This document shows, piece by piece, positions 1 to 46,281 of a stretch of DNA of 46,281 bases (its first letter is position 1; the number at the start of each line of letters is the position of its first letter). The notes beneath the pieces were generated by a model. The model did no database searches. It was not told the DNA's origin and worked only from the letters and a program-made list of their open reading frames with translations. Both the position numbers and the translations under genes were made by a program. Source of the DNA: Planctomycetota bacterium (GTDB taxonomy: Bacteria; Planctomycetota; Phycisphaerae; UBA1845); the NCBI GenBank assembly GCA_022562105.1, contig JADFPW010000001.1, forward strand, positions 1 through 46,281, written 5' to 3'.

Positions 1-11
1 GGCACCCGCTC

Positions 12-1061
12 ATGCGCTTGCTATGCATGGGCCAACCGGCCGCAACGAGCGAAGTTATTGAACTTGCTACGTATCTGAGAGGCGAAACCAACGACGTGAC
101 CATCATGTGCGCCCTGCTGTCGCGATTGAAGGACCGAAAGCGCTACCATGACTGCGTGCTCGAGCTTGGCTTCGCACATCGTTTCCGTGCCGTTGGCGCC
201 AAGGTTGAATGGGAACCCAAGACTAATCGTGGGCTTGGCGACTTGCTTGTGCGCTACAGAGGCGACAGATGGGTCTGCGAATGTTCCAAGCAGCACATCT
301 CGGACGTGCAAGCAAAGCGAATGGACTTGCGTGATCGCCTCGTCCAGCAAATCGGTAAGAAGGCGCTCTGCGACGTACCGGTAGTGATCAGGGTGCGACT
401 CGCAAGAACCGCCGACCTCTCAGTCTTCCAGCGGACACCGCGCGAGGTGGCCCGCCTGGTACGCGAGCTGTCCGCACGCCCGTGGAACACCTACAGATTC
501 GACGAGAATGGGCTTTCTATCGAGGTACGGCAACTCGATGACTCGGTGGATGGCAACCCGTATAGGGAAGGATTCGACTCCTCGACAGCCCAGGCGGCCG
601 AATGGGAGGTTGTCTATGATACCACAAGGGTACCCCAGAGCGAGGTCGATGGTCTGATCAACGCGGCTCGGCGAGCTGATCGCCCACCCCCGACGGCCGG
701 GCGCGTGGTCGCTCGTGTATTCTTGACCGCCAACTGCGATGACACAGCGATCGAGCCCAAATTGATCAGCAAGATCAAGCGTAAGCTCAAGCAGGCACGA
801 TCGGATCTACCGCGAATCGTTGTCCTAGAATCGCTCGGGGATATGGCGAAACTCAACTGGAATCTCATTGAGGCGGAGTTGGAGCAGAGTTTTAAGCGAC
901 ACCCAGACTTCGCTGCCTTGTTTGTCGTTGGGCGGATGTCCTACGCGATGAGACACGGTTACAAATTCCAGGCGTACGTGAACCGGCACTGCTCAGTTCC
1001 TTTGCCAGCGGACCTAATGGAGCGATGGGGTCATCTAGAGGGCGTCCTAGCCATCTACTGA
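12..1061 (+). CDS. hypothetical protein (weak PD-(D/E)xK nuclease-like motif near N-terminus)
   Basis: 349-aa ORF with ATG start. Protein-like composition. The segment ELGFAHRF...GLGDLLVRYRGDRWVCECSK loosely resembles an E...D...E-x-x-K nuclease core. Many A/T-ending codons, unlike neighbouring genes. Confidence 0.5.
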   Translation: MRLLCMGQPAATSEVIELATYLRGETNDVTIMCALLSRLKDRKRYHDCVLELGFAHRFRAVGAKVEWEPKTNRGLGDLLVRYRGDRWVCECSKQHISDVQAKRMDLRDRLVQQIGKKALCDVPVVIRVRLARTADLSVFQRTPREVARLVRELSARPWNTYRFDENGLSIEVRQLDDSVDGNPYREGFDSSTAQAAEWEVVYDTTRVPQSEVDGLINAARRADRPPPTAGRVVARVFLTANCDDTAIEPKLISKIKRKLKQARSDLPRIVVLESLGDMAKLNWNLIEAELEQSFKRHPDFAALFVVGRMSYAMRHGYKFQAYVNRHCSVPLPADLMERWGHLEGVLAIY

Positions 1062-1226
1062 CGGGTGGGCCACCCGTCCAATTGACATAGTCGGGCGATG
1101 ACCGGCAGCGCGTCTGTCATATTGGCAGCGAGTTGACCACCAGGTCGAGCCATCATCTTCGCGGAATGGCCGTGACGGGGGCGGGAGGGGCCATACGAAT
1201 GCAGCTCGGACTGGCATCCCGCATGC

Positions 1227-1769
1227 ATGCATACATTTCACAGAATGTCCGCGAGAGAGCAAATGCCGACCGAACCGCCTGTGCCCGACTCAAGACGACC
1301 CTCTGACATGCTCTACGGGGAATACGATAAGCACCGGGACTTCCTGCTGGCGTCGGATCAGACCATTTCGACCAGTTACACAAAGTGGCTGTTGACGTTG
1401 TCGGGCGGTGGACTGGGCCTTTCCATCACGTTCGCGCGAGGGATCGCCGATCCTGATGGAGCTAGCGCGCCATGGTGCTTGGCGGCCGCCTGGATTATTC
1501 TGACGGTCGCGGTGGGCTCTGGGCTCGCTGCGCTCTTTGTGAGCCAGCGCGGGCACGAGCAATCGCGAGTTCTCCTCGACCACCACATGGGGGAGGTCCG
1601 AGCTGGAGGAGCTACGGAAGTTGGATTCTGGCCCCGTTACAACGATGCACATGCCGGTTTAAAAACGGTCAAATGCGTTGGGATAATGAACCTCGCAAGT
1701 ATGGTATCTTTCTTGATCGGGGTGATCATGTTAGCGTGTTTTGCGTACTACAACGTACCAGGAAGGTAA
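1227..1769 (+). CDS. hypothetical membrane protein (about 3 TM segments)
   Basis: 180-aa ORF. Hydrophobic stretches WLLTLSGGGLGLSITF, CLAAAWIILTVAVGSGLAALFV and IMNLASMVSFLIGVIMLACFAYY. The 3' end is visibly A/T-rich. Confidence 0.5.
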   Translation: MHTFHRMSAREQMPTEPPVPDSRRPSDMLYGEYDKHRDFLLASDQTISTSYTKWLLTLSGGGLGLSITFARGIADPDGASAPWCLAAAWIILTVAVGSGLAALFVSQRGHEQSRVLLDHHMGEVRAGGATEVGFWPRYNDAHAGLKTVKCVGIMNLASMVSFLIGVIMLACFAYYNVPGR

Positions 1770-1775
1770 AAGGAA

Positions 1776-2012
1776 ATGCCGAACGAAGACGCCCCTGCGC
1801 CACAGCAGCCTATCGGTCCTATGGAACGGCCCATTCCGATCCCGGACCTAGAGGCAGGCCAACCACCAGCGATTAGCATCGACGAGGGACAACCCGGTAC
1901 TACTGCCGGTGGCCCGGATGGCCGAGAACGGCGAGCCTTCACACCGCCGCCAGGTCCCGTAGGCCAGGAACCGGCTCCGACTCCGCCATCGCCGCCCGCG
2001 TCCGAAGACTAA
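1776..2012 (+). CDS. small proline-rich hypothetical protein
   Basis: 78-aa ORF starting 6 nt after the TAA stop of the previous ORF, in the same frame. GGAAGG/AAGGA purine tract upstream. Low-complexity Pro/Gly/Ala sequence. Confidence 0.3.
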   Translation: MPNEDAPAPQQPIGPMERPIPIPDLEAGQPPAISIDEGQPGTTAGGPDGRERRAFTPPPGPVGQEPAPTPPSPPASED

Positions 2013-2077
2013 CCGGCGTCGCGATCGACTTGGATCCGGATGGGCTACCCGGCCCGCGCAAACTGTGACCGCGCGGT

Positions 2078-3565
2078 CTACCGCTCGCCGAGGTTGATCC
2101 AGACGGTCTTGGTCTCGGTGTAGTGGTCCAGGACGTTGCGGCCGCACTCGCGGCCGTGGCCTGAGAACTTGTAGCCGCCGAACGGGGCGGCGATGTCGAA
2201 GGTGTTGTAACAGTTGACCCAGACCGTGCCGGCCTTGACCGCATCGGCGAAGGCGTGGGCCTTGGTGATGTCTTTGGTCCATACCGCAGACGCCAGGCCG
2301 TATTGCGTGTCGTTGGCGTCGGACACCAAACTGTCGAAATCGCTGAACGGCAGAACACTGACCACCGGGCCGAAGATCTCGTCCCGGGCGATTCGCATTT
2401 GATTGTTGACCCCGGTGAAAATGGTCGGCTTGACGAAGAAGCCCTTGTCGCCGAAACGCTCGCCGCCGGTCACGCAGGTGGCTTTGTCCTCGTTCTTGCC
2501 GATGTCGATGTACTTCATCACCTTGTCGAACTGTTCCTCGCTGACCTGGGCGCCTTGCTCGGTCTGGGGGTCGAAGGGGTCGCCGAGTCGGCGTTGCTCA
2601 GCCAGGGTCTTGAAGCGATCGACGAACTCGTCGTGGATGCTCTGCTCGACAAAGAGTCGGCTGCCGGCGCAGCACACCTCGCCCTGGTTGAAGAAGATGC
2701 CGGCCATCGCCCCTTGGGCGGCCTGATCCAGATCGGCGTCGGCGAAGACCACGTTGGGACTCTTGCCGCCCAGCTCGAACGTCAGACGTTTCAGCGTCGG
2801 GGCGGCGTTGGCCATGATGATCTGGGCGGTCTTGTACTCGCCGGTGAACGCGATCTTGTCCACGTCCGGATGCTTGACCAGGGCGTCGCCGGCGGTCTCG
2901 CCGAAACCGTTGACGATGTTGATCACCCCCGGCGGGAAGCCGGCCTCCATGGCCAACGCTCCGACGCGCAGGGCGCCGAGCGGAGTTTGCTCAGCGGGCT
3001 TGAGGATGACCGTGTTCCCGCAGGCCAACGCAGGCCCCCACTTCCACGCCATCATGAGCAGCGGGAAGTTCCAGGGAATGATCTGACCGCACACGCCGAC
3101 CGGCTCGCGTTTGGTGTAGCAAAAGAAGTTGCCCATGGCTCGATCGACGGGGATGGTGTCGCCGTAGATCTTGTCCGCCCAGCCGCCGTAGTAACGGTAC
3201 GCCGCCTGGACCATGGGGATGTCGGCGTTGAGGGCTTCGGTGATCGGCTTGCCGTTGTCTAGGGTTTCGAGGGCGGCCAATTCTTCGGCATGCTCGCCGA
3301 TGAGATCCGCGAGCTTCAAGAGCAGGTTGCCTCGATCGCGGGCACTCATCTTCGACCACGGACCGGTCTCGAAAGCCTTGCGGGCTGACTTCACCGCTCG
3401 ATCGACGTCGGCTGCATCGCCCTCAGCGATCTGGGCAATGGTGTCGCCGGTGGCTGGGTTGATGCAGGCAAACGTCTTGCCGCTATCGGCGTCGCACCAT
3501 TCGCCGTTGATTAGCAAACGAGTTTCGGTGACTTCCGGGGCTTGGATTCGCGTAGCTGTGACCAT
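2078..3565 (-). CDS. NAD(P)+-dependent aldehyde dehydrogenase family protein
   Basis: 495 aa from the internal ATG ([12 protein letters not shown]...). Classic ALDH motifs: [31 protein letters not shown]. The longer 514-aa ORF start looks like an artefact. Confidence 0.9.
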
Positions 3566-3730
3566 GGTACACCTCGCATGGCGCCGCTGGGGCGCGTCTA
3601 TGGTGAAGAACAGAACCATCAAACGTGGCGAACATGATCGCCGGCGAAGGCCGATTTGTCAAGGCGGCAAGCGTCGTTCCCTGACGGTTGGGCGCTGTAG
3701 CCATTTCGCGAGCCATCGAGGTGGGGGTGA

Positions 3731-3819
3731 GGGTGGCACGGTCTGGTACTCCCGGCCGTGGGGTTCCGAATAAGTCCCTCACCGACCGCCACGGCCTGGA
3801 GTACCAGACCGTGCCACCC
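3731..3819. repeat. REP-like palindrome, family A (31-bp arms, 27-nt loop)
   Basis: Left arm GGGTGGCACGGTCTGGTACTCCCGGCCGTGG (3731-3761). Right arm CCACGGCCTGGAGTACCAGACCGTGCCACCC (3789-3819). One mismatch between arms. Second copy at 21396-21469. Confidence 0.85.
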
Positions 3820-3826
3820 GCCGGCG

Positions 3827-4606
3827 CTAGACGCCTACGATGTTGTAGCCGGCATCGACGAAGATGTTCTCGCCGGTGACGCCGCTGGACAGGTCGCTGG
3901 CCAAATACACTGCGGTTTTTCCTACTTCGCCCGGCTCGATGTTGCGGCCTAGCGGGGTCTTGTTGGTGCAAATCTCCATCATCTCCTCGATCCCGCCGAC
4001 GGCCATGGCTGACAGCGTCCGCAACGGGCCGGCGCTGATCGTGTTGACGCGGATCCCGCGCGGACCCAGTTCAACAGCCAGGTAGCGTGTGATGGCCTCC
4101 AGCGCCGCCTTGGCCACGCCCATGACGTTGTAACCCGGGATAACCTTCTGGCTGCCGTAGTAGGTCATGGCCATGATCGACCCGCCGTGGGGCATCATCT
4201 CCTTGGCACGGTTGGCCATGGCCAGCAGGCTGTAGGCGGAGATGTCCAACGCCTGGGCGAAGGCGTCTCGCGGCGTATCCACAAACTTGCCGATCTTGAG
4301 GTGGGCCCGCTCGGCGTAGGCGACCGAGTGGACCAGGAAGTCGATCGAATCGAAACGCTCCCTGGCGGCCGCAAAGGTGGCATCAAGGCTTTCGTCGCTG
4401 CAAACATCGCACGCCATCAGCCCTGAGTCCGAGAGGTTTTCCGCCTCCAGCGCCTTCTTGACCCGATGAAGATTCTTGTCGCCGGGCATGTAGGCATAGC
4501 CACACACCGCCCCTTCGGCCGTGAAGCTCTTGGCCACGTGCAACGCGATGCTTCGATCGTTGGCTATTCCGAAGATCAGCCCCTTTTTGCCGTCCAATAG
4601 TCCCAT
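3827..4606 (-). CDS. fabI: enoyl-[acyl-carrier-protein] reductase (NADH) FabI
   Basis: 259 aa. N-terminus MGLLDGKKGLIFGIANDRSIA. SDR fold with the Y...K catalytic region and a GENIFVDAGYNI C-terminus, typical of FabI. Confidence 0.93.
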   Translation of the reverse strand: MGLLDGKKGLIFGIANDRSIALHVAKSFTAEGAVCGYAYMPGDKNLHRVKKALEAENLSDSGLMACDVCSDESLDATFAAARERFDSIDFLVHSVAYAERAHLKIGKFVDTPRDAFAQALDISAYSLLAMANRAKEMMPHGGSIMAMTYYGSQKVIPGYNVMGVAKAALEAITRYLAVELGPRGIRVNTISAGPLRTLSAMAVGGIEEMMEICTNKTPLGRNIEPGEVGKTAVYLASDLSSGVTGENIFVDAGYNIVGV

Positions 4607-4654
4607 GCTGCGCCCTCGTCACCGCGAAACGGATTGTTTCCCCGGCCCTGGATC

Positions 4655-4685
4655 AATCAACAAAAACCCGGTCCGGCGACCGGGT
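4655..4685 (-). terminator. Rho-independent terminator candidate downstream of the DUF3179 operon
   Basis: On the minus strand: ACCCGGTC-GCCG-GACCGGGT (8-bp GC-rich stem, 4-nt loop) followed directly by TTTTTGTTG. Confidence 0.6.
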
Positions 4686-4741
4686 GTAGGGGGATCATTG
4701 TGGTCGCAATGGCGTCGCGGGGCAACATCGGCGGGTTCCAA

Positions 4742-4763
4742 CCCATGGATTGGGATCCATGGG
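4742..4763. repeat. small palindromic repeat, family E
   Basis: CCCATGGAT-TGGG-ATCCATGGG (9-bp stem). A second copy with similar flanks lies inverted at 24811-24832. Confidence 0.6.
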
Positions 4764-4825
4764 CTTGTGGTGAGTGCTAATGACCATTCAAGCGTCGTAC
4801 AGACGCGCCAACTGAAACCTCGACA

Positions 4826-4886
4826 TTCCGAGCCGCGACCGTGAGGGAGTGGGCCTGAAAACCGCTTCCTTAGGGGCGCGGCTCGG
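4826..4886. repeat. REP-like hairpin, family B (imperfect arms)
   Basis: Left arm TCCGAGCCGCGACCGTGAGGGAG (4826-4848). Right arm CTTCCTTAGGGGCGCGGCTCGGA (4864-4886). Same core (CCGAGCCGCGACCGTGAGGGAG) as copies at 15547, 32929 and 40533. Confidence 0.75.
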
Positions 4887-4891
4887 ATTGG

Positions 4892-5506
4892 TTAGCGTCC
4901 TGTGGGCTTGGCTCGACGATTTCCTGTGCTCAGGCAGTGGCTGCAATCGAGCACCTTGGTGTCCGGATGACGCTTGTGCCATTCATCCCAACGAATCCCG
5001 GCCTCGAACGCCTCGGGTGGCAGCTTTTTGAGGGTCTGACCGGTCAGTGGGCCGGCCAGGGCTTCCCCTGTTTCCTGCAGCCAGAGCGTGCCGGTCTTCA
5101 CGTCGTACATGATCAGGTTGCCGTTCTTGACCTTCCCGGAAACGCGCAGGGTGGCCTCACCGTCAGCGAGTCTGCGATCGTGAACCACGATCGATTGCTC
5201 GCTCGGTCACCACGAGGCGCTGATCGGAATCCCTCCGACGCGGTCGTTGACGATCTGGTGGTTGTTCAAGATGTAGAGCGGATAGGCCCGGGCTTCGCCT
5301 CCGATGAAGACACCGATCACCTTCGTTCCCGGAGCGATGATGGCGTCCTCGGCCGACACCAGAACCGGATCGACGATCGCCTCCTTGGCATCGGGGGCGC
5401 GGTATTGGATCGGCTCGGTGTAGGGTTGGCCACCCGTACGCGTTAGATCCTGCTTGGGATCGTGACAGCCCGCCAGTGCGAACCAGCGCATGACGCGACG
5501 ACCCAC
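4892..5506 (-). CDS. DUF3179-family protein with in-frame TGA (5207-5209); candidate selenoprotein, alternatively a pseudogene
   Basis: ORFs 5207..5506 and 4892..5188 share one frame and are separated only by TGA. The joined sequence ...EARAYPLYILNNHQIVNDRVGGIPISASW[TGA]PSEQSIVVHDRRLADGEATLRVSGK...LIMYDVKTGTLWLQETGEALAGPLTG...HPDTKVL matches the DUF3179 pattern as I recall it. Possible lipobox FALAGC at the N-terminus. Confidence 0.6.
5165..5203 (-). promoter_or_regulatory. SECIS-like stem-loop starting 3 nt after the in-frame UGA
   Basis: RNA sense: UGA CCG AGCGAG-CAAU-CGAUCGUG-GUU-CACGAUCG-CAGA-CUCGCU. This gives a 6-bp lower stem, a 4x4 internal loop, an 8-bp upper stem, and an apical loop beginning with G. 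Confidence 0.55.
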
Positions 5507-5522
5507 CGTACCGAGTTTCCAG

Positions 5523-7286
5523 TCATGGTGATTTATCCCCTACCGGACCAGGTTCCACTAATCTTAACGTCTGATTCGCCGTCACGTTCGCCTGGGATTG
5601 TATTTTTCCGCATGGCCACCGGATTTCGACACGGGAGGCGCGTTCGGCGTCTCCCAGGCCGAAATGGAGCGTCTTGGAATGTCCGCTAAGGTAGCCGCCG
5701 CCGATCAAGAGTTCTCGCATCTGCACCGGCTGACCGTCCACGTGCACCGACACGCGGGCGTTGGCGGCGTCGCGGTTGCAGTGGCGACCTTCCAGATCGA
5801 TATTCAACCAATGGCCCACATTCTTCGAGACGTTGCGTAGCAGAGCCGGCGATCCGCCGTGGTTGTTGATGGCTAGATCCGGTCGGCCGTCCCCGTCGAA
5901 ATCCGAGACCGCCCCACCGCGACCGACATGGGTCTCGTCGAAATAGGGCCCGGCGGCCGCTCCGAGACGGTGCCACCGTTTGTCACTGCGTCGTTCATAA
6001 ATCTGAGAGCGTTGGGGCAGCATTTTGGGATTCGTAAGAACCTCCAGGGTCAGTTCGTCCTCGATGGTGCTGCCGTACACCACGAACAGGTCGCGATCCC
6101 CGTCGTTGTCGAAGTCCTCGAAACCAGCCGCCCATCCCACCAGGTCTAGATTGCTCTTGCGGAGTCCGACGGCTGGTGACCGGTCCTCGAAGAGCAGGGC
6201 GCCTTCCAGCGATTCGTTCACATAGAAGGCTGGATCCTCGGCCACCCAGTGGGTGACCAGGAAGTCCTGATCCCCGTCGGAGTCGAGATCGACGATGGCC
6301 ACTCCCATGCCGCCGCGCGGGTCGAATACGCCGGAGACTATCGCGACGTCTTCAAACGTCCCGTCGCCCTTGTTGCGGAACAGGCAGTCCAACGATTGAT
6401 CGTTGGAGACGAACAGATCGATCGCTCCGTCGTTGTCGAAGTCGCACCAGACGGCCTGCATGCTGCGTCCATGGGCGGCTGCTGTCCCGGAGATTTCCGT
6501 GACGTCTCGAAACGTCCCGTCGGGCTCCTGGTGAAACAGGTGATTCGGCAACGGCGGGTAATTCCCCGGCGTGGTCATCGGCGCCGGTCGCCCAGCCACC
6601 AAGGGGCGCGTGCGAGCCTTGGCTATGGGAAAATCAACATAGCGACAAAGATAGAGGTCCAGGCGACCGTCGCCGTCGTAGTCGCCCCAGGCGCTGCCCA
6701 GGCAATAGTCCGTCACACCGCCCAGTCCGACCATGTCGGTGACGTCGCGGAAGCGCCCGCCATCATTGCGAAACAGATTCACGCCTTCCAGATGGGTGAC
6801 CAGCAGATCGTCGTCGCCGTCGTTGTCGAAGTCCACGAACACCGCAGCCATGTCCATGCGCGACCGGGTCAACCCTGCGGCCTCGGTCACGTCGGTAAAC
6901 CGGCCGGCGCCGTCGTTGCGCCACAGTCTGCTACCCGGCAGTTTGTTGCGCTGGGTGGCATCCATAAGCAACGGCCCGTTCAGGTTGCACAGGTACAAAT
7001 CGTCGTCCCCGTCGCTGTCGTAGTCGCCCCAGGCGCAGCCCGAGCCGTTGTCCTCCGGAACCAGCGAAGCCCGCGTTTGACCGTTGAAGTGAACGAACCG
7101 CGGGAGGCTGGAGGCTGGGATCCTCTCAAATCGGATGGTCGGTGAGTTAGGCACCTGGCTTGGCGCCTGTTGGGCGGTCGTCGGCACGGTGAGCACCGCG
7201 GCGATGGCCAGCACGTACCCGCAGACCCTGCCCGTTGCAGGTTTCCAGGTTGTTCCGTCCCGTTTCGTCGCCAATTTCGCAACCAT
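5523..7286 (-). CDS. CRTAC1-family protein (FG-GAP/VCBS repeats plus ASPIC/UnbV C-terminal domain), secreted
   Basis: 587 aa with a signal-like N-terminus. Repeated DxDxDGDxD motifs (GDYDSDGDDDLYL, VDFDNDGDDDLLV, CDFDNDGAIDLFV, SDFDGDGRPDLAI). C-terminus NARVSVHVDGQ...GGGYLSGHSKTLHFGLG...VEIRWPCG is typical of UnbV_ASPIC. Confidence 0.85.
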   Translation of the reverse strand: MVAKLATKRDGTTWKPATGRVCGYVLAIAAVLTVPTTAQQAPSQVPNSPTIRFERIPASSLPRFVHFNGQTRASLVPEDNGSGCAWGDYDSDGDDDLYLCNLNGPLLMDATQRNKLPGSRLWRNDGAGRFTDVTEAAGLTRSRMDMAAVFVDFDNDGDDDLLVTHLEGVNLFRNDGGRFRDVTDMVGLGGVTDYCLGSAWGDYDGDGRLDLYLCRYVDFPIAKARTRPLVAGRPAPMTTPGNYPPLPNHLFHQEPDGTFRDVTEISGTAAAHGRSMQAVWCDFDNDGAIDLFVSNDQSLDCLFRNKGDGTFEDVAIVSGVFDPRGGMGVAIVDLDSDGDQDFLVTHWVAEDPAFYVNESLEGALLFEDRSPAVGLRKSNLDLVGWAAGFEDFDNDGDRDLFVVYGSTIEDELTLEVLTNPKMLPQRSQIYERRSDKRWHRLGAAAGPYFDETHVGRGGAVSDFDGDGRPDLAINNHGGSPALLRNVSKNVGHWLNIDLEGRHCNRDAANARVSVHVDGQPVQMRELLIGGGYLSGHSKTLHFGLGDAERASRVEIRWPCGKIQSQANVTANQTLRLVEPGPVGDKSP

Positions 7287-7480
7287 GCTATGCTCGTGCT
7301 TCCTATCTGCGAGGCCACGTCGATCCGACCCGACGGTAGCCGAAGGCTATTGGGAGCGCGTGACCTCTTCGTGCCAATGTAGCAGCGTACCAGTGCCGCT
7401 GGCAAGCGCAGTCGCTCCCGAGTTGCAGGGGGATGCAGCCGCGCACTTGCCCCGAAGGCGTTGGGGAACCAGCTCGGTAT

Positions 7481-7795
7481 TCGCCCCGGAGGGGCGGCGG
7501 AGTGTAGCCACGGGTGGAGTCCGCCGCCGCGGACGCAACCCGTGGACTCATTCGCGTCTCAACAGTCCCGCCCCGGCGGGGCGGAGGAAGCGTCACGGCG
7601 CAAGAGTCATCCCGACGAACATCTGCGTTGCACGCTCCACGGATCGCGCAGAAGTGAATTGAGCGCCCGAATCTTTCGCCCCTCCGGGGCTGAAAGGGGA
7701 TGATGTATTGGTATTCCACGGGTTGCGCGTCGGGCCGCTACGCGGCCACCCCGCTCCACCTGTGGCTACAGCCCGTCGCCCCGCTGGGGCGAGCG
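7481..7795. repeat. inverted pair of about 70-80-bp repeats, family D
   Basis: Left copy TCGCCCCGGAGGGGCGGCGGAGTGTAGCCACGGGTGGAG...CGCAACCCGTGGA (7481-7548). Inverted right copy TCCACGGGTTGCG...CTCCACCTGTGGCTACAGCCCGTCGCCCCGCTGGGGCGA (7713-7795). Confidence 0.7.
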
Positions 7796-8683
7796 TTCGC
7801 CCCCGACGGCGAGCGTTCGCGCTGGACGGCGATGGTGGTCGCGACGAGGGTGATCCATCAGGAATGAGAGGCGTTCGAGATCGTCTCGATCGACGGCGCC
7901 CTCGAGGATTCGCTTGGCCGTCCGCAGATCCGTACGACGGGTCACGTGCGTCAGCACCACGTGCGGGCAGCGGATCGTCCGCATGATGTCGCGGAGGTCG
8001 CAGACGTGGATGTGCCGACCGGCCCGGGCGCGGGTAACGTGCTGGCGGTCGAAGAAGGTACATTCGAGCAGCAGGAGCTCGGCATCGCGCACGTGGTCCA
8101 GCTCGAGGAACGCTCCTGCCGCGGTATCGCCCGTGCAACTGATGAGCGACACTTCGTTGCGTCGTTCGATCTCCACGCCCTGCCGCTTGAGTTCAACGAG
8201 CTGCGGCCCACTTCGATCCGCATACTCGGGTTTTAGTTTGTGACGGGCTTCGATCACCGAGTAGCCCAGCGCCCCGGCGGTGTGGGACACGGCATAGCTA
8301 CGGACGATGAGATCCCGGCGTAGGACGAACTCGTCACCGGGATCCATGGCGATGATCTCGCCCGGGCAGTGGTGTCCCTCCAACTCCGACCAGACGTCCA
8401 TCAGCCGTTGGGCAGGCTGGGCCAACGATCGATGCAGCAGCACCCGTCCCGGTGAGTTGCCCACAAAGTTTCGTTGGGAGAGATAGTACGCCAACCCCGC
8501 GGCGTGGTCCTGGTGGCCGTGGGAAATGCAGACCGTATCGATGGAAATGATCTCGCGTGGCGCCCGGCCGACGTCGAAGCAGACGTTGAGCTCGGGCGCA
8601 GCGACCACCGTTTCCTCGCCGGCCAGCGAGAAGCCGCATAGCTTGGTCTTACCGACCGTCTTGTGAACCATCCTGGTGGGCAA
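7766..8683 (-). CDS. MBL-fold metallo-hydrolase (RNase Z/ElaC-like)
   Basis: 305 aa. Contains the HxHxDH motif (ISHGHQDHAAG), a later His (AVSHTAGALGY), and downstream D/H residues. The C-terminal tail is encoded by repeat family D. Confidence 0.8.
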   Translation of the reverse strand: MPTRMVHKTVGKTKLCGFSLAGEETVVAAPELNVCFDVGRAPREIISIDTVCISHGHQDHAAGLAYYLSQRNFVGNSPGRVLLHRSLAQPAQRLMDVWSELEGHHCPGEIIAMDPGDEFVLRRDLIVRSYAVSHTAGALGYSVIEARHKLKPEYADRSGPQLVELKRQGVEIERRNEVSLISCTGDTAAGAFLELDHVRDAELLLLECTFFDRQHVTRARAGRHIHVCDLRDIMRTIRCPHVVLTHVTRRTDLRTAKRILEGAVDRDDLERLSFLMDHPRRDHHRRPARTLAVGGERSPQRGDGL

Positions 8684-8719
8684 AGTCGTCAGCCTTCGAT
8701 CTTGCGAATCCTCGCTGGT

Positions 8720-9730
8720 CTATTCGTGCTTGAGTTGGCGGGTCATCAACTCGTCGATCGCACTTCGCGGCGACATCTGCTCGAAGAGCACTTCATACAC
8801 GGCCAATGTGATCGGCATCTGCACGTGGTACTCACGAGCCAGTTCAGCTACGCTGCGGGTCGTGGGAATGCCCTCGATCACCGACGGCGTCGCTGCGACG
8901 ACATCGGCTACCGATTCGCCCGCCCCAATCCGCTCACCGGCCGACCGGTTTCGTCCGACCGGGGAAACGCATGTCGTCACCAGATCGCCTACCCCCGCCA
9001 ACCCCTTGAACGTCTCGGCATGGGCTCCCATGGCGACGCCCAAACGGGTGATCTCGACCAGGCCTCGGGTGATCAGGGCCGCCTTGGCGTTGTCGCCCGC
9101 CTTGAGCCCGTCGATGATACCCGCCGCGATGGCTACCACGTTCTTCGTCGCCCCCGCAAGCTCGACCCCCAGCAGATCCGCATTGGTATACACGCGGAAC
9201 GACCGCGTGCTGAATGATTGCTGGACCAGCTCCGCCAGCGTCAAGTCGTCGCTGGCTGAGACCACCGTGCAAGGCAGGCCGTCGGCCACTTCGGTTGCGA
9301 TGCTGGGCCCGGAAAGCACCGCCAGGGGGACCTCGCCGAGCACGTCGCCGATGATTTGCGTCGCCCGAAGCAGGGTGCCGTTTTCGATTCCCTTGGTCAC
9401 GCTCACCACCGGCTTGCCCGGGGGGCAGGCCACCACCAGCTCGGACCAGACCTGGCGCACAAACTGGCAGGGGACGGCTGAGACAATCAGCTCGGTGTCG
9501 CAGAACGCTTCCATTGCATCGGCGGTGGCGGTCAACGCGTCGGGAAACGAATGGCCGGCCAGGAAGCGACGATTCTCGCGATCTCGTTGAAGGTCGGCGA
9601 TCTGATTCGCAAACGGGCTCCAGATACGCACATCCACTCCCCGCCCCGCCAGAATCAAGCCGCACACGGTGCCCATGGCCCCGTCGCCCACGATGGTTGC
9701 ACGTTTGATGGGACTTGGCGCGATCGACAC
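8720..9730 (-). CDS. gpsA: NAD(P)H-dependent glycerol-3-phosphate dehydrogenase
   Basis: 336 aa. Rossmann motif IVGDGAMGT. Conserved GATKNVVAIAAGI, GDLVTTC and SRNRxxG-like (GRNRSAGERIG) motifs. Confidence 0.92.
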   Translation of the reverse strand: MSIAPSPIKRATIVGDGAMGTVCGLILAGRGVDVRIWSPFANQIADLQRDRENRRFLAGHSFPDALTATADAMEAFCDTELIVSAVPCQFVRQVWSELVVACPPGKPVVSVTKGIENGTLLRATQIIGDVLGEVPLAVLSGPSIATEVADGLPCTVVSASDDLTLAELVQQSFSTRSFRVYTNADLLGVELAGATKNVVAIAAGIIDGLKAGDNAKAALITRGLVEITRLGVAMGAHAETFKGLAGVGDLVTTCVSPVGRNRSAGERIGAGESVADVVAATPSVIEGIPTTRSVAELAREYHVQMPITLAVYEVLFEQMSPRSAIDELMTRQLKHE

Positions 9731-9836
9731 TGGGGCTACTCTCGGCTCACGGTTGTGATCGGTGCTGGAATCGCAACGACGTCGGCCTGTCGATTCGCTC
9801 GCCGCCGGTCAACTGGCGACGTCGACGGGACGCTTG

Positions 9837-10013
9837 CTAGAAAAACCCGCCGCCCGAGACGCCGAACACCTCGTTCACGTAATCGGTGACGAACGAGGCA
9901 GCCACGGAAGCCGCCAGGCCGCCCGCCAAGGCATTGACGTCGTTGATCTGGCAACCGGAGGCTTGGTAGATCGTGCCCACCGTAACCAGGGCGAGCATGC
10001 GCCGCACGTTCAT
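9837..10013 (-). CDS. small secreted hypothetical protein
   Basis: 58 aa from the internal ATG (MNVRRMLALVTVGTIYQASGC...). Signal/lipobox-like N-terminus. Lies directly downstream of the SH3 gene. Confidence 0.3.
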   Translation of the reverse strand: MNVRRMLALVTVGTIYQASGCQINDVNALAGGLAASVAASFVTDYVNEVFGVSGGGFF

Positions 10014-10047
10014 ACGTCGCCGCCGCTGGCTCCGCTGGGTGCGTGTT

Positions 10048-11412
10048 TTACTTGCGTGGTCGAGCATCGGTCACCGCCTCCGTTGAGTTTGTCGATTCAT
10101 CCAATAGAACGAGTGCGTCGGCCACATAGATTACGATCGGCTCGACGCCACCGGTCTGAAAGATCCGGCTCCGGGCCCGGACGCCGACTCGGCGTCCGAC
10201 AAAGCCCTCGACATCGTACTCGGCATCGTCGGGGATTTCGATGTATGCGATGGTCCGGGTGGTGGAAGCGTGGGGATCGACCAACCGGTATCGTCGCGGC
10301 CCGACCGGTGAGGCGTAGACCGCGCTGATCCGCAGCTCGCCCTGTGCGTCGAATGCGGGATCGATCGGCTTGGGCTCCGGTCGAAGCGCCGCCCGCTCAG
10401 CCAGCCGCCGCTTCCGCTCGGATCGGACTTCCTCGCCCAGCTCGCGCATCTGCTTGAGGGCGACGGCCACCTCGCTGAGGTATTCGAGTTGTTCGAGTCG
10501 AGCCGCCGCGTAGATCTGCACGTAACGATCAGCCTGTTGATCCGCCATGATGCGGTACTGCTTGATCAGTGGTCCCAGGTCGCGCCGCGACGCCGGCTTG
10601 GCCATCTCCTCGGTGAACCGTGCTTCCGCCGCCGCTAGCTCTGTTTTGGAATCGCGGTCACCCTCTTCGGGGGTGCTCGTGGTCCGGTCGAGCTTCAGCG
10701 GGATCTGTGCGGCCACACTCGTGTCGCTCGCGTCATTGCCCATCGCAACCCTCGTGCTGTCCCCGGCGGGTGTGCCCTGCCGAGTCTCTTCCGGGGTCGG
10801 TGCCGTGGTGGTGAGGTCGGCGCGTTTGATCGGGGCGTCCAGCACTACCCGTTCGGCGGGTTCGGATCGCTTCGTCTCACGGGCCAGAACATCGGGGGCG
10901 ACCGCGACGACGTAGTCGCCATGAATCCAAACCCTAGCTCCGTCCGGCGGGACGATCCGCAGGAGTCCGTCGTCTCCGCCTACGGCGGACTCGACGATTT
11001 GCACGACCGTGCCGCGCTTCAGGCGTGGGTGGTAATTGTAGGCGTAGCGCTTTTGCTTCTGGTTCAGCGCGTCGGCGTAGACCCGCACCCGATCGGCGTT
11101 GACCACCCCCGTGCTGTCGTCACCCAGGTCCACCACCTTCCTCGATATGACGCTGTACACGCCCTTCGGCGGAGCCACCGCCAGCCACTTGCCCTCGCCC
11201 CGGTCCACGACCCGGACCCGATCACCTGCCCCGAGCTTGGTCACGACGTAGTAGTTGGTACTCGGTCCGCTGCGCACGTTGACGCGATCCTCGGTGATCT
11301 CGCCGATGTAGGCCGCAAACGGGGACGCGTCCTGGCTGGCCTGGGCAACGAGCCCGTAGCCAAACGCCGCCATGAGGGCAAACACAATGACCGGTGGTCT
11401 TGTCTCGGACAT
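10048..11412 (-). CDS. SH3b domain-containing secreted protein
   Basis: 454 aa from MSETRPPVIVFALMAAFGYGLVAQA (signal peptide). Bacterial SH3 signature VNVRSGPSTNYYVVTKLGAGDRVRVV. The longer 594-aa ORF would run into pabB on the other strand. Confidence 0.65.
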   Translation of the reverse strand: MSETRPPVIVFALMAAFGYGLVAQASQDASPFAAYIGEITEDRVNVRSGPSTNYYVVTKLGAGDRVRVVDRGEGKWLAVAPPKGVYSVISRKVVDLGDDSTGVVNADRVRVYADALNQKQKRYAYNYHPRLKRGTVVQIVESAVGGDDGLLRIVPPDGARVWIHGDYVVAVAPDVLARETKRSEPAERVVLDAPIKRADLTTTAPTPEETRQGTPAGDSTRVAMGNDASDTSVAAQIPLKLDRTTSTPEEGDRDSKTELAAAEARFTEEMAKPASRRDLGPLIKQYRIMADQQADRYVQIYAAARLEQLEYLSEVAVALKQMRELGEEVRSERKRRLAERAALRPEPKPIDPAFDAQGELRISAVYASPVGPRRYRLVDPHASTTRTIAYIEIPDDAEYDVEGFVGRRVGVRARSRIFQTGGVEPIVIYVADALVLLDESTNSTEAVTDARPRK

Positions 11413-11567
11413 GGTCGTCAATTCCCGCTTCTGAAAGGTCACTTCCTCAAGCCACACCAACGACGCGACCCTACTGATCGCCCTGGCCCCTGTCAACGAT
11501 CGCGGCCCTTGTGACTTGTGCGGACGCCCTGCCGCCGGAGCCCGCCTTTCCGCTATAATCTCCGCCC

Positions 11568-13016
11568 ATGAATCGCCCGTTTGGACATGACAACGCCGGC
11601 CTGCTGGTACGCCAGTGCCCGCAGGCGGTGTCGATTGGCCCGGCGCTCGCCGGGCTCGCCCGGCAGCCCCATCCATTCGTGCTGGAAAGCGTTTCCACCG
11701 ATTCGTCCGCCGGTCGCTATTCGATTCTGGGGTGTGATCCGGTGGACGAATTCGTGCAGCGAGACCTGGACGGCGGAGACTGGGTTGACGGTTTCCGGTC
11801 GGCGCTGGATCGATGGCCCGCCGTGCATTCACGCCCCGATGTGCCGTTTCCCGGCGGATGGGTCGGATTCGTCGGCTACGAGGCCGGCGCCGTCCTGGAG
11901 AACGTCCGCCCGCGTGTAGCGCCGGATGTGGACCAACCGGTCGTCGGCTTTCGCCTCTACGACAGTGCCCTCATCTGGGATCATGCCCGGGATCGATGCT
12001 TCGCCGTGGCGGTTGACTGGCCGCCTGACCTCCCGGTCACACGCCCATCAGCGGACGAACGCATAGATCGGCTGATGGAACTCGCTTGTCAGTCGCCTCG
12101 GCCCACACCCGATACTTTAGATTCGCCGGTAGGGCCGCCACCCGTCTCCAACATGACGCATGACCAGTATTTGCAGAAGGTGCGCCGAATCCTCGACTAC
12201 ATCGCGGCCGGCGACGCCTACCAGGTGAATCTGACCCAGCGGTTTACCACGGCGACTGCGGCATCACCGTTGGAGCTCTATCGCCGTCTGCGACGTGCGA
12301 ACCCCGCCGCGTACGCAGCCTGGCTTGACTGGGGCGACGGAGCGATCTTGAGCAGCTCTCCCGAGCTGTTTCTGGACCTGCGCGATGGGCGGGTGGTTAC
12401 TCGGCCGATCAAGGGTACGCGTCCGCGCATCGGCGATCCGGTGGTCGATGCGGCTGCCCAAGAGGAGTTGCTGCACAGCGCAAAGGACGCTGCCGAGTTG
12501 ACCATGATTATCGACTTGCTGCGCAACGACCTGGGCCGCGTGTGCGAGTTCGGTTCGATTCGCGTCGAGTCGGCCTCGACGTTGGAAACGCATCCGACGG
12601 TCTATCATCTGTCCGCCACGATAGTCGGGACGTTGCGGGAGGGCGTTTCGGCGCTCGATCTGCTACGGGCAGCGAGTCCGGGTGGTTCGGTAACCGGCTG
12701 CCCAAAGATCCGGGCCATGCAGATCATCAACGAACTGGAGCCGTCGCGTCGCAACGTCTACTGCGGCTCGATAGGCTACCTGGGACTGGACGGCTCGATG
12801 TGCATGAACATCGCCATCCGCACTATGATTCTGGATCGCGGACAGCTGCACCTCCATGCCGGCGGGGCGATCGTGGCCGACAGCGATCCCCAGGCTGAGT
12901 ACGAAGAAACACTGGCCAAGGCTCGGGGAATGTTCCGTGCTCTGGGATATGAGAATCCAGGCGAACTGTTTCCCACGCCTGCGCCATACGACGAGGCGGC
13001 CCCATGCACTCGGTGA
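11568..13016 (+). CDS. pabB: aminodeoxychorismate synthase component I (chorismate-binding enzyme)
   Basis: 482 aa. Motifs SPELFLDLRDGRVVTRPIKGTRPR, GGSVTGCPKIRAMQIINELE and YCGSIGYLG. Overlaps the downstream class IV aminotransferase gene. Confidence 0.88.
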   Translation: MNRPFGHDNAGLLVRQCPQAVSIGPALAGLARQPHPFVLESVSTDSSAGRYSILGCDPVDEFVQRDLDGGDWVDGFRSALDRWPAVHSRPDVPFPGGWVGFVGYEAGAVLENVRPRVAPDVDQPVVGFRLYDSALIWDHARDRCFAVAVDWPPDLPVTRPSADERIDRLMELACQSPRPTPDTLDSPVGPPPVSNMTHDQYLQKVRRILDYIAAGDAYQVNLTQRFTTATAASPLELYRRLRRANPAAYAAWLDWGDGAILSSSPELFLDLRDGRVVTRPIKGTRPRIGDPVVDAAAQEELLHSAKDAAELTMIIDLLRNDLGRVCEFGSIRVESASTLETHPTVYHLSATIVGTLREGVSALDLLRAASPGGSVTGCPKIRAMQIINELEPSRRNVYCGSIGYLGLDGSMCMNIAIRTMILDRGQLHLHAGGAIVADSDPQAEYEETLAKARGMFRALGYENPGELFPTPAPYDEAAPCTR

Positions 13017-13876
13017 TCTTCAAGGACGGCGATTGGCTGTCCGCCGAGGACGCTTCGGTGAGCGTGTTTGACGGCGGTTGGCTGCACGGGGCTGGGCTAT
13101 TCGAGACCATGCGGGCCGAGTTCGGGACTGTATTTCGATTGGATGCCCACCTGGACCGGTTAATGAACTCAGCCGCCAAACTCCTGATTCCCATCGAACG
13201 ACCGGACCTGCCTCTGACCACGGATTTCGAGGCGTTACTACGGCGCAACGAGCTGCCCGAGGCTCGCGTTCGGATGACCGTGACCTCCGGGCGGGTGGAT
13301 GGTCAAGAGCCACAAGATGATCGACCGAAGCTCACCGTCATCGTCACGGCGGCTCCGTTGACCGGTTACCCGCCTGAACTGTATGAGCGCGGCCTGTCGG
13401 TGGTCATCTCGCGCTACCGGCAAAACCCCGACGATCCTCTGACCGGTCATAAGTCCACCAGTTACCTGTCGCGATTGGTCGCCCTGCGCGAGGCTCAGCA
13501 AAGTCAGTGCGGCGAAGCTCTGTGGTTTACGACTCAGAATCTGTTGGCTGAGGGTTGCCTGAGTAACGTGTTCGTGGTCAAGGATGGGAAACTGCACACC
13601 CCACCGCTGAGCACGCCGGTATTGCCCGGAATCGCTCGATCGGTGGTCATCGAGATCGCCGGCGAGCAGTCCATCGAGGTGAAGGAACGACCGCTGTCCA
13701 TCGACGAACTGCTCGACGCCGACGAGGTGCTGCTGACCAACTCGATCATGCAGGTGTTGCCGGTCTGTCGGGTGGAACGCAAGAACATCGGCACGGGCAA
13801 ACCCGGCAAGATGGCCCGGCAATTGGCTGAACATTATCGAAAGAAGGTGGCGACCGAATGTCGGCCCGACGTGTGA
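13004..13876 (+). CDS. pabC: aminodeoxychorismate lyase / class IV aminotransferase
   Basis: 290 aa. Class IV fold pattern: DGGWLHGAGLFETMRA, KSTSYL, LPGIARSVV. Overlaps pabB by 13 nt. Confidence 0.8.
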   Translation: MHSVIFKDGDWLSAEDASVSVFDGGWLHGAGLFETMRAEFGTVFRLDAHLDRLMNSAAKLLIPIERPDLPLTTDFEALLRRNELPEARVRMTVTSGRVDGQEPQDDRPKLTVIVTAAPLTGYPPELYERGLSVVISRYRQNPDDPLTGHKSTSYLSRLVALREAQQSQCGEALWFTTQNLLAEGCLSNVFVVKDGKLHTPPLSTPVLPGIARSVVIEIAGEQSIEVKERPLSIDELLDADEVLLTNSIMQVLPVCRVERKNIGTGKPGKMARQLAEHYRKKVATECRPDV

Positions 13877-15012
13877 GCACCAAACCCCGCCGAGCGGCCC
13901 CAACGCTGCGAGAAGTGTGCGACGGCCTCGAACGAATCGCTCCGACCGCGTTGGCCCAGTCGTGGGATAACGTGGGTCTTCTAGCCGGCGATCCGAACGC
14001 CACGGTGCGCCGGGCGATGTTGTGCATCGATCTGATGCCGGCGGTCGTCACCGAAGCGATCAGCGCCGACGTTCAACTGATCGTCGCCTACCATCCACCG
14101 ATCTTCAAACCCGTGGGCCGACTGCTGGCCGACAGTCGGGAAACCGATTCGCAGGTCTTCGACTGCATCGCGGCGGGAATCGCCATTTACTCTCTGCACA
14201 CTGCCTACGATGCGGCTGACGGCGGCACGAACGATGTCATCGCGGAACTGTGCGGCATCGATCCGCGGACTTGCGAGCCGCTGGAGTTCGTCGATCAACC
14301 CGGCGAGCGGTCCTGCAAGCTGGTCGTATTCACTCCTATCAGCGCGACTGAGCGGGTGGCGGAGGCCGTCTCCGCAGCCGGCGCGGGAATCATTGGCCAG
14401 TATCGCCGGTGCAGTTTCCGCGGGGCGGGCACGGGCACATTTGAGGGATCCGATGCCACCAATCCCGCCGTCGGCCGGGCCGGTGTGTATGAAAAGGTGG
14501 ACGAAATCAGGCTAGAAACCATCGTCCCACACGGAGTACTCCCGGCCGTAATCGACGCCTTGCGGGCCGCGCATCCCTACGAGGAGCCGGCATACGACAT
14601 CTACCCGCTCGATCCGTCACCCGTTCGCGGCATCGGTCGCGTCGGACGGCTGCCGCGCCCGATCACTCTCATCGCCCTGGCCCGCAAGTTGAAGAAGGCT
14701 GCCCAGGCCGCCGGCGTGCAAGTCGTGGGACAGAAGGACAAGCTGGTCCGACGAGCGGTGATCCTGGTCGGCGCTGCGGGAAGCCTACCCTTCCGCGTCG
14801 GTCTGGGGTCCGACGACGTGGTCATCACCGGTGAGATTCGCCACCACGACGCCCTCACCATCCGCCGCCACGGCGCCGCTGCCGTGGCGTTGGGGCATTG
14901 GAGCAGTGAACGTCCCGGGCTGGGGCGCTTGGCGGATCGGATGCGCGACGCGATGCCGTCGCTCGACGTGCAACTCAGCGACGCCGACCATGAACCCTTC
15001 GTGGCCGGCTGA
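13858..15012 (+). CDS. Nif3-like dinuclear metal centre protein (YbgI / GTP cyclohydrolase 1 type 2 homologue family)
   Basis: 384 aa. Motifs LAQSWDNVGLL, AYHPPIFKP, YSLHTAYDA, and a C-terminal GHWSSE. Overlaps pabC by 19 nt. Confidence 0.85.
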   Translation: MSARRVSTKPRRAAPTLREVCDGLERIAPTALAQSWDNVGLLAGDPNATVRRAMLCIDLMPAVVTEAISADVQLIVAYHPPIFKPVGRLLADSRETDSQVFDCIAAGIAIYSLHTAYDAADGGTNDVIAELCGIDPRTCEPLEFVDQPGERSCKLVVFTPISATERVAEAVSAAGAGIIGQYRRCSFRGAGTGTFEGSDATNPAVGRAGVYEKVDEIRLETIVPHGVLPAVIDALRAAHPYEEPAYDIYPLDPSPVRGIGRVGRLPRPITLIALARKLKKAAQAAGVQVVGQKDKLVRRAVILVGAAGSLPFRVGLGSDDVVITGEIRHHDALTIRRHGAAAVALGHWSSERPGLGRLADRMRDAMPSLDVQLSDADHEPFVAG

Positions 15013-15032
15013 TCCAACGATTCGGACGGATG

Positions 15033-15458
15033 CTACTCACGCTCCCGTTTGGCTTGTTCGATCATTTTTTCTACCGACCGTGACCGCAAGAACCTCCCCG
15101 CCTCTCTCAGCAACAATCGCAAATAGAGCAGCCCGGTGATCGAGAAGAAAGCGCCAAACCCGATCCACCAGATGGTCAGATCCGCGGCTGCCATGACCAG
15201 CAATACAGCGCCAATAGCCAAGCCGACCAACGCACCAAAGGCCAATCCAATCGGTGGGCGCAGGTGCTGGGACATGTAAATGCCGGTCATGTTCAGCGAC
15301 TGGGCGTTGTAGACGGATCCACACTCCGGGCATCGCCCAAAATACGGCAACGCCTTGAGACAGTAGCCGCAGGAGGCGCAGTATACCTCGCCGACCATTT
15401 CCCGCATCCGCGTGGGGTCGCGTTCCAGCCGCCTCAGCTCGCTCTCTTGGATCACCAT
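15033..15458 (-). CDS. zinc-ribbon membrane protein, hypothetical
   Basis: 141 aa. CASCGYC...CPECG zinc ribbon followed by two hydrophobic segments. Confidence 0.6.
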   Translation of the reverse strand: MVIQESELRRLERDPTRMREMVGEVYCASCGYCLKALPYFGRCPECGSVYNAQSLNMTGIYMSQHLRPPIGLAFGALVGLAIGAVLLVMAAADLTIWWIGFGAFFSITGLLYLRLLLREAGRFLRSRSVEKMIEQAKRERE

Positions 15459-15546
15459 CTGACTACCCTATGCACTCCGGTTGGCTCGCGGGAACGCTCC
15501 AAACCGTGAATCATCTATCTACTGTGGTGTCTCACAGTAACCGCGA

Positions 15547-15614
15547 TTATCCGAGCCGCGACCGTGAGGGAGCGGTCGCAGGAGAACACTCCCTCACGGT
15601 CGCGGCTCGGATAA
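15547..15614. repeat. REP-like hairpin, family B (perfect 26-bp arms)
   Basis: TTATCCGAGCCGCGACCGTGAGGGAG, then a 16-nt loop, then CTCCCTCACGGTCGCGGCTCGGATAA. Confidence 0.85.
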
Positions 15615-15661
15615 GAATATCTTTTGAGTTCAATGCGACACAACATTAAGCTACGACCTTC

Positions 15662-15715
15662 CACCGGTTGCAAACCGGTGCCACACCTTGACCGGTTAAA
15701 AACCGGTGCCACACA
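15662..15715. repeat. two tandem REP units, family C (the RAYT-associated family)
   Basis: CACCGGTTGCAAACCGGTGCCACAC and GACCGGTTAAAAACCGGTGCCACACA. Same hairpin plus GTGCCACAC tail as the units flanking the RAYT at 38972-39595. Confidence 0.8.
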
Positions 15716-15728
15716 TACACACAAGGTT

Positions 15729-18700
15729 TCACGCCGGTCCCACGGTGAAATACTTGGCCTCGGGGTGATGACAGATCAGGGCGGTGGTGGACTGCTCCGG
15801 TTCGAGTTGGAACTCCTCTGAAATGGTCACTCCGATGCGCTCGGGATTGAGCAGGGGCCAAAGCTTCAACTGATCCTCCAAGCGCGGGCAGGCCGGGTAT
15901 CCAAAACTGTACCGCGACCCCTGATACCTCTGCTGGAACAGCCGCTGAATCTCGCGGGCGTCCGCGTCGGCAATTCCCAGCTCCACGCGGATCTGTTTGT
16001 GGATGAACTCAGCCAACGCCTCGGCGGACTCGACGCCCAGCCCATGAAGATGCAGGTAGTCCTGATACCGATCGGCTTGAAACCACTCGTGGGCCACTTC
16101 GCTGACCCGGCGCCCCATGGTCACCAGGGAGAACGCCACCACGTCCATCTCCCCACTGGATACCGGCCGAAAGAAATCGCTGATGCACCAGTAGGGTGCC
16201 TTGCGCCGACGCGGAAACTCGAAACGGACCAATTCTCGGCTTCGATCGTCGACATCGAAGACGATCAGCTCGTCGCCGTCCGACTGGGCGGGCCAGTAGC
16301 CGTAGATGGTCTGCGGTTGAAGTAGCTTTTCGGCCCGGCAGCGCTGCACGAGCTTGCGATAGATGGGTCGCACTTCGTCGTTGACGTAGCGATTGTACTG
16401 GGCCCGTGATCGGCCGGCCTTTTTATACTGCCATTGTACCTGAAACAGCATGTTCTCGTTCAGGAAGCCGAGCACAGCCGAGATATCGAGGCGTTCGACG
16501 ACCCGGGCCCCCCAAAACGGCGGCTCGGGGATGGGCACGTCCCGAGCGATGTCGGATCGAGCGGGCGTGGGAACGGGGGCTTCGATGCGATCGATGGACG
16601 GCGCCGGCGGATCAGGTTCGTCCGGCGGGCCACCAGATGCAACGGCTGCTGCCGGGGTCACGACTTGCGCGCGGGTCGCCGACTTGACGGAGACTCCCGG
16701 TGTGTCAGCCTCCCCGGCGACGATCTGTTTCATCAGCGTCAAACCATCGAACGCATCCTTGGCGTAGAACAGCGGGCCGCGATACTCGGGCACTAAATCC
16801 TGCTCGACATACTTGCGGGTCAGGGCTGCTCCCCCGAGCATGACCGCCGGGGTCAGCCCGCGCTCGTTCAGGACGGCCAGGTTTTCGCGCATCACCACCG
16901 TCGACTTGACCAGCAGGCCGGACATGCCGATGACGTCCGCCCCGGTCTTCTCGTAGGCCTCGATGATGCTGGCGATCGGTTGCTTGATGCCCAGGTTGTG
17001 GACCGTGTACCCGTTGTTGGTCAGGATGATGTCCACCAGATTCTTGCCGATGTCGTGGACGTCGCCGCGAACGGTGGCCAATACGATGCTGCCCCGGTCC
17101 GATTGCTCGGACTTGTCCATGTACGGTTCCAGGAAAGCCACCGCCGACTTCATCGCTTCGGCGCTCTTGAGCACGAAGGGCAATTGCATCTGCCCGGCTC
17201 CGAAGAGGTCGCCCACCGTCTTCATGCCGTCCAGTAGCAGCTCGTTGACGATGTCCAGCGGGCGATAGGTGCCCATGGCTTCGGTGAGATCGGCCTCGAG
17301 CTGCGTGCGATCGCCGTCGATGATGGCTTGTTTGAGTCGCTCCTCGACCGTGGTCGGTTTGGTTTCGGTTTTCGATTCGACGTCCGAGTGATCGACGAAC
17401 AGCTCCATGTACCGCTCGAGCGGCTCATAGCCTTCGCGTCGTCGATCGAAGATCAGGTCTTCGGCCGTCGTTCGCTGCTCGTCGTCGATCTTGAACAGGG
17501 GCACGATTCCGCCGGCGTGCAGGATGGCGGCGTCCAACCCGTGTTCGCGGGCATAGTGCAGGAACACGCTGTTCAGCACGCGGCGCAGCGGAGGTTTGAG
17601 TCCGAAGCTGATGTTGGACAGACCCAGGACGGTGTGCACCCCGGGCAGTTCCTCCTTGACCCGCCGCATACCCTCCAACGTCTCCATGCCCAGACGCCGA
17701 TCGTCTGCGTTCCCCGTACAGATGGTAAACGTGAGACAATCGAAGATCAGATCCTCCGGGGCGATGCCGTGGCGGTTGACCACCAGGTCGTAGATGCGCT
17801 TGGCCACCACGACCTTCTGATCCGCGGTCTTGGCCATCCCCTCCTCGTCGATGGTCAACGCCACCAGGGCAGCCCCGTAGCGTCGGGCTAGCTTGCAGAC
17901 CGTATCGAGTCTCTCCTCGCCGTCCTCCAGGTTGATGGAGTTGATGATCGACTTGCCCCCCAGCAGTTTGAGGGCGTCGTCCAGGACATCGACCTCGGTG
18001 CTGTCGATCACCAGCGGCACGGTGATTTCGGTCGAAAGGCGCTGAATGACTTCGTGCATGTCGCGGCGTTCGTCGCGCCCGACGTACGCGGCGCAAACGT
18101 CCAACGCGTGACTGCCCTTGCTCACCTGCTCCTTGGCCAGCTTGACGATGCCGTCGTAGTCCTCAGCCGCCAGCATTTCGCGGAACTTCTTGCTCCCGTT
18201 GGCGTTGGTTCGCTCGCCGATGGACAGGATGTCGCTCTCTTGCCGCAAGGTGACCGACTGGTAGATGCTGCTCACCGACGGCTCGTGGGTCACCCGACGA
18301 CGCTTCGGAGATCGAGTGCCGACCGCATCGACCACCGCGGCCAAATGCTCGGGCGTGGTCCCGCAGCACCCGCCGACCGCGTTGAGCCCGTCCTGATCAA
18401 TGAACTCCACCAGCCAGCGGGCCAACTCCGCCGGCGTCAGGGGATAATACAACTGACCCTCGACCAATTGCGGCAGACCGGCGTTAGGCTGAACCAGCAG
18501 CATGCGGTCGCAGTGTGAACTCAGATAGCGAATGTGCTCGCTCATCTCTTGCGGCCCGGTGGCGCAGTTCAGGCCGATCACCTTGACGCTGGGGTAGGCT
18601 TCAAGTGCAGCGACGGCGGCACCGATCTCCGTCCCCACCAGCATGGTGCCGGTGGTCTCGATGGTCACGGTGACCATGATGGGCACGGTTCGGCCGCACT

Positions 18701-19235
18701 CGGCCATGGCTTGCTCGGCGGAGACGATGGCGGTCTTGGATTGCAGGATGTCTTGACACGTTTCGATCAGAAACGCATCGACGCCGCCGTCCATGAGCCC
18801 GCGACACTGTTCGGTGTAGCTGTCCACCAACGTGTCCCAGTCGGTATGACGCAGGGTGGGCAGCTTGGTCCCCGGCCCGATCGAACCGATCACGAACCGT
18901 GGCTTGGCGGGCGTATCGAACGATTCAGCGGCGCTTCGGGCGATCTCGGCGGCTTGGCAATTGATTCGCCGGGTTTCGCTTTCCAGCCCAAACTCGTCCA
19001 GCAGCAGTTTTGTGGCCCCGAACGTGTTCGTCTCGATCGCGTCGCACCCGACGGCCAGGAAGCCGCGGTGAATGTCGCCGATGACGTCGGGCCGAGTCTG
19101 GGTCAGGACTTCGATGCAGTTCTCCAGATCCCGGTAGTCCGATAGAGGCAGGTCTCGGGCGTGGCATTGCGTACCCATCGCCCCATCGAAAACCAGAACC
19201 CGCTCCTTCAATGTGTCCAGTAGCTTCGACTGCAT
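15729..19235 (-). CDS. metH: cobalamin-dependent methionine synthase
   Basis: 1168 aa. Contains the Hcy-methyltransferase, pterin-binding and B12-binding (GDVHDIGKN) modules, plus the C-terminal AdoMet activation domain. Confidence 0.97.
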   Translation of the reverse strand: MQSKLLDTLKERVLVFDGAMGTQCHARDLPLSDYRDLENCIEVLTQTRPDVIGDIHRGFLAVGCDAIETNTFGATKLLLDEFGLESETRRINCQAAEIARSAAESFDTPAKPRFVIGSIGPGTKLPTLRHTDWDTLVDSYTEQCRGLMDGGVDAFLIETCQDILQSKTAIVSAEQAMAECGRTVPIMVTVTIETTGTMLVGTEIGAAVAALEAYPSVKVIGLNCATGPQEMSEHIRYLSSHCDRMLLVQPNAGLPQLVEGQLYYPLTPAELARWLVEFIDQDGLNAVGGCCGTTPEHLAAVVDAVGTRSPKRRRVTHEPSVSSIYQSVTLRQESDILSIGERTNANGSKKFREMLAAEDYDGIVKLAKEQVSKGSHALDVCAAYVGRDERRDMHEVIQRLSTEITVPLVIDSTEVDVLDDALKLLGGKSIINSINLEDGEERLDTVCKLARRYGAALVALTIDEEGMAKTADQKVVVAKRIYDLVVNRHGIAPEDLIFDCLTFTICTGNADDRRLGMETLEGMRRVKEELPGVHTVLGLSNISFGLKPPLRRVLNSVFLHYAREHGLDAAILHAGGIVPLFKIDDEQRTTAEDLIFDRRREGYEPLERYMELFVDHSDVESKTETKPTTVEERLKQAIIDGDRTQLEADLTEAMGTYRPLDIVNELLLDGMKTVGDLFGAGQMQLPFVLKSAEAMKSAVAFLEPYMDKSEQSDRGSIVLATVRGDVHDIGKNLVDIILTNNGYTVHNLGIKQPIASIIEAYEKTGADVIGMSGLLVKSTVVMRENLAVLNERGLTPAVMLGGAALTRKYVEQDLVPEYRGPLFYAKDAFDGLTLMKQIVAGEADTPGVSVKSATRAQVVTPAAAVASGGPPDEPDPPAPSIDRIEAPVPTPARSDIARDVPIPEPPFWGARVVERLDISAVLGFLNENMLFQVQWQYKKAGRSRAQYNRYVNDEVRPIYRKLVQRCRAEKLLQPQTIYGYWPAQSDGDELIVFDVDDRSRELVRFEFPRRRKAPYWCISDFFRPVSSGEMDVVAFSLVTMGRRVSEVAHEWFQADRYQDYLHLHGLGVESAEALAEFIHKQIRVELGIADADAREIQRLFQQRYQGSRYSFGYPACPRLEDQLKLWPLLNPERIGVTISEEFQLEPEQSTTALICHHPEAKYFTVGPA

Positions 19236-19373
19236 CTTGTTCTTCCGACGAACTTTCGGCCGATGAACTCCATCGACAGCCCCTCATGCTGGATTATAGT
19301 AGATTCTATTGAGAAACCACTACCGAGCCGTCCGCAACGGACGGACCGGCAGGAGCGCAGACTGGCGAGACAA

Positions 19374-19925
19374 ATGACTACTCATCCGCCCAGCGATTCT
19401 ACTCCGGTCGATGACGCCGCAGCCGATCGTCCCCTACGTCAGCGTCTCATACTACTCATCGGCGGCTTGGGCCCGTTGGGTAGAGCGCCGGCCTCAGGCA
19501 CGGTGACCGTCGCCCTGTTGGGTATTCCCGTCTTCGTCCTGGCGTCGCCGCTGGTTCTTGGCGTGCCGCTATGGGCCTACCTGACCGCCCTGGTACTCCT
19601 AACCGGGCTGGCCATCTGGATCCACGACGTTGGAGATCGGATTCTCGGCGAAAAGGACAGCCGCCGTCTGGTGCTCGATGAACTGGTCGGCTACTTCATC
19701 GCCATGATCGCGGTCTCGCCGACCTGGCAACTGATCGCTCTGGGCTTCTTCCTCGAACGGGCGATTGACATCGCCAAAGTCCCCGGCGCTCGCCAAATCG
19801 AGCGCCGCGTCCCCGGCGGATGGGGCGTGGTCGGTGACGACATCATTGCCGGGCTCTACACCTTGGGAATCCTTCACCTGCTCATGTGGGCAGCGCCCGC
19901 CGCCATGGGATGCGCCTCCGGTTGA
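19374..19925 (+). CDS. pgpA: phosphatidylglycerophosphatase A
   Basis: 183 aa from the internal ATG (MTTHPP...). Motifs GTVTVALLGIPV, DELVGYFIAM and WGVVGDDIIAGLYT. The ORF could start at 19263. Confidence 0.8.
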   Translation: MTTHPPSDSTPVDDAAADRPLRQRLILLIGGLGPLGRAPASGTVTVALLGIPVFVLASPLVLGVPLWAYLTALVLLTGLAIWIHDVGDRILGEKDSRRLVLDELVGYFIAMIAVSPTWQLIALGFFLERAIDIAKVPGARQIERRVPGGWGVVGDDIIAGLYTLGILHLLMWAAPAAMGCASG

Positions 19926-20058
19926 TAGGATGCACGATCCATCGGCTTTGGAATCCCAACAGCCGACCGCGTTGACACTGCCCGGTCGGCTCGATACGCT
20001 CCCGCAGCTCGGTCAATGCAGCAGGTTTCTTCAAACGATCAACTAAGGCGAGAGAACC

Positions 20059-21372
<1,314 letters not shown>

Positions 21373-21395
21373 TGCTTCGTCAGGCGCACTTTGAT

Positions 21396-21469
21396 GGGTG
21401 GCACGGTCTGGTACTCCAGGCCGTGGCGGTCAAAAGGACCACGGCCTGGAGTACCAGACCGTGCCACCC
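21396..21469. repeat. REP-like palindrome, family A (perfect 31-bp arms, 12-nt loop)
   Basis: GGGTGGCACGGTCTGGTACTCCAGGCCGTGG-cggtcaaaagga-CCACGGCCTGGAGTACCAGACCGTGCCACCC. Lies between the convergent icd and 21502..23397 genes. Confidence 0.9.
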
Positions 21470-21501
21470 AACCCGTCATTCAGTTCGTCCGAATTGAGCT
21501 G

Positions 21502-23397
21502 CTAGTCGCACGCCCCGAACCGAGCCATGACGAATCCCGAATCGAGCGGATTGACGCTACCGTCGAAGTTCTGATCGGCGGCGTCGCACTCCGGATCGCC
21601 GGCGCCCACGTCGCAGCCGAAGTGGGCCAGCACCAGCCCGACATCGAGCGGATCGACCGTGCCGTCGCCATTGGCGTCACCGAAACAAGGCAGCGGACAC
21701 TCTGCGAAAAGGGGGATTTCTTCCGGAATACTCCATGCCAGGGCAAACAGGAAGAAGTCGGCGCAGTCCACGTCCCAGTCGTCGTTGAAGTCGGCCACCG
21801 TACACCATGGATTGACATAGAGCGGCGGTTCGCAGGGACCATCACCGCAGGAATCCGTATAGCAATCTACGAAGTGCTCAAAATCGTCCGCATCCACCTG
21901 GCCATCGTCGTGAAAGTCGCCGTCGGGTGGATACAACTCGAGCATGCTTCCAGGAGTCAGATCCCGTCCAGCGAGCCCCGCATAATCCGGCGAATAGCGC
22001 AGCATTTTGAATATCTTGTTCAGCAACGTATCCGGCTGAGGCGGATGCACGGGCATGACATCGCCCTGGTTTATCGGCCCGCCGGGCTTGACGGGGCTGG
22101 TGTACGTCCACACGGTCTCTCCCGCCGTGTTGACCTCGAAGAGCGTCCCGGTGTCGGCCTTGTCGATTAGCGTGTTACCGTTGGGAAGGCGCTTGGCGTT
22201 GCCGCCGGGTGTGAAGAAATCGTCTACCGGCTCGGCCATGTAGCTCCAGGTCGGCGCCGTCGGGCCATACGCCTCGCCGGCACCCAGCTCCGGATAGTTG
22301 CCCGCTTTGTCGACCGGGATCACCATCTCGTCGATCGAACTGTAGTGGTCCGGCTCCTCGAACAACCGCCGCGTGTTCATGACGATCACATTGCCCTCGC
22401 CGGGAAGTCCGGGTTCGATCCAGGTAGCGTGGTGCGGGCTTCCCAGTCGGTGATGCTCGCCGCCGCCGCTACGGTAGGCCTGTGGATTCCCCCAACGATA
22501 GAGGATATCTCCGCCGTGGCCCCGGATTCCGCCGGTGTGCCCGGCTGCTTCTTCGGTGGTCGTGCTGTGATCGAGAATGAAGAACTCGTCCGTACCGGTA
22601 ACGCTGAGGATGATCTGGTCGAACTCGGCGTGGTAGTCGATCCCGTTGGAGTGCAACCAGTCGGCGCCCGCCCCTCGCTTGACCATGTTCCGGGCACCGA
22701 AACCTTCGGAGGTGGGATTGGCGAAGTAGTTGATGTCGAGAAGCTCGGGGTGGTCCTCGACGACTCCGAAATTGTCCTTCGTGGCATCGAAATCCTGGAT
22801 GAGATGGTCCCAGACATGCCATTCCCAGACAATCTCGCCGCCCACGGCCCCAGCGGGTTCGACCTCGATGATGTGATCCGGATACAGCTCACCATCGATC
22901 AGTGATTTCGGATCGCGCCCCGCTGTTACGCTAGCGTCAAACGACTTGTATTCCCACGCGATCATGAGAATATTTCCGTTGGGGAGTAGTTCCATGTCGT
23001 GGTGCAGCAGGTACTGGTCGCTCGAGTACTCGAACTCCCACAAGACCGTGCTGTCCCAATCCAGTATTTGTACGTATCCGCCGGCTCCAGCGGGCGGGAA
23101 AGTGGGGTTGGAGTCGGGCCCCGGAAACGCCGGGCGCAGCAGGGTTCCGTCCTCGAGGAGATAGGCGGACTTGCCCGGCTTGTCCGCTGCTGACCAGGAG
23201 TGAATCAGCCTGCCGTAAATGTCGATCAGGTACGTTTCGGTGTACAGCATGGGCGTAAACAGCGTGTAGCCTTCATACGATGCCGGATCGTAATGCATCA
23301 AGCCCACGGTTTGTTCAAGCTCTTCCGCCCAAGTCGGCGCCGACACGACAAGAATCAGCAATACGCCCGACATGGTACGCACATTTCTTCGGAACAT
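21502..23397 (-). CDS. arylsulfotransferase (ASST)-like beta-propeller protein with C-terminal dockerin/EF-hand-like repeats
   Basis: 631 aa with a signal peptide. N-terminal pattern YEGYTLFTP...TYLIDIYGRLIHSW, plus HSNGIDY and LPNGNTLI. C-terminal GDANGDGTVDPLDVG and DQNFDGSVNPLDSG. Strong SD (AAGGAGGAG) upstream. Confidence 0.7.
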   Translation of the reverse strand: MFRRNVRTMSGVLLILVVSAPTWAEELEQTVGLMHYDPASYEGYTLFTPMLYTETYLIDIYGRLIHSWSAADKPGKSAYLLEDGTLLRPAFPGPDSNPTFPPAGAGGYVQILDWDSTVLWEFEYSSDQYLLHHDMELLPNGNILMIAWEYKSFDASVTAGRDPKSLIDGELYPDHIIEVEPAGAVGGEIVWEWHVWDHLIQDFDATKDNFGVVEDHPELLDINYFANPTSEGFGARNMVKRGAGADWLHSNGIDYHAEFDQIILSVTGTDEFFILDHSTTTEEAAGHTGGIRGHGGDILYRWGNPQAYRSGGGEHHRLGSPHHATWIEPGLPGEGNVIVMNTRRLFEEPDHYSSIDEMVIPVDKAGNYPELGAGEAYGPTAPTWSYMAEPVDDFFTPGGNAKRLPNGNTLIDKADTGTLFEVNTAGETVWTYTSPVKPGGPINQGDVMPVHPPQPDTLLNKIFKMLRYSPDYAGLAGRDLTPGSMLELYPPDGDFHDDGQVDADDFEHFVDCYTDSCGDGPCEPPLYVNPWCTVADFNDDWDVDCADFFLFALAWSIPEEIPLFAECPLPCFGDANGDGTVDPLDVGLVLAHFGCDVGAGDPECDAADQNFDGSVNPLDSGFVMARFGACD

Positions 23398-23876
23398 CGT
23401 TCTCCTCCTTTGCTTTGGTTGGTTGAGACATCAACTTGGGATACGACAGTTTTGGCGTGCTTCAAACCGGTTGAATCGTGAAGTGGTCGCAGGAAGACGG
23501 CCCGCCCAACACCGAAAGGTAGCTCGCGGCGTGGACTCCGTGAGACTGTCGTCGTTCGGTCAACGGATGATGCTAGCTTGGTGCGATCCGGATGCTCCGC
23601 CACGGTAGGCGCACCGCGCCGGGTGCAAATGGGCGTCTGCTCTGTTTGCGAGCGGTTCGTGGTTTATACCCCTTCCGCCGTCCAGATCCGAGGCCTTGGA
23701 CTCTTGGTAGGCTCCAGACCGAAGTGTACCCCTCACCCTATCGGATTTGCCCCGCGGGATCAAGTCCGAAGTAGATCTACCCGGCGATCCCGTCGCATCG
23801 AGAGCGCCCTCAATCAAGGCAGGGGGCTCGCCTCACCGCGTCGAGTAGCTCGGGTCTTGACCTTCGACGCCGTCTA

Positions 23877-24737
23877 CTACGCCGAAGGAGCGGGTTTGGT
23901 GGCGGTGACGCGGACGCTGGCGGCGTAGTCGTTGACGTTGTACTTGCTTAGAATAGTGGACTGCGCAGGGGAGGCATGCGGCTCACAGCTTTCCGCGTCG
24001 TCGGTCCCGCCGCAGCAGCAGGAGGTGGACGAGCCGCCTTCGCCGGTCAGTTTGCCGTAGGCGTTCAGGTCGGCACCGGTGTCTTCCACCTTCACCTCGA
24101 CGAAGCCGGCGCGACGGAGACCGCTGACGTACTCATCGATCCCGATCGCTCCCGCGATGCAGCCGACGTAGGCTTCAACGTCTGTCCGCAGATCCTCGGG
24201 CAGTTCCTGCTTCAACGCGATGTCGCTGACCGCCAGCCGCCCGCCGGGCTTGAGGATGCGAAACACCTCGGCGAACGCCCGATCCTTGTCCGGCACCAGG
24301 TTCAGCACGCAGTTGCTCAGGATGCAATCGGTGGAACCGTCGTCCAGGGGGAGATCCTCAATCTCCGCGAGATGAAACTCGACGTTGGTCACGCCCGCCT
24401 GGGCAGCGTTGCGCTCGGCCCGGTCGATCATGTCCTGGGTCATGTCGATGCCGATGACTCGGCCCGTCTCGCCGACCGCCTTGGCCGCTAGAAAAACATC
24501 CAGCCCACCGCCGCACCCCAGATCGACCACCACCTCGCCCGGCTTCAGGGACGCCATGGCTGTCGGATTGCCGCACGACAATGCCATGTTCGCCTCGGCC
24601 GGGATCGAAGCCAGTTGCAACTCGCTGTAGCCGAACGATGTGGCGATGTCTTTGACGGTGTCGTTCTGGTTGCTCAGCGATCCGCGAGCGACTTGGCCGT
24701 ACTTGTCTTTGACTGCGTCTTTCAACGGGTCGCTCAT
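23877..24737 (-). CDS. arsM: arsenite S-adenosylmethionine methyltransferase-like
   Basis: 286 aa from [20 protein letters not shown] motif [11 protein letters not shown]. Also [14 protein letters not shown] and YVGCIAGA. Cys-rich C-terminus. Confidence 0.85.
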
Positions 24738-24810
24738 GGGATGAATCCTAGATCCGAATGCGCTGGTCACGCCTATCGACGCTTGCCAGGTCAGCGAAAC
24801 ACACCCCAAG

Positions 24811-24832
24811 CCCATGGATCGCAATCCATGGG
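24811..24832. repeat. small palindromic repeat, family E (inverted copy)
   Basis: CCCATGGAT-CGCA-ATCCATGGG. Its flanks match the copy at 4742-4763 when reverse-complemented. Confidence 0.6.
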
Positions 24833-24877
24833 TCCGCCTTCGGTGCAACTCCGCGAGGGTACGTGCGGCGGCGCGCG

Positions 24878-26173
24878 TTAGTCCAGCGACGCGGGCGTGC
24901 GCGGACCGATGCGGATCACCGCCACCACCTCACCCATCGATCGATAGCTTTCTTCCATCCCGCTGCGTGTGTGGACCGACCTCAAACCAGTCGGCGCCCC
25001 AACGGTATAGGAAACGAGGTTGAGGTAGTTGACCGTGCCCCAACTGAACAGGTACGGAAATGCGATCGCCCGGCGCGGATTGGTCACCCCAAAGACCTCG
25101 CGCCATCGGGCCGGGCCGAGCGTTTGTCGCGCCCGGGCGATTTCATTGACCGGGTTGCGGAATCGCTGGGTCATCGACGGCGTGGCCACGATCATCTCGC
25201 CGCTGCGGCTCAGCACATTCACACTGCCCAGGATGGATCGCAGAGCGCTGCGTTCTTCACGCAGCAATTCGAGCGGCCGGTCGAGCATGGCCAACTCTTC
25301 GGAGTACCTGCGCACCTGGTCGTCGGCCTCGCTGAATCGCGCCCAATGGTATCGCTCGGGGCCGACCCAGAGCTGATAGAACGCCATGTCGCTGGAGGGG
25401 ATGTCCTGTCCCCAGCCCTGGTCCGACGCGAAGAACGCGTTACGACGCCGCTCGGCACGCTTGGCGTCCCAATAGTCCTCCTGAGTCGCCAGGCGCCCTT
25501 CGAGATCCTCGATCCTGCGGATCTCCCGGTCGATCATGGCCACCCGGTCATCGATGGCGGCCAGGTTGGCGACGAAGACCACCTTGGTCACCACGTCGCC
25601 GGCGGCCGCTCGAGCCAGATCCTCCTCGCTCAGCACCGACCGAAGATCGCCACCCGGGTTGATCGACAGAGAGGTGTAGCGAAGGAAGTTCTGGGCTCGG
25701 TCGCTGGTCGGCGCTCGAACGAGTATCTCGCCTCCGAGACGCTGGTTACGCCAGGCCATGTCGTACTCGAATTCGTACCGGCCCGGGATCAACGTGTATT
25801 TGGTGAAGTCGCCGACGGGCTGGCCGTTGAGTATCCGGTCGTGTGTGTGGTTCCAGACGAAGATGCCCACTTCCCCGATCAGGCGCAACCCTCTCAGGGG
25901 AGTGAAGTTGGCTGTCGTTTCGCTAACGCCGGAGCCACCGCCCGTCTCGCCCGGGTTGTTTTGTGCGTTGGCCGACGAGGGGGTATAGAAGCGAACCTCC
26001 AGACCCGGATCCCAGACCGCCGTATTGGGCAACCATCCGGGCGGAGTCATGCAGGCGGTTTGGCCGACCAAACAGGCAATCGCCGTAATGCCCAACCAGA
26101 ATCGGTAGCCCGAGTGACCGTTTTGCCTCGCCCACGACGCGAAGCCCGCAGAGGCCGGGAGTGAACAAGTCAT
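24878..26173 (-). CDS. hypothetical lipoprotein
   Basis: 431 aa. N-terminus with WLGITAIACLVGQTAC (lipobox-like). Balanced composition. The opposite-strand 468-aa ORF is Arg/Gly/His-rich shadow sequence. Confidence 0.55.
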   Translation of the reverse strand: MTCSLPASAGFASWARQNGHSGYRFWLGITAIACLVGQTACMTPPGWLPNTAVWDPGLEVRFYTPSSANAQNNPGETGGGSGVSETTANFTPLRGLRLIGEVGIFVWNHTHDRILNGQPVGDFTKYTLIPGRYEFEYDMAWRNQRLGGEILVRAPTSDRAQNFLRYTSLSINPGGDLRSVLSEEDLARAAAGDVVTKVVFVANLAAIDDRVAMIDREIRRIEDLEGRLATQEDYWDAKRAERRRNAFFASDQGWGQDIPSSDMAFYQLWVGPERYHWARFSEADDQVRRYSEELAMLDRPLELLREERSALRSILGSVNVLSRSGEMIVATPSMTQRFRNPVNEIARARQTLGPARWREVFGVTNPRRAIAFPYLFSWGTVNYLNLVSYTVGAPTGLRSVHTRSGMEESYRSMGEVVAVIRIGPRTPASLD

Positions 26174-26368
26174 CGCCTATAGCATCCTTTCCAGAGGGAA
26201 CCGCTCTGTTGGCTATTCTGTCGCGGGCGAGTCTCCGAAGCACGGCAGAACCGCCACTGCGCACCGACCCGGAGCGGTTTCGGGTCGTAGCTGCGCCGCT
26301 GGGGAACACTAGCAGATCGGCCGGCGAGTGGCAAGGCGGCCTGTCGCGGGCTCCGCCGCCCGTTCGAG

Positions 26369-27409
26369 CTACAGCATCCCAGCCGCCTGCAGGTCCGCGA
26401 TGGGCTCGGTGAAGCTGCAGCTACCGAACGAAATCGCCAGATTCGCCCGGGCGCTGCGGATCTCCTCGACCGTCACCCGAGCATCGCGCCACCCCAGCGT
26501 CCTGGGCTCGGCTGAGAAACTACCGACGGATTCGTCAGCCAGGAGACCCTGGAGGGCTTCCACTTGTAGCCAGGTGGGTTTGGGGAGGTCGGCTGAACGG
26601 TTGTCCTGGGCCTGGTTTCGATCACGGTGGGCCAAGGCTGCGGCCAGGAACATGTTCACGAAGCCGTGCATCCGGGTGCCGACATCGTTGGAATAGTGAC
26701 GGAAGGGGTGATGCAGGCCCGCAGTGGCCTTGAAGGGCACACCCTCCTCGGCGCACCGGGCGATCCAGCCGGCGACCTGTTCGATCGTCGGAAACTGATC
26801 GGCCTCCACGCCGCCGGTTCGGATCTTGGCCCCCAATGGTCCGCATCGCTCACCGTGCCATTGGCGATTGTGCTCCGCCAAGGCCGGGATGATCAGGTCG
26901 AGCGTCTTGGGCCAGGTGGTGTCCGCCGACCGACTGGAAAGTCGGTCCCACAGGGAGATTTCCAGAAACGGTTGGACGGCCTGGCTCGCCCCGCGCTCGA
27001 TAGTCTCGGCTGCCCGCCTCAACAGCGTTCGCAGGTCACCATCGTCCGCACCCTGGGCGACGACGGGCGGCAGCCGCACCTCGAACGCATCGACCCGCAC
27101 CCGGCCCGGGTGTCGTGTGACGAACGCGTCGATCAGCGCGAAATCCTCGGTAAGCCCGTCGTTGAACGAGTCGGCGTCTTCGCCTCCACGTCCGAGCACG
27201 GAAAACGACCATGGCTCACCATCGGCCAACAGAGATGCGTGCGGCGCAATGTCATCGAGCCTGCGAGCGGGACAAATGAATCGGCCGAGCATCCACGCAT
27301 GTTCGCAGCGACGATACTCGGCGTAGTTCTGCAGCGCCTCATCGAGCGGCAGCGTGGCCGGCGGGAAGAGGCCCGCATAATCGACGATCCCTTCCATCAG
27401 CGCCCGCAT
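26369..27409 (-). CDS. conserved hypothetical protein (unrecognised family)
   Basis: 346 aa from MRALMEGIVDYAGLFPPA. A TTG start at 27433, 7 nt after GGAAAGGA, is also possible. Distinctive KIRTGG...FKATAGLHHPFRH segment. Confidence 0.55.
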   Translation of the reverse strand: MRALMEGIVDYAGLFPPATLPLDEALQNYAEYRRCEHAWMLGRFICPARRLDDIAPHASLLADGEPWSFSVLGRGGEDADSFNDGLTEDFALIDAFVTRHPGRVRVDAFEVRLPPVVAQGADDGDLRTLLRRAAETIERGASQAVQPFLEISLWDRLSSRSADTTWPKTLDLIIPALAEHNRQWHGERCGPLGAKIRTGGVEADQFPTIEQVAGWIARCAEEGVPFKATAGLHHPFRHYSNDVGTRMHGFVNMFLAAALAHRDRNQAQDNRSADLPKPTWLQVEALQGLLADESVGSFSAEPRTLGWRDARVTVEEIRSARANLAISFGSCSFTEPIADLQAAGML

Positions 27410-27755
27410 GCTCGCGGTCGTTACGTTCGACAAGTGAGTTCCTTTCCTATAAAACCGCGGTGGCGGGCCCGCACGTCCACCCGGAGAAGTCGTCATCAGC
27501 CGCAAGGTAGCCATTTGAGACGCCTGCGGCCAGAACTCTTGACCGGCTGCCCAGCCATGCCGCACGCCCCAACCGGTTGGCCCCTGGCCCCCCTCTTCGC
27601 ATTGGACGCCGGGACTTGGGTCGATCATCGGGGGATCTCCTGGAGGCGCCGAATCAGGCTCGCGGGAGTGCCCGCACGACGAATATAATGGAACCGGACG
27701 CGAATACGCCCTCAGACGGCAAGGTCAAGGACGTCCAAGCTCGGAGGTTCCAGCG

Positions 27756-28274
27756 GTGGTTCAGTTTTGCATTTTCGGCGGCCATGATGGCGAGCTTCGG
27801 CCCGAACAGCGGGTGTTTTTCACCATGTTCGGGGGCTGTGAGCTGAAGCGGCCGACGCTGGGACGGCAATTGGTCGCTCGGCACGAGAGGGAACGATCGG
27901 GCATCCCACCGCGCCGGCCGCAGGTTATCGTGACCATCTTCGGCGGCACGGAGATCACCCACCCGACGCTGGCCGAGGAGTTCCTCGATCTGAACGAGTT
28001 GACGGCCAAGGGCAAGGTGTCCAGCGCCGACTGCGAGCGGTACTTCGCGGAGCTCGATCAGGGGGACGCCGTAGATCTGACCACCATCACGCTGTTTGGG
28101 AGCTTCGAGGGCGCGTCGGTACCCAGCGAGAATGCGGAGGTCGACGCCTTGGCCCTGCACCGCCATCTGGGCAACATCTCCGACCGCAGCGGCGAGGTGT
28201 TACAACTCGGAATCGGCCTGACCGGCGCCGAACGCCGGGCCATCCTGCGCCAGGCCGTCGGCGTCACGGGCTGA
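27756..28274 (+). CDS. hypothetical protein with four xhFGGxE repeats (possibly LiaF/DUF2154-like)
   Basis: 172 aa. GTG start 8 nt after GGAGG. Repeats are CIFGGHDGEL, TMFGGCELKRP, TIFGGTEITHP and TLFGSFEGASV. Confidence 0.5.
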   Translation: MVQFCIFGGHDGELRPEQRVFFTMFGGCELKRPTLGRQLVARHERERSGIPPRRPQVIVTIFGGTEITHPTLAEEFLDLNELTAKGKVSSADCERYFAELDQGDAVDLTTITLFGSFEGASVPSENAEVDALALHRHLGNISDRSGEVLQLGIGLTGAERRAILRQAVGVTG

Positions 28275-28492
28275 CGCCGCCAACGATCTGACTGCCATCC
28301 TATGTTCGAGATTCACACTTTTCTGGGGGCGAGCCGAGAAAGCTCGCGGCTCGCTTTCCAAGCTCAGGCGAACCGAACAGCTTCTCGGGTGCCATGGGTC
28401 AGCGAAGCTGACCCATGCTGGATGTGTTCGGTACAGCGGGAATTGGAGTCAGACACGGGCCAACAAGTTGGCCCATGCCACCCGCCGCTCTC

Positions 28493-28519
28493 CACCGGTT
28501 GAAAACCGGTGCCACACAG
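28493..28519. repeat. REP unit, family C
   Basis: CACCGGTTGAAAACCGGTGCCACACAG. Identical to the unit on the right flank of the RAYT (39568-39594). Confidence 0.75.
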
Positions 28520-28540
28520 AAGAGTGCCACATACCGGTGC

Positions 28541-29065
28541 TCACAGGCGACCCTGGAGGTTCTTGAGGAAGCCTTTCACCAGCGGAGGTGGAATGTCGCC
28601 CAGGCTCGCCGGGGGGATCTCGTCGAGCATCAACTGCTGAACGGCGGCCTTGGTGCGACGCCGATCGGTGCGCAGCTGGTTGGCGATTCGGTCGGCATGG
28701 TCGAGCTTGGAGTCGCTCATGGCTTGTACGAATCGCTCGATCAGCTTGCCCACGTCTGCGATCGCCTCGACCGTGGGGATGGCGGCGGCGGTTTCGGGCG
28801 TTCGGGACGGCATGGCGCCTTCGGGCGGGATGCGATCCTCGTGGTCCAGGGCGGCGGCTGCACGGGATGACTCAGCTCGTGCCCGGGCGTCGGCTTTCTC
28901 CTGCTGATCGTCGATGGGGGCCAAGGGAATGGCCTCGTCCTCGTCCGGGGGCAGGGGCACGTAGACGCTCTCCTTGCACGAGGGACATCGGCCTCGCTTG
29001 CCCCCAGCCTCGTCGGGGGCCTTGACCATTTTGCCGCAGTGCGAGCAATGGAACTTGATGGGCAT
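28541..29065 (-). CDS. zinc-ribbon hypothetical protein
   Basis: 174 aa from MPIKFHCSHCGK...CPSCK. GGAGGA 5 nt upstream of the ATG. Lies directly downstream of der. Confidence 0.6.
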   Translation of the reverse strand: MPIKFHCSHCGKMVKAPDEAGGKRGRCPSCKESVYVPLPPDEDEAIPLAPIDDQQEKADARARAESSRAAAALDHEDRIPPEGAMPSRTPETAAAIPTVEAIADVGKLIERFVQAMSDSKLDHADRIANQLRTDRRRTKAAVQQLMLDEIPPASLGDIPPPLVKGFLKNLQGRL

Positions 29066-29084
29066 GCCGATCCTCCGTTGGACG

Positions 29085-30413
29085 CTACGGGGCGTCCTTT
29101 CCCCGGCTTGCACGGAACATCAATCGTATGGGGATTTCCTCGAATGGCAACAACTCACGGAAACGGTTTACCAGGAAACGCTCGTATTGCTTGGTGATCA
29201 GCCCCGGATTGTTGATGAATAGCACGATGGTCGGCGGGGCGACGGCAACCTGGGTTGCGTAATAGATCTTGGGCGCCCGGGCTCCATGCTTGGGCGAGGG
29301 GGCCCGAATGGCTAGGCCCGCAGCCAGGGCGTTGTTCAACTGTGACGTCGTTACGCGTTGCTGCGATTGCTTTTGCAACGACCGCGACAGATCGATCAAG
29401 CCTTCCAGATTGCGACCCTCCAACGCGGAGATGAACGCCACCGGGGCGAAGGTCAGCAGCGGCAGGGTCTTGGTCAGGTAGTCGCCGAACTCACCCGTAG
29501 GGACGCGGCCGGCGCCCAGATCCCATTTGTTGATGACGATGATGCACGGCTTGTACTCTTGGGATATCGTCTCGGCCAGTCTCTTATCCACCACGCTGAT
29601 CGATTCGGTGGCGTCGATGAACAAGAGCACCACGTCGGCCCGGCGAATGGCTCGGGTGGCCCGGGTGTAGCCGTAGAACTCGATGCTGTCACCCAACTTG
29701 ACGCGCTTGCGAACGCCGGCGGTGTCGATCAGCAGGACGGCATTCCCATCCTTCTCGATCCGCACGTCCACCGCATCACGGGTGGTGCCGGGCACTTCGC
29801 TGACGATGACTCGCGGCTCACCGGCCAGGGCGTTGATGAAGGTGCTCTTGCCGGTGTTGCGTTTGCCCACCACGGCCAGCTTGACGATCGGTTCGGAGGG
29901 TGGCTTTTCCTCGGCATCGCCCACCAGTTCGACTATCCGCTCCAGCAGTTCGCGGCGGCCCAGATTGTGGCGTGCGCTGATGCACATCGGCTCGCCATAC
30001 CCGAGTCGGATAAACTCGCCGGCCAGCGATTCCATGTGGGGTTCATCGACTTTGTTGACCACCAATTGTACGTGGTCACTGTGGCGGCGGAGCAGAGTGG
30101 CCACCCGGGAATCCAGCGGGGCGATCCCATCCCGAACGTCCACCACGAAGAGCAACAGCGACGCCTGGGCGATACCCAGGACGATCTGCCGCTCGACCTC
30201 CTTGGTCAGCCCGTCGCAATCGTCGAGGCCGTATCCGCCGGTATCCAGCAGCTCGAAGTAGACCCCGTCCACCTCGCACAGAGCGCTGACCCGATCGCGG
30301 GTCACGCCCGCCGTGGGCTCCACGATGCTCACCATTCGGCGCACCAGACAGTTCAGCAGCGAGCTCTTGCCCACGTTCGGGCGACCCACAATGGCTACGA
30401 TCGGCAACGCCAT
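29085..30413 (-). CDS. der: ribosome-associated GTPase Der (EngA), two G domains plus KH-like domain
   Basis: 442 aa from MALPIVAIVGRPNVGKSSL. Second P-loop VVGKRNTGKST. DTGG/DTAG and NKVD/NKWD motifs. Confidence 0.95.
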   Translation of the reverse strand: MALPIVAIVGRPNVGKSSLLNCLVRRMVSIVEPTAGVTRDRVSALCEVDGVYFELLDTGGYGLDDCDGLTKEVERQIVLGIAQASLLLFVVDVRDGIAPLDSRVATLLRRHSDHVQLVVNKVDEPHMESLAGEFIRLGYGEPMCISARHNLGRRELLERIVELVGDAEEKPPSEPIVKLAVVGKRNTGKSTFINALAGEPRVIVSEVPGTTRDAVDVRIEKDGNAVLLIDTAGVRKRVKLGDSIEFYGYTRATRAIRRADVVLLFIDATESISVVDKRLAETISQEYKPCIIVINKWDLGAGRVPTGEFGDYLTKTLPLLTFAPVAFISALEGRNLEGLIDLSRSLQKQSQQRVTTSQLNNALAAGLAIRAPSPKHGARAPKIYYATQVAVAPPTIVLFINNPGLITKQYERFLVNRFRELLPFEEIPIRLMFRASRGKDAP

Positions 30414-30818
30414 GATCGATACGTTACCGGAGGGACACCCCAGCGTCATCAAGATCGAGCGCGGCCGGCGCACGCCGCTGGGTGCGAGGCTGGTTCTCTT
30501 GATTCAATGATGGCTCGTGCCCGATTCGGTGCGTCCGGGAATGCCGGCGGCCGGACTCGTGGAATCTGCGTTGCGCTCCTAGACCGGGCGGCCCGAAAAA
30601 TCGTCTGGAAAACGGGTTGCTCCGGGGCAGATCGTATTGCAAGGTGAAGGTGTAAGACGACCTTCTCCTCCTTCCTCCTTCGAGGGAAACTGCTTGGCGG
30701 CACCGATTGGGTGCGTCGAGCGGTTTCCCCTTTTTACTCGCGTACTCCCCGCCGCTACACGATCGGAGGTAGCCACCCCGGTCTCCGTCCCATCCTTGAC
30801 CCGCGATTCTCCGTCTCT

Positions 30819-31418
30819 ATGATCGCGCGTACCATGACCCATCGTGCCGCAATGCTCATGCTCGTACTGCTGGTTCCCCACGGATGCGTGCGTCCCCCGG
30901 TTGCGAGCGGGCCTACGATGCGGACCATCACCACCGCCCATCCCGGTTCGATCGACGGACCCTGGGAGGCGGCCCGCGAGGTTCTCCGCCGACAGCGATT
31001 CGAGATCGATCGGTTGGACCGCCGAGCCGGTGTCATCGTTACTCGTCCCCTCACCTCGCAGAGTGCCTTCGAGTTCTGGCGACACGACGTGGATACGTCA
31101 TACGATCTCCTCGAATCGACGCTCAACGCCATCCGACGTCGGGTCACGGTGCGCGTCGCAGCGGGCCAGGATGATGGACAGGCGGAGATTGACGTGGTGG
31201 TGATCAAGGAGCGTCTGGCACGTCCGGAACGTCAGTTCTCCAGTTCGACGCAGGCCTATCATTTCTTCGGTGACAGCCTGCCGGGTACCGCCGGTCAACT
31301 CCGGCTCGGACCGGAGAGCGAATACTGGATCGAGCTGGGTCGCGATCCCGCCATGGAGAACTACCTCGCGGACCGAATCGTTGCCCGCTGTAGTCAACCG
31401 TCGAATGACGGGGGCTAG
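30819..31418 (+). CDS. hypothetical lipoprotein
   Basis: 199 aa from MIARTMTHRAAMLMLVLLVPHGC (lipobox-like). Overlaps the MATE gene start by 14 nt. Confidence 0.5.
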   Translation: MIARTMTHRAAMLMLVLLVPHGCVRPPVASGPTMRTITTAHPGSIDGPWEAAREVLRRQRFEIDRLDRRAGVIVTRPLTSQSAFEFWRHDVDTSYDLLESTLNAIRRRVTVRVAAGQDDGQAEIDVVVIKERLARPERQFSSSTQAYHFFGDSLPGTAGQLRLGPESEYWIELGRDPAMENYLADRIVARCSQPSNDGG

Positions 31419-32817
31419 TCTAACCGAATCGCCCCAATCGCCGGACGACTCCCCGTCGCCCGACCGCGGAGTGACGATCACGCCCCTTCGCAAGACGGTG
31501 CTGATTCTGGCGCTGCCGATTCTGAGCGAACAACTGCTCAACAGCTTCGTCGGACTGTTCGACACCTACCTCGCCGGCGACATCAGCAAGGCGGCCACCG
31601 CCGCCATCGGGCTGGCCGCCTACATGGGGTGGCTGGCCTCGATGCTCTTCATGTTGGTAGGCACAGGAACCACCGCCCTGATCGCCCGGATGAACGGAGC
31701 CGGTGAGCACGCCGACGCCAATCGCATAGCCAACCAGTCCATGACCCTCGCCGCGATCACCGGGCCGGCGGTGTTCGTCCTGATCTACCTGTTGGCCCCG
31801 AGCTTCGCCACGTGGCAGAACTTGCCCGAAGAGACGGCGGCGATCGTGGTGACCTATCTGCGCATCGACGCGGCTGGGCTGACGCTGACCGCGTGGACGC
31901 TGGTGGGGGCGGCGGCGCTACGGGGCGTGGCGGACATGCGCACGCCCATGCTCATTCTTGGCGTGGTGAACGTGGTCAATGTGATCGTGTCGGCGACGCT
32001 GGTGTTCGGCCTGGGTCCGTTCGAGCCGATGGGCATTCATGGCATCGTGACCGGCACCGTGGTGGCTCGTACCGTGGGCGGACTGATCACCATAGCGGTG
32101 CTCGCTCGCGGGCGAAGCGGGCTGCGCCTGCGCCGACACCTATTGACCCCGCATTGGACATCCATTCGTCGCATCGTGCGCATTGGGCTGCCGGCAGCGT
32201 CCGACGGGGCGATCATGTGGACCGGTCAGTTCATTTTCCTGATGATCATCGGGCGGTTGGCCGTCGGCCAGCTCGGGGAAGCCTACTACGCCGCCCACAT
32301 GATTGTGGTGCGGTTGGAGGCGTTCACCTATCTCCCCGCGGTCGCCTGGGGATTCGCCACCGCCACGCTGGTCGGGCAGGCCTTGGGGGCTGGGGACCAT
32401 GCACGAGCCCGGCGTGTGGCCCACGAAGCCGTTCTGCAGTGCGGGCTGCTGATTCTGTTCGTATCCGTGGTCTTCCTCGTCGGAGCCGAGTGGATTCTCC
32501 ATCAGTTTCAGAGCGACCCCCAGGTCGCCGAGGTGGGGGCCACGCCGTTCCGGATCCTGGCCCTCTTTCAGCCGCTGCTGGTCATGTCCATCATCTACGT
32601 TCACGCCTTGCGCGGGGCGGGGGATACGCGGTTCCCCATGGTGATCACCTTGATTGGGATGGTGCTTGTTCGTCTACCGCTGGGTTATTTATTCGGCATC
32701 GTCCTTCACGGCGGCTTGCTTGGCGCGTGGGTGGGCATGATGGGCGACATGACCCTCCGTGCAGCCCTGGCATTGATCCGCTATTCCCGCGGTCGCTGGG
32801 TGCATACGCAGGTGTAG
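31405..32817 (+). CDS. MATE family efflux transporter
   Basis: 470 aa from MTGASL.... About 12 TM segments. N-terminal LALPILSEQLLNSFVGLFDTYLAG is typical of MATE/NorM. Confidence 0.88.
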   Translation: MTGASLTESPQSPDDSPSPDRGVTITPLRKTVLILALPILSEQLLNSFVGLFDTYLAGDISKAATAAIGLAAYMGWLASMLFMLVGTGTTALIARMNGAGEHADANRIANQSMTLAAITGPAVFVLIYLLAPSFATWQNLPEETAAIVVTYLRIDAAGLTLTAWTLVGAAALRGVADMRTPMLILGVVNVVNVIVSATLVFGLGPFEPMGIHGIVTGTVVARTVGGLITIAVLARGRSGLRLRRHLLTPHWTSIRRIVRIGLPAASDGAIMWTGQFIFLMIIGRLAVGQLGEAYYAAHMIVVRLEAFTYLPAVAWGFATATLVGQALGAGDHARARRVAHEAVLQCGLLILFVSVVFLVGAEWILHQFQSDPQVAEVGATPFRILALFQPLLVMSIIYVHALRGAGDTRFPMVITLIGMVLVRLPLGYLFGIVLHGGLLGAWVGMMGDMTLRAALALIRYSRGRWVHTQV

Positions 32818-32928
32818 AACGGGCAGCTCGGCGTCTGCCGGATTTGTCGCCAGCGCCACTGACGATAGAATCCGCTCGTCGGACCGCGTGGGGTGGCACC
32901 GGTATCGCGTACAACCGGATCGATGCAC

Positions 32929-33014
32929 GAACCGAGCCGCGCCCGTAAGGAAGCGGTGGTCAGCGACGTTGCCCACGCGCGAGTGTCCGCTCCCTCACGG
33001 TCGCGGCTCGGTTC
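32929..33014. repeat. REP-like hairpin, family B (imperfect 28-bp arms)
   Basis: Left arm GAACCGAGCCGCGCCCGTAAGGAAGCGG, a 30-nt loop, then right arm CCGCTCCCTCACGGTCGCGGCTCGGTTC. Three mismatches between arms. Confidence 0.75.
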
Positions 33015-33069
33015 GGTCTACCTGCGGTATGTTGCGTGACGAAGCGGTAGTCGTCACTGGGAATGTTGA

Positions 33070-34776
33070 ATGGCTCAACGACGATTCCTGATTACCTCCG
33101 GATTGCCCTACTCGAACGGGCGACTGCACGTGGGGCACGTGGCTGGGGCCTACCTGCCGGCTGACATCTACGTGCGCTACCTGCGGGCCACCGGGGCCGA
33201 GGTTCGTTTCATCTGCGGCAGCGACGACAACGGGGTGGCCAATCTGATGGCCGCCCGAAAAGAAAACACGACGCCGCAGGAACTCTCCACACGATACCAC
33301 GCCTCCCAGCAGCGCGACTTCGCCGGGTTGGGCATCGAGTTCGACATCTACGGCGGGACGCACCAACCCGATTACGTCGAGCTGCACAATCGGATCAGTC
33401 AGGAGCTCTTTCTCTCGATCCACAAAAAGGGCCTGTTCACCAAGAAGCGCACCAAGCAGTTGTTCGACACCGAAACGAACATGTTTCTGGCTGATCGCTA
33501 CGTCAAAGGCACCTGCCCGCATTGCAAGAAGGCGTCCGCATTTGGGGATCAGTGCGAGGATTGCGGCGCCCAGATCGATCCGTTGACGCTCATCGATCCG
33601 GTCAGCACAGTGACCGGCTCGACACCCGAAGTCCGCGAGACGACGCACTGGTTCCTGCGGTTGGATCAGTTGTCGGATCGGCTTCAGGCGTGGCTGGAGT
33701 CCAAGCGCGATGCCGATTCCGCCGGGGCGACCTGGCGATCCACGGTGCTCAACTTCTCGCTGGGTCAGCTGGCCAGCGGACTGCGCGAACGAGCCATGAC
33801 CCGCGATCTGGATTGGGGCGTGCCCGTGCCGTTGGACGATCCCGACGCAGCCGGCAAGGTGCTATACGTCTGGTTCGATGCACCGATCGGGTACGTGTCG
33901 TTCACCGCCAAGTATTGCGCCGAGCACGAGGGGGATTGGAAGGCGTACACCCGCTGGTGGAAGGATCCGGAGTGCAAGATCGTCCACTTCATCGGCGAGG
34001 ACAACACCGTCTTCCATGCCCTGACCTGGCCGGCGATGCTCATGGCCGACGAGAGCTACCAACTCCCGCACAACGTGGTGGCCAACTCGTTCCTGAATAT
34101 CAAGTTCCCCGGTCAAGAGGAGGAAAAAATCAGTAAGAGCCGAGGACGGGCGATCTGGGTCGAAGACTACCTGGGCATGTTCGATCCGGATCCGTTGCGC
34201 TACTACTTGACCGCGATCGCACCGGAGACGCAGCGAACCGCGTTCGACGTCGATGACTTCCTGGCTCGCAACAACACCGAACTGCTGGCTGCGTTCGGTA
34301 ACTTCGTCAATCGAACATTGACCTTCGTTCACAAGTATTTCGACGGGCAGGTGCCCCCGGTGGGCGAGCGGGATGACGTGGACCGAGCCCAGTTGGCCGC
34401 CTGCAAAGATGCGGCCGACGCCACCGCCGGGCATCTGGAAGCATGTCACTTCAAGGCCGGCCTGAGCGCTGTGATGAACCTGGCCCGTCAGGCCAACGGG
34501 TACTTCGACACCACGGCCCCGTTCCGGTCGCGCAAGACCGACATGGATGCCTGCGGCCGAGCGGTCAACGTCTGCGTGCAGACGGTCCGCACGCTGACCA
34601 CGCTGATGGCCCCGTTCCTGCCGTTCTCCGCCCGCAAGTGCCTCACCATGCTGCGACTGGGTGACGACGCGCTGGCGTGGGATCAGGCGGTCGTCGAGCT
34701 ACCGCCCGGCTCGCCGTTGGCTGAGCCCGTCATTCTATTCAAGAAGCTCGACGCCGCCGAACTGTTCGAGGCTTGA
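33070..34776 (+). CDS. metG: methionine--tRNA ligase
   Basis: 568 aa. HIGH-type motif (PYSNGRLHVGHVAG), zinc knuckle CPHCKK...CEDCG, and KMSKS-type motif (KISKSRG). Confidence 0.96.
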   Translation: MAQRRFLITSGLPYSNGRLHVGHVAGAYLPADIYVRYLRATGAEVRFICGSDDNGVANLMAARKENTTPQELSTRYHASQQRDFAGLGIEFDIYGGTHQPDYVELHNRISQELFLSIHKKGLFTKKRTKQLFDTETNMFLADRYVKGTCPHCKKASAFGDQCEDCGAQIDPLTLIDPVSTVTGSTPEVRETTHWFLRLDQLSDRLQAWLESKRDADSAGATWRSTVLNFSLGQLASGLRERAMTRDLDWGVPVPLDDPDAAGKVLYVWFDAPIGYVSFTAKYCAEHEGDWKAYTRWWKDPECKIVHFIGEDNTVFHALTWPAMLMADESYQLPHNVVANSFLNIKFPGQEEEKISKSRGRAIWVEDYLGMFDPDPLRYYLTAIAPETQRTAFDVDDFLARNNTELLAAFGNFVNRTLTFVHKYFDGQVPPVGERDDVDRAQLAACKDAADATAGHLEACHFKAGLSAVMNLARQANGYFDTTAPFRSRKTDMDACGRAVNVCVQTVRTLTTLMAPFLPFSARKCLTMLRLGDDALAWDQAVVELPPGSPLAEPVILFKKLDAAELFEA

Positions 34777-34836
34777 GTCGGAAGCAGCGCGCTCTTGGGT
34801 GTGGCACCACGCACACTCGTTCCTCCAGGCGCATGT

Positions 34837-35421
34837 CTAGATGCAGAGGGCGACCATGCTGACAAACAAGACGCCGAACGATGCCCAGGCTAGATTGCGG
34901 CGGACCGGGCGGCGAACGGCCACGATCGAGCAAACCAGCGAGGCTACCCATGTTCCAAGCCCGAGGAAATAGAACAGGGAGATCGCCACGAACCAAGTCG
35001 GCACGCCGCCTTGCTTCTGCATCCACTCCATAAGGGCTGCCTGGCTGTCGGCGAACGACGTCGAGTCGCTCGCGATCTCACCCATCTCCCTAAACTCGGC
35101 TTCGTTCGAGGAGATGACCACCTTAACCACCAGCGCTGACAGCAGCGCGGCCACGGCGAGGCTCAGGGCCACAACGGCCACGGTGTTTCGCCCACCCGGC
35201 GGGATTGCGGAATAGACACCGGGCGTTGCCACTCCGGGATAGGCTGCTGGGGCGCCCGCGAGCGGTTGGGCTGTGGGGGGCGGAACGTTGGGCTGGAATG
35301 TCGAGGACGCGGGTGCGGTGACCGTTTTCTGGCAATAGGGGCAGGCGACAGCAGCGCCGGCCCACTCGCCGTCCACTTCAATGGGCTGATCGCAAGCCGG
35401 GCATTGGAATCGAACGTCCAT
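34837..35421 (-). CDS. zinc-ribbon membrane protein, hypothetical
   Basis: 194 aa. CPACDQ...CPYCQ ribbon, a Pro-rich linker, then hydrophobic segments. Confidence 0.6.
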   Translation of the reverse strand: MDVRFQCPACDQPIEVDGEWAGAAVACPYCQKTVTAPASSTFQPNVPPPTAQPLAGAPAAYPGVATPGVYSAIPPGGRNTVAVVALSLAVAALLSALVVKVVISSNEAEFREMGEIASDSTSFADSQAALMEWMQKQGGVPTWFVAISLFYFLGLGTWVASLVCSIVAVRRPVRRNLAWASFGVLFVSMVALCI

Positions 35422-35598
35422 GGGGACGAAACCTAGTCGATGACCGTGCGATCAGTCAATTGCAACCGCGGCTGGTGCTCTGTCACCCGTGGAATCCAGG
35501 AATGGGTGGTGGGGGACACGAAGTCGGTCACGGAATTCGCGTCCCCCACGGCTAAAGCCATGGGCCACCCAACCCGCCAGTTCAATCATGACGCGACG

Positions 35599-36327
35599 CT
35601 AGGCCGTGTCGGCGTCCGACCCCGAGTCGCTGTCAGCCTCGACGGTGGGCTGGCTGTTTCCATTGTTCGAGCCGGATTGATCGCCGCCCACCACGCCCGC
35701 GGGCACGCCGTCGCCGTCGTCGTCGGTCTCAGTCGTCTCCACCTCCGGCGGCGGTGGCGGCGGAATGACGTCCTCGATCTCCGGTAGGTCATCGAGCGAA
35801 CCCAGGCCGAAGACTTCCAGAAAATGTCTCGTCGTTCCGTACAGCATCGGTCGGCCGAGCTCCTCGGCCCGGCCGACAATCTTGACCAGGTTCAGCTCGC
35901 GCAGGCGGTTGAGCATATCACCGGCGGCGACGCCTCGAATGGACTCGATCTCCGCCCGTAGCACGGGTTGTCTGTAGGACACGACGGCCAGGGTTTCCAG
36001 GGCCGCCGGAGAGAGCCGCGACTCCCCTCGAACGCGCATCAGCTTGGTCAGCCACGGCTTGTACGCCGGTAGGGTCAGCATCTGGTAGCCCTTGGCGATA
36101 TGGTCGATTCTAAATGCCATCCCGCTCTCGACATACTTGTCGTTGAGGGATTGGACGTGATCCTTGACATCGCCGGCGGTGCCCACCGCGAGGATCTGGG
36201 CGATTTTGGCGGCTGATACGGGTGCATCCGTAGCGAACAGGATGGCTTCGACCACCGATTCGGTGGTCACTTCCACGTCCGCGGGGGCGGGTTCCGGTTC
36301 GCTGATGGCCTTTTCCGTAGCGCTCAT
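35599..36327 (-). CDS. scpB: segregation and condensation protein B
   Basis: 242 aa from MSATEKAI. Motifs VEAILFATDAPVS, LSPAALETLAVVSYRQPV, IESIRGV and YGTTRHFLEVFGL. Acidic C-terminal tail. Confidence 0.88.
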   Translation of the reverse strand: MSATEKAISEPEPAPADVEVTTESVVEAILFATDAPVSAAKIAQILAVGTAGDVKDHVQSLNDKYVESGMAFRIDHIAKGYQMLTLPAYKPWLTKLMRVRGESRLSPAALETLAVVSYRQPVLRAEIESIRGVAAGDMLNRLRELNLVKIVGRAEELGRPMLYGTTRHFLEVFGLGSLDDLPEIEDVIPPPPPPEVETTETDDDGDGVPAGVVGGDQSGSNNGNSQPTVEADSDSGSDADTA

Positions 36328-36517
36328 GCATGGATCATACCATTTTGCCGGTCGTTTTCGAGACCCCCTGGCACTTGACCGAATCGGGTGATTGGGCTCC
36401 AATGTTGTGCGAGCATGAGGAGGCCCAACGCGCGTGCCCCCCGAACCGCATGGATCCCAGCCTGCCCCCGAGGGCGTGGCTCCCGGCCGCCAGCGCCGGC
36501 TCTCCGAAGACGAGGGC

Positions 36518-36754
36518 ATGCTTCTGGCCATTCGGGATACGCTCTACGAAGGGAGCTGGGAGGACTTCCTGCTTGATCTGCGGGAGCGTTTGTCGGACCG
36601 GCCTTACGTTTTTGATGTGCATCCGGCGAGCCCGCGACTCAAGGACACCATGCGTCGCCACCTGGAGATCATCGAGCAGTTGAGCCGATGGGAACGCGAC
36701 CACGGTGTCACACTACACAGCGAGCCTGAATCGCTTGGGAAAACCGAGGAGTAG
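36518..36754 (+). CDS. small hypothetical protein
   Basis: 78 aa from ATG (MLLAIRDTLYEGSWEDFLLDL...). Ends 4 nt before the GTG start of the next gene. Start codon uncertain. Confidence 0.35.
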   Translation: MLLAIRDTLYEGSWEDFLLDLRERLSDRPYVFDVHPASPRLKDTMRRHLEIIEQLSRWERDHGVTLHSEPESLGKTEE

Positions 36755-36758
36755 CGAC

Positions 36759-38063
36759 GTGCCCTACCGTACATTCGCCGTTTGCACCCTGGCTGCGATG
36801 GTCGTCGCGCCGCTTGCCTCTGCCCAAGTCTCGTACCGCCAGCCGGAGGAACTGGCCCTCGCTGCGGACCTGGCCAAGGCCAACCTGAGTTCCGACTGGA
36901 CCCTATCGCTATCGCTGGGAAGCGCCGAGCAGATTCAAGACGCTCGGGTAGTCGGTGACGCCCTCTACGTATGGACGTCGGGGGGCTCTCTCTATGGTCT
37001 CGACCGGCACCGCGGATTGGTCCGGTGGACCCAGCAGTTGGGCGACGCTGCCCGCTACCCGATCCACGGGCCGACGCATATGAATCGATTGGACGGGGGA
37101 AGGCTGACGGTGGTGGTCACGTTTGATCGGGTGCTGCTGTTCGACTCCTACGACGGGCAAATGGTCGGTCGCATGGATCTCGACTTCGCCCCAACCAGCG
37201 CGGCGGCGGCGGTGGGTTCGATGCTCTTCCTCGGCGGTGGCGATCAAATGGTCCACGCGGTGCAATGGTGCGGGCTGTGTCCGGGGCAGAGTTACGAGCA
37301 CTGGCGGGTGATGGCCGGCGGGTCGGTTCAAGCGACGCCTATTGTGGTGCGTCCGGGGGTGCTTTTCTACGCCTCCACCGGTGGGCAGTTGGTCAGCGCT
37401 ACCGCGTTGGACAAGACAGGCCTATGGGGTCGCAAGCTGCACACGCCGGTCCGTGTGGACATGGTGGCCCGTTCCGATGGCCTCTACGTCACCGGCGACA
37501 ACGCGTCGATCTACCGTTTTGATCCGGCCACCGGGGCGTTGCTCCAACGCTATCGCCTGCCCGCGACGGTGACGTCCACGCCGGTGTTGGACGACGGGGA
37601 TCTGTTTGCCCTCGCCGCCGACGGGGCTCTCTACTCGGTGGATCCCATCTCCGCCGAGATTCGGTGGAGTCAACCCGGGACGACGGCCCTCCTGGCGGTT
37701 CAGGAAAAGCAACTCGCCCTGCACGGCCGTGACCACGACCTGGTCATCGTCGATCGATTCACCGGCCGGGAATTGGGGCGACTCGATTTGAATCGCGTCG
37801 ATCGTTTTGTGTCCAATCGACTTGACGATGCGGTCTATCTGCTGGGGGACAACGGCCAAATCCTGGCGGCTCGGCCTGCGGGTATCCCGTACCAGCGTTC
37901 GGCTGAGTTGTCGGAAGCGGCCTTGTGGCGACACAGTGCGCCTGCTAGGCGGATGGCTGGGAAACAGTCCGGTGGGACTACAGCCGTGGCGATCTCGGCG
38001 GCCGATCAGGATCCGCTCCGCAGCAAGAGCACATTGCCCACACAGGTTTCGGAGACGCCGTAG
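36759..38063 (+). CDS. PQQ-like (BamB-like) beta-propeller repeat protein, secreted
   Basis: 434 aa from a GTG 7 nt after GAGGAG. Signal peptide FAVCTLAAMVVAPLASAQ. Repeated G.LY.LD...G...W blades. Confidence 0.75.
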   Translation: MPYRTFAVCTLAAMVVAPLASAQVSYRQPEELALAADLAKANLSSDWTLSLSLGSAEQIQDARVVGDALYVWTSGGSLYGLDRHRGLVRWTQQLGDAARYPIHGPTHMNRLDGGRLTVVVTFDRVLLFDSYDGQMVGRMDLDFAPTSAAAAVGSMLFLGGGDQMVHAVQWCGLCPGQSYEHWRVMAGGSVQATPIVVRPGVLFYASTGGQLVSATALDKTGLWGRKLHTPVRVDMVARSDGLYVTGDNASIYRFDPATGALLQRYRLPATVTSTPVLDDGDLFALAADGALYSVDPISAEIRWSQPGTTALLAVQEKQLALHGRDHDLVIVDRFTGRELGRLDLNRVDRFVSNRLDDAVYLLGDNGQILAARPAGIPYQRSAELSEAALWRHSAPARRMAGKQSGGTTAVAISAADQDPLRSKSTLPTQVSETP

Positions 38064-38097
38064 CAGCAGATCGATCGGTTCCCTCGCACCGTCAATC

Positions 38098-40476
38098 ATG
38101 TCCACACGCAAGCCTCAACGCGCCCTCATCAGCGTTTACGACAAGACCGGCCTCGTCGATTTCGCTCGCGCTCTGGTGGACGAGTTCGGCATCGAGATCA
38201 TCTCCACCGGTGGGACGGCCAAGCTGCTGACCGAAGCGAAGATCCCGGTCACGCTTGTCGAGGAGGTCACCGGCTCGCCCGAGTTGCTCGGAGGACGGGT
38301 CAAGACTCTGCATCCTAAGATCCACGCCGCCATCCTGGCTGACCGGGACAACCCCGAGCACATGCGTCAGCTCGACGAGCAGGGCATCAAGCCCATCGAC
38401 ATGGTGGTGGTCAACCTCTACCCCTTCGAGAAGACGGTAGCCGACCCTAATTGCACGTTCGAGCAGGCCATCGAAATGATCGACATCGGCGGGGTGACTC
38501 TGCTGCGGGCTGCCGCGAAGAATCACAAACACGTCATCGTGGTGCCCTGGTCCGACGGTTATTACGATTTGATCCTCGGGCGACTACGTTCGACCGTGAC
38601 GGGAGGTGAACCCTGCGGGTTGAAAGAGGACAGCTTCAACGCTTTTTGGGCGACCTGCTCATACGACTCGATCGTCGCCTCCTGGTTGAGCCGGTCTGAT
38701 GACGATGAGTCGCCAGACTTCCACGCCGTTCGGATGTGGCGCACACAGCATCTGCGATACGGTGAGAATCCACATCAATCTGCCGATCATCTTCTGATCT
38801 ATGATACAGAAGAGTGGCGTCACGACCTCGCAGTCGGATCATTGGACTCATTATCCTTCAATAACTGTGTCGATGCCAGCGCGGCTTTGGAGCTGTGCGC
38901 CGAGCTCACCCTGGCGTTCGGTGCCGGGAAACGACGCCCGGAAATAGGATCCCAAGAAGCGCGGCATGGAGCAGTGTGGCACCGGTTTTCAACCGGTGAA
39001 CAGTGTGGCACCGGCTTTCAACCGGTGAAGCTGGATAACCCGAGCTCATCACTCCAACGAGTTGACGACGAACGACACACTCGACGAAACCTTCCTCACA
39101 TTCAAACACCCGGCAAGACCTACTTTGTGACGTTCCGCGTCAAGGGCGATCAGAAACTGAGTCCAAATGAACGGCAGATCGTTCTGCAAGCCTGCCGATT
39201 CTGGGATGGGAAGAAGATTCATCTTCATGCCTGTGTGATCATGCCCGATCATGTACATTTGCTCTTCGCGCCTCAAGAGGTCAAGGGAGGGCAATGGGTG
39301 TCTCTTAGTGAGATCCTGCACTCGATCAAACGATACTCGGCTCGTGAGATCAATAAGCTGCGAGGGCGAACCGGGCCGCTGTGGCTGGACGAGTGTTTCG
39401 ATCGCATTGTTCGTAATGAGCGGGAGTTCTGCGAGAAAGCGGACTACATTGCCGATAACCCGATCAAGGAAGGACTCGTTGATGCGGAACCGTATGAATG
39501 GTGGTGGGATGAGGAAGCTCACCGGTTGGGAATTGGTGCCGAGAGCGAGAATCGACAACAACACAAACACCGGTTGAAAACCGGTGCCACACAGGAGGGT
39601 GCCACACAGGAGGGTGCCACACAGGAGGGTGCCACACAGGAGCGTGGCGCACAGGGGTTGTCCTATTGTTGCACATTCACCAAGCATACCAATGCCTGCG
39701 GTGTAGGGGTCGGGGCGGATCGCGTCGGTGCTTACCGGCGAGCGTACCTGGGCGATCCTAACGCAGCAATGGGAGGCATCCTGGCCTGTGATTTTAACGT
39801 CCAGTCCGAGTTCGCCGAGGCCGTGATGAATACCTACACTCGATGGGGCAAGGAGGCGGGCAGTCGGGGGTTTTTCGTTGAAGTGTGGATCGCTCCATCG
39901 TTCGACGAAGCCGCCCTGCAACTCATCCGCTCATCCAAGAACTGGGGGAAACGCGTCCAACTGCTCGACGCTCGTAACCTACTGGAGGCCCCCGCATCGC
40001 CGAACGAGCTTCAGTATCGCAGCGTGGCCGGGGGAATGCTGGTCCAGACGCCGGATGTCGTCGGGCTCAACGAGGGTGATTGGAAGGTGGCCACGACACG
40101 AGAACCCACCGATGCGGAAATGGATGATCTGCGGCTGGCGTGGCTGGTGTGCAAGCACACCAAGAGCAACGCCATCTCCATCTGCAAGGACGGGATGCTC
40201 ATCGGCAACGGGGCGGGGCAGGCGTCGCGGGTGATGAGCTGTCGGATCGCCACTTGGCTGGCCAATGACAACGGCCACGCGGACCAATTGGCGGGCGCGG
40301 TGGCGGCTTCGGATGCGTTTTTTCCATTTCGCGATGGCCCCGATCTGCTGGTGGATGCGGGAGTGACCGCGATCATCCAACCCGGGGGGTCCAAGCGCGA
40401 TCAGGATGTTATCGATGCCTGCAACGAGCGGGCGGTGGCCATGGTGCTGACCGGCACTCGCCACTTCAAGCACTAG
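38098..40476 (+). CDS. purH: bifunctional IMP cyclohydrolase/AICAR transformylase PurH carrying an in-frame RAYT/REP insertion
   Basis: N-terminal part: ALISVYDKTGLVDFA, STGGTAKLL, GGRVKTLHPKIH, VVVNLYPF, LRAAAKNH, RYGENPHQ, SFNNCVDASAALEL. C-terminal part: TKHTNACGV, KSNAI, GNGAGQASRV, ASDAFFPFRDG, IQPGGSKRD, RHFKH. About 250 extra residues lie between the two parts, with no stop codon. Confidence 0.85.
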   Translation: MSTRKPQRALISVYDKTGLVDFARALVDEFGIEIISTGGTAKLLTEAKIPVTLVEEVTGSPELLGGRVKTLHPKIHAAILADRDNPEHMRQLDEQGIKPIDMVVVNLYPFEKTVADPNCTFEQAIEMIDIGGVTLLRAAAKNHKHVIVVPWSDGYYDLILGRLRSTVTGGEPCGLKEDSFNAFWATCSYDSIVASWLSRSDDDESPDFHAVRMWRTQHLRYGENPHQSADHLLIYDTEEWRHDLAVGSLDSLSFNNCVDASAALELCAELTLAFGAGKRRPEIGSQEARHGAVWHRFSTGEQCGTGFQPVKLDNPSSSLQRVDDERHTRRNLPHIQTPGKTYFVTFRVKGDQKLSPNERQIVLQACRFWDGKKIHLHACVIMPDHVHLLFAPQEVKGGQWVSLSEILHSIKRYSAREINKLRGRTGPLWLDECFDRIVRNEREFCEKADYIADNPIKEGLVDAEPYEWWWDEEAHRLGIGAESENRQQHKHRLKTGATQEGATQEGATQEGATQERGAQGLSYCCTFTKHTNACGVGVGADRVGAYRRAYLGDPNAAMGGILACDFNVQSEFAEAVMNTYTRWGKEAGSRGFFVEVWIAPSFDEAALQLIRSSKNWGKRVQLLDARNLLEAPASPNELQYRSVAGGMLVQTPDVVGLNEGDWKVATTREPTDAEMDDLRLAWLVCKHTKSNAISICKDGMLIGNGAGQASRVMSCRIATWLANDNGHADQLAGAVAASDAFFPFRDGPDLLVDAGVTAIIQPGGSKRDQDVIDACNERAVAMVLTGTRHFKH
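38972..39658 (+). mobile_element. REPtron: RAYT (IS200/IS605-like Y1 transposase domain, about 39061-39510) flanked by inverted family-C REPs
   Basis: RAYT motifs: RRNLPHIQTPGKTYFVTFRV, HUH (MPDHVHLLF), SIKRYSAREIN, FDRIVRNE and ADYIADNPIKEGLV. Left flank has 2 x CAGTGTGGCACCGG(T/C)TTTCAACCGGTGAA. Right flank is the inverted CACCGGTTGAAAACCGGTGCCACACAGG. Confidence 0.8.
39584..39658 (+). repeat. 15-bp tandem repeat (about 5 units) encoding (GATQE)n
   Basis: GTGCCACACAGGAGG repeated three times exactly, then GTGCCACACAGGAGC and GTGGCGCACAGGGGT. The unit is the tail of the family-C REP. Its length is a multiple of 3. Confidence 0.85.
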
Positions 40477-40532
40477 CGTAGTTCCTCATTGAAACCGCAA
40501 CGAATCTATGTCCGAGCCGCGATCGTTTGACA

Positions 40533-40614
40533 TCCGAGCCGCGACCGTCAGGGAGCGGTTGCCTGTGACCAAGCCGTCATGCGACGCTAGCGCTCCCTCA
40601 CGGTCGCGGCTCGG
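40533..40614. repeat. REP-like hairpin, family B (plus partial extra arm at 40511-40522)
   Basis: Left arm TCCGAGCCGCGACCGTCAGGGAGCGG, a 32-nt loop, then right arm CGCTCCCTCACGGTCGCGGCTCGG. Confidence 0.8.
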
Positions 40615-40693
40615 TTTCCCAACGGATTCTCCGCATTCGCCACGCGGTCCGCGACCGTTATAATCGCGGCCACGTATAAGCAGGGTGTCACGC

Positions 40694-41239
40694 ATGAAGC
40701 TCTATACGAAAGGCGGCGACGGAGGGGAGACGGACTTGCGCGGTGGACGCCGCGTACCCAAGGACGATATACGCATCGCCGCCTACGGAGATCTCGATGA
40801 ATTGAACGCCACCATCGGGATGGCGGTGGCGGCCCTGGACGATGACACCACCATCGGTTCATTGCGTGATGTTCAGAACCGTCTCTTCGATCTGGGGGCG
40901 GCGCTGATGGCCGACGCGGCGAAGGACGACGATCCGGTGGTCTCCTCCGACGACGTTACCACGCTGGAATCGTGGATCGACGCGGCCTCGGCGGAGCTGT
41001 CTGAACTCAAGAACTTCATCCTACCGGGCGGAACGGAGGCGGCGGCACGCTTGCATCTGGCCCGAACCGTGTGCCGGCGGGCTGAGCGCACCCTGGTCTC
41101 CCTCGGCGGAATGACCGCGATTCCAGGTCACGCGATCCAATACGTGAACCGCCTCAGCGATCTGCTCTTCGCCTTGGCCCGTCTGGCCAACGCCCGCGCT
41201 TCGGTCGCGGACGTCCCCTGGCAACACACGAAACCATGA
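40694..41239 (+). CDS. ATP:cob(I)alamin adenosyltransferase, PduO type
   Basis: 181 aa. N-terminus MKLYTKGGDGGETDL. Motifs AYGDLDELNATIG, LPGG and RTVCRRAER. Confidence 0.9.
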   Translation: MKLYTKGGDGGETDLRGGRRVPKDDIRIAAYGDLDELNATIGMAVAALDDDTTIGSLRDVQNRLFDLGAALMADAAKDDDPVVSSDDVTTLESWIDAASAELSELKNFILPGGTEAAARLHLARTVCRRAERTLVSLGGMTAIPGHAIQYVNRLSDLLFALARLANARASVADVPWQHTKP

Positions 41240-44200
41240 GCATCACTCGCATCCTCAAGACCGACGAGATTCGCCCACGCGAGGTGGTGTTCGTCATTCT
41301 GGTCTGTGCCGTGGTGGCCGGGAGCTGTTTGCTCACCAGCGGACCCACTACCAGCTTCCTTTCCGATGGGGCGGTTGATTGGGGCGCAAACTCGTGGCTA
41401 CGGTCCGTCGTCGGTGTGCTTGACCTCAACTACTCGCAAACGACCGCCCAGGGAATCGCCGTCAAATCGTTCGTCTTCGGAATGGGTGCGGCGCTAGCGC
41501 TGGTCTTGCTCGGAGGATCGCTGCTCATTCGCTCACCTTCCGGTGAAGAACTGACCGCCGACGACCACGTCGTGACGGAGAGCGCCAAGGATGCTATAGC
41601 CGTTCCGAAAACGCTGGTCCGCGCCCAAATTGACCCCCGGCTCGGCGCTCAAGTGTTGGCTGGCATGTTGCTCGTCTACTCGGCGATCGGCACGCAATGG
41701 GCGCAGTCACCCGAGCTCGCCCTGGGTGGAACCTTGCTGTTGGCCACAGGCTTGGCTTGGGCCTTCGCGCTGGGGAGTGGACTCAAGCCGCGAAGCGCAT
41801 CTGTTTGCGGATCCGGAATCGTGGTCGCCTTGGCCATCACCGCACTCATGGCCATCTGGTATCACCATGAACGAAATCCAACCCTGCGGGCGAGCTATCC
41901 GGTGGGGAACCCGCTGTTTCTGGCGGCGTGCTTGCTCCCGGGACTGCTATTGGCCGGCGCCCTCATCGCCGCCGCGCTTCGCTTGTTGTGTTCGCCACGT
42001 CGATGCACCCGATGCCGGGCGACGATGGATACGTCTGCCCTCTCCTGCCCGCAATGCGGATCGGCCGTGGCGTTAAAGTCACCGGGCCGCCTGTGGGCCG
42101 TCGTGGCCGGTGCTGGGGCCGCCACCGTAGCGATCGCGTGGGCATTCTATCTGGCTGGAGGTCGGGGTCCGTTGGTGGGGTTGGTCGCCGGGGTGGGTGT
42201 TGGAGCCACCTTGCTGCTACCCAAGCGCCCGCGGCGGTATGCGGGTCTGCTCATCGCCGTGGCTGGAGTCGGGCTGCTCGGCTGGTTCTACAGTCAATCG
42301 ACCAACGCCTTGCCCACCGGACGGGACGCCACTATTCGCATGCGCTTCTACGCGTGGGACTACGCCCTCGATCTGATCGCTCGCAAGCCCTTGCTCGGTC
42401 ATGGACAGGGCGGATTCGTCGCCCTGGGCGACAGCCTGGCCGCCGCAGACGTCGAGTTCGATCCGTTGGCCCTGAACGCCCGCGTCACCCATACGCACAA
42501 CGAATGGCTCGAACTCCTGACCGACCTGGGGTCGATCGGGACCGTGCTGTGGTTGGCTGCGTTGGGGTTGACCATGGTGGCGGGCATACGGGCGATGGAT
42601 CGGGCCCGGACGGTCTGGGTGCGTTACGTGTTGGCCGGCCTGTTGGCCTCACTAGCGGGATTGGCCGTCGAGGAAACCTTCGGCGTCGGTCTGCGCGTCG
42701 CCGGCCTGCCGACCGTCTTCTACACCCTGATTGGCCTGACCTGGGCGATGTCCGCCCCGCCGACCGTGCGCGGTGCAGCGTCGCTCATCCCTGCCCGGAT
42801 CGGGCGTCCGATCGCCGTTGTGGTATGCCTCGGGGGTGCCCTGGTGCTGGCCCGCTTCAACTATCATGACTTTCGCGGCGCCCGTGCCGGGTATGAGTTC
42901 CCACTATCGATGGCCCGGCTTGACTGGGACGCCGCCGTGTCGCAGGCTCGGACGGCCAGACAATCGCGACTGAATCCGCAACGGCGCCTGGTCGCCATGG
43001 AGCAACTCAGCGCCGTGCACCTTAACATCGCCAGGTATCATTTCGAATCGTTCCGCCAGCGTATGGCTCGAGCAGAGCAGGATGAGTCCGGCTCACGCCG
43101 CGAGACCTTGGCTCGTAAGGATCTGAAACGCGCCGCGGACCATCAACGACGCGGCATGATCGCACTCGGCTACTTGTATCGAGCCGCGCCGGGTTATTGG
43201 AATGCGAATCGGCTATGGGGCGAGTTCAGCCTCCTGCATGCGGAACTCCTGGCCGCCGAGGGCGACACCGACAACGCCAACCAGCAACACGCCAACGCCG
43301 TCGCCGCCCTCCGCCAGGAGCTGCAACGCCGACCCTTCAACCTCGAACTCACCGCACGACTCGTCGAGGTGGCCGGGCCGGGAATCCCACCGTCCGATTT
43401 GGTGACCATTCTTTCTCGCCCGCTGCGGGTCAATTCTCTATCCCCCGCCTATGTCCAGTTAGTGCTGCAGTCGGCTCAGTGGCCCGGCATGACCGAGGCC
43501 ATCGACGACCTCGCTCGAACGATCCGAACATTCGCGCCACCCGCGGTGCCGGACGAATGGACGACGCCGTGGGCGCCGGAGGTGCTGCGTATCCACGCCC
43601 TGCTTCGCTTTCAGACCTTTGAGTATGCTGCCGCCGAGGACGCCTTGGAAATCGCGGTCGATCTCTACGGCAAGCTTCCGCTTCGGTCATTGTTGGCTAC
43701 CGCCCACGCCCTAGCGGAGTTGGCCGATTGTCGGTTCTTCGCTCACCCGGAGATGCCCCAACGAGCCATCGAGTCCGCCGAACGGGCGTTGATCGACTGT
43801 CCGGATTCCCAGCCCGGCCGTGCGTTGCGGGCAGTCGTTCGAGCGCGAATGCTACGGTATCGCCTCGCCGCTGGTCAGGAAGATGCGGTCCGGGCCGCGC
43901 TTCGGGCTGAGTTTCCCGAGGTGGCTGCCGAGTTGATCGAATTGGAAATCGGCGCCCGATACGCCAATATCTGTTTTTCGTTTCGACACCGCGATGCTGC
44001 GGAGTTTCCCCCGATGTACGAGCGTTGGGTCGAGCGAGCTGCAGAGCTCAACCCCAACTACGAACTCGTCTGGCGACTCAAGGCCGACATCGCCTTTCAA
44101 GACGGTCGAGACGCCGATGCGGTCGAACACCTTCGGCGGGCGCTACAACAGGGGGCTGACCCCAACTTGATTATCGCGTTTGTGCAAGTCGGACTCAGCA

Positions 44201-44424
44201 AGCGACCCGACAGCCAGCCGTTCCTGGAACTGCACGCTGAACTGCTGCCAGAGTTCCAGAACCCGCCGGCCACCACCGACGCAACTCCCCCGGCCGTACC
44301 GGTGCCGGATGAACCATTAATCCTGGCCAACCCGCCCGCCCTGGAGCCCGAGGGCGACAGCCGACTCGGGCCACCGCCTGAGGAAACTGATTCGCGGATT
44401 GCGCCAGGGGAAGACGCGCCTTGA
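41236..44424 (+). CDS. O-antigen ligase (Wzy_C)-like polytopic membrane protein with embedded zinc ribbon and C-terminal TPR-like region
   Basis: 1062 aa with many TM segments. THTHNEWLELLTDLGSIG is typical of the O-antigen ligase family. CTRCRAT...CPQCG ribbon. Helical repeats after about residue 600. Its ATG overlaps the upstream stop codon (ATGA). Confidence 0.7.
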   Translation: MSITRILKTDEIRPREVVFVILVCAVVAGSCLLTSGPTTSFLSDGAVDWGANSWLRSVVGVLDLNYSQTTAQGIAVKSFVFGMGAALALVLLGGSLLIRSPSGEELTADDHVVTESAKDAIAVPKTLVRAQIDPRLGAQVLAGMLLVYSAIGTQWAQSPELALGGTLLLATGLAWAFALGSGLKPRSASVCGSGIVVALAITALMAIWYHHERNPTLRASYPVGNPLFLAACLLPGLLLAGALIAAALRLLCSPRRCTRCRATMDTSALSCPQCGSAVALKSPGRLWAVVAGAGAATVAIAWAFYLAGGRGPLVGLVAGVGVGATLLLPKRPRRYAGLLIAVAGVGLLGWFYSQSTNALPTGRDATIRMRFYAWDYALDLIARKPLLGHGQGGFVALGDSLAAADVEFDPLALNARVTHTHNEWLELLTDLGSIGTVLWLAALGLTMVAGIRAMDRARTVWVRYVLAGLLASLAGLAVEETFGVGLRVAGLPTVFYTLIGLTWAMSAPPTVRGAASLIPARIGRPIAVVVCLGGALVLARFNYHDFRGARAGYEFPLSMARLDWDAAVSQARTARQSRLNPQRRLVAMEQLSAVHLNIARYHFESFRQRMARAEQDESGSRRETLARKDLKRAADHQRRGMIALGYLYRAAPGYWNANRLWGEFSLLHAELLAAEGDTDNANQQHANAVAALRQELQRRPFNLELTARLVEVAGPGIPPSDLVTILSRPLRVNSLSPAYVQLVLQSAQWPGMTEAIDDLARTIRTFAPPAVPDEWTTPWAPEVLRIHALLRFQTFEYAAAEDALEIAVDLYGKLPLRSLLATAHALAELADCRFFAHPEMPQRAIESAERALIDCPDSQPGRALRAVVRARMLRYRLAAGQEDAVRAALRAEFPEVAAELIELEIGARYANICFSFRHRDAAEFPPMYERWVERAAELNPNYELVWRLKADIAFQDGRDADAVEHLRRALQQGADPNLIIAFVQVGLSKRPDSQPFLELHAELLPEFQNPPATTDATPPAVPVPDEPLILANPPALEPEGDSRLGPPPEETDSRIAPGEDAP

Positions 44425-44710
44425 GCCGACCAGGGGCCTCGCGTCGCGATCCCGATTGTCGATTTCCAATTGACGATCCGCAATCGACAGATTATGGGAA
44501 CCCTGTGACCCGGACCCCACCTGGAGCGCATTCGCTTCAGACCCCCACCCTAACCACACGATGCAACAGGTGCTTCGCGTGGCCATCGCGGTCCGGTATC
44601 CAGGGGCCATGGGGTGGGATTTGACCAGACACGCGGCTGGGCCCATGGTGATGTCGGGTGGAGCAACTTGGGCGACCCGTCAACCGCAAGACAAAGGACA
44701 TGGGCACTGC

Positions 44711-45967
44711 ATGGACGCTCTCATGAGGCAATTCGATTGTGCAGCCAAGCCGACGACACGGGTTCTTTCTCTCGGCAATCCCCTGTGCCGTTGTGCTGCG
44801 TTGCCATCGCTGGCCCTCGTCCTCAGTCTAGGGTTGGTTCTCGCCGGTTGCAATTCGCTCGGTAGCTCGACGGGTGGTGGTTCGCCCGCACACGATGGTT
44901 CCGAACGGCCCACCGACGGCAATCAGGATTCCACCGCCGCCGCCGACCTGAACCTCAAGGACGGCGAACCCAACGACGTCTTTGGATCAGCCCTATCCGT
45001 GATTTTCAAGGATGACCAGGCTGAATTGCAGGGAACCATTACCGCCCGCGGCGACATCGATGTATTCATCCTGGGAGCGATGGAGCCGGGCGACCGAATC
45101 GAGATTGACGTTGACACGTTCGGCTCCGGATTGGATTCAGCCATCGCAGTATTCGACGACCAGGGCCGTCTGTTTGCTGACAACGACGATCGATCCGGGA
45201 GCAACCTGGACAGCTATCTCAACGAAGTGGTTCGACATGCCGGTGATCCTTACTACCTGGCCGTCAGTGCGACATTTTTTCCTCTCAGCAGCGGCGCAGA
45301 GGACGGCGGGTATTGGATCACCGTTGATATCACGCCCGGTGGATCGGTGCCCGACCCGGTGGTCCAGGTGCTCTTCCTCGACTTCGACGGTGGCACCCTG
45401 ACCAATCCGGACTTGATCGACGTCAACGACTTCGGCAGCGAGATCCGTCCGTTCAGCGGCGAGAGCATTGCCCCCATCTATAGAGGCGATACCGAGACCA
45501 TCAAGCAATCCATCATCGACACCCTGGCTGAGAACTTCGAAGGCCTGGGCATCGAGTTGGTCTCCAGCGACGATGGAGTCCCGGACGTTATCGAGTTCTC
45601 CACCATCATGTTCGGCAGCCTCTCGCAGGCGGCGTTCGGAATCTCCGAATCGGTCGACTCGTACAACAGCGATCCATCGGATATGGCCGTCATCTTCACT
45701 GAGTCGTTCGGTCCTTTCGTATTCGGAAGCATTCCTCGACCTGTGGATCTGGGAATCGCCATCGGTAACGTCGCCGCCCACGAAGCCGGCCACCTGCTGG
45801 GACTGAATCACGTAGAGGATCCGCGGGCGATCATGGACACCGCCTCCCCGGCGGACACCTTCCTCGACGACCAGGACTTCACAGAAGCGCCATTGTCTCC
45901 TCAGATCATGGACCTCGGCACCCAAGACGCCCTGTTGCTCCTGAGCGAGATCTTGGGCATTCAGTAG
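44711..45967 (+). CDS. metzincin (matrixin-like) zinc metalloprotease lipoprotein with PPC-like N-terminal domain
   Basis: 418 aa from MDALMRQ.... Lipobox LVLAGC. GEPNDVFGSA...GDIDVFIL resembles a pre-peptidase C-terminal domain. HEAGHLLGLNH zinc motif followed by a Met-turn (AIMD). Confidence 0.75.
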   Translation: MDALMRQFDCAAKPTTRVLSLGNPLCRCAALPSLALVLSLGLVLAGCNSLGSSTGGGSPAHDGSERPTDGNQDSTAAADLNLKDGEPNDVFGSALSVIFKDDQAELQGTITARGDIDVFILGAMEPGDRIEIDVDTFGSGLDSAIAVFDDQGRLFADNDDRSGSNLDSYLNEVVRHAGDPYYLAVSATFFPLSSGAEDGGYWITVDITPGGSVPDPVVQVLFLDFDGGTLTNPDLIDVNDFGSEIRPFSGESIAPIYRGDTETIKQSIIDTLAENFEGLGIELVSSDDGVPDVIEFSTIMFGSLSQAAFGISESVDSYNSDPSDMAVIFTESFGPFVFGSIPRPVDLGIAIGNVAAHEAGHLLGLNHVEDPRAIMDTASPADTFLDDQDFTEAPLSPQIMDLGTQDALLLLSEILGIQ

Positions 45968-46153
45968 GCCCCCACCGTGAAACCGCCTGGGCCCCGAGCC
46001 ATCGCCGAACCGTAGTCTACTGCGTAAGGCTTGGCTGTCACGGCGTTGTAACGACCACCACGGTGGTCTTCGGGCTGGGTTGACATCGACTCCTGGCTCC
46101 GCATAGGGTGGAGCCTTGTTGGGGTCGATGGTTCCCGTATGGGATGGATGGCG

Positions 46154-46281
46154 ATGAGCAGACTCAGCATCAGGTCAACTTGTAAGACTGCGGTGGCAGC
46201 ACCGCTGATTCTCACGCTGCTGGCGGGAGTACCGTTCGCCGATGGGTTGCTGTTGCACGACCACAGCGACCATGGCGTCCA
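46154..46281 (+). CDS. 5' fragment of a secreted protein gene (runs off the window)
   Basis: ATG followed by MSRLSIRSTCKTAVAAPLILTLLAGVPFADG... (signal-peptide-like). Open to the end of the window. Confidence 0.3.
   Translation, partial: MSRLSIRSTCKTAVAAPLILTLLAGVPFADGLLLHDHSDHGV

Follow-up and report, generated by a model that had tools for sequence, protein, structure and literature searches.

A short DUF3179 gene with a probable selenocysteine codon, paired with an ASPIC/UnbV gene in Planctomycetota

Introduction

In the stretch of DNA analysed here (the window; 46,281 nt of a contig from a Planctomycetota bacterium), the minus-strand open reading frames 5207..5506 and 4892..5188 belong to one frame, and the sole stop between them is a TGA, read from 5209 to 5207. 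The question raised by this arrangement is whether the locus encodes two short proteins or a single one in which the UGA is translated, and, if it is translated, as which amino acid. An earlier note, made from the sequence alone, had described the two frames as split only by this TGA, which the frame analysis confirms, and had proposed that the gene belongs to the DUF3179 family and encodes a selenoprotein. Our results indicate, with a probability of about 0.88, that 4892..5506 on the minus strand specifies a single protein of about 200 aa rather than a pair, and that the UGA at 5207-5209 is decoded as selenocysteine (Sec).

Results

On the minus strand, the read-through product has the form ...IVNDRVGGIPISASW-[TGA]-PSEQSIVVHDRRLADGE..., also written ...NNHQIVNDRVGGIPISASW-[TGA]-PSEQSIVVHDRRLADGE.... 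The gene starts with a GTG at 5506, with an alternative ATG start at 5491-5489, and stops with a TAA at 4892-4894. The profile comparison proposed in the earlier note, in which U is replaced by C in the joined product of 204 aa, gives a match to Pfam PF11376 (DUF3179) with an E value of 4.4e-41 and a score of 141.6 bits, against a gathering threshold of 27. The match covers profile positions 6-149 of 292 only and falls short of the full two-repeat domain. When the joined protein is aligned with the Cys-containing homologue P0064 by BLASTP, a gap-free stretch pairs GGIPISASW-C/U-PSEQSIVVHDRR with GGIPIVVTY-C-PLCNAALVFERR. Here U stands on the first Cys of the CPLC motif, the Pro is retained and the second Cys is changed to Glu, exactly as the earlier note had read the motif from the family consensus. 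The gene and its codon are as follows.

4892..5506, minus strand: single-repeat DUF3179 gene, probably encoding a selenoprotein (open reading frames, PF11376, orthologues in 77 loci, dN/dS)
5207..5209, minus strand: in-frame UGA, very probably a selenocysteine codon, which gives residue 100 when the product is counted from the GTG (TGA in 77/77 loci, alignment to the Cys column)

A search with the joined protein gave 75 database hits. In 45 of them, gene calls with lengths of about 112-163 aa, the sequence runs as far as ...[SAC]ASW and stops one residue short of the TGA. DNA of related loci was obtained from four species-representative genomes (two Pirellulaceae MAGs, one Planctomycetota MAG and one Acidobacteriota MAG), from 80 metagenome loci and, in several further cases, through exact protein look-up. 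TGA-bearing orthologues, which the earlier note had suggested seeking in related genomes and metagenomes, proved to be the rule: the codon is TGA in all 77 orthologous loci that allowed the motif to be located, and neither TAA, TAG, a Cys codon nor any other sense codon occurs at this position among them. Because identity to the window protein falls to about 46%, and because the median pairwise dS is above 1 among the orthologues, which comprise 60 distinct sequences of a 60-nt region, this conservation does not come from near-identical copies.

The codons around the TGA behave as coding sequence on both of its sides. Over 516 pairs, the dN/dS ratio was 0.289 upstream of the TGA (75 codons) and 0.287 over the whole part downstream of it. 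Codon +1 encodes Pro (four codons) or Ser (TCG, TCA, AGC, AGT) in the 60 distinct sequences; all 60 have Ser at codon +2, drawn from both Ser codon families (AGC 41, AGT 4, TCC 10, TCT 3, TCA 1, TCG 1); codon +3 is Glu in 59 and Asp in one, never Cys or Thr; and codon +4 is Gln or His. The equal dN/dS values, the mixture of Ser codons at +2 and the conserved residues at +1, +3 and +4 show that translation proceeds in frame past the TGA and that the downstream part is under purifying selection. A pseudogene disabled by a nonsense mutation, or a Cys codon (TGC or TGT) misread as TGA in sequencing, would be at odds with the same TGA in 77 of 77 loci from many independent metagenomes and MAGs, with a downstream dN/dS equal to the upstream one and with the lack of any orthologue carrying TGC or TGT at these loci. 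We give this explanation a negligible probability, although the gene in the window has one further lesion in its favour: compared with locus L087, the closest relative that is complete, one nucleotide is missing from the part encoding the signal peptide.

5487..5488, minus strand: 1-nt deletion relative to L087 (DNA alignment of TCATGC-GCTGG with TCGTGCTGTTGG)

The product of L087 (P0001) is 84% identical to the window protein in the N-terminal half. Through the deletion, the conserved ATG (5526-5524) is no longer in frame with the rest of the gene and opens a frame of 27 codons that is closed by TAA. Starts in the main frame remain at the GTG at 5506 and the ATG at 5491, giving the short signal MGRRVMRWFALAGC; the frameshift shortens the hydrophobic signal region of the window copy. 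Compared with L087, the linker of the window copy is shorter as well, by an in-frame deletion of 42 nt. The 1-nt deletion may be an assembly error, a tolerated shift of the start with a shorter signal peptide, or early decay.

Downstream of the UGA there is a candidate recoding element.

5175..5193, minus strand: SECIS-like hairpin CGAUCGUG-GUU-CACGAUCG (conserved pairing, covariation, RNAalifold)

Read from 5193 to 5175, the hairpin has an 8-bp stem that starts 13 nt after the UGA and a loop at 5183-5185. In the 60 distinct sequences, 95.6% of the cells of the helix (columns 20-27 and 31-38) are paired, and RNAalifold gives the same helix. Pair 22-36 is C-G in 31 sequences, G-C in 14, A-U in 13 and G-U in two; pair 25-33 is G-C in 38 and A-U in 22; neither is unpaired in any of the 60, and loop positions G28 and U29 are invariant. 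Pair 25-33 joins the first base of a Val or Met codon to the third base of a His codon, and since changes at the latter are synonymous, selection at the protein level cannot explain the covariation. The fold of the single window sequence is only modestly better than that of shuffled sequences (z about -1.9 to -2.0), and the whole window has no Rfam match at the gathering threshold. The window copy can also form a lower stem, which was dropped as a conserved part.

5165..5203, minus strand: lower stem of AGCGAG (5198-5203) with CUCGCU (5165-5170), from the fold of the window copy; across the clade only 47% of its cells are paired

Bacterial SECIS elements of the Escherichia coli fdhF type are stem-loops in the coding region, shortly after the UGA, with G-U in the apical loop. 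Judged against the bSECIS model, the hairpin resembles them in being an in-frame stem-loop soon after the UGA, in its apical G-U and in a distance of about 21 nt from UGA to loop; it differs in a loop of 3 nt (5 nt if the closing pair opens) and in that a bulged U is not evident. By analogy with the bacterial Sec pathway, we infer that SelB carrying Sec-tRNA(Sec) would bind the hairpin at 5175-5193 while the ribosome sits at the UGA, and that Sec would be inserted at 5207-5209 in place of termination. The candidate selenoprotein gene of the earlier note is thus supported by the TGA at 77 of 77 loci, the dN/dS values, the Cys column and the covarying hairpin, and from these sequence data the in-frame TGA is very probably a selenocysteine codon throughout the clade.

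If a near-cognate tRNA for Trp, Cys or Arg read the UGA without selenium, or if UGA were reassigned in this lineage, one continuous protein would also result. Searches for protein domains and tRNAs found no selA, selB, selD or tRNA-Sec within the 46-kb window, a result in favour of a selenium-free mechanism, and a tRNA search of every related locus, like that of the window, gave nothing; some Planctomycetes are reported to possess selA, selB, selC and selD (PMC4807772). However, TGA is the ordinary stop of other well-supported genes of the window, such as the ASPIC/UnbV, metH and metG ORFs, and UGA is therefore not reassigned. Read-through without selenium leaves unexplained a conserved structured element with an invariant loop G-U and a covarying stem at SECIS distance, and a position that is Cys in homologues of a recognised selenoprotein family. 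We regard these alternatives as very improbable, and decoding as Sec is retained.

The expectation that DUF3179 would be absent from the described selenoprotein families was wrong. An entry "DUF3179 domain-containing protein, pfam11376, UxxC/T" stands in the selenoprotein tables of two reviews (PMC9312934, from 2022, and PMC13188914, from 2026), both of which credit the 2007 study by Zhang and Gladyshev of the symbionts of Olavius (PMC1976440). DUF3179 is thus a known, not a new, selenoprotein family. An exhaustive HMMER search with the post-TGA half of the window protein found many full-length DUF3179 genes that are split at the same codon. Among the best 150 representatives, about 60, by a rough count, are "proteins" of 204-254 aa in which the match begins at residue 1-14, and these (among P0086-P0224) represent what follows the TGA in full-length DUF3179 selenoprotein genes. 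Two such loci were checked at the DNA level. L091 (TGA at 190-192) reads ...ATW-TGA-PLC..., the described UxxC type, and L090 (TGA at 3977-3979) reads ...PSW-TGA-PIDH..., a U-P-I-D motif that lies outside the published UxxC/T.

These full-length genes also bear on whether two polypeptides could be made instead of one. Termination at the TGA could be followed by re-initiation 18 nt downstream at a GTG or ATG, the two products assembling and the hairpin serving in translational coupling. A possible start does always lie at codon +7 or +8 of the clade (GTG 30, ATG 22, GTC then GTG 8), and gene callers annotate two genes. On the other hand, the five codons from the TGA to the start are kept as amino acids (P/S, S, E/D, Q/H) and not as nucleotides, the Ser in this interval coming from both the AGY and the TCN families; the TGA falls exactly on the conserved Cys of the family; and L090 (...U-P-I-D-H-S-G-V-V-Y) and L091 (...U-P-L-C-Y-T-G-I-V-Y) lack a conserved start codon nearby. 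Re-initiation is thus very improbable, and the single selenocysteine-containing product remains the preferred reading.

Within the known selenoprotein family, the window clade is a distinct short, probably exported DUF3179 subfamily. In full-length DUF3179 proteins, the N-terminal and C-terminal halves are homologous (hhalign probability 98%, E 7e-14), which makes the full-length protein an internal duplication; the CPLC motif of these members occurs only in the first repeat, and the window protein ends after that repeat. Two giant proteins, P0076 (1587 aa) and P0078 (1004 aa), have 4-6 DUF3179-like stretches, so that the copy number of the repeat can be one, two or many. The clade motif is [WYF]-U-[PS]-S-[ED]-[QH]; W99 and Q104, which flank the Sec, appear as invariant in alignment A1, the motif of the clade also allowing [WYF] and [QH] at these positions. 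The Phe or Tyr of the family's vFDR is replaced in the clade by an invariant His (His109), giving VH[DE]R. Two further motifs lie towards the ends of the protein.

4934..4945, minus strand: C-terminal C-S-H-C, of the form C-x-H-C (inspection of orthologue sequences)
5465..5476, minus strand: lipobox-like L-A-G-C, with the Cys codon at 5465-5467 (read from the sequence)

By inspection, 57 of 60 distinct orthologues possess C-x-H-C close to the C-terminal end, and its His is invariant in alignment A1; among the aligned homologues, no full-length Cys-type DUF3179 protein has a Cys at the position of this motif. Locus L003, from an Acidobacteriota MAG, and loci L067 and L068 lack the C-x-H-C cysteines, L003 keeping only the His (TDSHL) and the other two reading LLFSPIVSS, possibly through a frameshift; all three retain the TGA and the hairpin. 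In a marine subclade (L038-L056, for example L043 and L046), long His-Asp-rich tails of the type (HD)n or HDKD directly follow the C-x-H-C, and their composition suggests metal binding. At the other end of the protein, a lipobox-like x-x-[GASC]-C follows a hydrophobic N-terminus, by motif, in 41 of 45 N-terminal gene calls of relatives, and the protein of the window clade probably leaves the cytoplasm as a lipoprotein.

An exhaustive search of a library of 1.8 billion representatives gave no Cys-containing orthologue above 47% identity, and the representatives closer than this limit are all short fragments that start just past the TGA. Short single-repeat proteins of the Cys type (CPIC) exist but are distant, with about 35-38% identity. 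Full-length DUF3179 proteins of the Cys type (for example P0064, P0039 and P0006) are 36-42% identical to the window protein over the first repeat and share with it the motifs ARAYP...H[QE]IVND...GG.P, but they have CPLC, a Phe or Tyr at the place of His109 (vFDR against VHDR), a second repeat and no C-x-H-C, and they occur in varied genomic contexts, without ASPIC/UnbV, that gave no information on function. The described Sec-containing DUF3179 proteins (UxxC/T) belong to the same Pfam family, with Sec at the same column and a hairpin directly 3' of the UGA (as in L091), whereas the window clade has Glu or Asp, and not Cys or Thr, at +3, one repeat (about 200 aa) in place of two (about 300-350 aa), a lipoprotein-type N-terminus, a C-terminal C-x-H-C that may be followed by a His-rich tail and an obligatory ASPIC/UnbV neighbour. 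An acidic residue at +3 is not unique to the short clade, since the full-length L090 has U-P-I-D. No NCBIfam model was found, and a literature search gave no description of a short subfamily paired with ASPIC/UnbV, the terms "UnbV" and "selenoprotein" together giving nothing.

The neighbour lies directly upstream on the same strand.

5523..7286, minus strand: gene for a secreted FG-GAP / ASPIC-UnbV (CRTAC1-like) beta-propeller protein (Pfam FG-GAP_3, UnbV_ASPIC, FG-GAP)

This gene has no internal TGA; the TGA that ends it (5525-5523) shares bases with the ancestral ATG start of the DUF3179 gene, the two forming ATGA at 5526-5523. An ASPIC/UnbV homologue occupies the same position and strand in 57 loci, that is, in essentially every locus with enough upstream sequence, and the DUF3179 gene would be co-expressed with it. 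The comparison of loci found no third neighbour conserved throughout the clade. In L035 (positions 2-826) and nine other marine loci, an extra ORF on the same strand, absent from the window, lies upstream of ASPIC/UnbV; its function is unassigned, and it may extend the cassette to three genes in this subclade. A link between ASPIC/UnbV and selenium (Kim et al., PMC4807772, Table S9) may deserve a look.

Elsewhere in the window, a purH-like ORF (37792-40476, plus strand) with MGS and AICARFT_IMPCHas domains seems to contain an in-frame insert of about 250 aa, in which residues 472-522 match an IS200-like Y1 transposase (E 2.3e-5, just above the Pfam cut-off).

Discussion

The residues around the selenocysteine suggest two kinds of role for the protein. 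We consider a Sec-based metal-binding or metal-dependent site the most likely one, at roughly even odds given the motifs available. Such a site would bring together Sec100, the Glu or Asp at +3, His residues in its vicinity and the C-x-H-C of the C-terminus. It is favoured over a CxxC redox couple because of the carboxylate in place of the second Cys, the new adjacent His and the invariant His of C-x-H-C, and also because of the His-rich tails and the probable export from the cytoplasm.

The main alternative, which we consider less likely, is a selenol/thiol oxidoreductase of the cell envelope, for example a peroxidase or a reductase of the disulfide or methionine-sulfoxide type, in which Sec100 would attack and a Cys of the C-terminal C-x-H-C would resolve. 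The position of Sec on the first Cys of a CxxC, the UxxC/T of the known Sec forms of the family, the invariant W99 and Q104 beside the Sec and the fact that most bacterial selenoproteins are redox enzymes (PMC9312934) are all in keeping with such an enzyme. The partner Cys of the CxxC is, however, Glu or Asp in 60 of 60 sequences, and the conserved neighbourhood holds ASPIC/UnbV alone, with no reductant gene of the thioredoxin, DsbD or CcdA type. The (HD)n tails and the invariant His within C-x-H-C also weigh against it, and the C-x-H-C motif and the His-rich tails appear to fit metal binding at least as well as the redox function that the earlier note had suggested.

Structural comparison gave a lead only. 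The AlphaFold model of the Cys homologue P0064 has a pLDDT of 90.9, and Foldseek found no significant match for it in the PDB; its weak best hits were to Rieske-type ferredoxins (the top ones at E 0.07-0.1) and to NirD, over an E range of 0.07-0.5 and with probabilities reaching 0.9. A sequence-profile search of the PDB found no sequence relative. Sec occurs in metal-binding Cys motifs of MerT-like proteins, of a cation-transporting ATPase (UxxC), and of YHS-domain and CobW-like proteins (PMC9312934). These proteins, which are presumed to handle soft metals, likewise have Sec in place of one Cys of a short Cys motif; the window protein has no homology to any of them, and its putative metal binding is read from C-x-H-C, invariant His residues and the (HD)n tails.

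In a still more specific form, which we put forward only tentatively, the protein would be an obligately selenium-dependent, metal-handling lipoprotein of the envelope that forms a two-gene module with a CRTAC1-like ASPIC/UnbV protein in marine Planctomycetota. Sec, an acidic residue, His and C-x-H-C would make up its site, to which marine lineages would add His-rich tails. If this proved true, it would provide the first functional handle on DUF3179 and on the bacterial ASPIC/UnbV proteins.

The gene of the window and dozens of similar database clusters are now called as two fragments of about 100 aa, an annotation that the Sec codon corrects, and the same correction applies to the many full-length DUF3179 genes that are split at this codon. 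What is new here is the short subfamily paired with ASPIC/UnbV; DUF3179 as a selenoprotein family was already known. Orthologues with Cys are missing from the clade, so the organisms that carry the gene (for the most part Pirellulaceae from the sea and further Planctomycetota) would depend on selenium for this protein, a dependence that is unusual for a probably exported lipoprotein. The strict pairing with ASPIC/UnbV and the Cys- and His-rich C-terminus give starting points for experiments on two large families whose function is unknown.

Follow-up and report, generated by a model that had tools for sequence, protein, structure and literature searches.

A conserved stem-loop after an in-frame UGA in a planctomycete DUF3179 gene is very probably a bacterial SECIS element

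The bacterial SECIS elements typified by E. coli fdhF and fdnG are stem-loops within the coding sequence, placed directly 3' of the Sec-encoding UGA and carrying a small loop in which G is followed by U. The minimal E. coli element is reported (Liu et al. 1998) to be a 17-nt upper stem-loop lying ~11 nt from the UGA. Bacterial SECIS elements are described by the bSECISearch consensus model of Zhang & Gladyshev 2005, as quoted in Fig. 2A of PMC13188914, where the figure legend gives a loop of 3-9 nt and an upper stem of 4-16 bp. The same source asks for a G at loop position 1 or 2, in most cases with G or U after it, and sets the UGA-to-loop distance at 16-37 nt and the MFE at -7.5 kcal/mol or lower. 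DUF3179 is itself entered in the prokaryotic selenoprotein family lists of two reviews, PMC9312934 and PMC13188914, with the motif UxxC/T and with credit to Zhang & Gladyshev 2007. Here we describe a DUF3179-family gene that shares the position of the Sec codon with these proteins and the placement of the hairpin with the E. coli prototypes, and that departs from both in several details.

The gene lies on the minus strand of a 46,281-nt stretch of a Planctomycetota genome, referred to below as the window. A TGA at 5209..5207 stands in frame between an ORF at 5506..5207, whose product ends in ...GGIPISASW, and an ORF at 5188..4892 (Table 1). The joined product of ~200 aa matches Pfam DUF3179 (PF11376) with E = 4.1e-41 and a score of 141.8 bits against a cut-off of 27, the alignment covering only profile positions 6-149 of 292, and either ORF alone is an incomplete fragment of a DUF3179 lobe. 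Searched against 5.8 billion protein clusters, the protein has full-length homologues of ~300 aa and ~40% identity, which carry (Y/W/F)-C-P-L-(C/T) at the point of the UGA, and it also matches ~45 database proteins of 109-163 aa that all terminate at "...SASW", i.e., at the residue preceding the TGA. In 17 full-length homologues the residue opposite the UGA is the first Cys of the (Y/W/F)-C-P-L-(C/T) motif, and Sec is predicted from this alignment to replace the first Cys of the DUF3179 CPLC motif in the product. Of the 24 long ORFs in the window, 9 have TGA as their ordinary stop. The standard genetic code is therefore in use and the recoding is local; a global reassignment of TGA (genetic code 4 or 25) was rejected on this ground. 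Two further candidates for genes with an in-frame TGA in the window, at 28060 and 35165 (-), were dropped because their translations look off-frame.

Table 1. Positions of the DUF3179 gene, its predicted recoding signals and its neighbour in the window, with the evidence for each
Feature	Position	Strand	Evidence
Predicted selenoprotein gene, single-lobe DUF3179, read through the in-frame UGA	4892..5506	-	two ORFs split solely by the TGA
Start codon of the DUF3179 gene	GTG 5506 or ATG 5491	-	
Stop codon of the DUF3179 gene (TAG)	4894..4892	-	
In-frame UGA, predicted Sec codon	5207..5209	-	TGA kept in orthologues, aligned with Cys
Probable SECIS core, 8-bp upper stem and GUU apical loop	5175..5193	-	RNAalifold, pairing, synonymous freeze, bSECIS criteria
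Upper stem arms	5' arm 5193..5186, paired with 3' arm 5182..5175	-	
Apical loop GUU	5185..5183	-	begins 21 nt past the UGA
Lower stem 5' arm AGCGAG	5198..5203	-	folds in the window; largely lineage-specific
Lower stem 3' arm CUCGCU	5165..5170	-	folds in the window; largely lineage-specific
C-terminal C-x-H-C motif (C-S-H-C)	4934..4945	-	both Cys in 17/18 orthologues
Lipobox-like L-A-G-C, end of signal peptide	5465..5476	-	Cys invariant and Gly nearly so in 48 N-terminal sequences
Upstream partner, FG-GAP / UnbV_ASPIC repeat protein gene	5523..7286	-	Pfam

The minus strand at 5209..5165 reads TGA-CCG-AGCGAG-CAAT-CGATCGTG-GTT-CACGATCG-CAGA-CTCGCT. A first-pass annotation of this DNA had described the region as a two-stem hairpin with a perfect 6-bp lower stem, a 4x4 internal loop and an 8-bp upper stem that begins 13 nt after the UGA and is capped, 21 nt after the UGA, by a loop starting with G. 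The letters and coordinates agree with this description in every part, and RNAfold, the check proposed there, yields the same fold (6 bp, 4x4 internal loop, 8 bp and a 3-nt loop; -22.6 kcal/mol) as both the MFE and the centroid structure. The further argument, that so regular a structure in this place is unlikely to be incidental, fails on the single sequence, since 3.9% of the 1269 TGA triplets in the 63% GC window precede a hairpin with a stem of at least 8 bp and bSECIS geometry. When the hairpin sequence was shuffled, 3 of 200 shuffles folded equally well (z = -2.56), and within a 151-nt context the total energy was ordinary (z = -0.32), with the hairpin still present in the centroid. The significance of the hairpin therefore comes from comparative data and not from its structural regularity.

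The comparison clade consisted of the window and 17 distinct orthologous loci, i.e., 18 sequences, the 17 loci being taken from Phycisphaerae and Planctomycetota MAGs, one bin labelled Acidobacteriota, and marine-sediment metagenomes. All 17 orthologous loci carry TGG-TGA-CCN, and in every one of them the frame runs on past the TGA, for ~92-130 codons or as far as the contig reaches, with the peptide U-P-S-E-Q-x-I-V-V-H-D-R-R.... Seven loci from two other Sec clades keep the TGA as well, which brings the total to 24 loci in three clades, and no further frame disruption was found in any of them. Pairwise substitution at codon positions 1/2/3 was 0.29/0.21/0.54 downstream of the UGA, as compared with 0.22/0.14/0.55 upstream, and this coding pattern indicates that the sequence after the UGA is translated. 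The public database records annotate two separate genes at every such locus, as they should if the TGA were a true stop that ends the first of two small genes or interrupts a split or decaying gene, and if the hairpin were incidental or served as a terminator or attenuator. This reading is hard to reconcile with a TGA and a frame maintained across three clades in otherwise intact sequences, with a downstream part that is constrained as protein and keeps its C-x-H-C motif, and with two halves neither of which amounts to a whole lobe. The hairpin also lacks a following U-tract, and the terminator-like sites occur farther downstream, at 4832..4819 and 4685..4666. We thus regard a true stop as barely credible at this site.

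Within the clade, the upper stem is present in 18/18 sequences, always with 7 bp and in 13 of them with the eighth pair, and its positions are paired in 96.5% of cells. The loop is GUU in 16 sequences and GUC in 2. The RNAalifold consensus is exactly this 7-bp upper stem and leaves out the lower helix, which pairs in 58% of cells across the 18 orthologues and of which just the three middle pairs are frequent, at columns under amino-acid constraint as well. Of the two-stem element described in the first-pass annotation, the upper stem and the GU loop are thus conserved, whereas the 6-bp lower stem was rejected as a conserved element on account of its 58% pairing and its absence from the consensus; the full lower stem is largely specific to the lineage of the window and lies outside the conserved core.

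The stem overlaps the conserved peptide I/L-V-V-H-D/E-R, and part of its conservation coincides with that of the peptide. A hairpin that arises as a by-product of self-complementary codons for I-V-V-H-D-R, with no function at the RNA level, would fit the high amino-acid identity of this stretch (0.88), and most stem pairs are invariant and hence uninformative on pairing. The codons themselves speak otherwise. Synonymous divergence, calculated as the fraction of sequence pairs with the same amino acid that use different codons, is ~0.5 for the gene as a whole and declines to 0.06 within the six stem codons from +5 onwards, which is the deepest dip in the gene and is confined to the stem stretch. 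The stem uses ATC in 17/18, GTG in 18/18, CAC in 18/18 and GAT in 17/18 sequences, while the same amino acids are encoded by mixed codons elsewhere, and the unusual codons GAT and GTT are fixed here in a 63% GC genome. At codon +5 the amino acid varies among S, G, T, A and K, and its stem-paired third base is nevertheless G in 18/18 sequences. Divergence at codon position 3 is likewise 0.098 in the hairpin codons against 0.54 downstream. The synonymous dip and the fixed G at codon +5 indicate that the nucleotides are constrained beyond the needs of the peptide.

The two other Sec clades extend this evidence to a cross-clade alignment of 23 sequences. In the two-lobed "UPLC" clade (L016, L017 and L024) the hairpin is CGGGCGU-CGUGU-ACGUCCG, in the same register as in the clade of the window. 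The marine single-lobe clade from TARA samples (L025-L028), with the peptide SY-U-SSEQ-x-LVVHER, has CGCUCGU-CGUGC-ACGAGCG or CUCGUG-GUU-CACGAG, again in that register. Pair 22/36 is A-U in 16 sequences, G-C in 3 and C-G in 2 and is never broken across the three clades, and pair 23/35 is U-A in 19 and G-U in 2; the change from A-U to G-C at pair 22/36 also occurs inside the window's own clade, in L004. Across the three clades 94% of cells are paired, as against 4-52% when the partners are slid, and none of 500 shuffles reached the observed covariation score. RNAalifold again gave the same stem as the consensus. Direct covariation rests on two pairs because most stem pairs never vary, the inner stem C-G-U / A-C-G being invariant across the three clades. 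The by-product explanation is further weakened by the replacements of the peptide itself: where I is replaced by V or L, D by E, or the whole segment by SGVVYVR in the UPLC clade, both sides of the stem change together and the pairing is kept. We consider that explanation highly improbable. The structure is accordingly conserved, with compensatory changes and pairing in 94-96% of cells, in the orthologues that keep the UGA, as the first-pass annotation had anticipated for a SECIS element; this holds for the upper stem in all sequences of the window's clade and for the two additional Sec clades. All 23 sequences share the loop "GU" (columns 28-29), and its distance from the UGA does not vary either; a conserved apical GU with constant spacing is the appearance expected of an element recognised by SelB.

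The published bSECIS constraints, as given in PMC13188914, were scripted and applied to the 18 sequences of the clade, and all 18 fell within all four. The hairpin at 5203..5165 sits within the coding region directly 3' of the in-frame TGA, which is the placement of the bSECIS model. Loops of 3 nt and stems of 7-8 bp were found in 18/18 sequences, and 5 nt with 7 bp or 3 nt with 6 bp in the sister clades. The distance from the UGA to the loop is 21 nt in the clade of the window and 20-21 nt in the other clades. Within the clade of the window, the 19-nt core has an MFE of -8.6 to -11.6 kcal/mol; the core of one marine variant reaches -6.9 kcal/mol, or -11.8 with its flanks. In sequence, the hairpin of the window is unrelated to the fdhF element, and its upper stem is a perfect helix without the bulged U. 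Its loop is a triloop (GUU), whereas the sister clades have a pentaloop, CGUGY, in the form CGUGU or CGUGC. As reported for the minimal E. coli element, the conserved core is the upper stem-loop.

The Rfam covariance models returned no SECIS family, either at the gathering score over the whole window or at E <= 10 in the 800 nt around the site, where the only hits were chance miRNA-like and snoRNA-like matches. Rfam is not known to hold a general bacterial SECIS model, and this null result was therefore not counted as a rejection. The comparative evidence, together with the agreement of the whole clade with the published constraints, thus supports the proposal of the first-pass annotation, and the hairpin is very probably a canonical bacterial SECIS inside a DUF3179-family coding sequence.

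The Cys-containing relatives point in the same direction. No comparable hairpin follows the Cys codon in the three Cys-type loci examined (L019-L021), which agrees with the expectation, also raised in the first-pass annotation, that Cys homologues should lack it. Neither the 5.8 billion clusters nor a set of 1.84 billion representatives yielded a Cys-containing orthologue of the short form. When the half after the UGA was used as a query against the 1.84 billion representatives, every hit of at least 50% identity was a fragment of 57-130 aa starting just past the UGA, and no ~200-aa protein with Cys at the UGA position was present among them. Since no Cys form was found, Sec appears to be fixed in the single-lobe subfamily. 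The same search returned many ~235-aa proteins that start right after the CPLC position and are, judging from their starting point, probably the post-UGA ORFs of two-lobed Sec forms, in which case Sec use would be widespread in DUF3179.

The comparative data show read-through and a functional hairpin and do not by themselves identify the inserted residue. The hairpin could stimulate UGA recoding with another outcome, such as near-cognate read-through (Trp, Cys or Arg) helped by the downstream structure, Cys brought in SelB-like fashion on a tRNA that resembles tRNA(Sec), or formation of Cys on tRNA(Sec) itself at low selenium. Such variants are compatible with the gene content observed: selA, selB, selC and selD were found neither in the 46-kb window nor in the fetched loci, ARAGORN detected no tRNA-Sec in the window and 20 loci, and the Pfam scan of 22 long ORFs of the window gave housekeeping genes and no SelA, SelB or SelD. 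Complete Sec machinery has been reported in some Planctomycetes (PMC4807772). The UGA falls exactly at the Cys of a redox-type or metal-type CPLC motif in a listed selenoprotein family, the loop GU and the spacing match the SelB-type bSECIS model, and TGC or TGT, which would be expected in some orthologues if Cys were intended, was found in none. We therefore consider it very unlikely that the inserted residue is other than Sec.

With Sec as the inserted residue, decoding would follow the E. coli system. When the UGA stands in the A site, the mRNA just 3' of it would occupy the ribosomal mRNA channel, while the upper stem-loop, 13-14 nt past the UGA and with its apical GU, would stay folded at the channel entrance. 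There SelB-GTP carrying Sec-tRNA(Sec) would bind the apical GU loop and the upper helix and deliver Sec in competition with release factor 2, which it would outcompete, so that translation could go on for 104 codons and give a ~200-aa, probably lipid-anchored exported protein. The lower stem starts 3 nt after the UGA and would need to be unwound inside the ribosome at the time of decoding, so we infer that this non-conserved helix must melt. Conservation of the upper stem-loop alone is the expected result if about a dozen nucleotides directly 3' of the UGA are enclosed by the decoding ribosome. Since bacterial SECIS elements vary from one gene family to another, modelling them is difficult, and this locus adds three clades in which the register is fixed. 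The current understanding of Sec decoding is unchanged by the finding.

The product belongs to the same Pfam family as the DUF3179 selenoproteins with the UxxC/T motif and has Sec where they have it, in place of the first Cys of CPLC. It differs from them in what follows, since the window and its orthologues have U-P-S-E (U-P-S-D in L004) and the marine clade has U-S-S-E, so that the fourth position of the motif is Glu or Asp here and Cys or Thr in the published form, which sets these proteins apart as a variant subfamily. No evidence was found that the UxxC/T motif defines PF11376. A second difference lies in the architecture. The two-lobe form fills the profile to position 292 and ends in FWFAW, whereas the proteins of the window's clade consist of the first lobe only, without FWFAW, and in the alignment end after "HPDTKVL" with C-x-H-C. 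This C-terminal motif also occurs in the divergent marine clade and in C-terminal fragments from the database, and may provide a Sec partner, a resolving cysteine or a metal ligand. With U-P-S-E in place of UxxC/T, the partner may have moved to the C-terminal C-x-H-C. The L-A-G-C sequence near the N-terminus, which we take to be a match to the lipobox consensus, suggests an exported lipoprotein.

The product of the upstream neighbouring gene matches FG-GAP_3 (3.8e-41) and UnbV_ASPIC (2.3e-20) in Pfam, and an orthologue lies immediately upstream in 13/13 loci with sufficient upstream sequence and also in the third clade; the DUF3179 gene and the UnbV_ASPIC gene are probably co-transcribed. Neither of the two genes is covered by an NCBIfam model, and a sequence search of the PDB returned no relative. 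The Cys homologue P0006, as modelled by AlphaFold (pLDDT 95), consists of two repeated lobes, one of which repeatedly matches Rieske [2Fe-2S] ferredoxins and oxygenase domains in Foldseek with probability 0.9-1.0 and a target TM of ~0.5, although the matches are weak (E 0.01-0.3, none at E <= 0.001). CPLCG and C-x-H-C bear a possible resemblance to the CPCHG and CxH boxes of Rieske proteins, yet the ligand pattern of the DUF3179 proteins differs from the Rieske CxH...CxxH. We treat the resemblance seen in this model as a structural lead and do not claim membership.

The mechanism at this locus is textbook and the selenoprotein family is catalogued, and the new part is modest, consisting of the subfamily architecture and the gene partner. 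The gene and dozens of its orthologues in MAGs and metagenomes are misrecorded as two truncated hypothetical proteins, where a Sec codon restores one ~200-aa protein. The literature that we found to mention DUF3179 gives no functional account and contains no description of the single-lobe subfamily. The fixation of Sec, the C-x-H-C motif and the invariable UnbV_ASPIC neighbour together provide a functional lead for DUF3179 in the form of a testable hypothesis. We offer as a speculation, doubtful in our own estimate, that the U-x-S-E...C-x-H-C proteins are a distinct, undescribed periplasmic seleno-lipoprotein in which Sec and the C-terminal Cys/His/Cys residues make up a single redox or metal centre, perhaps built on a Rieske-like scaffold, and which acts as an obligate partner of the co-encoded FG-GAP/UnbV_ASPIC protein. 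If this were true, the proteins would be more than Sec-containing versions of a generic DUF and would constitute a selenoenzyme system new to science, present in Planctomycetota of marine and sediment habitats.

The gene for the FG-GAP/UnbV_ASPIC repeat protein adjoins the Sec-DUF3179 gene in the window and in all related loci with upstream sequence, frequently with a 4-nt overlap. Because this adjacency spans two clades without a single exception among these loci, the pair is a conserved two-gene unit. The Sec-DUF3179 product carries a lipobox-like L-A-G-C near its N-terminus, the Cys of which is invariant in 48 N-terminal sequences, and the motif suggests that the protein is an exported lipoprotein. 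The signal peptide in the window is unusually short, i.e., 13 residues from GTG 5506 or 8 from ATG 5491, thus the start codon of this gene is uncertain.

Features of the Sec-DUF3179 locus and of related loci
Feature	Location	Strand	Remark
Enoyl-ACP-reductase-like gene	window 3827..4606		named by eye from sequence
Terminator-like stem with T-run	window 4685..4666	(-)	precedes enoyl-ACP-reductase-like gene
Long GC-rich hairpin	window about 4826-4887	(-)	begins a few bases past Sec-DUF3179 stop codon
C-terminal C-x-H-C motif	window 4934-4945	(-)	Sec-DUF3179 protein
Lipobox-like L-A-G-C	window 5465-5476	(-)	Sec-DUF3179 protein
FG-GAP/UnbV_ASPIC repeat protein gene	window 5523-7286	(-)	directly upstream of Sec-DUF3179 gene
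FG-GAP/UnbV_ASPIC gene, other loci	L018 123-743; L022 5693-7351; L023 874-2688; L025/L026 707-2464		
Orthologue L004	JBCDKB010000708.1		bin labelled Acidobacteriota

In the short form, Glu takes the place of the second Cys in CPLC, the motif of Cys-containing DUF3179 homologues, so the Sec residue may find its partner in the C-terminal C-x-H-C. This candidate motif is kept in the marine sister clade and in 17 of the 18 orthologues. The sole orthologue without it, L004, has ...LTDSHLAG... at this place and an acidic tail longer than in the others, while P0082, a database fragment related to L004, contains CAHC. Within the window's clade, L004 is also the only sequence with a compensatory G-C stem pair.

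In the high-confidence predicted model of the Cys homologue P0006, DUF3179 consists of two repeated beta-rich lobes, one of which matched Rieske [2Fe-2S] domains weakly but repeatedly in a Foldseek search (probability about 1, E = 0.01-0.3). The domain also occurs in tandem, as the 1587-aa database protein P0078 has three DUF3179 units with the motifs CPLC, CSNC, and CPNC, among which lie repeats resembling fibronectin type III by eye. The GC-rich hairpin that follows the Sec-DUF3179 gene has a folding energy of -36.9 kcal/mol in a 96-nt segment (z = -2.1).

Public databases contain dozens of gene calls (P0001-P0055, P0079-P0087, P0228-P0237) that are halves of this selenoprotein, separately annotated as hypothetical or DUF3179 proteins; the N-terminal halves are ~120 aa long and end in ...SASW, and the C-terminal halves have ~80-130 aa. 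Many ~235-aa representatives (P0088, P0089, P0093, P0163, and ~60 similar matches) start directly past the CPLC position with MYVRP..., MYARE..., or VYSRR..., and they resemble the ORFs that would follow the UGA in two-lobed Sec-DUF3179 proteins. If they are such ORFs, the use of Sec in DUF3179 would be far commoner than annotations indicate.

Follow-up and report, generated by a model that had tools for sequence, protein, structure and literature searches.

The purH gene of the window, i.e., the whole 46-kb stretch of genome analysed here, was found to be a single uninterrupted open reading frame (ORF) of 792 codons, in which PurH harbors an in-frame REP-RAYT-REP cassette of ~253 codons. We give a probability of roughly 0.7 to the reading that this is a functional chimeric gene, whose cassette ('REPtron') would lie in a surface loop of the AICAR transformylase (AICARFT) domain and be both transcribed and translated from the purH signals. 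This reading derives from comparisons with sequences that came nearly all from metagenome assemblies.

The chimeric ORF and its PurH and RAYT parts

The initial annotation had described a RAYT and its REPs inserted in frame in purH, and this was corroborated by the continuity of the ORF and by matches to both PurH and RAYT profile models (Table 1). If an upstream TTG is taken as the start, the ORF spans 37807-40476; the ATG at 38098 gives the 792-aa protein, whose N-terminus agrees with those of all homologues. The protein scored 564 bits with the PurH model NF002049 (cutoff 402), with a split match covering residues 5-270 and ~524-792, and it also matched PF02142 and PF01808. The second PurH model, TIGR00355, fell short of its cutoff (490.6 bits against 528), and the insert divided this match in two. 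The only Pfam domains in the ORF were MGS, AICARFT, and Y1_Tnp, and the PurH portion matched the fold of M. tuberculosis PurH (3ZZM, E 8.5e-41). The profile alignment proposed in the initial annotation for fixing the junctions left RAYT at aa 334-468, between the two PurH stretches.

The N-terminal part comprises the IMP cyclohydrolase/MGS-like domain and the first portion of AICARFT, its last element being the helix ...SFNNCVDASAALELCAEL, and the C-terminal part opens with the strand CCTFTKHTNACG, which bears a conserved Lys-His pair. The cassette occupies one helix-to-strand loop, and the structure prediction that had also been suggested placed this loop in AICARFT, between helix 254-275 and strand 523-529. 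Among 108 sequences, K529 and H530 were invariant and, together with this pair, KTLHP, NLYPF, AAKNH, and SFNN were invariant or nearly so; we take these residues, from ATIC structures, to be placed at the PurH active sites. In the purH frame, the cassette contains no stop, and each of the other five frames contains 3-14. By a rough estimate, the probability of an in-frame, stop-free, and same-strand insertion by chance would be 0.002.

The inserted domain was recognised by the equivalog model NF047646 REP_Tyr_transpos (89 bits, cutoff 80; profile positions 4-145/146) and by PF01797 (25.1 bits, cutoff 23). The E. coli TnpAREP 4ER8 was matched in sequence (E 9.5e-4), with HUH and Tyr aligned, so that HVH and YIADNP line up with its HMH and YIYINP, and in fold (4ER8_A, E 1.7e-8, rmsd 3.6 A, 139 columns); further fold matches were the TnpA proteins of ISDra2, IS608, and IS200. 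The IS200 model NF033573 reached 19.4 bits on the window protein, short of its cutoff of 55. In the AlphaFold2 (AF2) model, RAYT residues 330-474 were confidently folded and the linkers 279-318 and 475-518 (~40 residues each) were disordered, which predicts a folded module on two disordered tethers.

The window contains one RAYT. In the window ORF, the stretch from aa 271 to the HUH motif is free of Met, and the sole in-frame start-like codon ahead of the RAYT domain is a GTG at 39025, inside REP2. The domain lacks a terminal stop in the window, and no homologue stops at the domain end. A Met upstream of the domain was present in 26/84 homologues, at scattered positions, and was not conserved. 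The initial annotation was right in reporting a stop-free cassette with this single GTG and no terminal stop. The RAYT domain is devoid of a separate expression signal and is not a free-standing gene.

Table 1. Coordinates of the chimeric purH gene, its cassette, and associated elements in the window.
Feature	Position	Strand	Observation
Upstream neighbour, PQQ-like beta-propeller gene	36705..38063	+	Synteny marker; 89% aa identity to L085 neighbour
Chimeric purH-RAYT gene	38098..40476	+	ATG 38098, stop 40474-40476; ORF continuity, PurH and RAYT HMM matches, >110 full-length homologues
PurH N-terminal part, aa 1-270	38098..38907	+	NF002049 residues 5-270; AF2 helix 254-275
PurH 'B' segment, aa ~147-252	38536..38853	+	Swapped independently of the remaining gene in RAYT-bearing relatives
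Upstream linker, aa 271-322	38908..39063	+	pLDDT <50 at residues 279-318
REP1	38974..38998	+	GT-GTGG foot, then hairpin CACCGGTT-TTC-AACCGGTG
REP2	39003..39027	+	Direct copy differing at one base, T>C in the stem, which leaves a mismatched C-A pair
RAYT (Y1/HUH) domain, aa 323-473	39064..39516	+	NF047646; 4ER8 by sequence and fold; AF2 pLDDT >90
RRNLPH motif	39082-39099	+	RAYT domain
HUH motif (HVH), aa 385-387	39250-39258	+	RAYT domain
GPLWLDECFDR motif	39373-39405	+	RAYT domain
Catalytic-Tyr motif YIADNP, aa 450-455	39445-39462	+	RAYT domain
Degenerate inverted REP (TCACCGGTTGGGAATTGGTGCC)	39519..39540	-	Translated HRLGIG; repeat pairing
REP3	39568..39592	-	Perfect inverted copy of REP1, 25/25 complementary; translated HRLKTGAT
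Tandem array of 15-bp unit GGTGCCACACAGGAG	39583..39657	+	Four well-preserved copies plus a fifth, degenerate one; translated (GATQE)n
PurH C-terminal part, aa 524-792	39667..40473	+	Domain matches; AF2 strand 523-529
Dispersed REP doublet	15662..15712	-	1 and 2 mismatches; 17 nt beyond stop of minus-strand ORF 15729-19235
Dispersed single REP	28493..28515	-	Identical to REP1; 25 nt beyond stop of minus-strand ORF 28541-29113

Conservation and selection at the purH site

In assemblies of Phycisphaerae/Planctomycetota, over 110 different PurH proteins (740-965 aa; 50-84% identity) have a RAYT at exactly this position, and the arrangement was seen in more than 100 assemblies that are independent of one another. 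Every full-length homologue was in frame and stop-free, with linker lengths from ~200 to 370 aa. A comparison of the orthologous locus, as the initial annotation had advised, revealed the same insertion site in relatives, and the Pfam families of the upstream neighbour also precede purH in 6/6 related loci examined (L001, L003, L004, L085, L086, and L088). An assembly or gene-calling artefact, in which a chimeric contig fuses a RAYT locus to purH, could be invoked because all data are metagenome-assembled sequences. Nevertheless, NCBI, JGI, ENA, and Logan assemblies independently gave the same architecture with lineage-specific sequences, on contigs of up to several Mb, which makes this explanation barely credible.

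Window and L085 have the cassette in common, with 88% DNA identity over the whole locus. Between them, dN/dS was 0.116 for the RAYT domain, 0.136 and 0.189 for the N- and C-terminal PurH parts, and 0.84 and 0.44 for the upstream and downstream linkers. These ratios indicate that the RAYT domain and both PurH parts have been under purifying selection and that the linkers evolve almost neutrally. The RxxLPH, HUH, W..E.FDR, and Y..NP motifs were present in ~96/98 inserts. A few carriers had lost the Tyr (P0037 and P0049) or had a divergent HUH region (P0107 and P0108), implying that RAYT activity is not indispensable for retention of the insert. In most loci, the GC3 of RAYT was below that of PurH, which fits horizontal movement but also weaker codon selection.

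A recent accidental insertion, after which purH would be a pseudogene or an allele that is no more than tolerated, with purine synthesis left to another gene, would agree with the lower GC of the cassette relative to purH and with the in-frame TGA found within purH in a related contig (L210), and just one window of the genome is visible. It is nonetheless very improbable, since over 110 lineages, some with no more than ~50% identity, carry the insertion at this site, both PurH halves show dN/dS of 0.14-0.19, the catalytic-motif residues are invariant among the 108 sequences, and the cassette is already shared with L085 at the divergence given above. As its alternative, the initial annotation had offered a very recent insertion into a gene with a backup elsewhere, which is contradicted by the conservation in the PurH homologues. 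Its preferred interpretation, selection for a translatable PurH with a tolerated insert, was upheld as regards selection, given the common loop, the synteny, and the PurH ratios; 'tolerated' proved too weak a word, considering the RAYT dN/dS of 0.12 and the retention of HUH and Tyr.

REP hairpins, cassette exchange, and proposed mechanism

Repeat analysis recovered the two REPs, the inverted REP, and the 15-bp array of the initial annotation, and added a fourth REP, degenerate and inverted, which it had not described. The upstream linker corresponds mostly to two translated REPs (VWHRFSTG and CGTGFQPV). The REP architecture, consisting of a GTGG foot, an 8-bp stem, and a 3-nt loop, was kept across lineages with compensatory stem changes, and the inverted layout of the window, also with compensatory stem changes, was observed in 11 related purH loci. 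REP bases were identical between the window and L085 though the surrounding linker had diverged. Each 15-bp unit of the array contains, on its minus strand, the 5′ foot of the REP, GGTGCCACA being the reverse complement of TGTGGCACC, and these foot bases were kept in L085 while adjoining synonymous sites changed. Moreover, the stem of the REP differs where the RAYT differs. These patterns argue for a function of the REPs as DNA. Five of the six frames of the REP are free of stops, which allows it to be read through.

The REP pattern had 6 matches in the window versus 0 expected from shuffles. Three copies, at two sites, were dispersed outside the cassette, just downstream of gene ends. In metagenome contigs, at least 155 copies of the window REP were found in at least 120 contigs; none of these 155 copies lay within 400 nt of a RAYT, and a RAYT was encoded by 2/120 contigs. 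In most related loci, extra REP copies were absent from the 10-kb flanks; some carriers may thus have only small REP families, and the case for a family that is actively spreading is weaker for it.

L086 and L088 were 96% identical over ~18 kb, save for purH nt 450-1484, in which their RAYTs were 50% identical and their REP stems were different. The presence of different cassettes in genomes with such DNA identity indicates that the cassette was exchanged horizontally. PurH and RAYT distance matrices were uncorrelated (Mantel r = -0.02), and the swap between purH alleles sometimes included an adjoining stretch of purH. In some relatives, the site was empty or held a REP doublet without RAYT, i.e., a REP-only scar (L004/P0113). 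The exchange would likely proceed by homologous recombination via conserved PurH motifs, or by RAYT-stimulated breaks at REPs.

These hairpins and site states could also be explained by the removal or bypass of the cassette before mature PurH is formed, whether by DNA excision in some cells, RNA processing via the inverted REPs, ribosomal bypass, internal initiation yielding separate polypeptides, or protein splicing, so that active PurH would lack the insert. REP1 and REP3, as 25-nt perfect inverted repeats, could pair in RNA or single-stranded DNA and draw the two PurH halves together; empty or scarred sites show that RAYT loss does happen; and the GTG within REP2 is in frame. However, such processes would need no in-frame and stop-free cassette, yet all full-length homologues keep both properties, and the other frames of the window cassette are interrupted by stops, as counted above. 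A Hint/intein domain and splicing residues are absent, junction residues vary, and no internal start codon is conserved. In addition, the flanking REPs are on opposite strands, whereas IS200/IS605 excision uses same-strand ends. Removal or bypass is thus improbable.

Under the preferred reading of a translated chimera, the protein would consist, in order, of PurH-N, a ~40-aa disordered linker encoded by REPs, the folded HUH/Tyr RAYT nuclease, a second disordered REP-encoded linker, and PurH-C. Read-through of the cassette during PurH translation is suggested by frame conservation and dN/dS. The RAYT domain, having kept its catalytic residues, would bind and cleave REP hairpins with a GTGG foot in single-stranded DNA and, acting in trans on dispersed REPs, might sustain the upkeep and spread of the REP family of the genome. 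Residence in an essential, constitutively expressed gene would afford expression without a promoter or start codon of its own. It would also protect from loss, by the evolutionary argument that only a precise in-frame deletion of the cassette would leave a viable cell. Such a persistence niche would be that of inteins, minus protein splicing.

Other host genes and known systems

RAYT domains of the same clade were also found in frame within about a dozen other housekeeping genes, among them those for five aminoacyl-tRNA synthetases (ValRS, LeuRS, IleRS, AlaRS, and ThrRS), PriA, RecG, MetH (at two sites), RdgB/Ham1, ThiE, DnaK, and DNA methyltransferases. The hosts of these nested RAYTs occur in Planctomycetota, Verrucomicrobiota, and a few assemblies bearing other labels, and inverted hairpins flanked RAYT in most of 20 non-purH loci checked. 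The host gene is the carrier of the RAYT and not its partner. In the searchable literature, no description was found of RAYT nested in frame in housekeeping genes. The remark in the initial annotation that no transposase domain had been described inside a core purine enzyme stands to that extent, although the case is not a one-off. On balance, we lean towards the view that REP-RAYT-REP cassettes constitute an unrecognised class of nested mobile elements, inserted in frame in surface loops of essential genes, mainly in Planctomycetota/Verrucomicrobiota. They would be tethered, non-splicing, intein-like domains, exchanged horizontally at fixed sites with local scrambling of adjacent host sequence, in which the host enzyme would be the obligatory carrier of the REP transposase of the genome.

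Alternatively, the RAYT fold may have been recruited for a role that has nothing to do with REP mobility, be it structural, regulatory, nucleic-acid-binding, or nicking; it would be retained because PurH or the cell benefits from it, and the element would no longer be a transposase in any sense. The long persistence of the arrangement under purifying selection, the retention of the domain in carriers that lost the Tyr, and the paucity of REP copies near most related loci agree with such exaptation, as does the general view, in the accessible text of RAYT/REPIN papers, of RAYTs as domesticated, single-copy, vertically inherited genes. However, the hosts are functionally unrelated, ranging from purine, methionine, and thiamine enzymes to the tRNA synthetases, PriA, RecG, and DnaK, which makes a host-specific role unlikely. 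Besides, the RAYT hangs on long, disordered, neutrally evolving linkers, its cognate REP hairpins co-vary with it and are dispersed, and cassettes are swapped among near-identical genomes, which is the behaviour of an element rather than of a fixed host domain. Exaptation is accordingly a rather unlikely explanation.

Few bacterial repeats are as common as RAYTs and REPs, and the long-term persistence of RAYT genes is debated. A RAYT without its own gene, carried as a read-through domain, would offer a concrete and testable persistence mechanism, in which expression and protection from deletion are borrowed from the host, and the intein niche would apparently be usable without protein splicing. 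HUH endonucleases serve as DNA-protein coupling tags, and here such a nuclease would occur in nature, tethered to enzymes and to fork helicases such as PriA and RecG. The cassette-linked mosaic of purH may reflect element-stimulated recombination within a core gene. In databases, such proteins are labelled 'PurH/REP element-mobilizing transposase RayT' or just 'transposase', the latter being the name that NCBI gives to several of these PurH proteins, and surveys threw out such long proteins as errors (PMC6006769). As a consequence, metabolic reconstructions of Phycisphaerae metagenome-assembled genomes may wrongly score purH, valS, alaS, etc. as absent or disrupted.

Among known systems, the TnpA of IS200/IS605 shares with the RAYT domain a homologous HUH/Tyr catalytic domain that acts on single-stranded DNA hairpins. 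Unlike these insertion sequences, which occur in several identical copies, the purH cassette is single in the window, has no tnpB, does not disrupt its target gene, has YxxNP instead of Y...Q, and bears its end hairpins on opposite strands. IS200/IS605 identity was rejected on the NF033573 score, the YxxNP motif, the hairpin orientation, and the single copy. The likeness to RAYT/TnpAREP (E. coli, PDB 4ER8; class 2, Quentin et al. 2018, PMC6006769) comprises the Y1/HUH fold with HUH and YxxNP motifs, a passed NCBIfam REP_Tyr_transpos model, inverted flanking REP hairpins with a 5′ tetranucleotide foot, and dispersal of the same REP in the genome, mostly just beyond gene ends. The GTGG foot, a variant of GTAG, is already on record for Opitutus terrae (PMC3733652) and for some class 2 genes (PMC6006769). 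In contrast to RAYT/TnpAREP, the purH insert is not free-standing and lacks its own start, stop, and promoter; it is an internal domain of an essential enzyme, with flanking REPs that are coding. Moreover, RAYT/TnpAREP is usually described as vertically inherited, whereas the purH cassette was replaced horizontally at one fixed site.

Intragenic REP/RPE insertions, such as the Rickettsia RPEs, the GTAG/CGTC REPs described by Di Nocera et al. (2013, PMC3733652) in O. terrae and elsewhere, and REPs lying within subclass 2.4 tnpAREP genes (PMC6006769), likewise place palindromic repeats in frame in housekeeping genes for DNA repair and tRNA synthetases, and encode 20-80 extra residues in tolerant loops. 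The REP-only scars at the purH site are exactly of this in-frame intragenic type. These insertions consist of short repeats only, whereas the purH cassette holds a whole transposase between the repeats, which would be co-translated and has been long conserved.

Inteins and homing introns resemble the cassette as selfish nuclease-encoding elements that reside in frame at conserved sites of essential genes (aminoacyl-tRNA synthetases, replication/repair helicases, DnaK-type proteins, and metabolic enzymes), exist in empty and occupied site states, and are exchanged horizontally with replacement of adjacent host sequence, resembling co-conversion. Intein identity was rejected on the Pfam content of the ORF and the variable junctions. 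The cassette has neither a Hint domain nor splicing residues, its junctions vary in length and composition among homologues, and the Cys that follows the insert belongs to PurH itself and also occurs in PurH proteins without a RAYT. Unlike an intein, the RAYT would stay in the mature protein on its disordered tethers. Its nuclease would be an HUH single-strand DNA enzyme serving dispersed hairpins, whereas that of inteins is a double-strand homing endonuclease directed at the empty allele. The cassette thus resembles an intein in lifestyle only.

A RAYT cassette in the reading frame of purH

The purH frame was found to run unbroken through all of its 792 codons, as the initial annotation had claimed, and an HMM scan split the PurH match (NF002049, 564 bits, cutoff 402) into two pieces, residues 5-270 and ~524-792, with PF02142 and PF01808 likewise matching the ORF. 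Between these halves, a REP-associated tyrosine transposase (RAYT) domain was recognized at aa 334-468 by NF047646 (89 bits, cutoff 80) and in the insert by PF01797 (25.1 against a cutoff of 23), and in an alignment to E. coli TnpAREP (4ER8) its HUH and Tyr motifs coincided with those of the latter. The domain is a RAYT on every sequence-level criterion tested, except that of being a free-standing gene. No second RAYT was found within the 46-kb window.

The inserted cassette of ~253 codons also comprises REP elements, whose positions are collected in the table below. Two direct REPs, one inverted REP and a 15-bp array had been listed in the initial annotation and were recovered, but a degenerate inverted REP had been missed. 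As had been stated, no stop interrupts the cassette in the purH frame, and the remaining five frames carry 3-14 stops each; the chance of a same-strand, in-frame, stop-free insertion was crudely estimated at ~0.002. The GC content is ~53% in the cassette and ~62% in its surroundings.

Positions of the chimeric gene, its REPs and related features, and hosts of nested RAYTs (L, other loci or contigs; P, homologous proteins)
Feature	Location	Strand	Detail
purH-RAYT ORF, unbroken	window, ATG 38098, stop 40474-40476	+	792 aa
Direct REP pair	window 38974-38998 and 39003-39027		repeat analysis
Inverted REP, perfect	window 39568-39592		25 nt; repeat analysis
Inverted REP, degenerate	window 39519-39540		repeat analysis
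Tandem array, 15-bp unit	window 39583-39657		~5 copies of REP-foot unit
Dispersed REP doublet	window 15662-15712		
Dispersed single REP	window 28493-28515		
B segment replacement	window 38536-38853; L086 7112-7447; L088 10451-10777; L087; L006		
REP doublet in RAYT-less PurH	L004 6850-6925		P0113
In-frame TGA	L210 ~125-135		B segment
REP array after RAYT	L014 10493-10725		six REPs, 42-bp spacing
GTAG-foot REPs in purH flanks	L007 349-374, 970-995, 4105-4155, 12807-12829		other REP families
REP in stop-free stretch of 700-1450 codons	L114 7141-7163; L160 1842-1864; L121 5461-5483; L134 1845-1867; L137 2236-2258		
Nested RAYT host	L010, L012, L019, L036, L065		ValRS
Nested RAYT host	L008		LeuRS
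Nested RAYT host	L029		IleRS
Nested RAYT host	L017, L042, L053, L055, L063, L075		AlaRS
Nested RAYT host	L058, L078, L079		ThrRS
Nested RAYT host	L020-L023, L026-L028, L037		PriA, eight loci
Nested RAYT host	L043, L054, L057, L062		RecG (L043 in an assembly labelled Prosthecobacter debontii)
Nested RAYT host	L059, L061		MetH, two different sites
Nested RAYT host	L018, L050		RdgB/Ham1
Nested RAYT host	L048		ThiE
Nested RAYT host	P0261		DnaK/Hsp70
Nested RAYT host	L030, L056; others		DNA methyltransferases (L030, L056 MmeI-like)
Nested RAYT host	L011		DUF1156 protein
Nested RAYT host			hydantoinase-like protein

The structure prediction suggested in the initial annotation places the insert between PurH helix 254-275, after which it exits, and strand 523-529, which bears an invariant Lys-His pair and at which it rejoins. 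In this AlphaFold2 model (108-sequence alignment, mean pLDDT 82), the PurH parts and the RAYT module (residues 330-474) were confident, and segments 279-318 and 475-518 disordered. The whole model matched PurH structures (3ZZM, E 8.5e-41), local fold matches were obtained with TnpAREP 4ER8 (E 1.7e-8, rmsd 3.6 Å over 139 columns) and with IS200/IS605 TnpA proteins, and the RAYT domain modelled alone reached a pLDDT of 89.6.

Conservation of the insertion and of its REPs

With the whole ORF as protein query, more than 110 distinct proteins were recovered that are 740-965 aa long and align over 99-100% of it at 50-84% identity. Their sources are Phycisphaerae/Planctomycetota assemblies in NCBI, JGI, ENA and Logan, and many of the proteins have the Pfam triplet PF02142 + PF01797 + PF01808. 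All aligned inserts share one insertion point, which follows the helix ...SFNNyxDAxAALxLCAEL and precedes the strand CvFIKHTNACG. In the window, its closest relative L085, the near-identical pair L086 and L088, and L001, L003 and L004, purH has a PQQ-like beta-propeller gene directly before it, and by this gene order the purH locus is orthologous among all seven. A very recent, accidental hit, the alternative offered in the initial annotation, is contradicted by the occupation of one site across so many homologues, and an assembly artefact by the replication of the architecture across assemblies. Among the matches listed in a one-genome-per-species scan, no cultured PurH-RAYT carrier was found, almost all being metagenome-assembled genomes.

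The purH site of the relatives was either empty (truly so in P0106, P0112, P0114 and P0115), occupied by a REP doublet without RAYT, or filled with the full cassette. The doublet, a forward REP and a degenerate inverted REP at the usual loop of P0113 (…LWHRFATGESRKPVDARKQTGAT…), is either a REPIN-like scar left after RAYT loss or an insertion of REP alone, and a similar arrangement is found in the RAYT-less P0116. In P0095 (820 aa), the RAYT occupies a second PurH site (aa 582-730), downstream of the main AICARFT match, which indicates an independent invasion of PurH. In P0107 and P0108, whose inserts measure 241 and 265 aa, the usual loop contains a Y1_Tnp domain of a clearly different lineage, with the motifs IMPDRVHLL or VMSDHTHLL, and YVCDQ or YVCGQ in place of YxxNP.

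Two short PurH-RAYT proteins were considered as broken frames and rejected: P0242 is ended by the contig end, and P0245, on the short contig L210, has a single in-frame TGA upstream of the cassette, in the B segment of PurH, owing to which the gene was called as RAYT and C-terminal PurH only. This TGA results from a sequencing error or else marks a rare pseudogene. JGI names the chimeric proteins 'PurH/REP element-mobilizing transposase RayT', and NCBI calls the full-length PurHs P0002, P0005, P0014, P0020, P0074 and P0099 'transposase' or 'REP-associated tyrosine transposase', so that automated metabolic reconstructions could miss purH.

Among 98 inserts, the RxxLPH, HUH (H-V/A-H), GxxWxxExFDR and YxxNP motifs were kept almost universally, the exceptions being P0037 and P0049, in which the Tyr is lost, and P0107 and P0108 with their different Y1 lineage. 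Relative to L085, which is 88% identical in DNA over the entire locus, dN/dS was 0.136 for PurH-N (aa 1-270), 0.116 for the RAYT, 0.189 for PurH-C (aa 524-792), 0.84 for the upstream linker and 0.44 for the downstream one. Such codon ratios show the PurH parts and the RAYT each to be under purifying selection, which, together with the homologues, supports and extends the reading preferred in the initial annotation, namely selection for a translatable PurH with an inserted domain. Despite the near-neutral linkers around them, the REP units were base-for-base identical between the window and L085, and in the tandem units the REP 5′ foot was kept while neighbouring synonymous sites had changed. 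On these substitution patterns, the inserted domain is selected as protein and the REPs are selected as DNA.

Across 11 purH loci, the GTGG foot, 8-bp stem and 3-nt loop were kept and the stem substitutions were compensatory, as in the variants CACCGGTT/AACCGGTG, CACCGGCT/AGCCGGTG, GACCGGCA/TGCCGGTC, CACAGGCT/AGCCTGTG and CACCGGCG/CGCCGGTG. The REP has no stop in five of six frames, and its translations VWHRFSTG, CGTGFQPV and HRLKTGAT are the conserved 'linker motifs' of the protein alignment. Tandem amplification after the RAYT, of the foot unit in the window and at the equivalent place in L085, and of whole REPs in the locus L014, gives rise to low-complexity repeats in translation.

REPs classically lie just past the 3′ end of a gene. 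Three further copies with 0-2 mismatches were found in the window, against 0 in its shuffled sequence, and both dispersed sites lie at most ~25 nt past the stop of a minus-strand ORF, in the orientation of that ORF. A metagenome scan with the query GTGGCACCGGTTNNNAACCGGTG returned at least 155 copies in at least 120 contigs; among the matches listed, no copy had a RAYT within 400 nt, and RAYTs were encoded on only two REP-bearing contigs. Several copies sit deep within long ORFs, and those in long stop-free stretches suggest more in-frame REP insertions in large genes. Since almost no copies were found in the 10 kb flanking the purH loci of relatives, dispersal is shown from the window itself and the metagenome scan. 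The purH flanks of L007 carry other REP families, which presumably serve other RAYTs. The alignments and scans show REP hairpins that are conserved as DNA, covary with the RAYT and are dispersed.

Cassette exchange and the proposed mechanism

PurH-part and RAYT-domain distances were uncorrelated (Mantel r = -0.02), and in close pairs purH proved to be mosaic, its four modules (N, B, cassette and C) each being replaced independently; a strictly vertical co-inheritance of RAYT with PurH, for which correlated matrices are expected, was therefore dropped. L086 and L088 are 96% identical over ~18 kb except for a ~1.04-kb unalignable block in purH (gene nt 450-1484), which covers a mid-PurH segment and the whole cassette to the first PurH-C codon; their RAYTs are 50% identical, and the REP stems are CACCGACT in L086 and CACCGGTT in L088. 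In other close pairs, the difference was confined to the B segment (aa ~147-252) or to the RAYT. In a neighbour-joining tree of 150 columns, too weak a basis for counting independent origins, the PurH RAYTs formed four pure clades rather than one. RAYT GC3 is usually lower than PurH GC3, yet tracks it. These comparisons of alleles show the cassette to be exchanged between purH genes and to move horizontally.

In RAYT-bearing alleles, the B segment, which lies between motifs AAKNH and SFNN, was swapped independently of the remaining gene, with 33-58% DNA identity within loci otherwise 88-96% identical, and its types were shuffled among lineages. No such replacement was observed in four close pairs of RAYT-less PurH, a small control sample.

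The alignments show that a REP-RAYT-REP cassette is retained in frame within a loop of PurH. The chimera would be translated from purH signals, and PurH would fold around a loop bearing a tethered monomeric HUH nuclease. By analogy with E. coli TnpAREP, which in the 4ER8 work reportedly recognizes the foot and hairpin of GTAG REPs in single-stranded DNA, this nuclease may recognize the GTGG foot and hairpin in the same form of DNA and thereby maintain the REP population. On this recognition, see also PMC8266576. Exchange could proceed via recombination across conserved PurH motifs, and nicks made by the RAYT in the flanking REPs may promote it.

Removal or bypass of the cassette ahead of the mature protein is weakened as an explanation, because frame and stop-freeness are kept in every lineage although linker lengths vary, intein features are absent, and no internal start is conserved. 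Protein splicing was rejected, the Hint domain being absent and the junctions variable, as was separate translation from an internal start as a general mechanism, the upstream linker of the window having no Met and none being conserved in 84 homologues.

Nested RAYTs in other genes and known systems

A RAYT-domain profile was searched over one genome per species, and an exhaustive search covered 1.84 billion representative proteins; 465 representatives were found at E <= 1e-30, and about one third of the best 150 were long proteins with an internal RAYT. With the RAYT domain alone as protein query, nearly all matches were free-standing RAYTs and those embedded in PurH went undetected, a word-index bias; the exhaustive search gave the fuller view. 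The hosts, identified by Pfam and BLAST, are given in the table. Among the matches listed, in-frame nested RAYTs of the same clade were mostly from Planctomycetota and Verrucomicrobiota, and free-standing relatives (150-250 aa) mostly from Acidobacteriota, Desulfobacterota, Bacteroidota, Cyanobacteria and other phyla. Inverted hairpins surrounded the RAYT inside the host ORF in most of 20 nested loci checked. The in-frame nesting of RAYTs is, on this survey, a general phenomenon not confined to purH.

That the hosts are so diverse and unrelated speaks for a host protein that acts as carrier, not as functional partner. The idea that the RAYT was exapted to serve its host is weakened by the same lack of relationship, by tethers that are neutral and disordered, and by the swapping of cassettes. 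For a nested cassette, an essential host gene would supply expression and make loss unlikely.

In-frame intragenic REPs were already known. Di Nocera et al. (2013, PMC3733652) reported them, among others GTGG-footed ones in O. terrae and ones located in tRNA synthetases and repair genes, and Quentin et al. (2018, PMC6006769) described REPs within tnpAREP genes of subclass 2.4. No description of RAYT and purH together, or of any nested RAYT, was found in the searchable literature, which excludes subscription journals and in which absence is no proof. Known from its sequence and predicted fold, with 46 kb of genome in view, the RAYT/REP system described here appears to follow a nested, read-through lifestyle. 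This lifestyle is similar to that of inteins, but the splicing machinery that defines inteins is missing from the nested RAYT.
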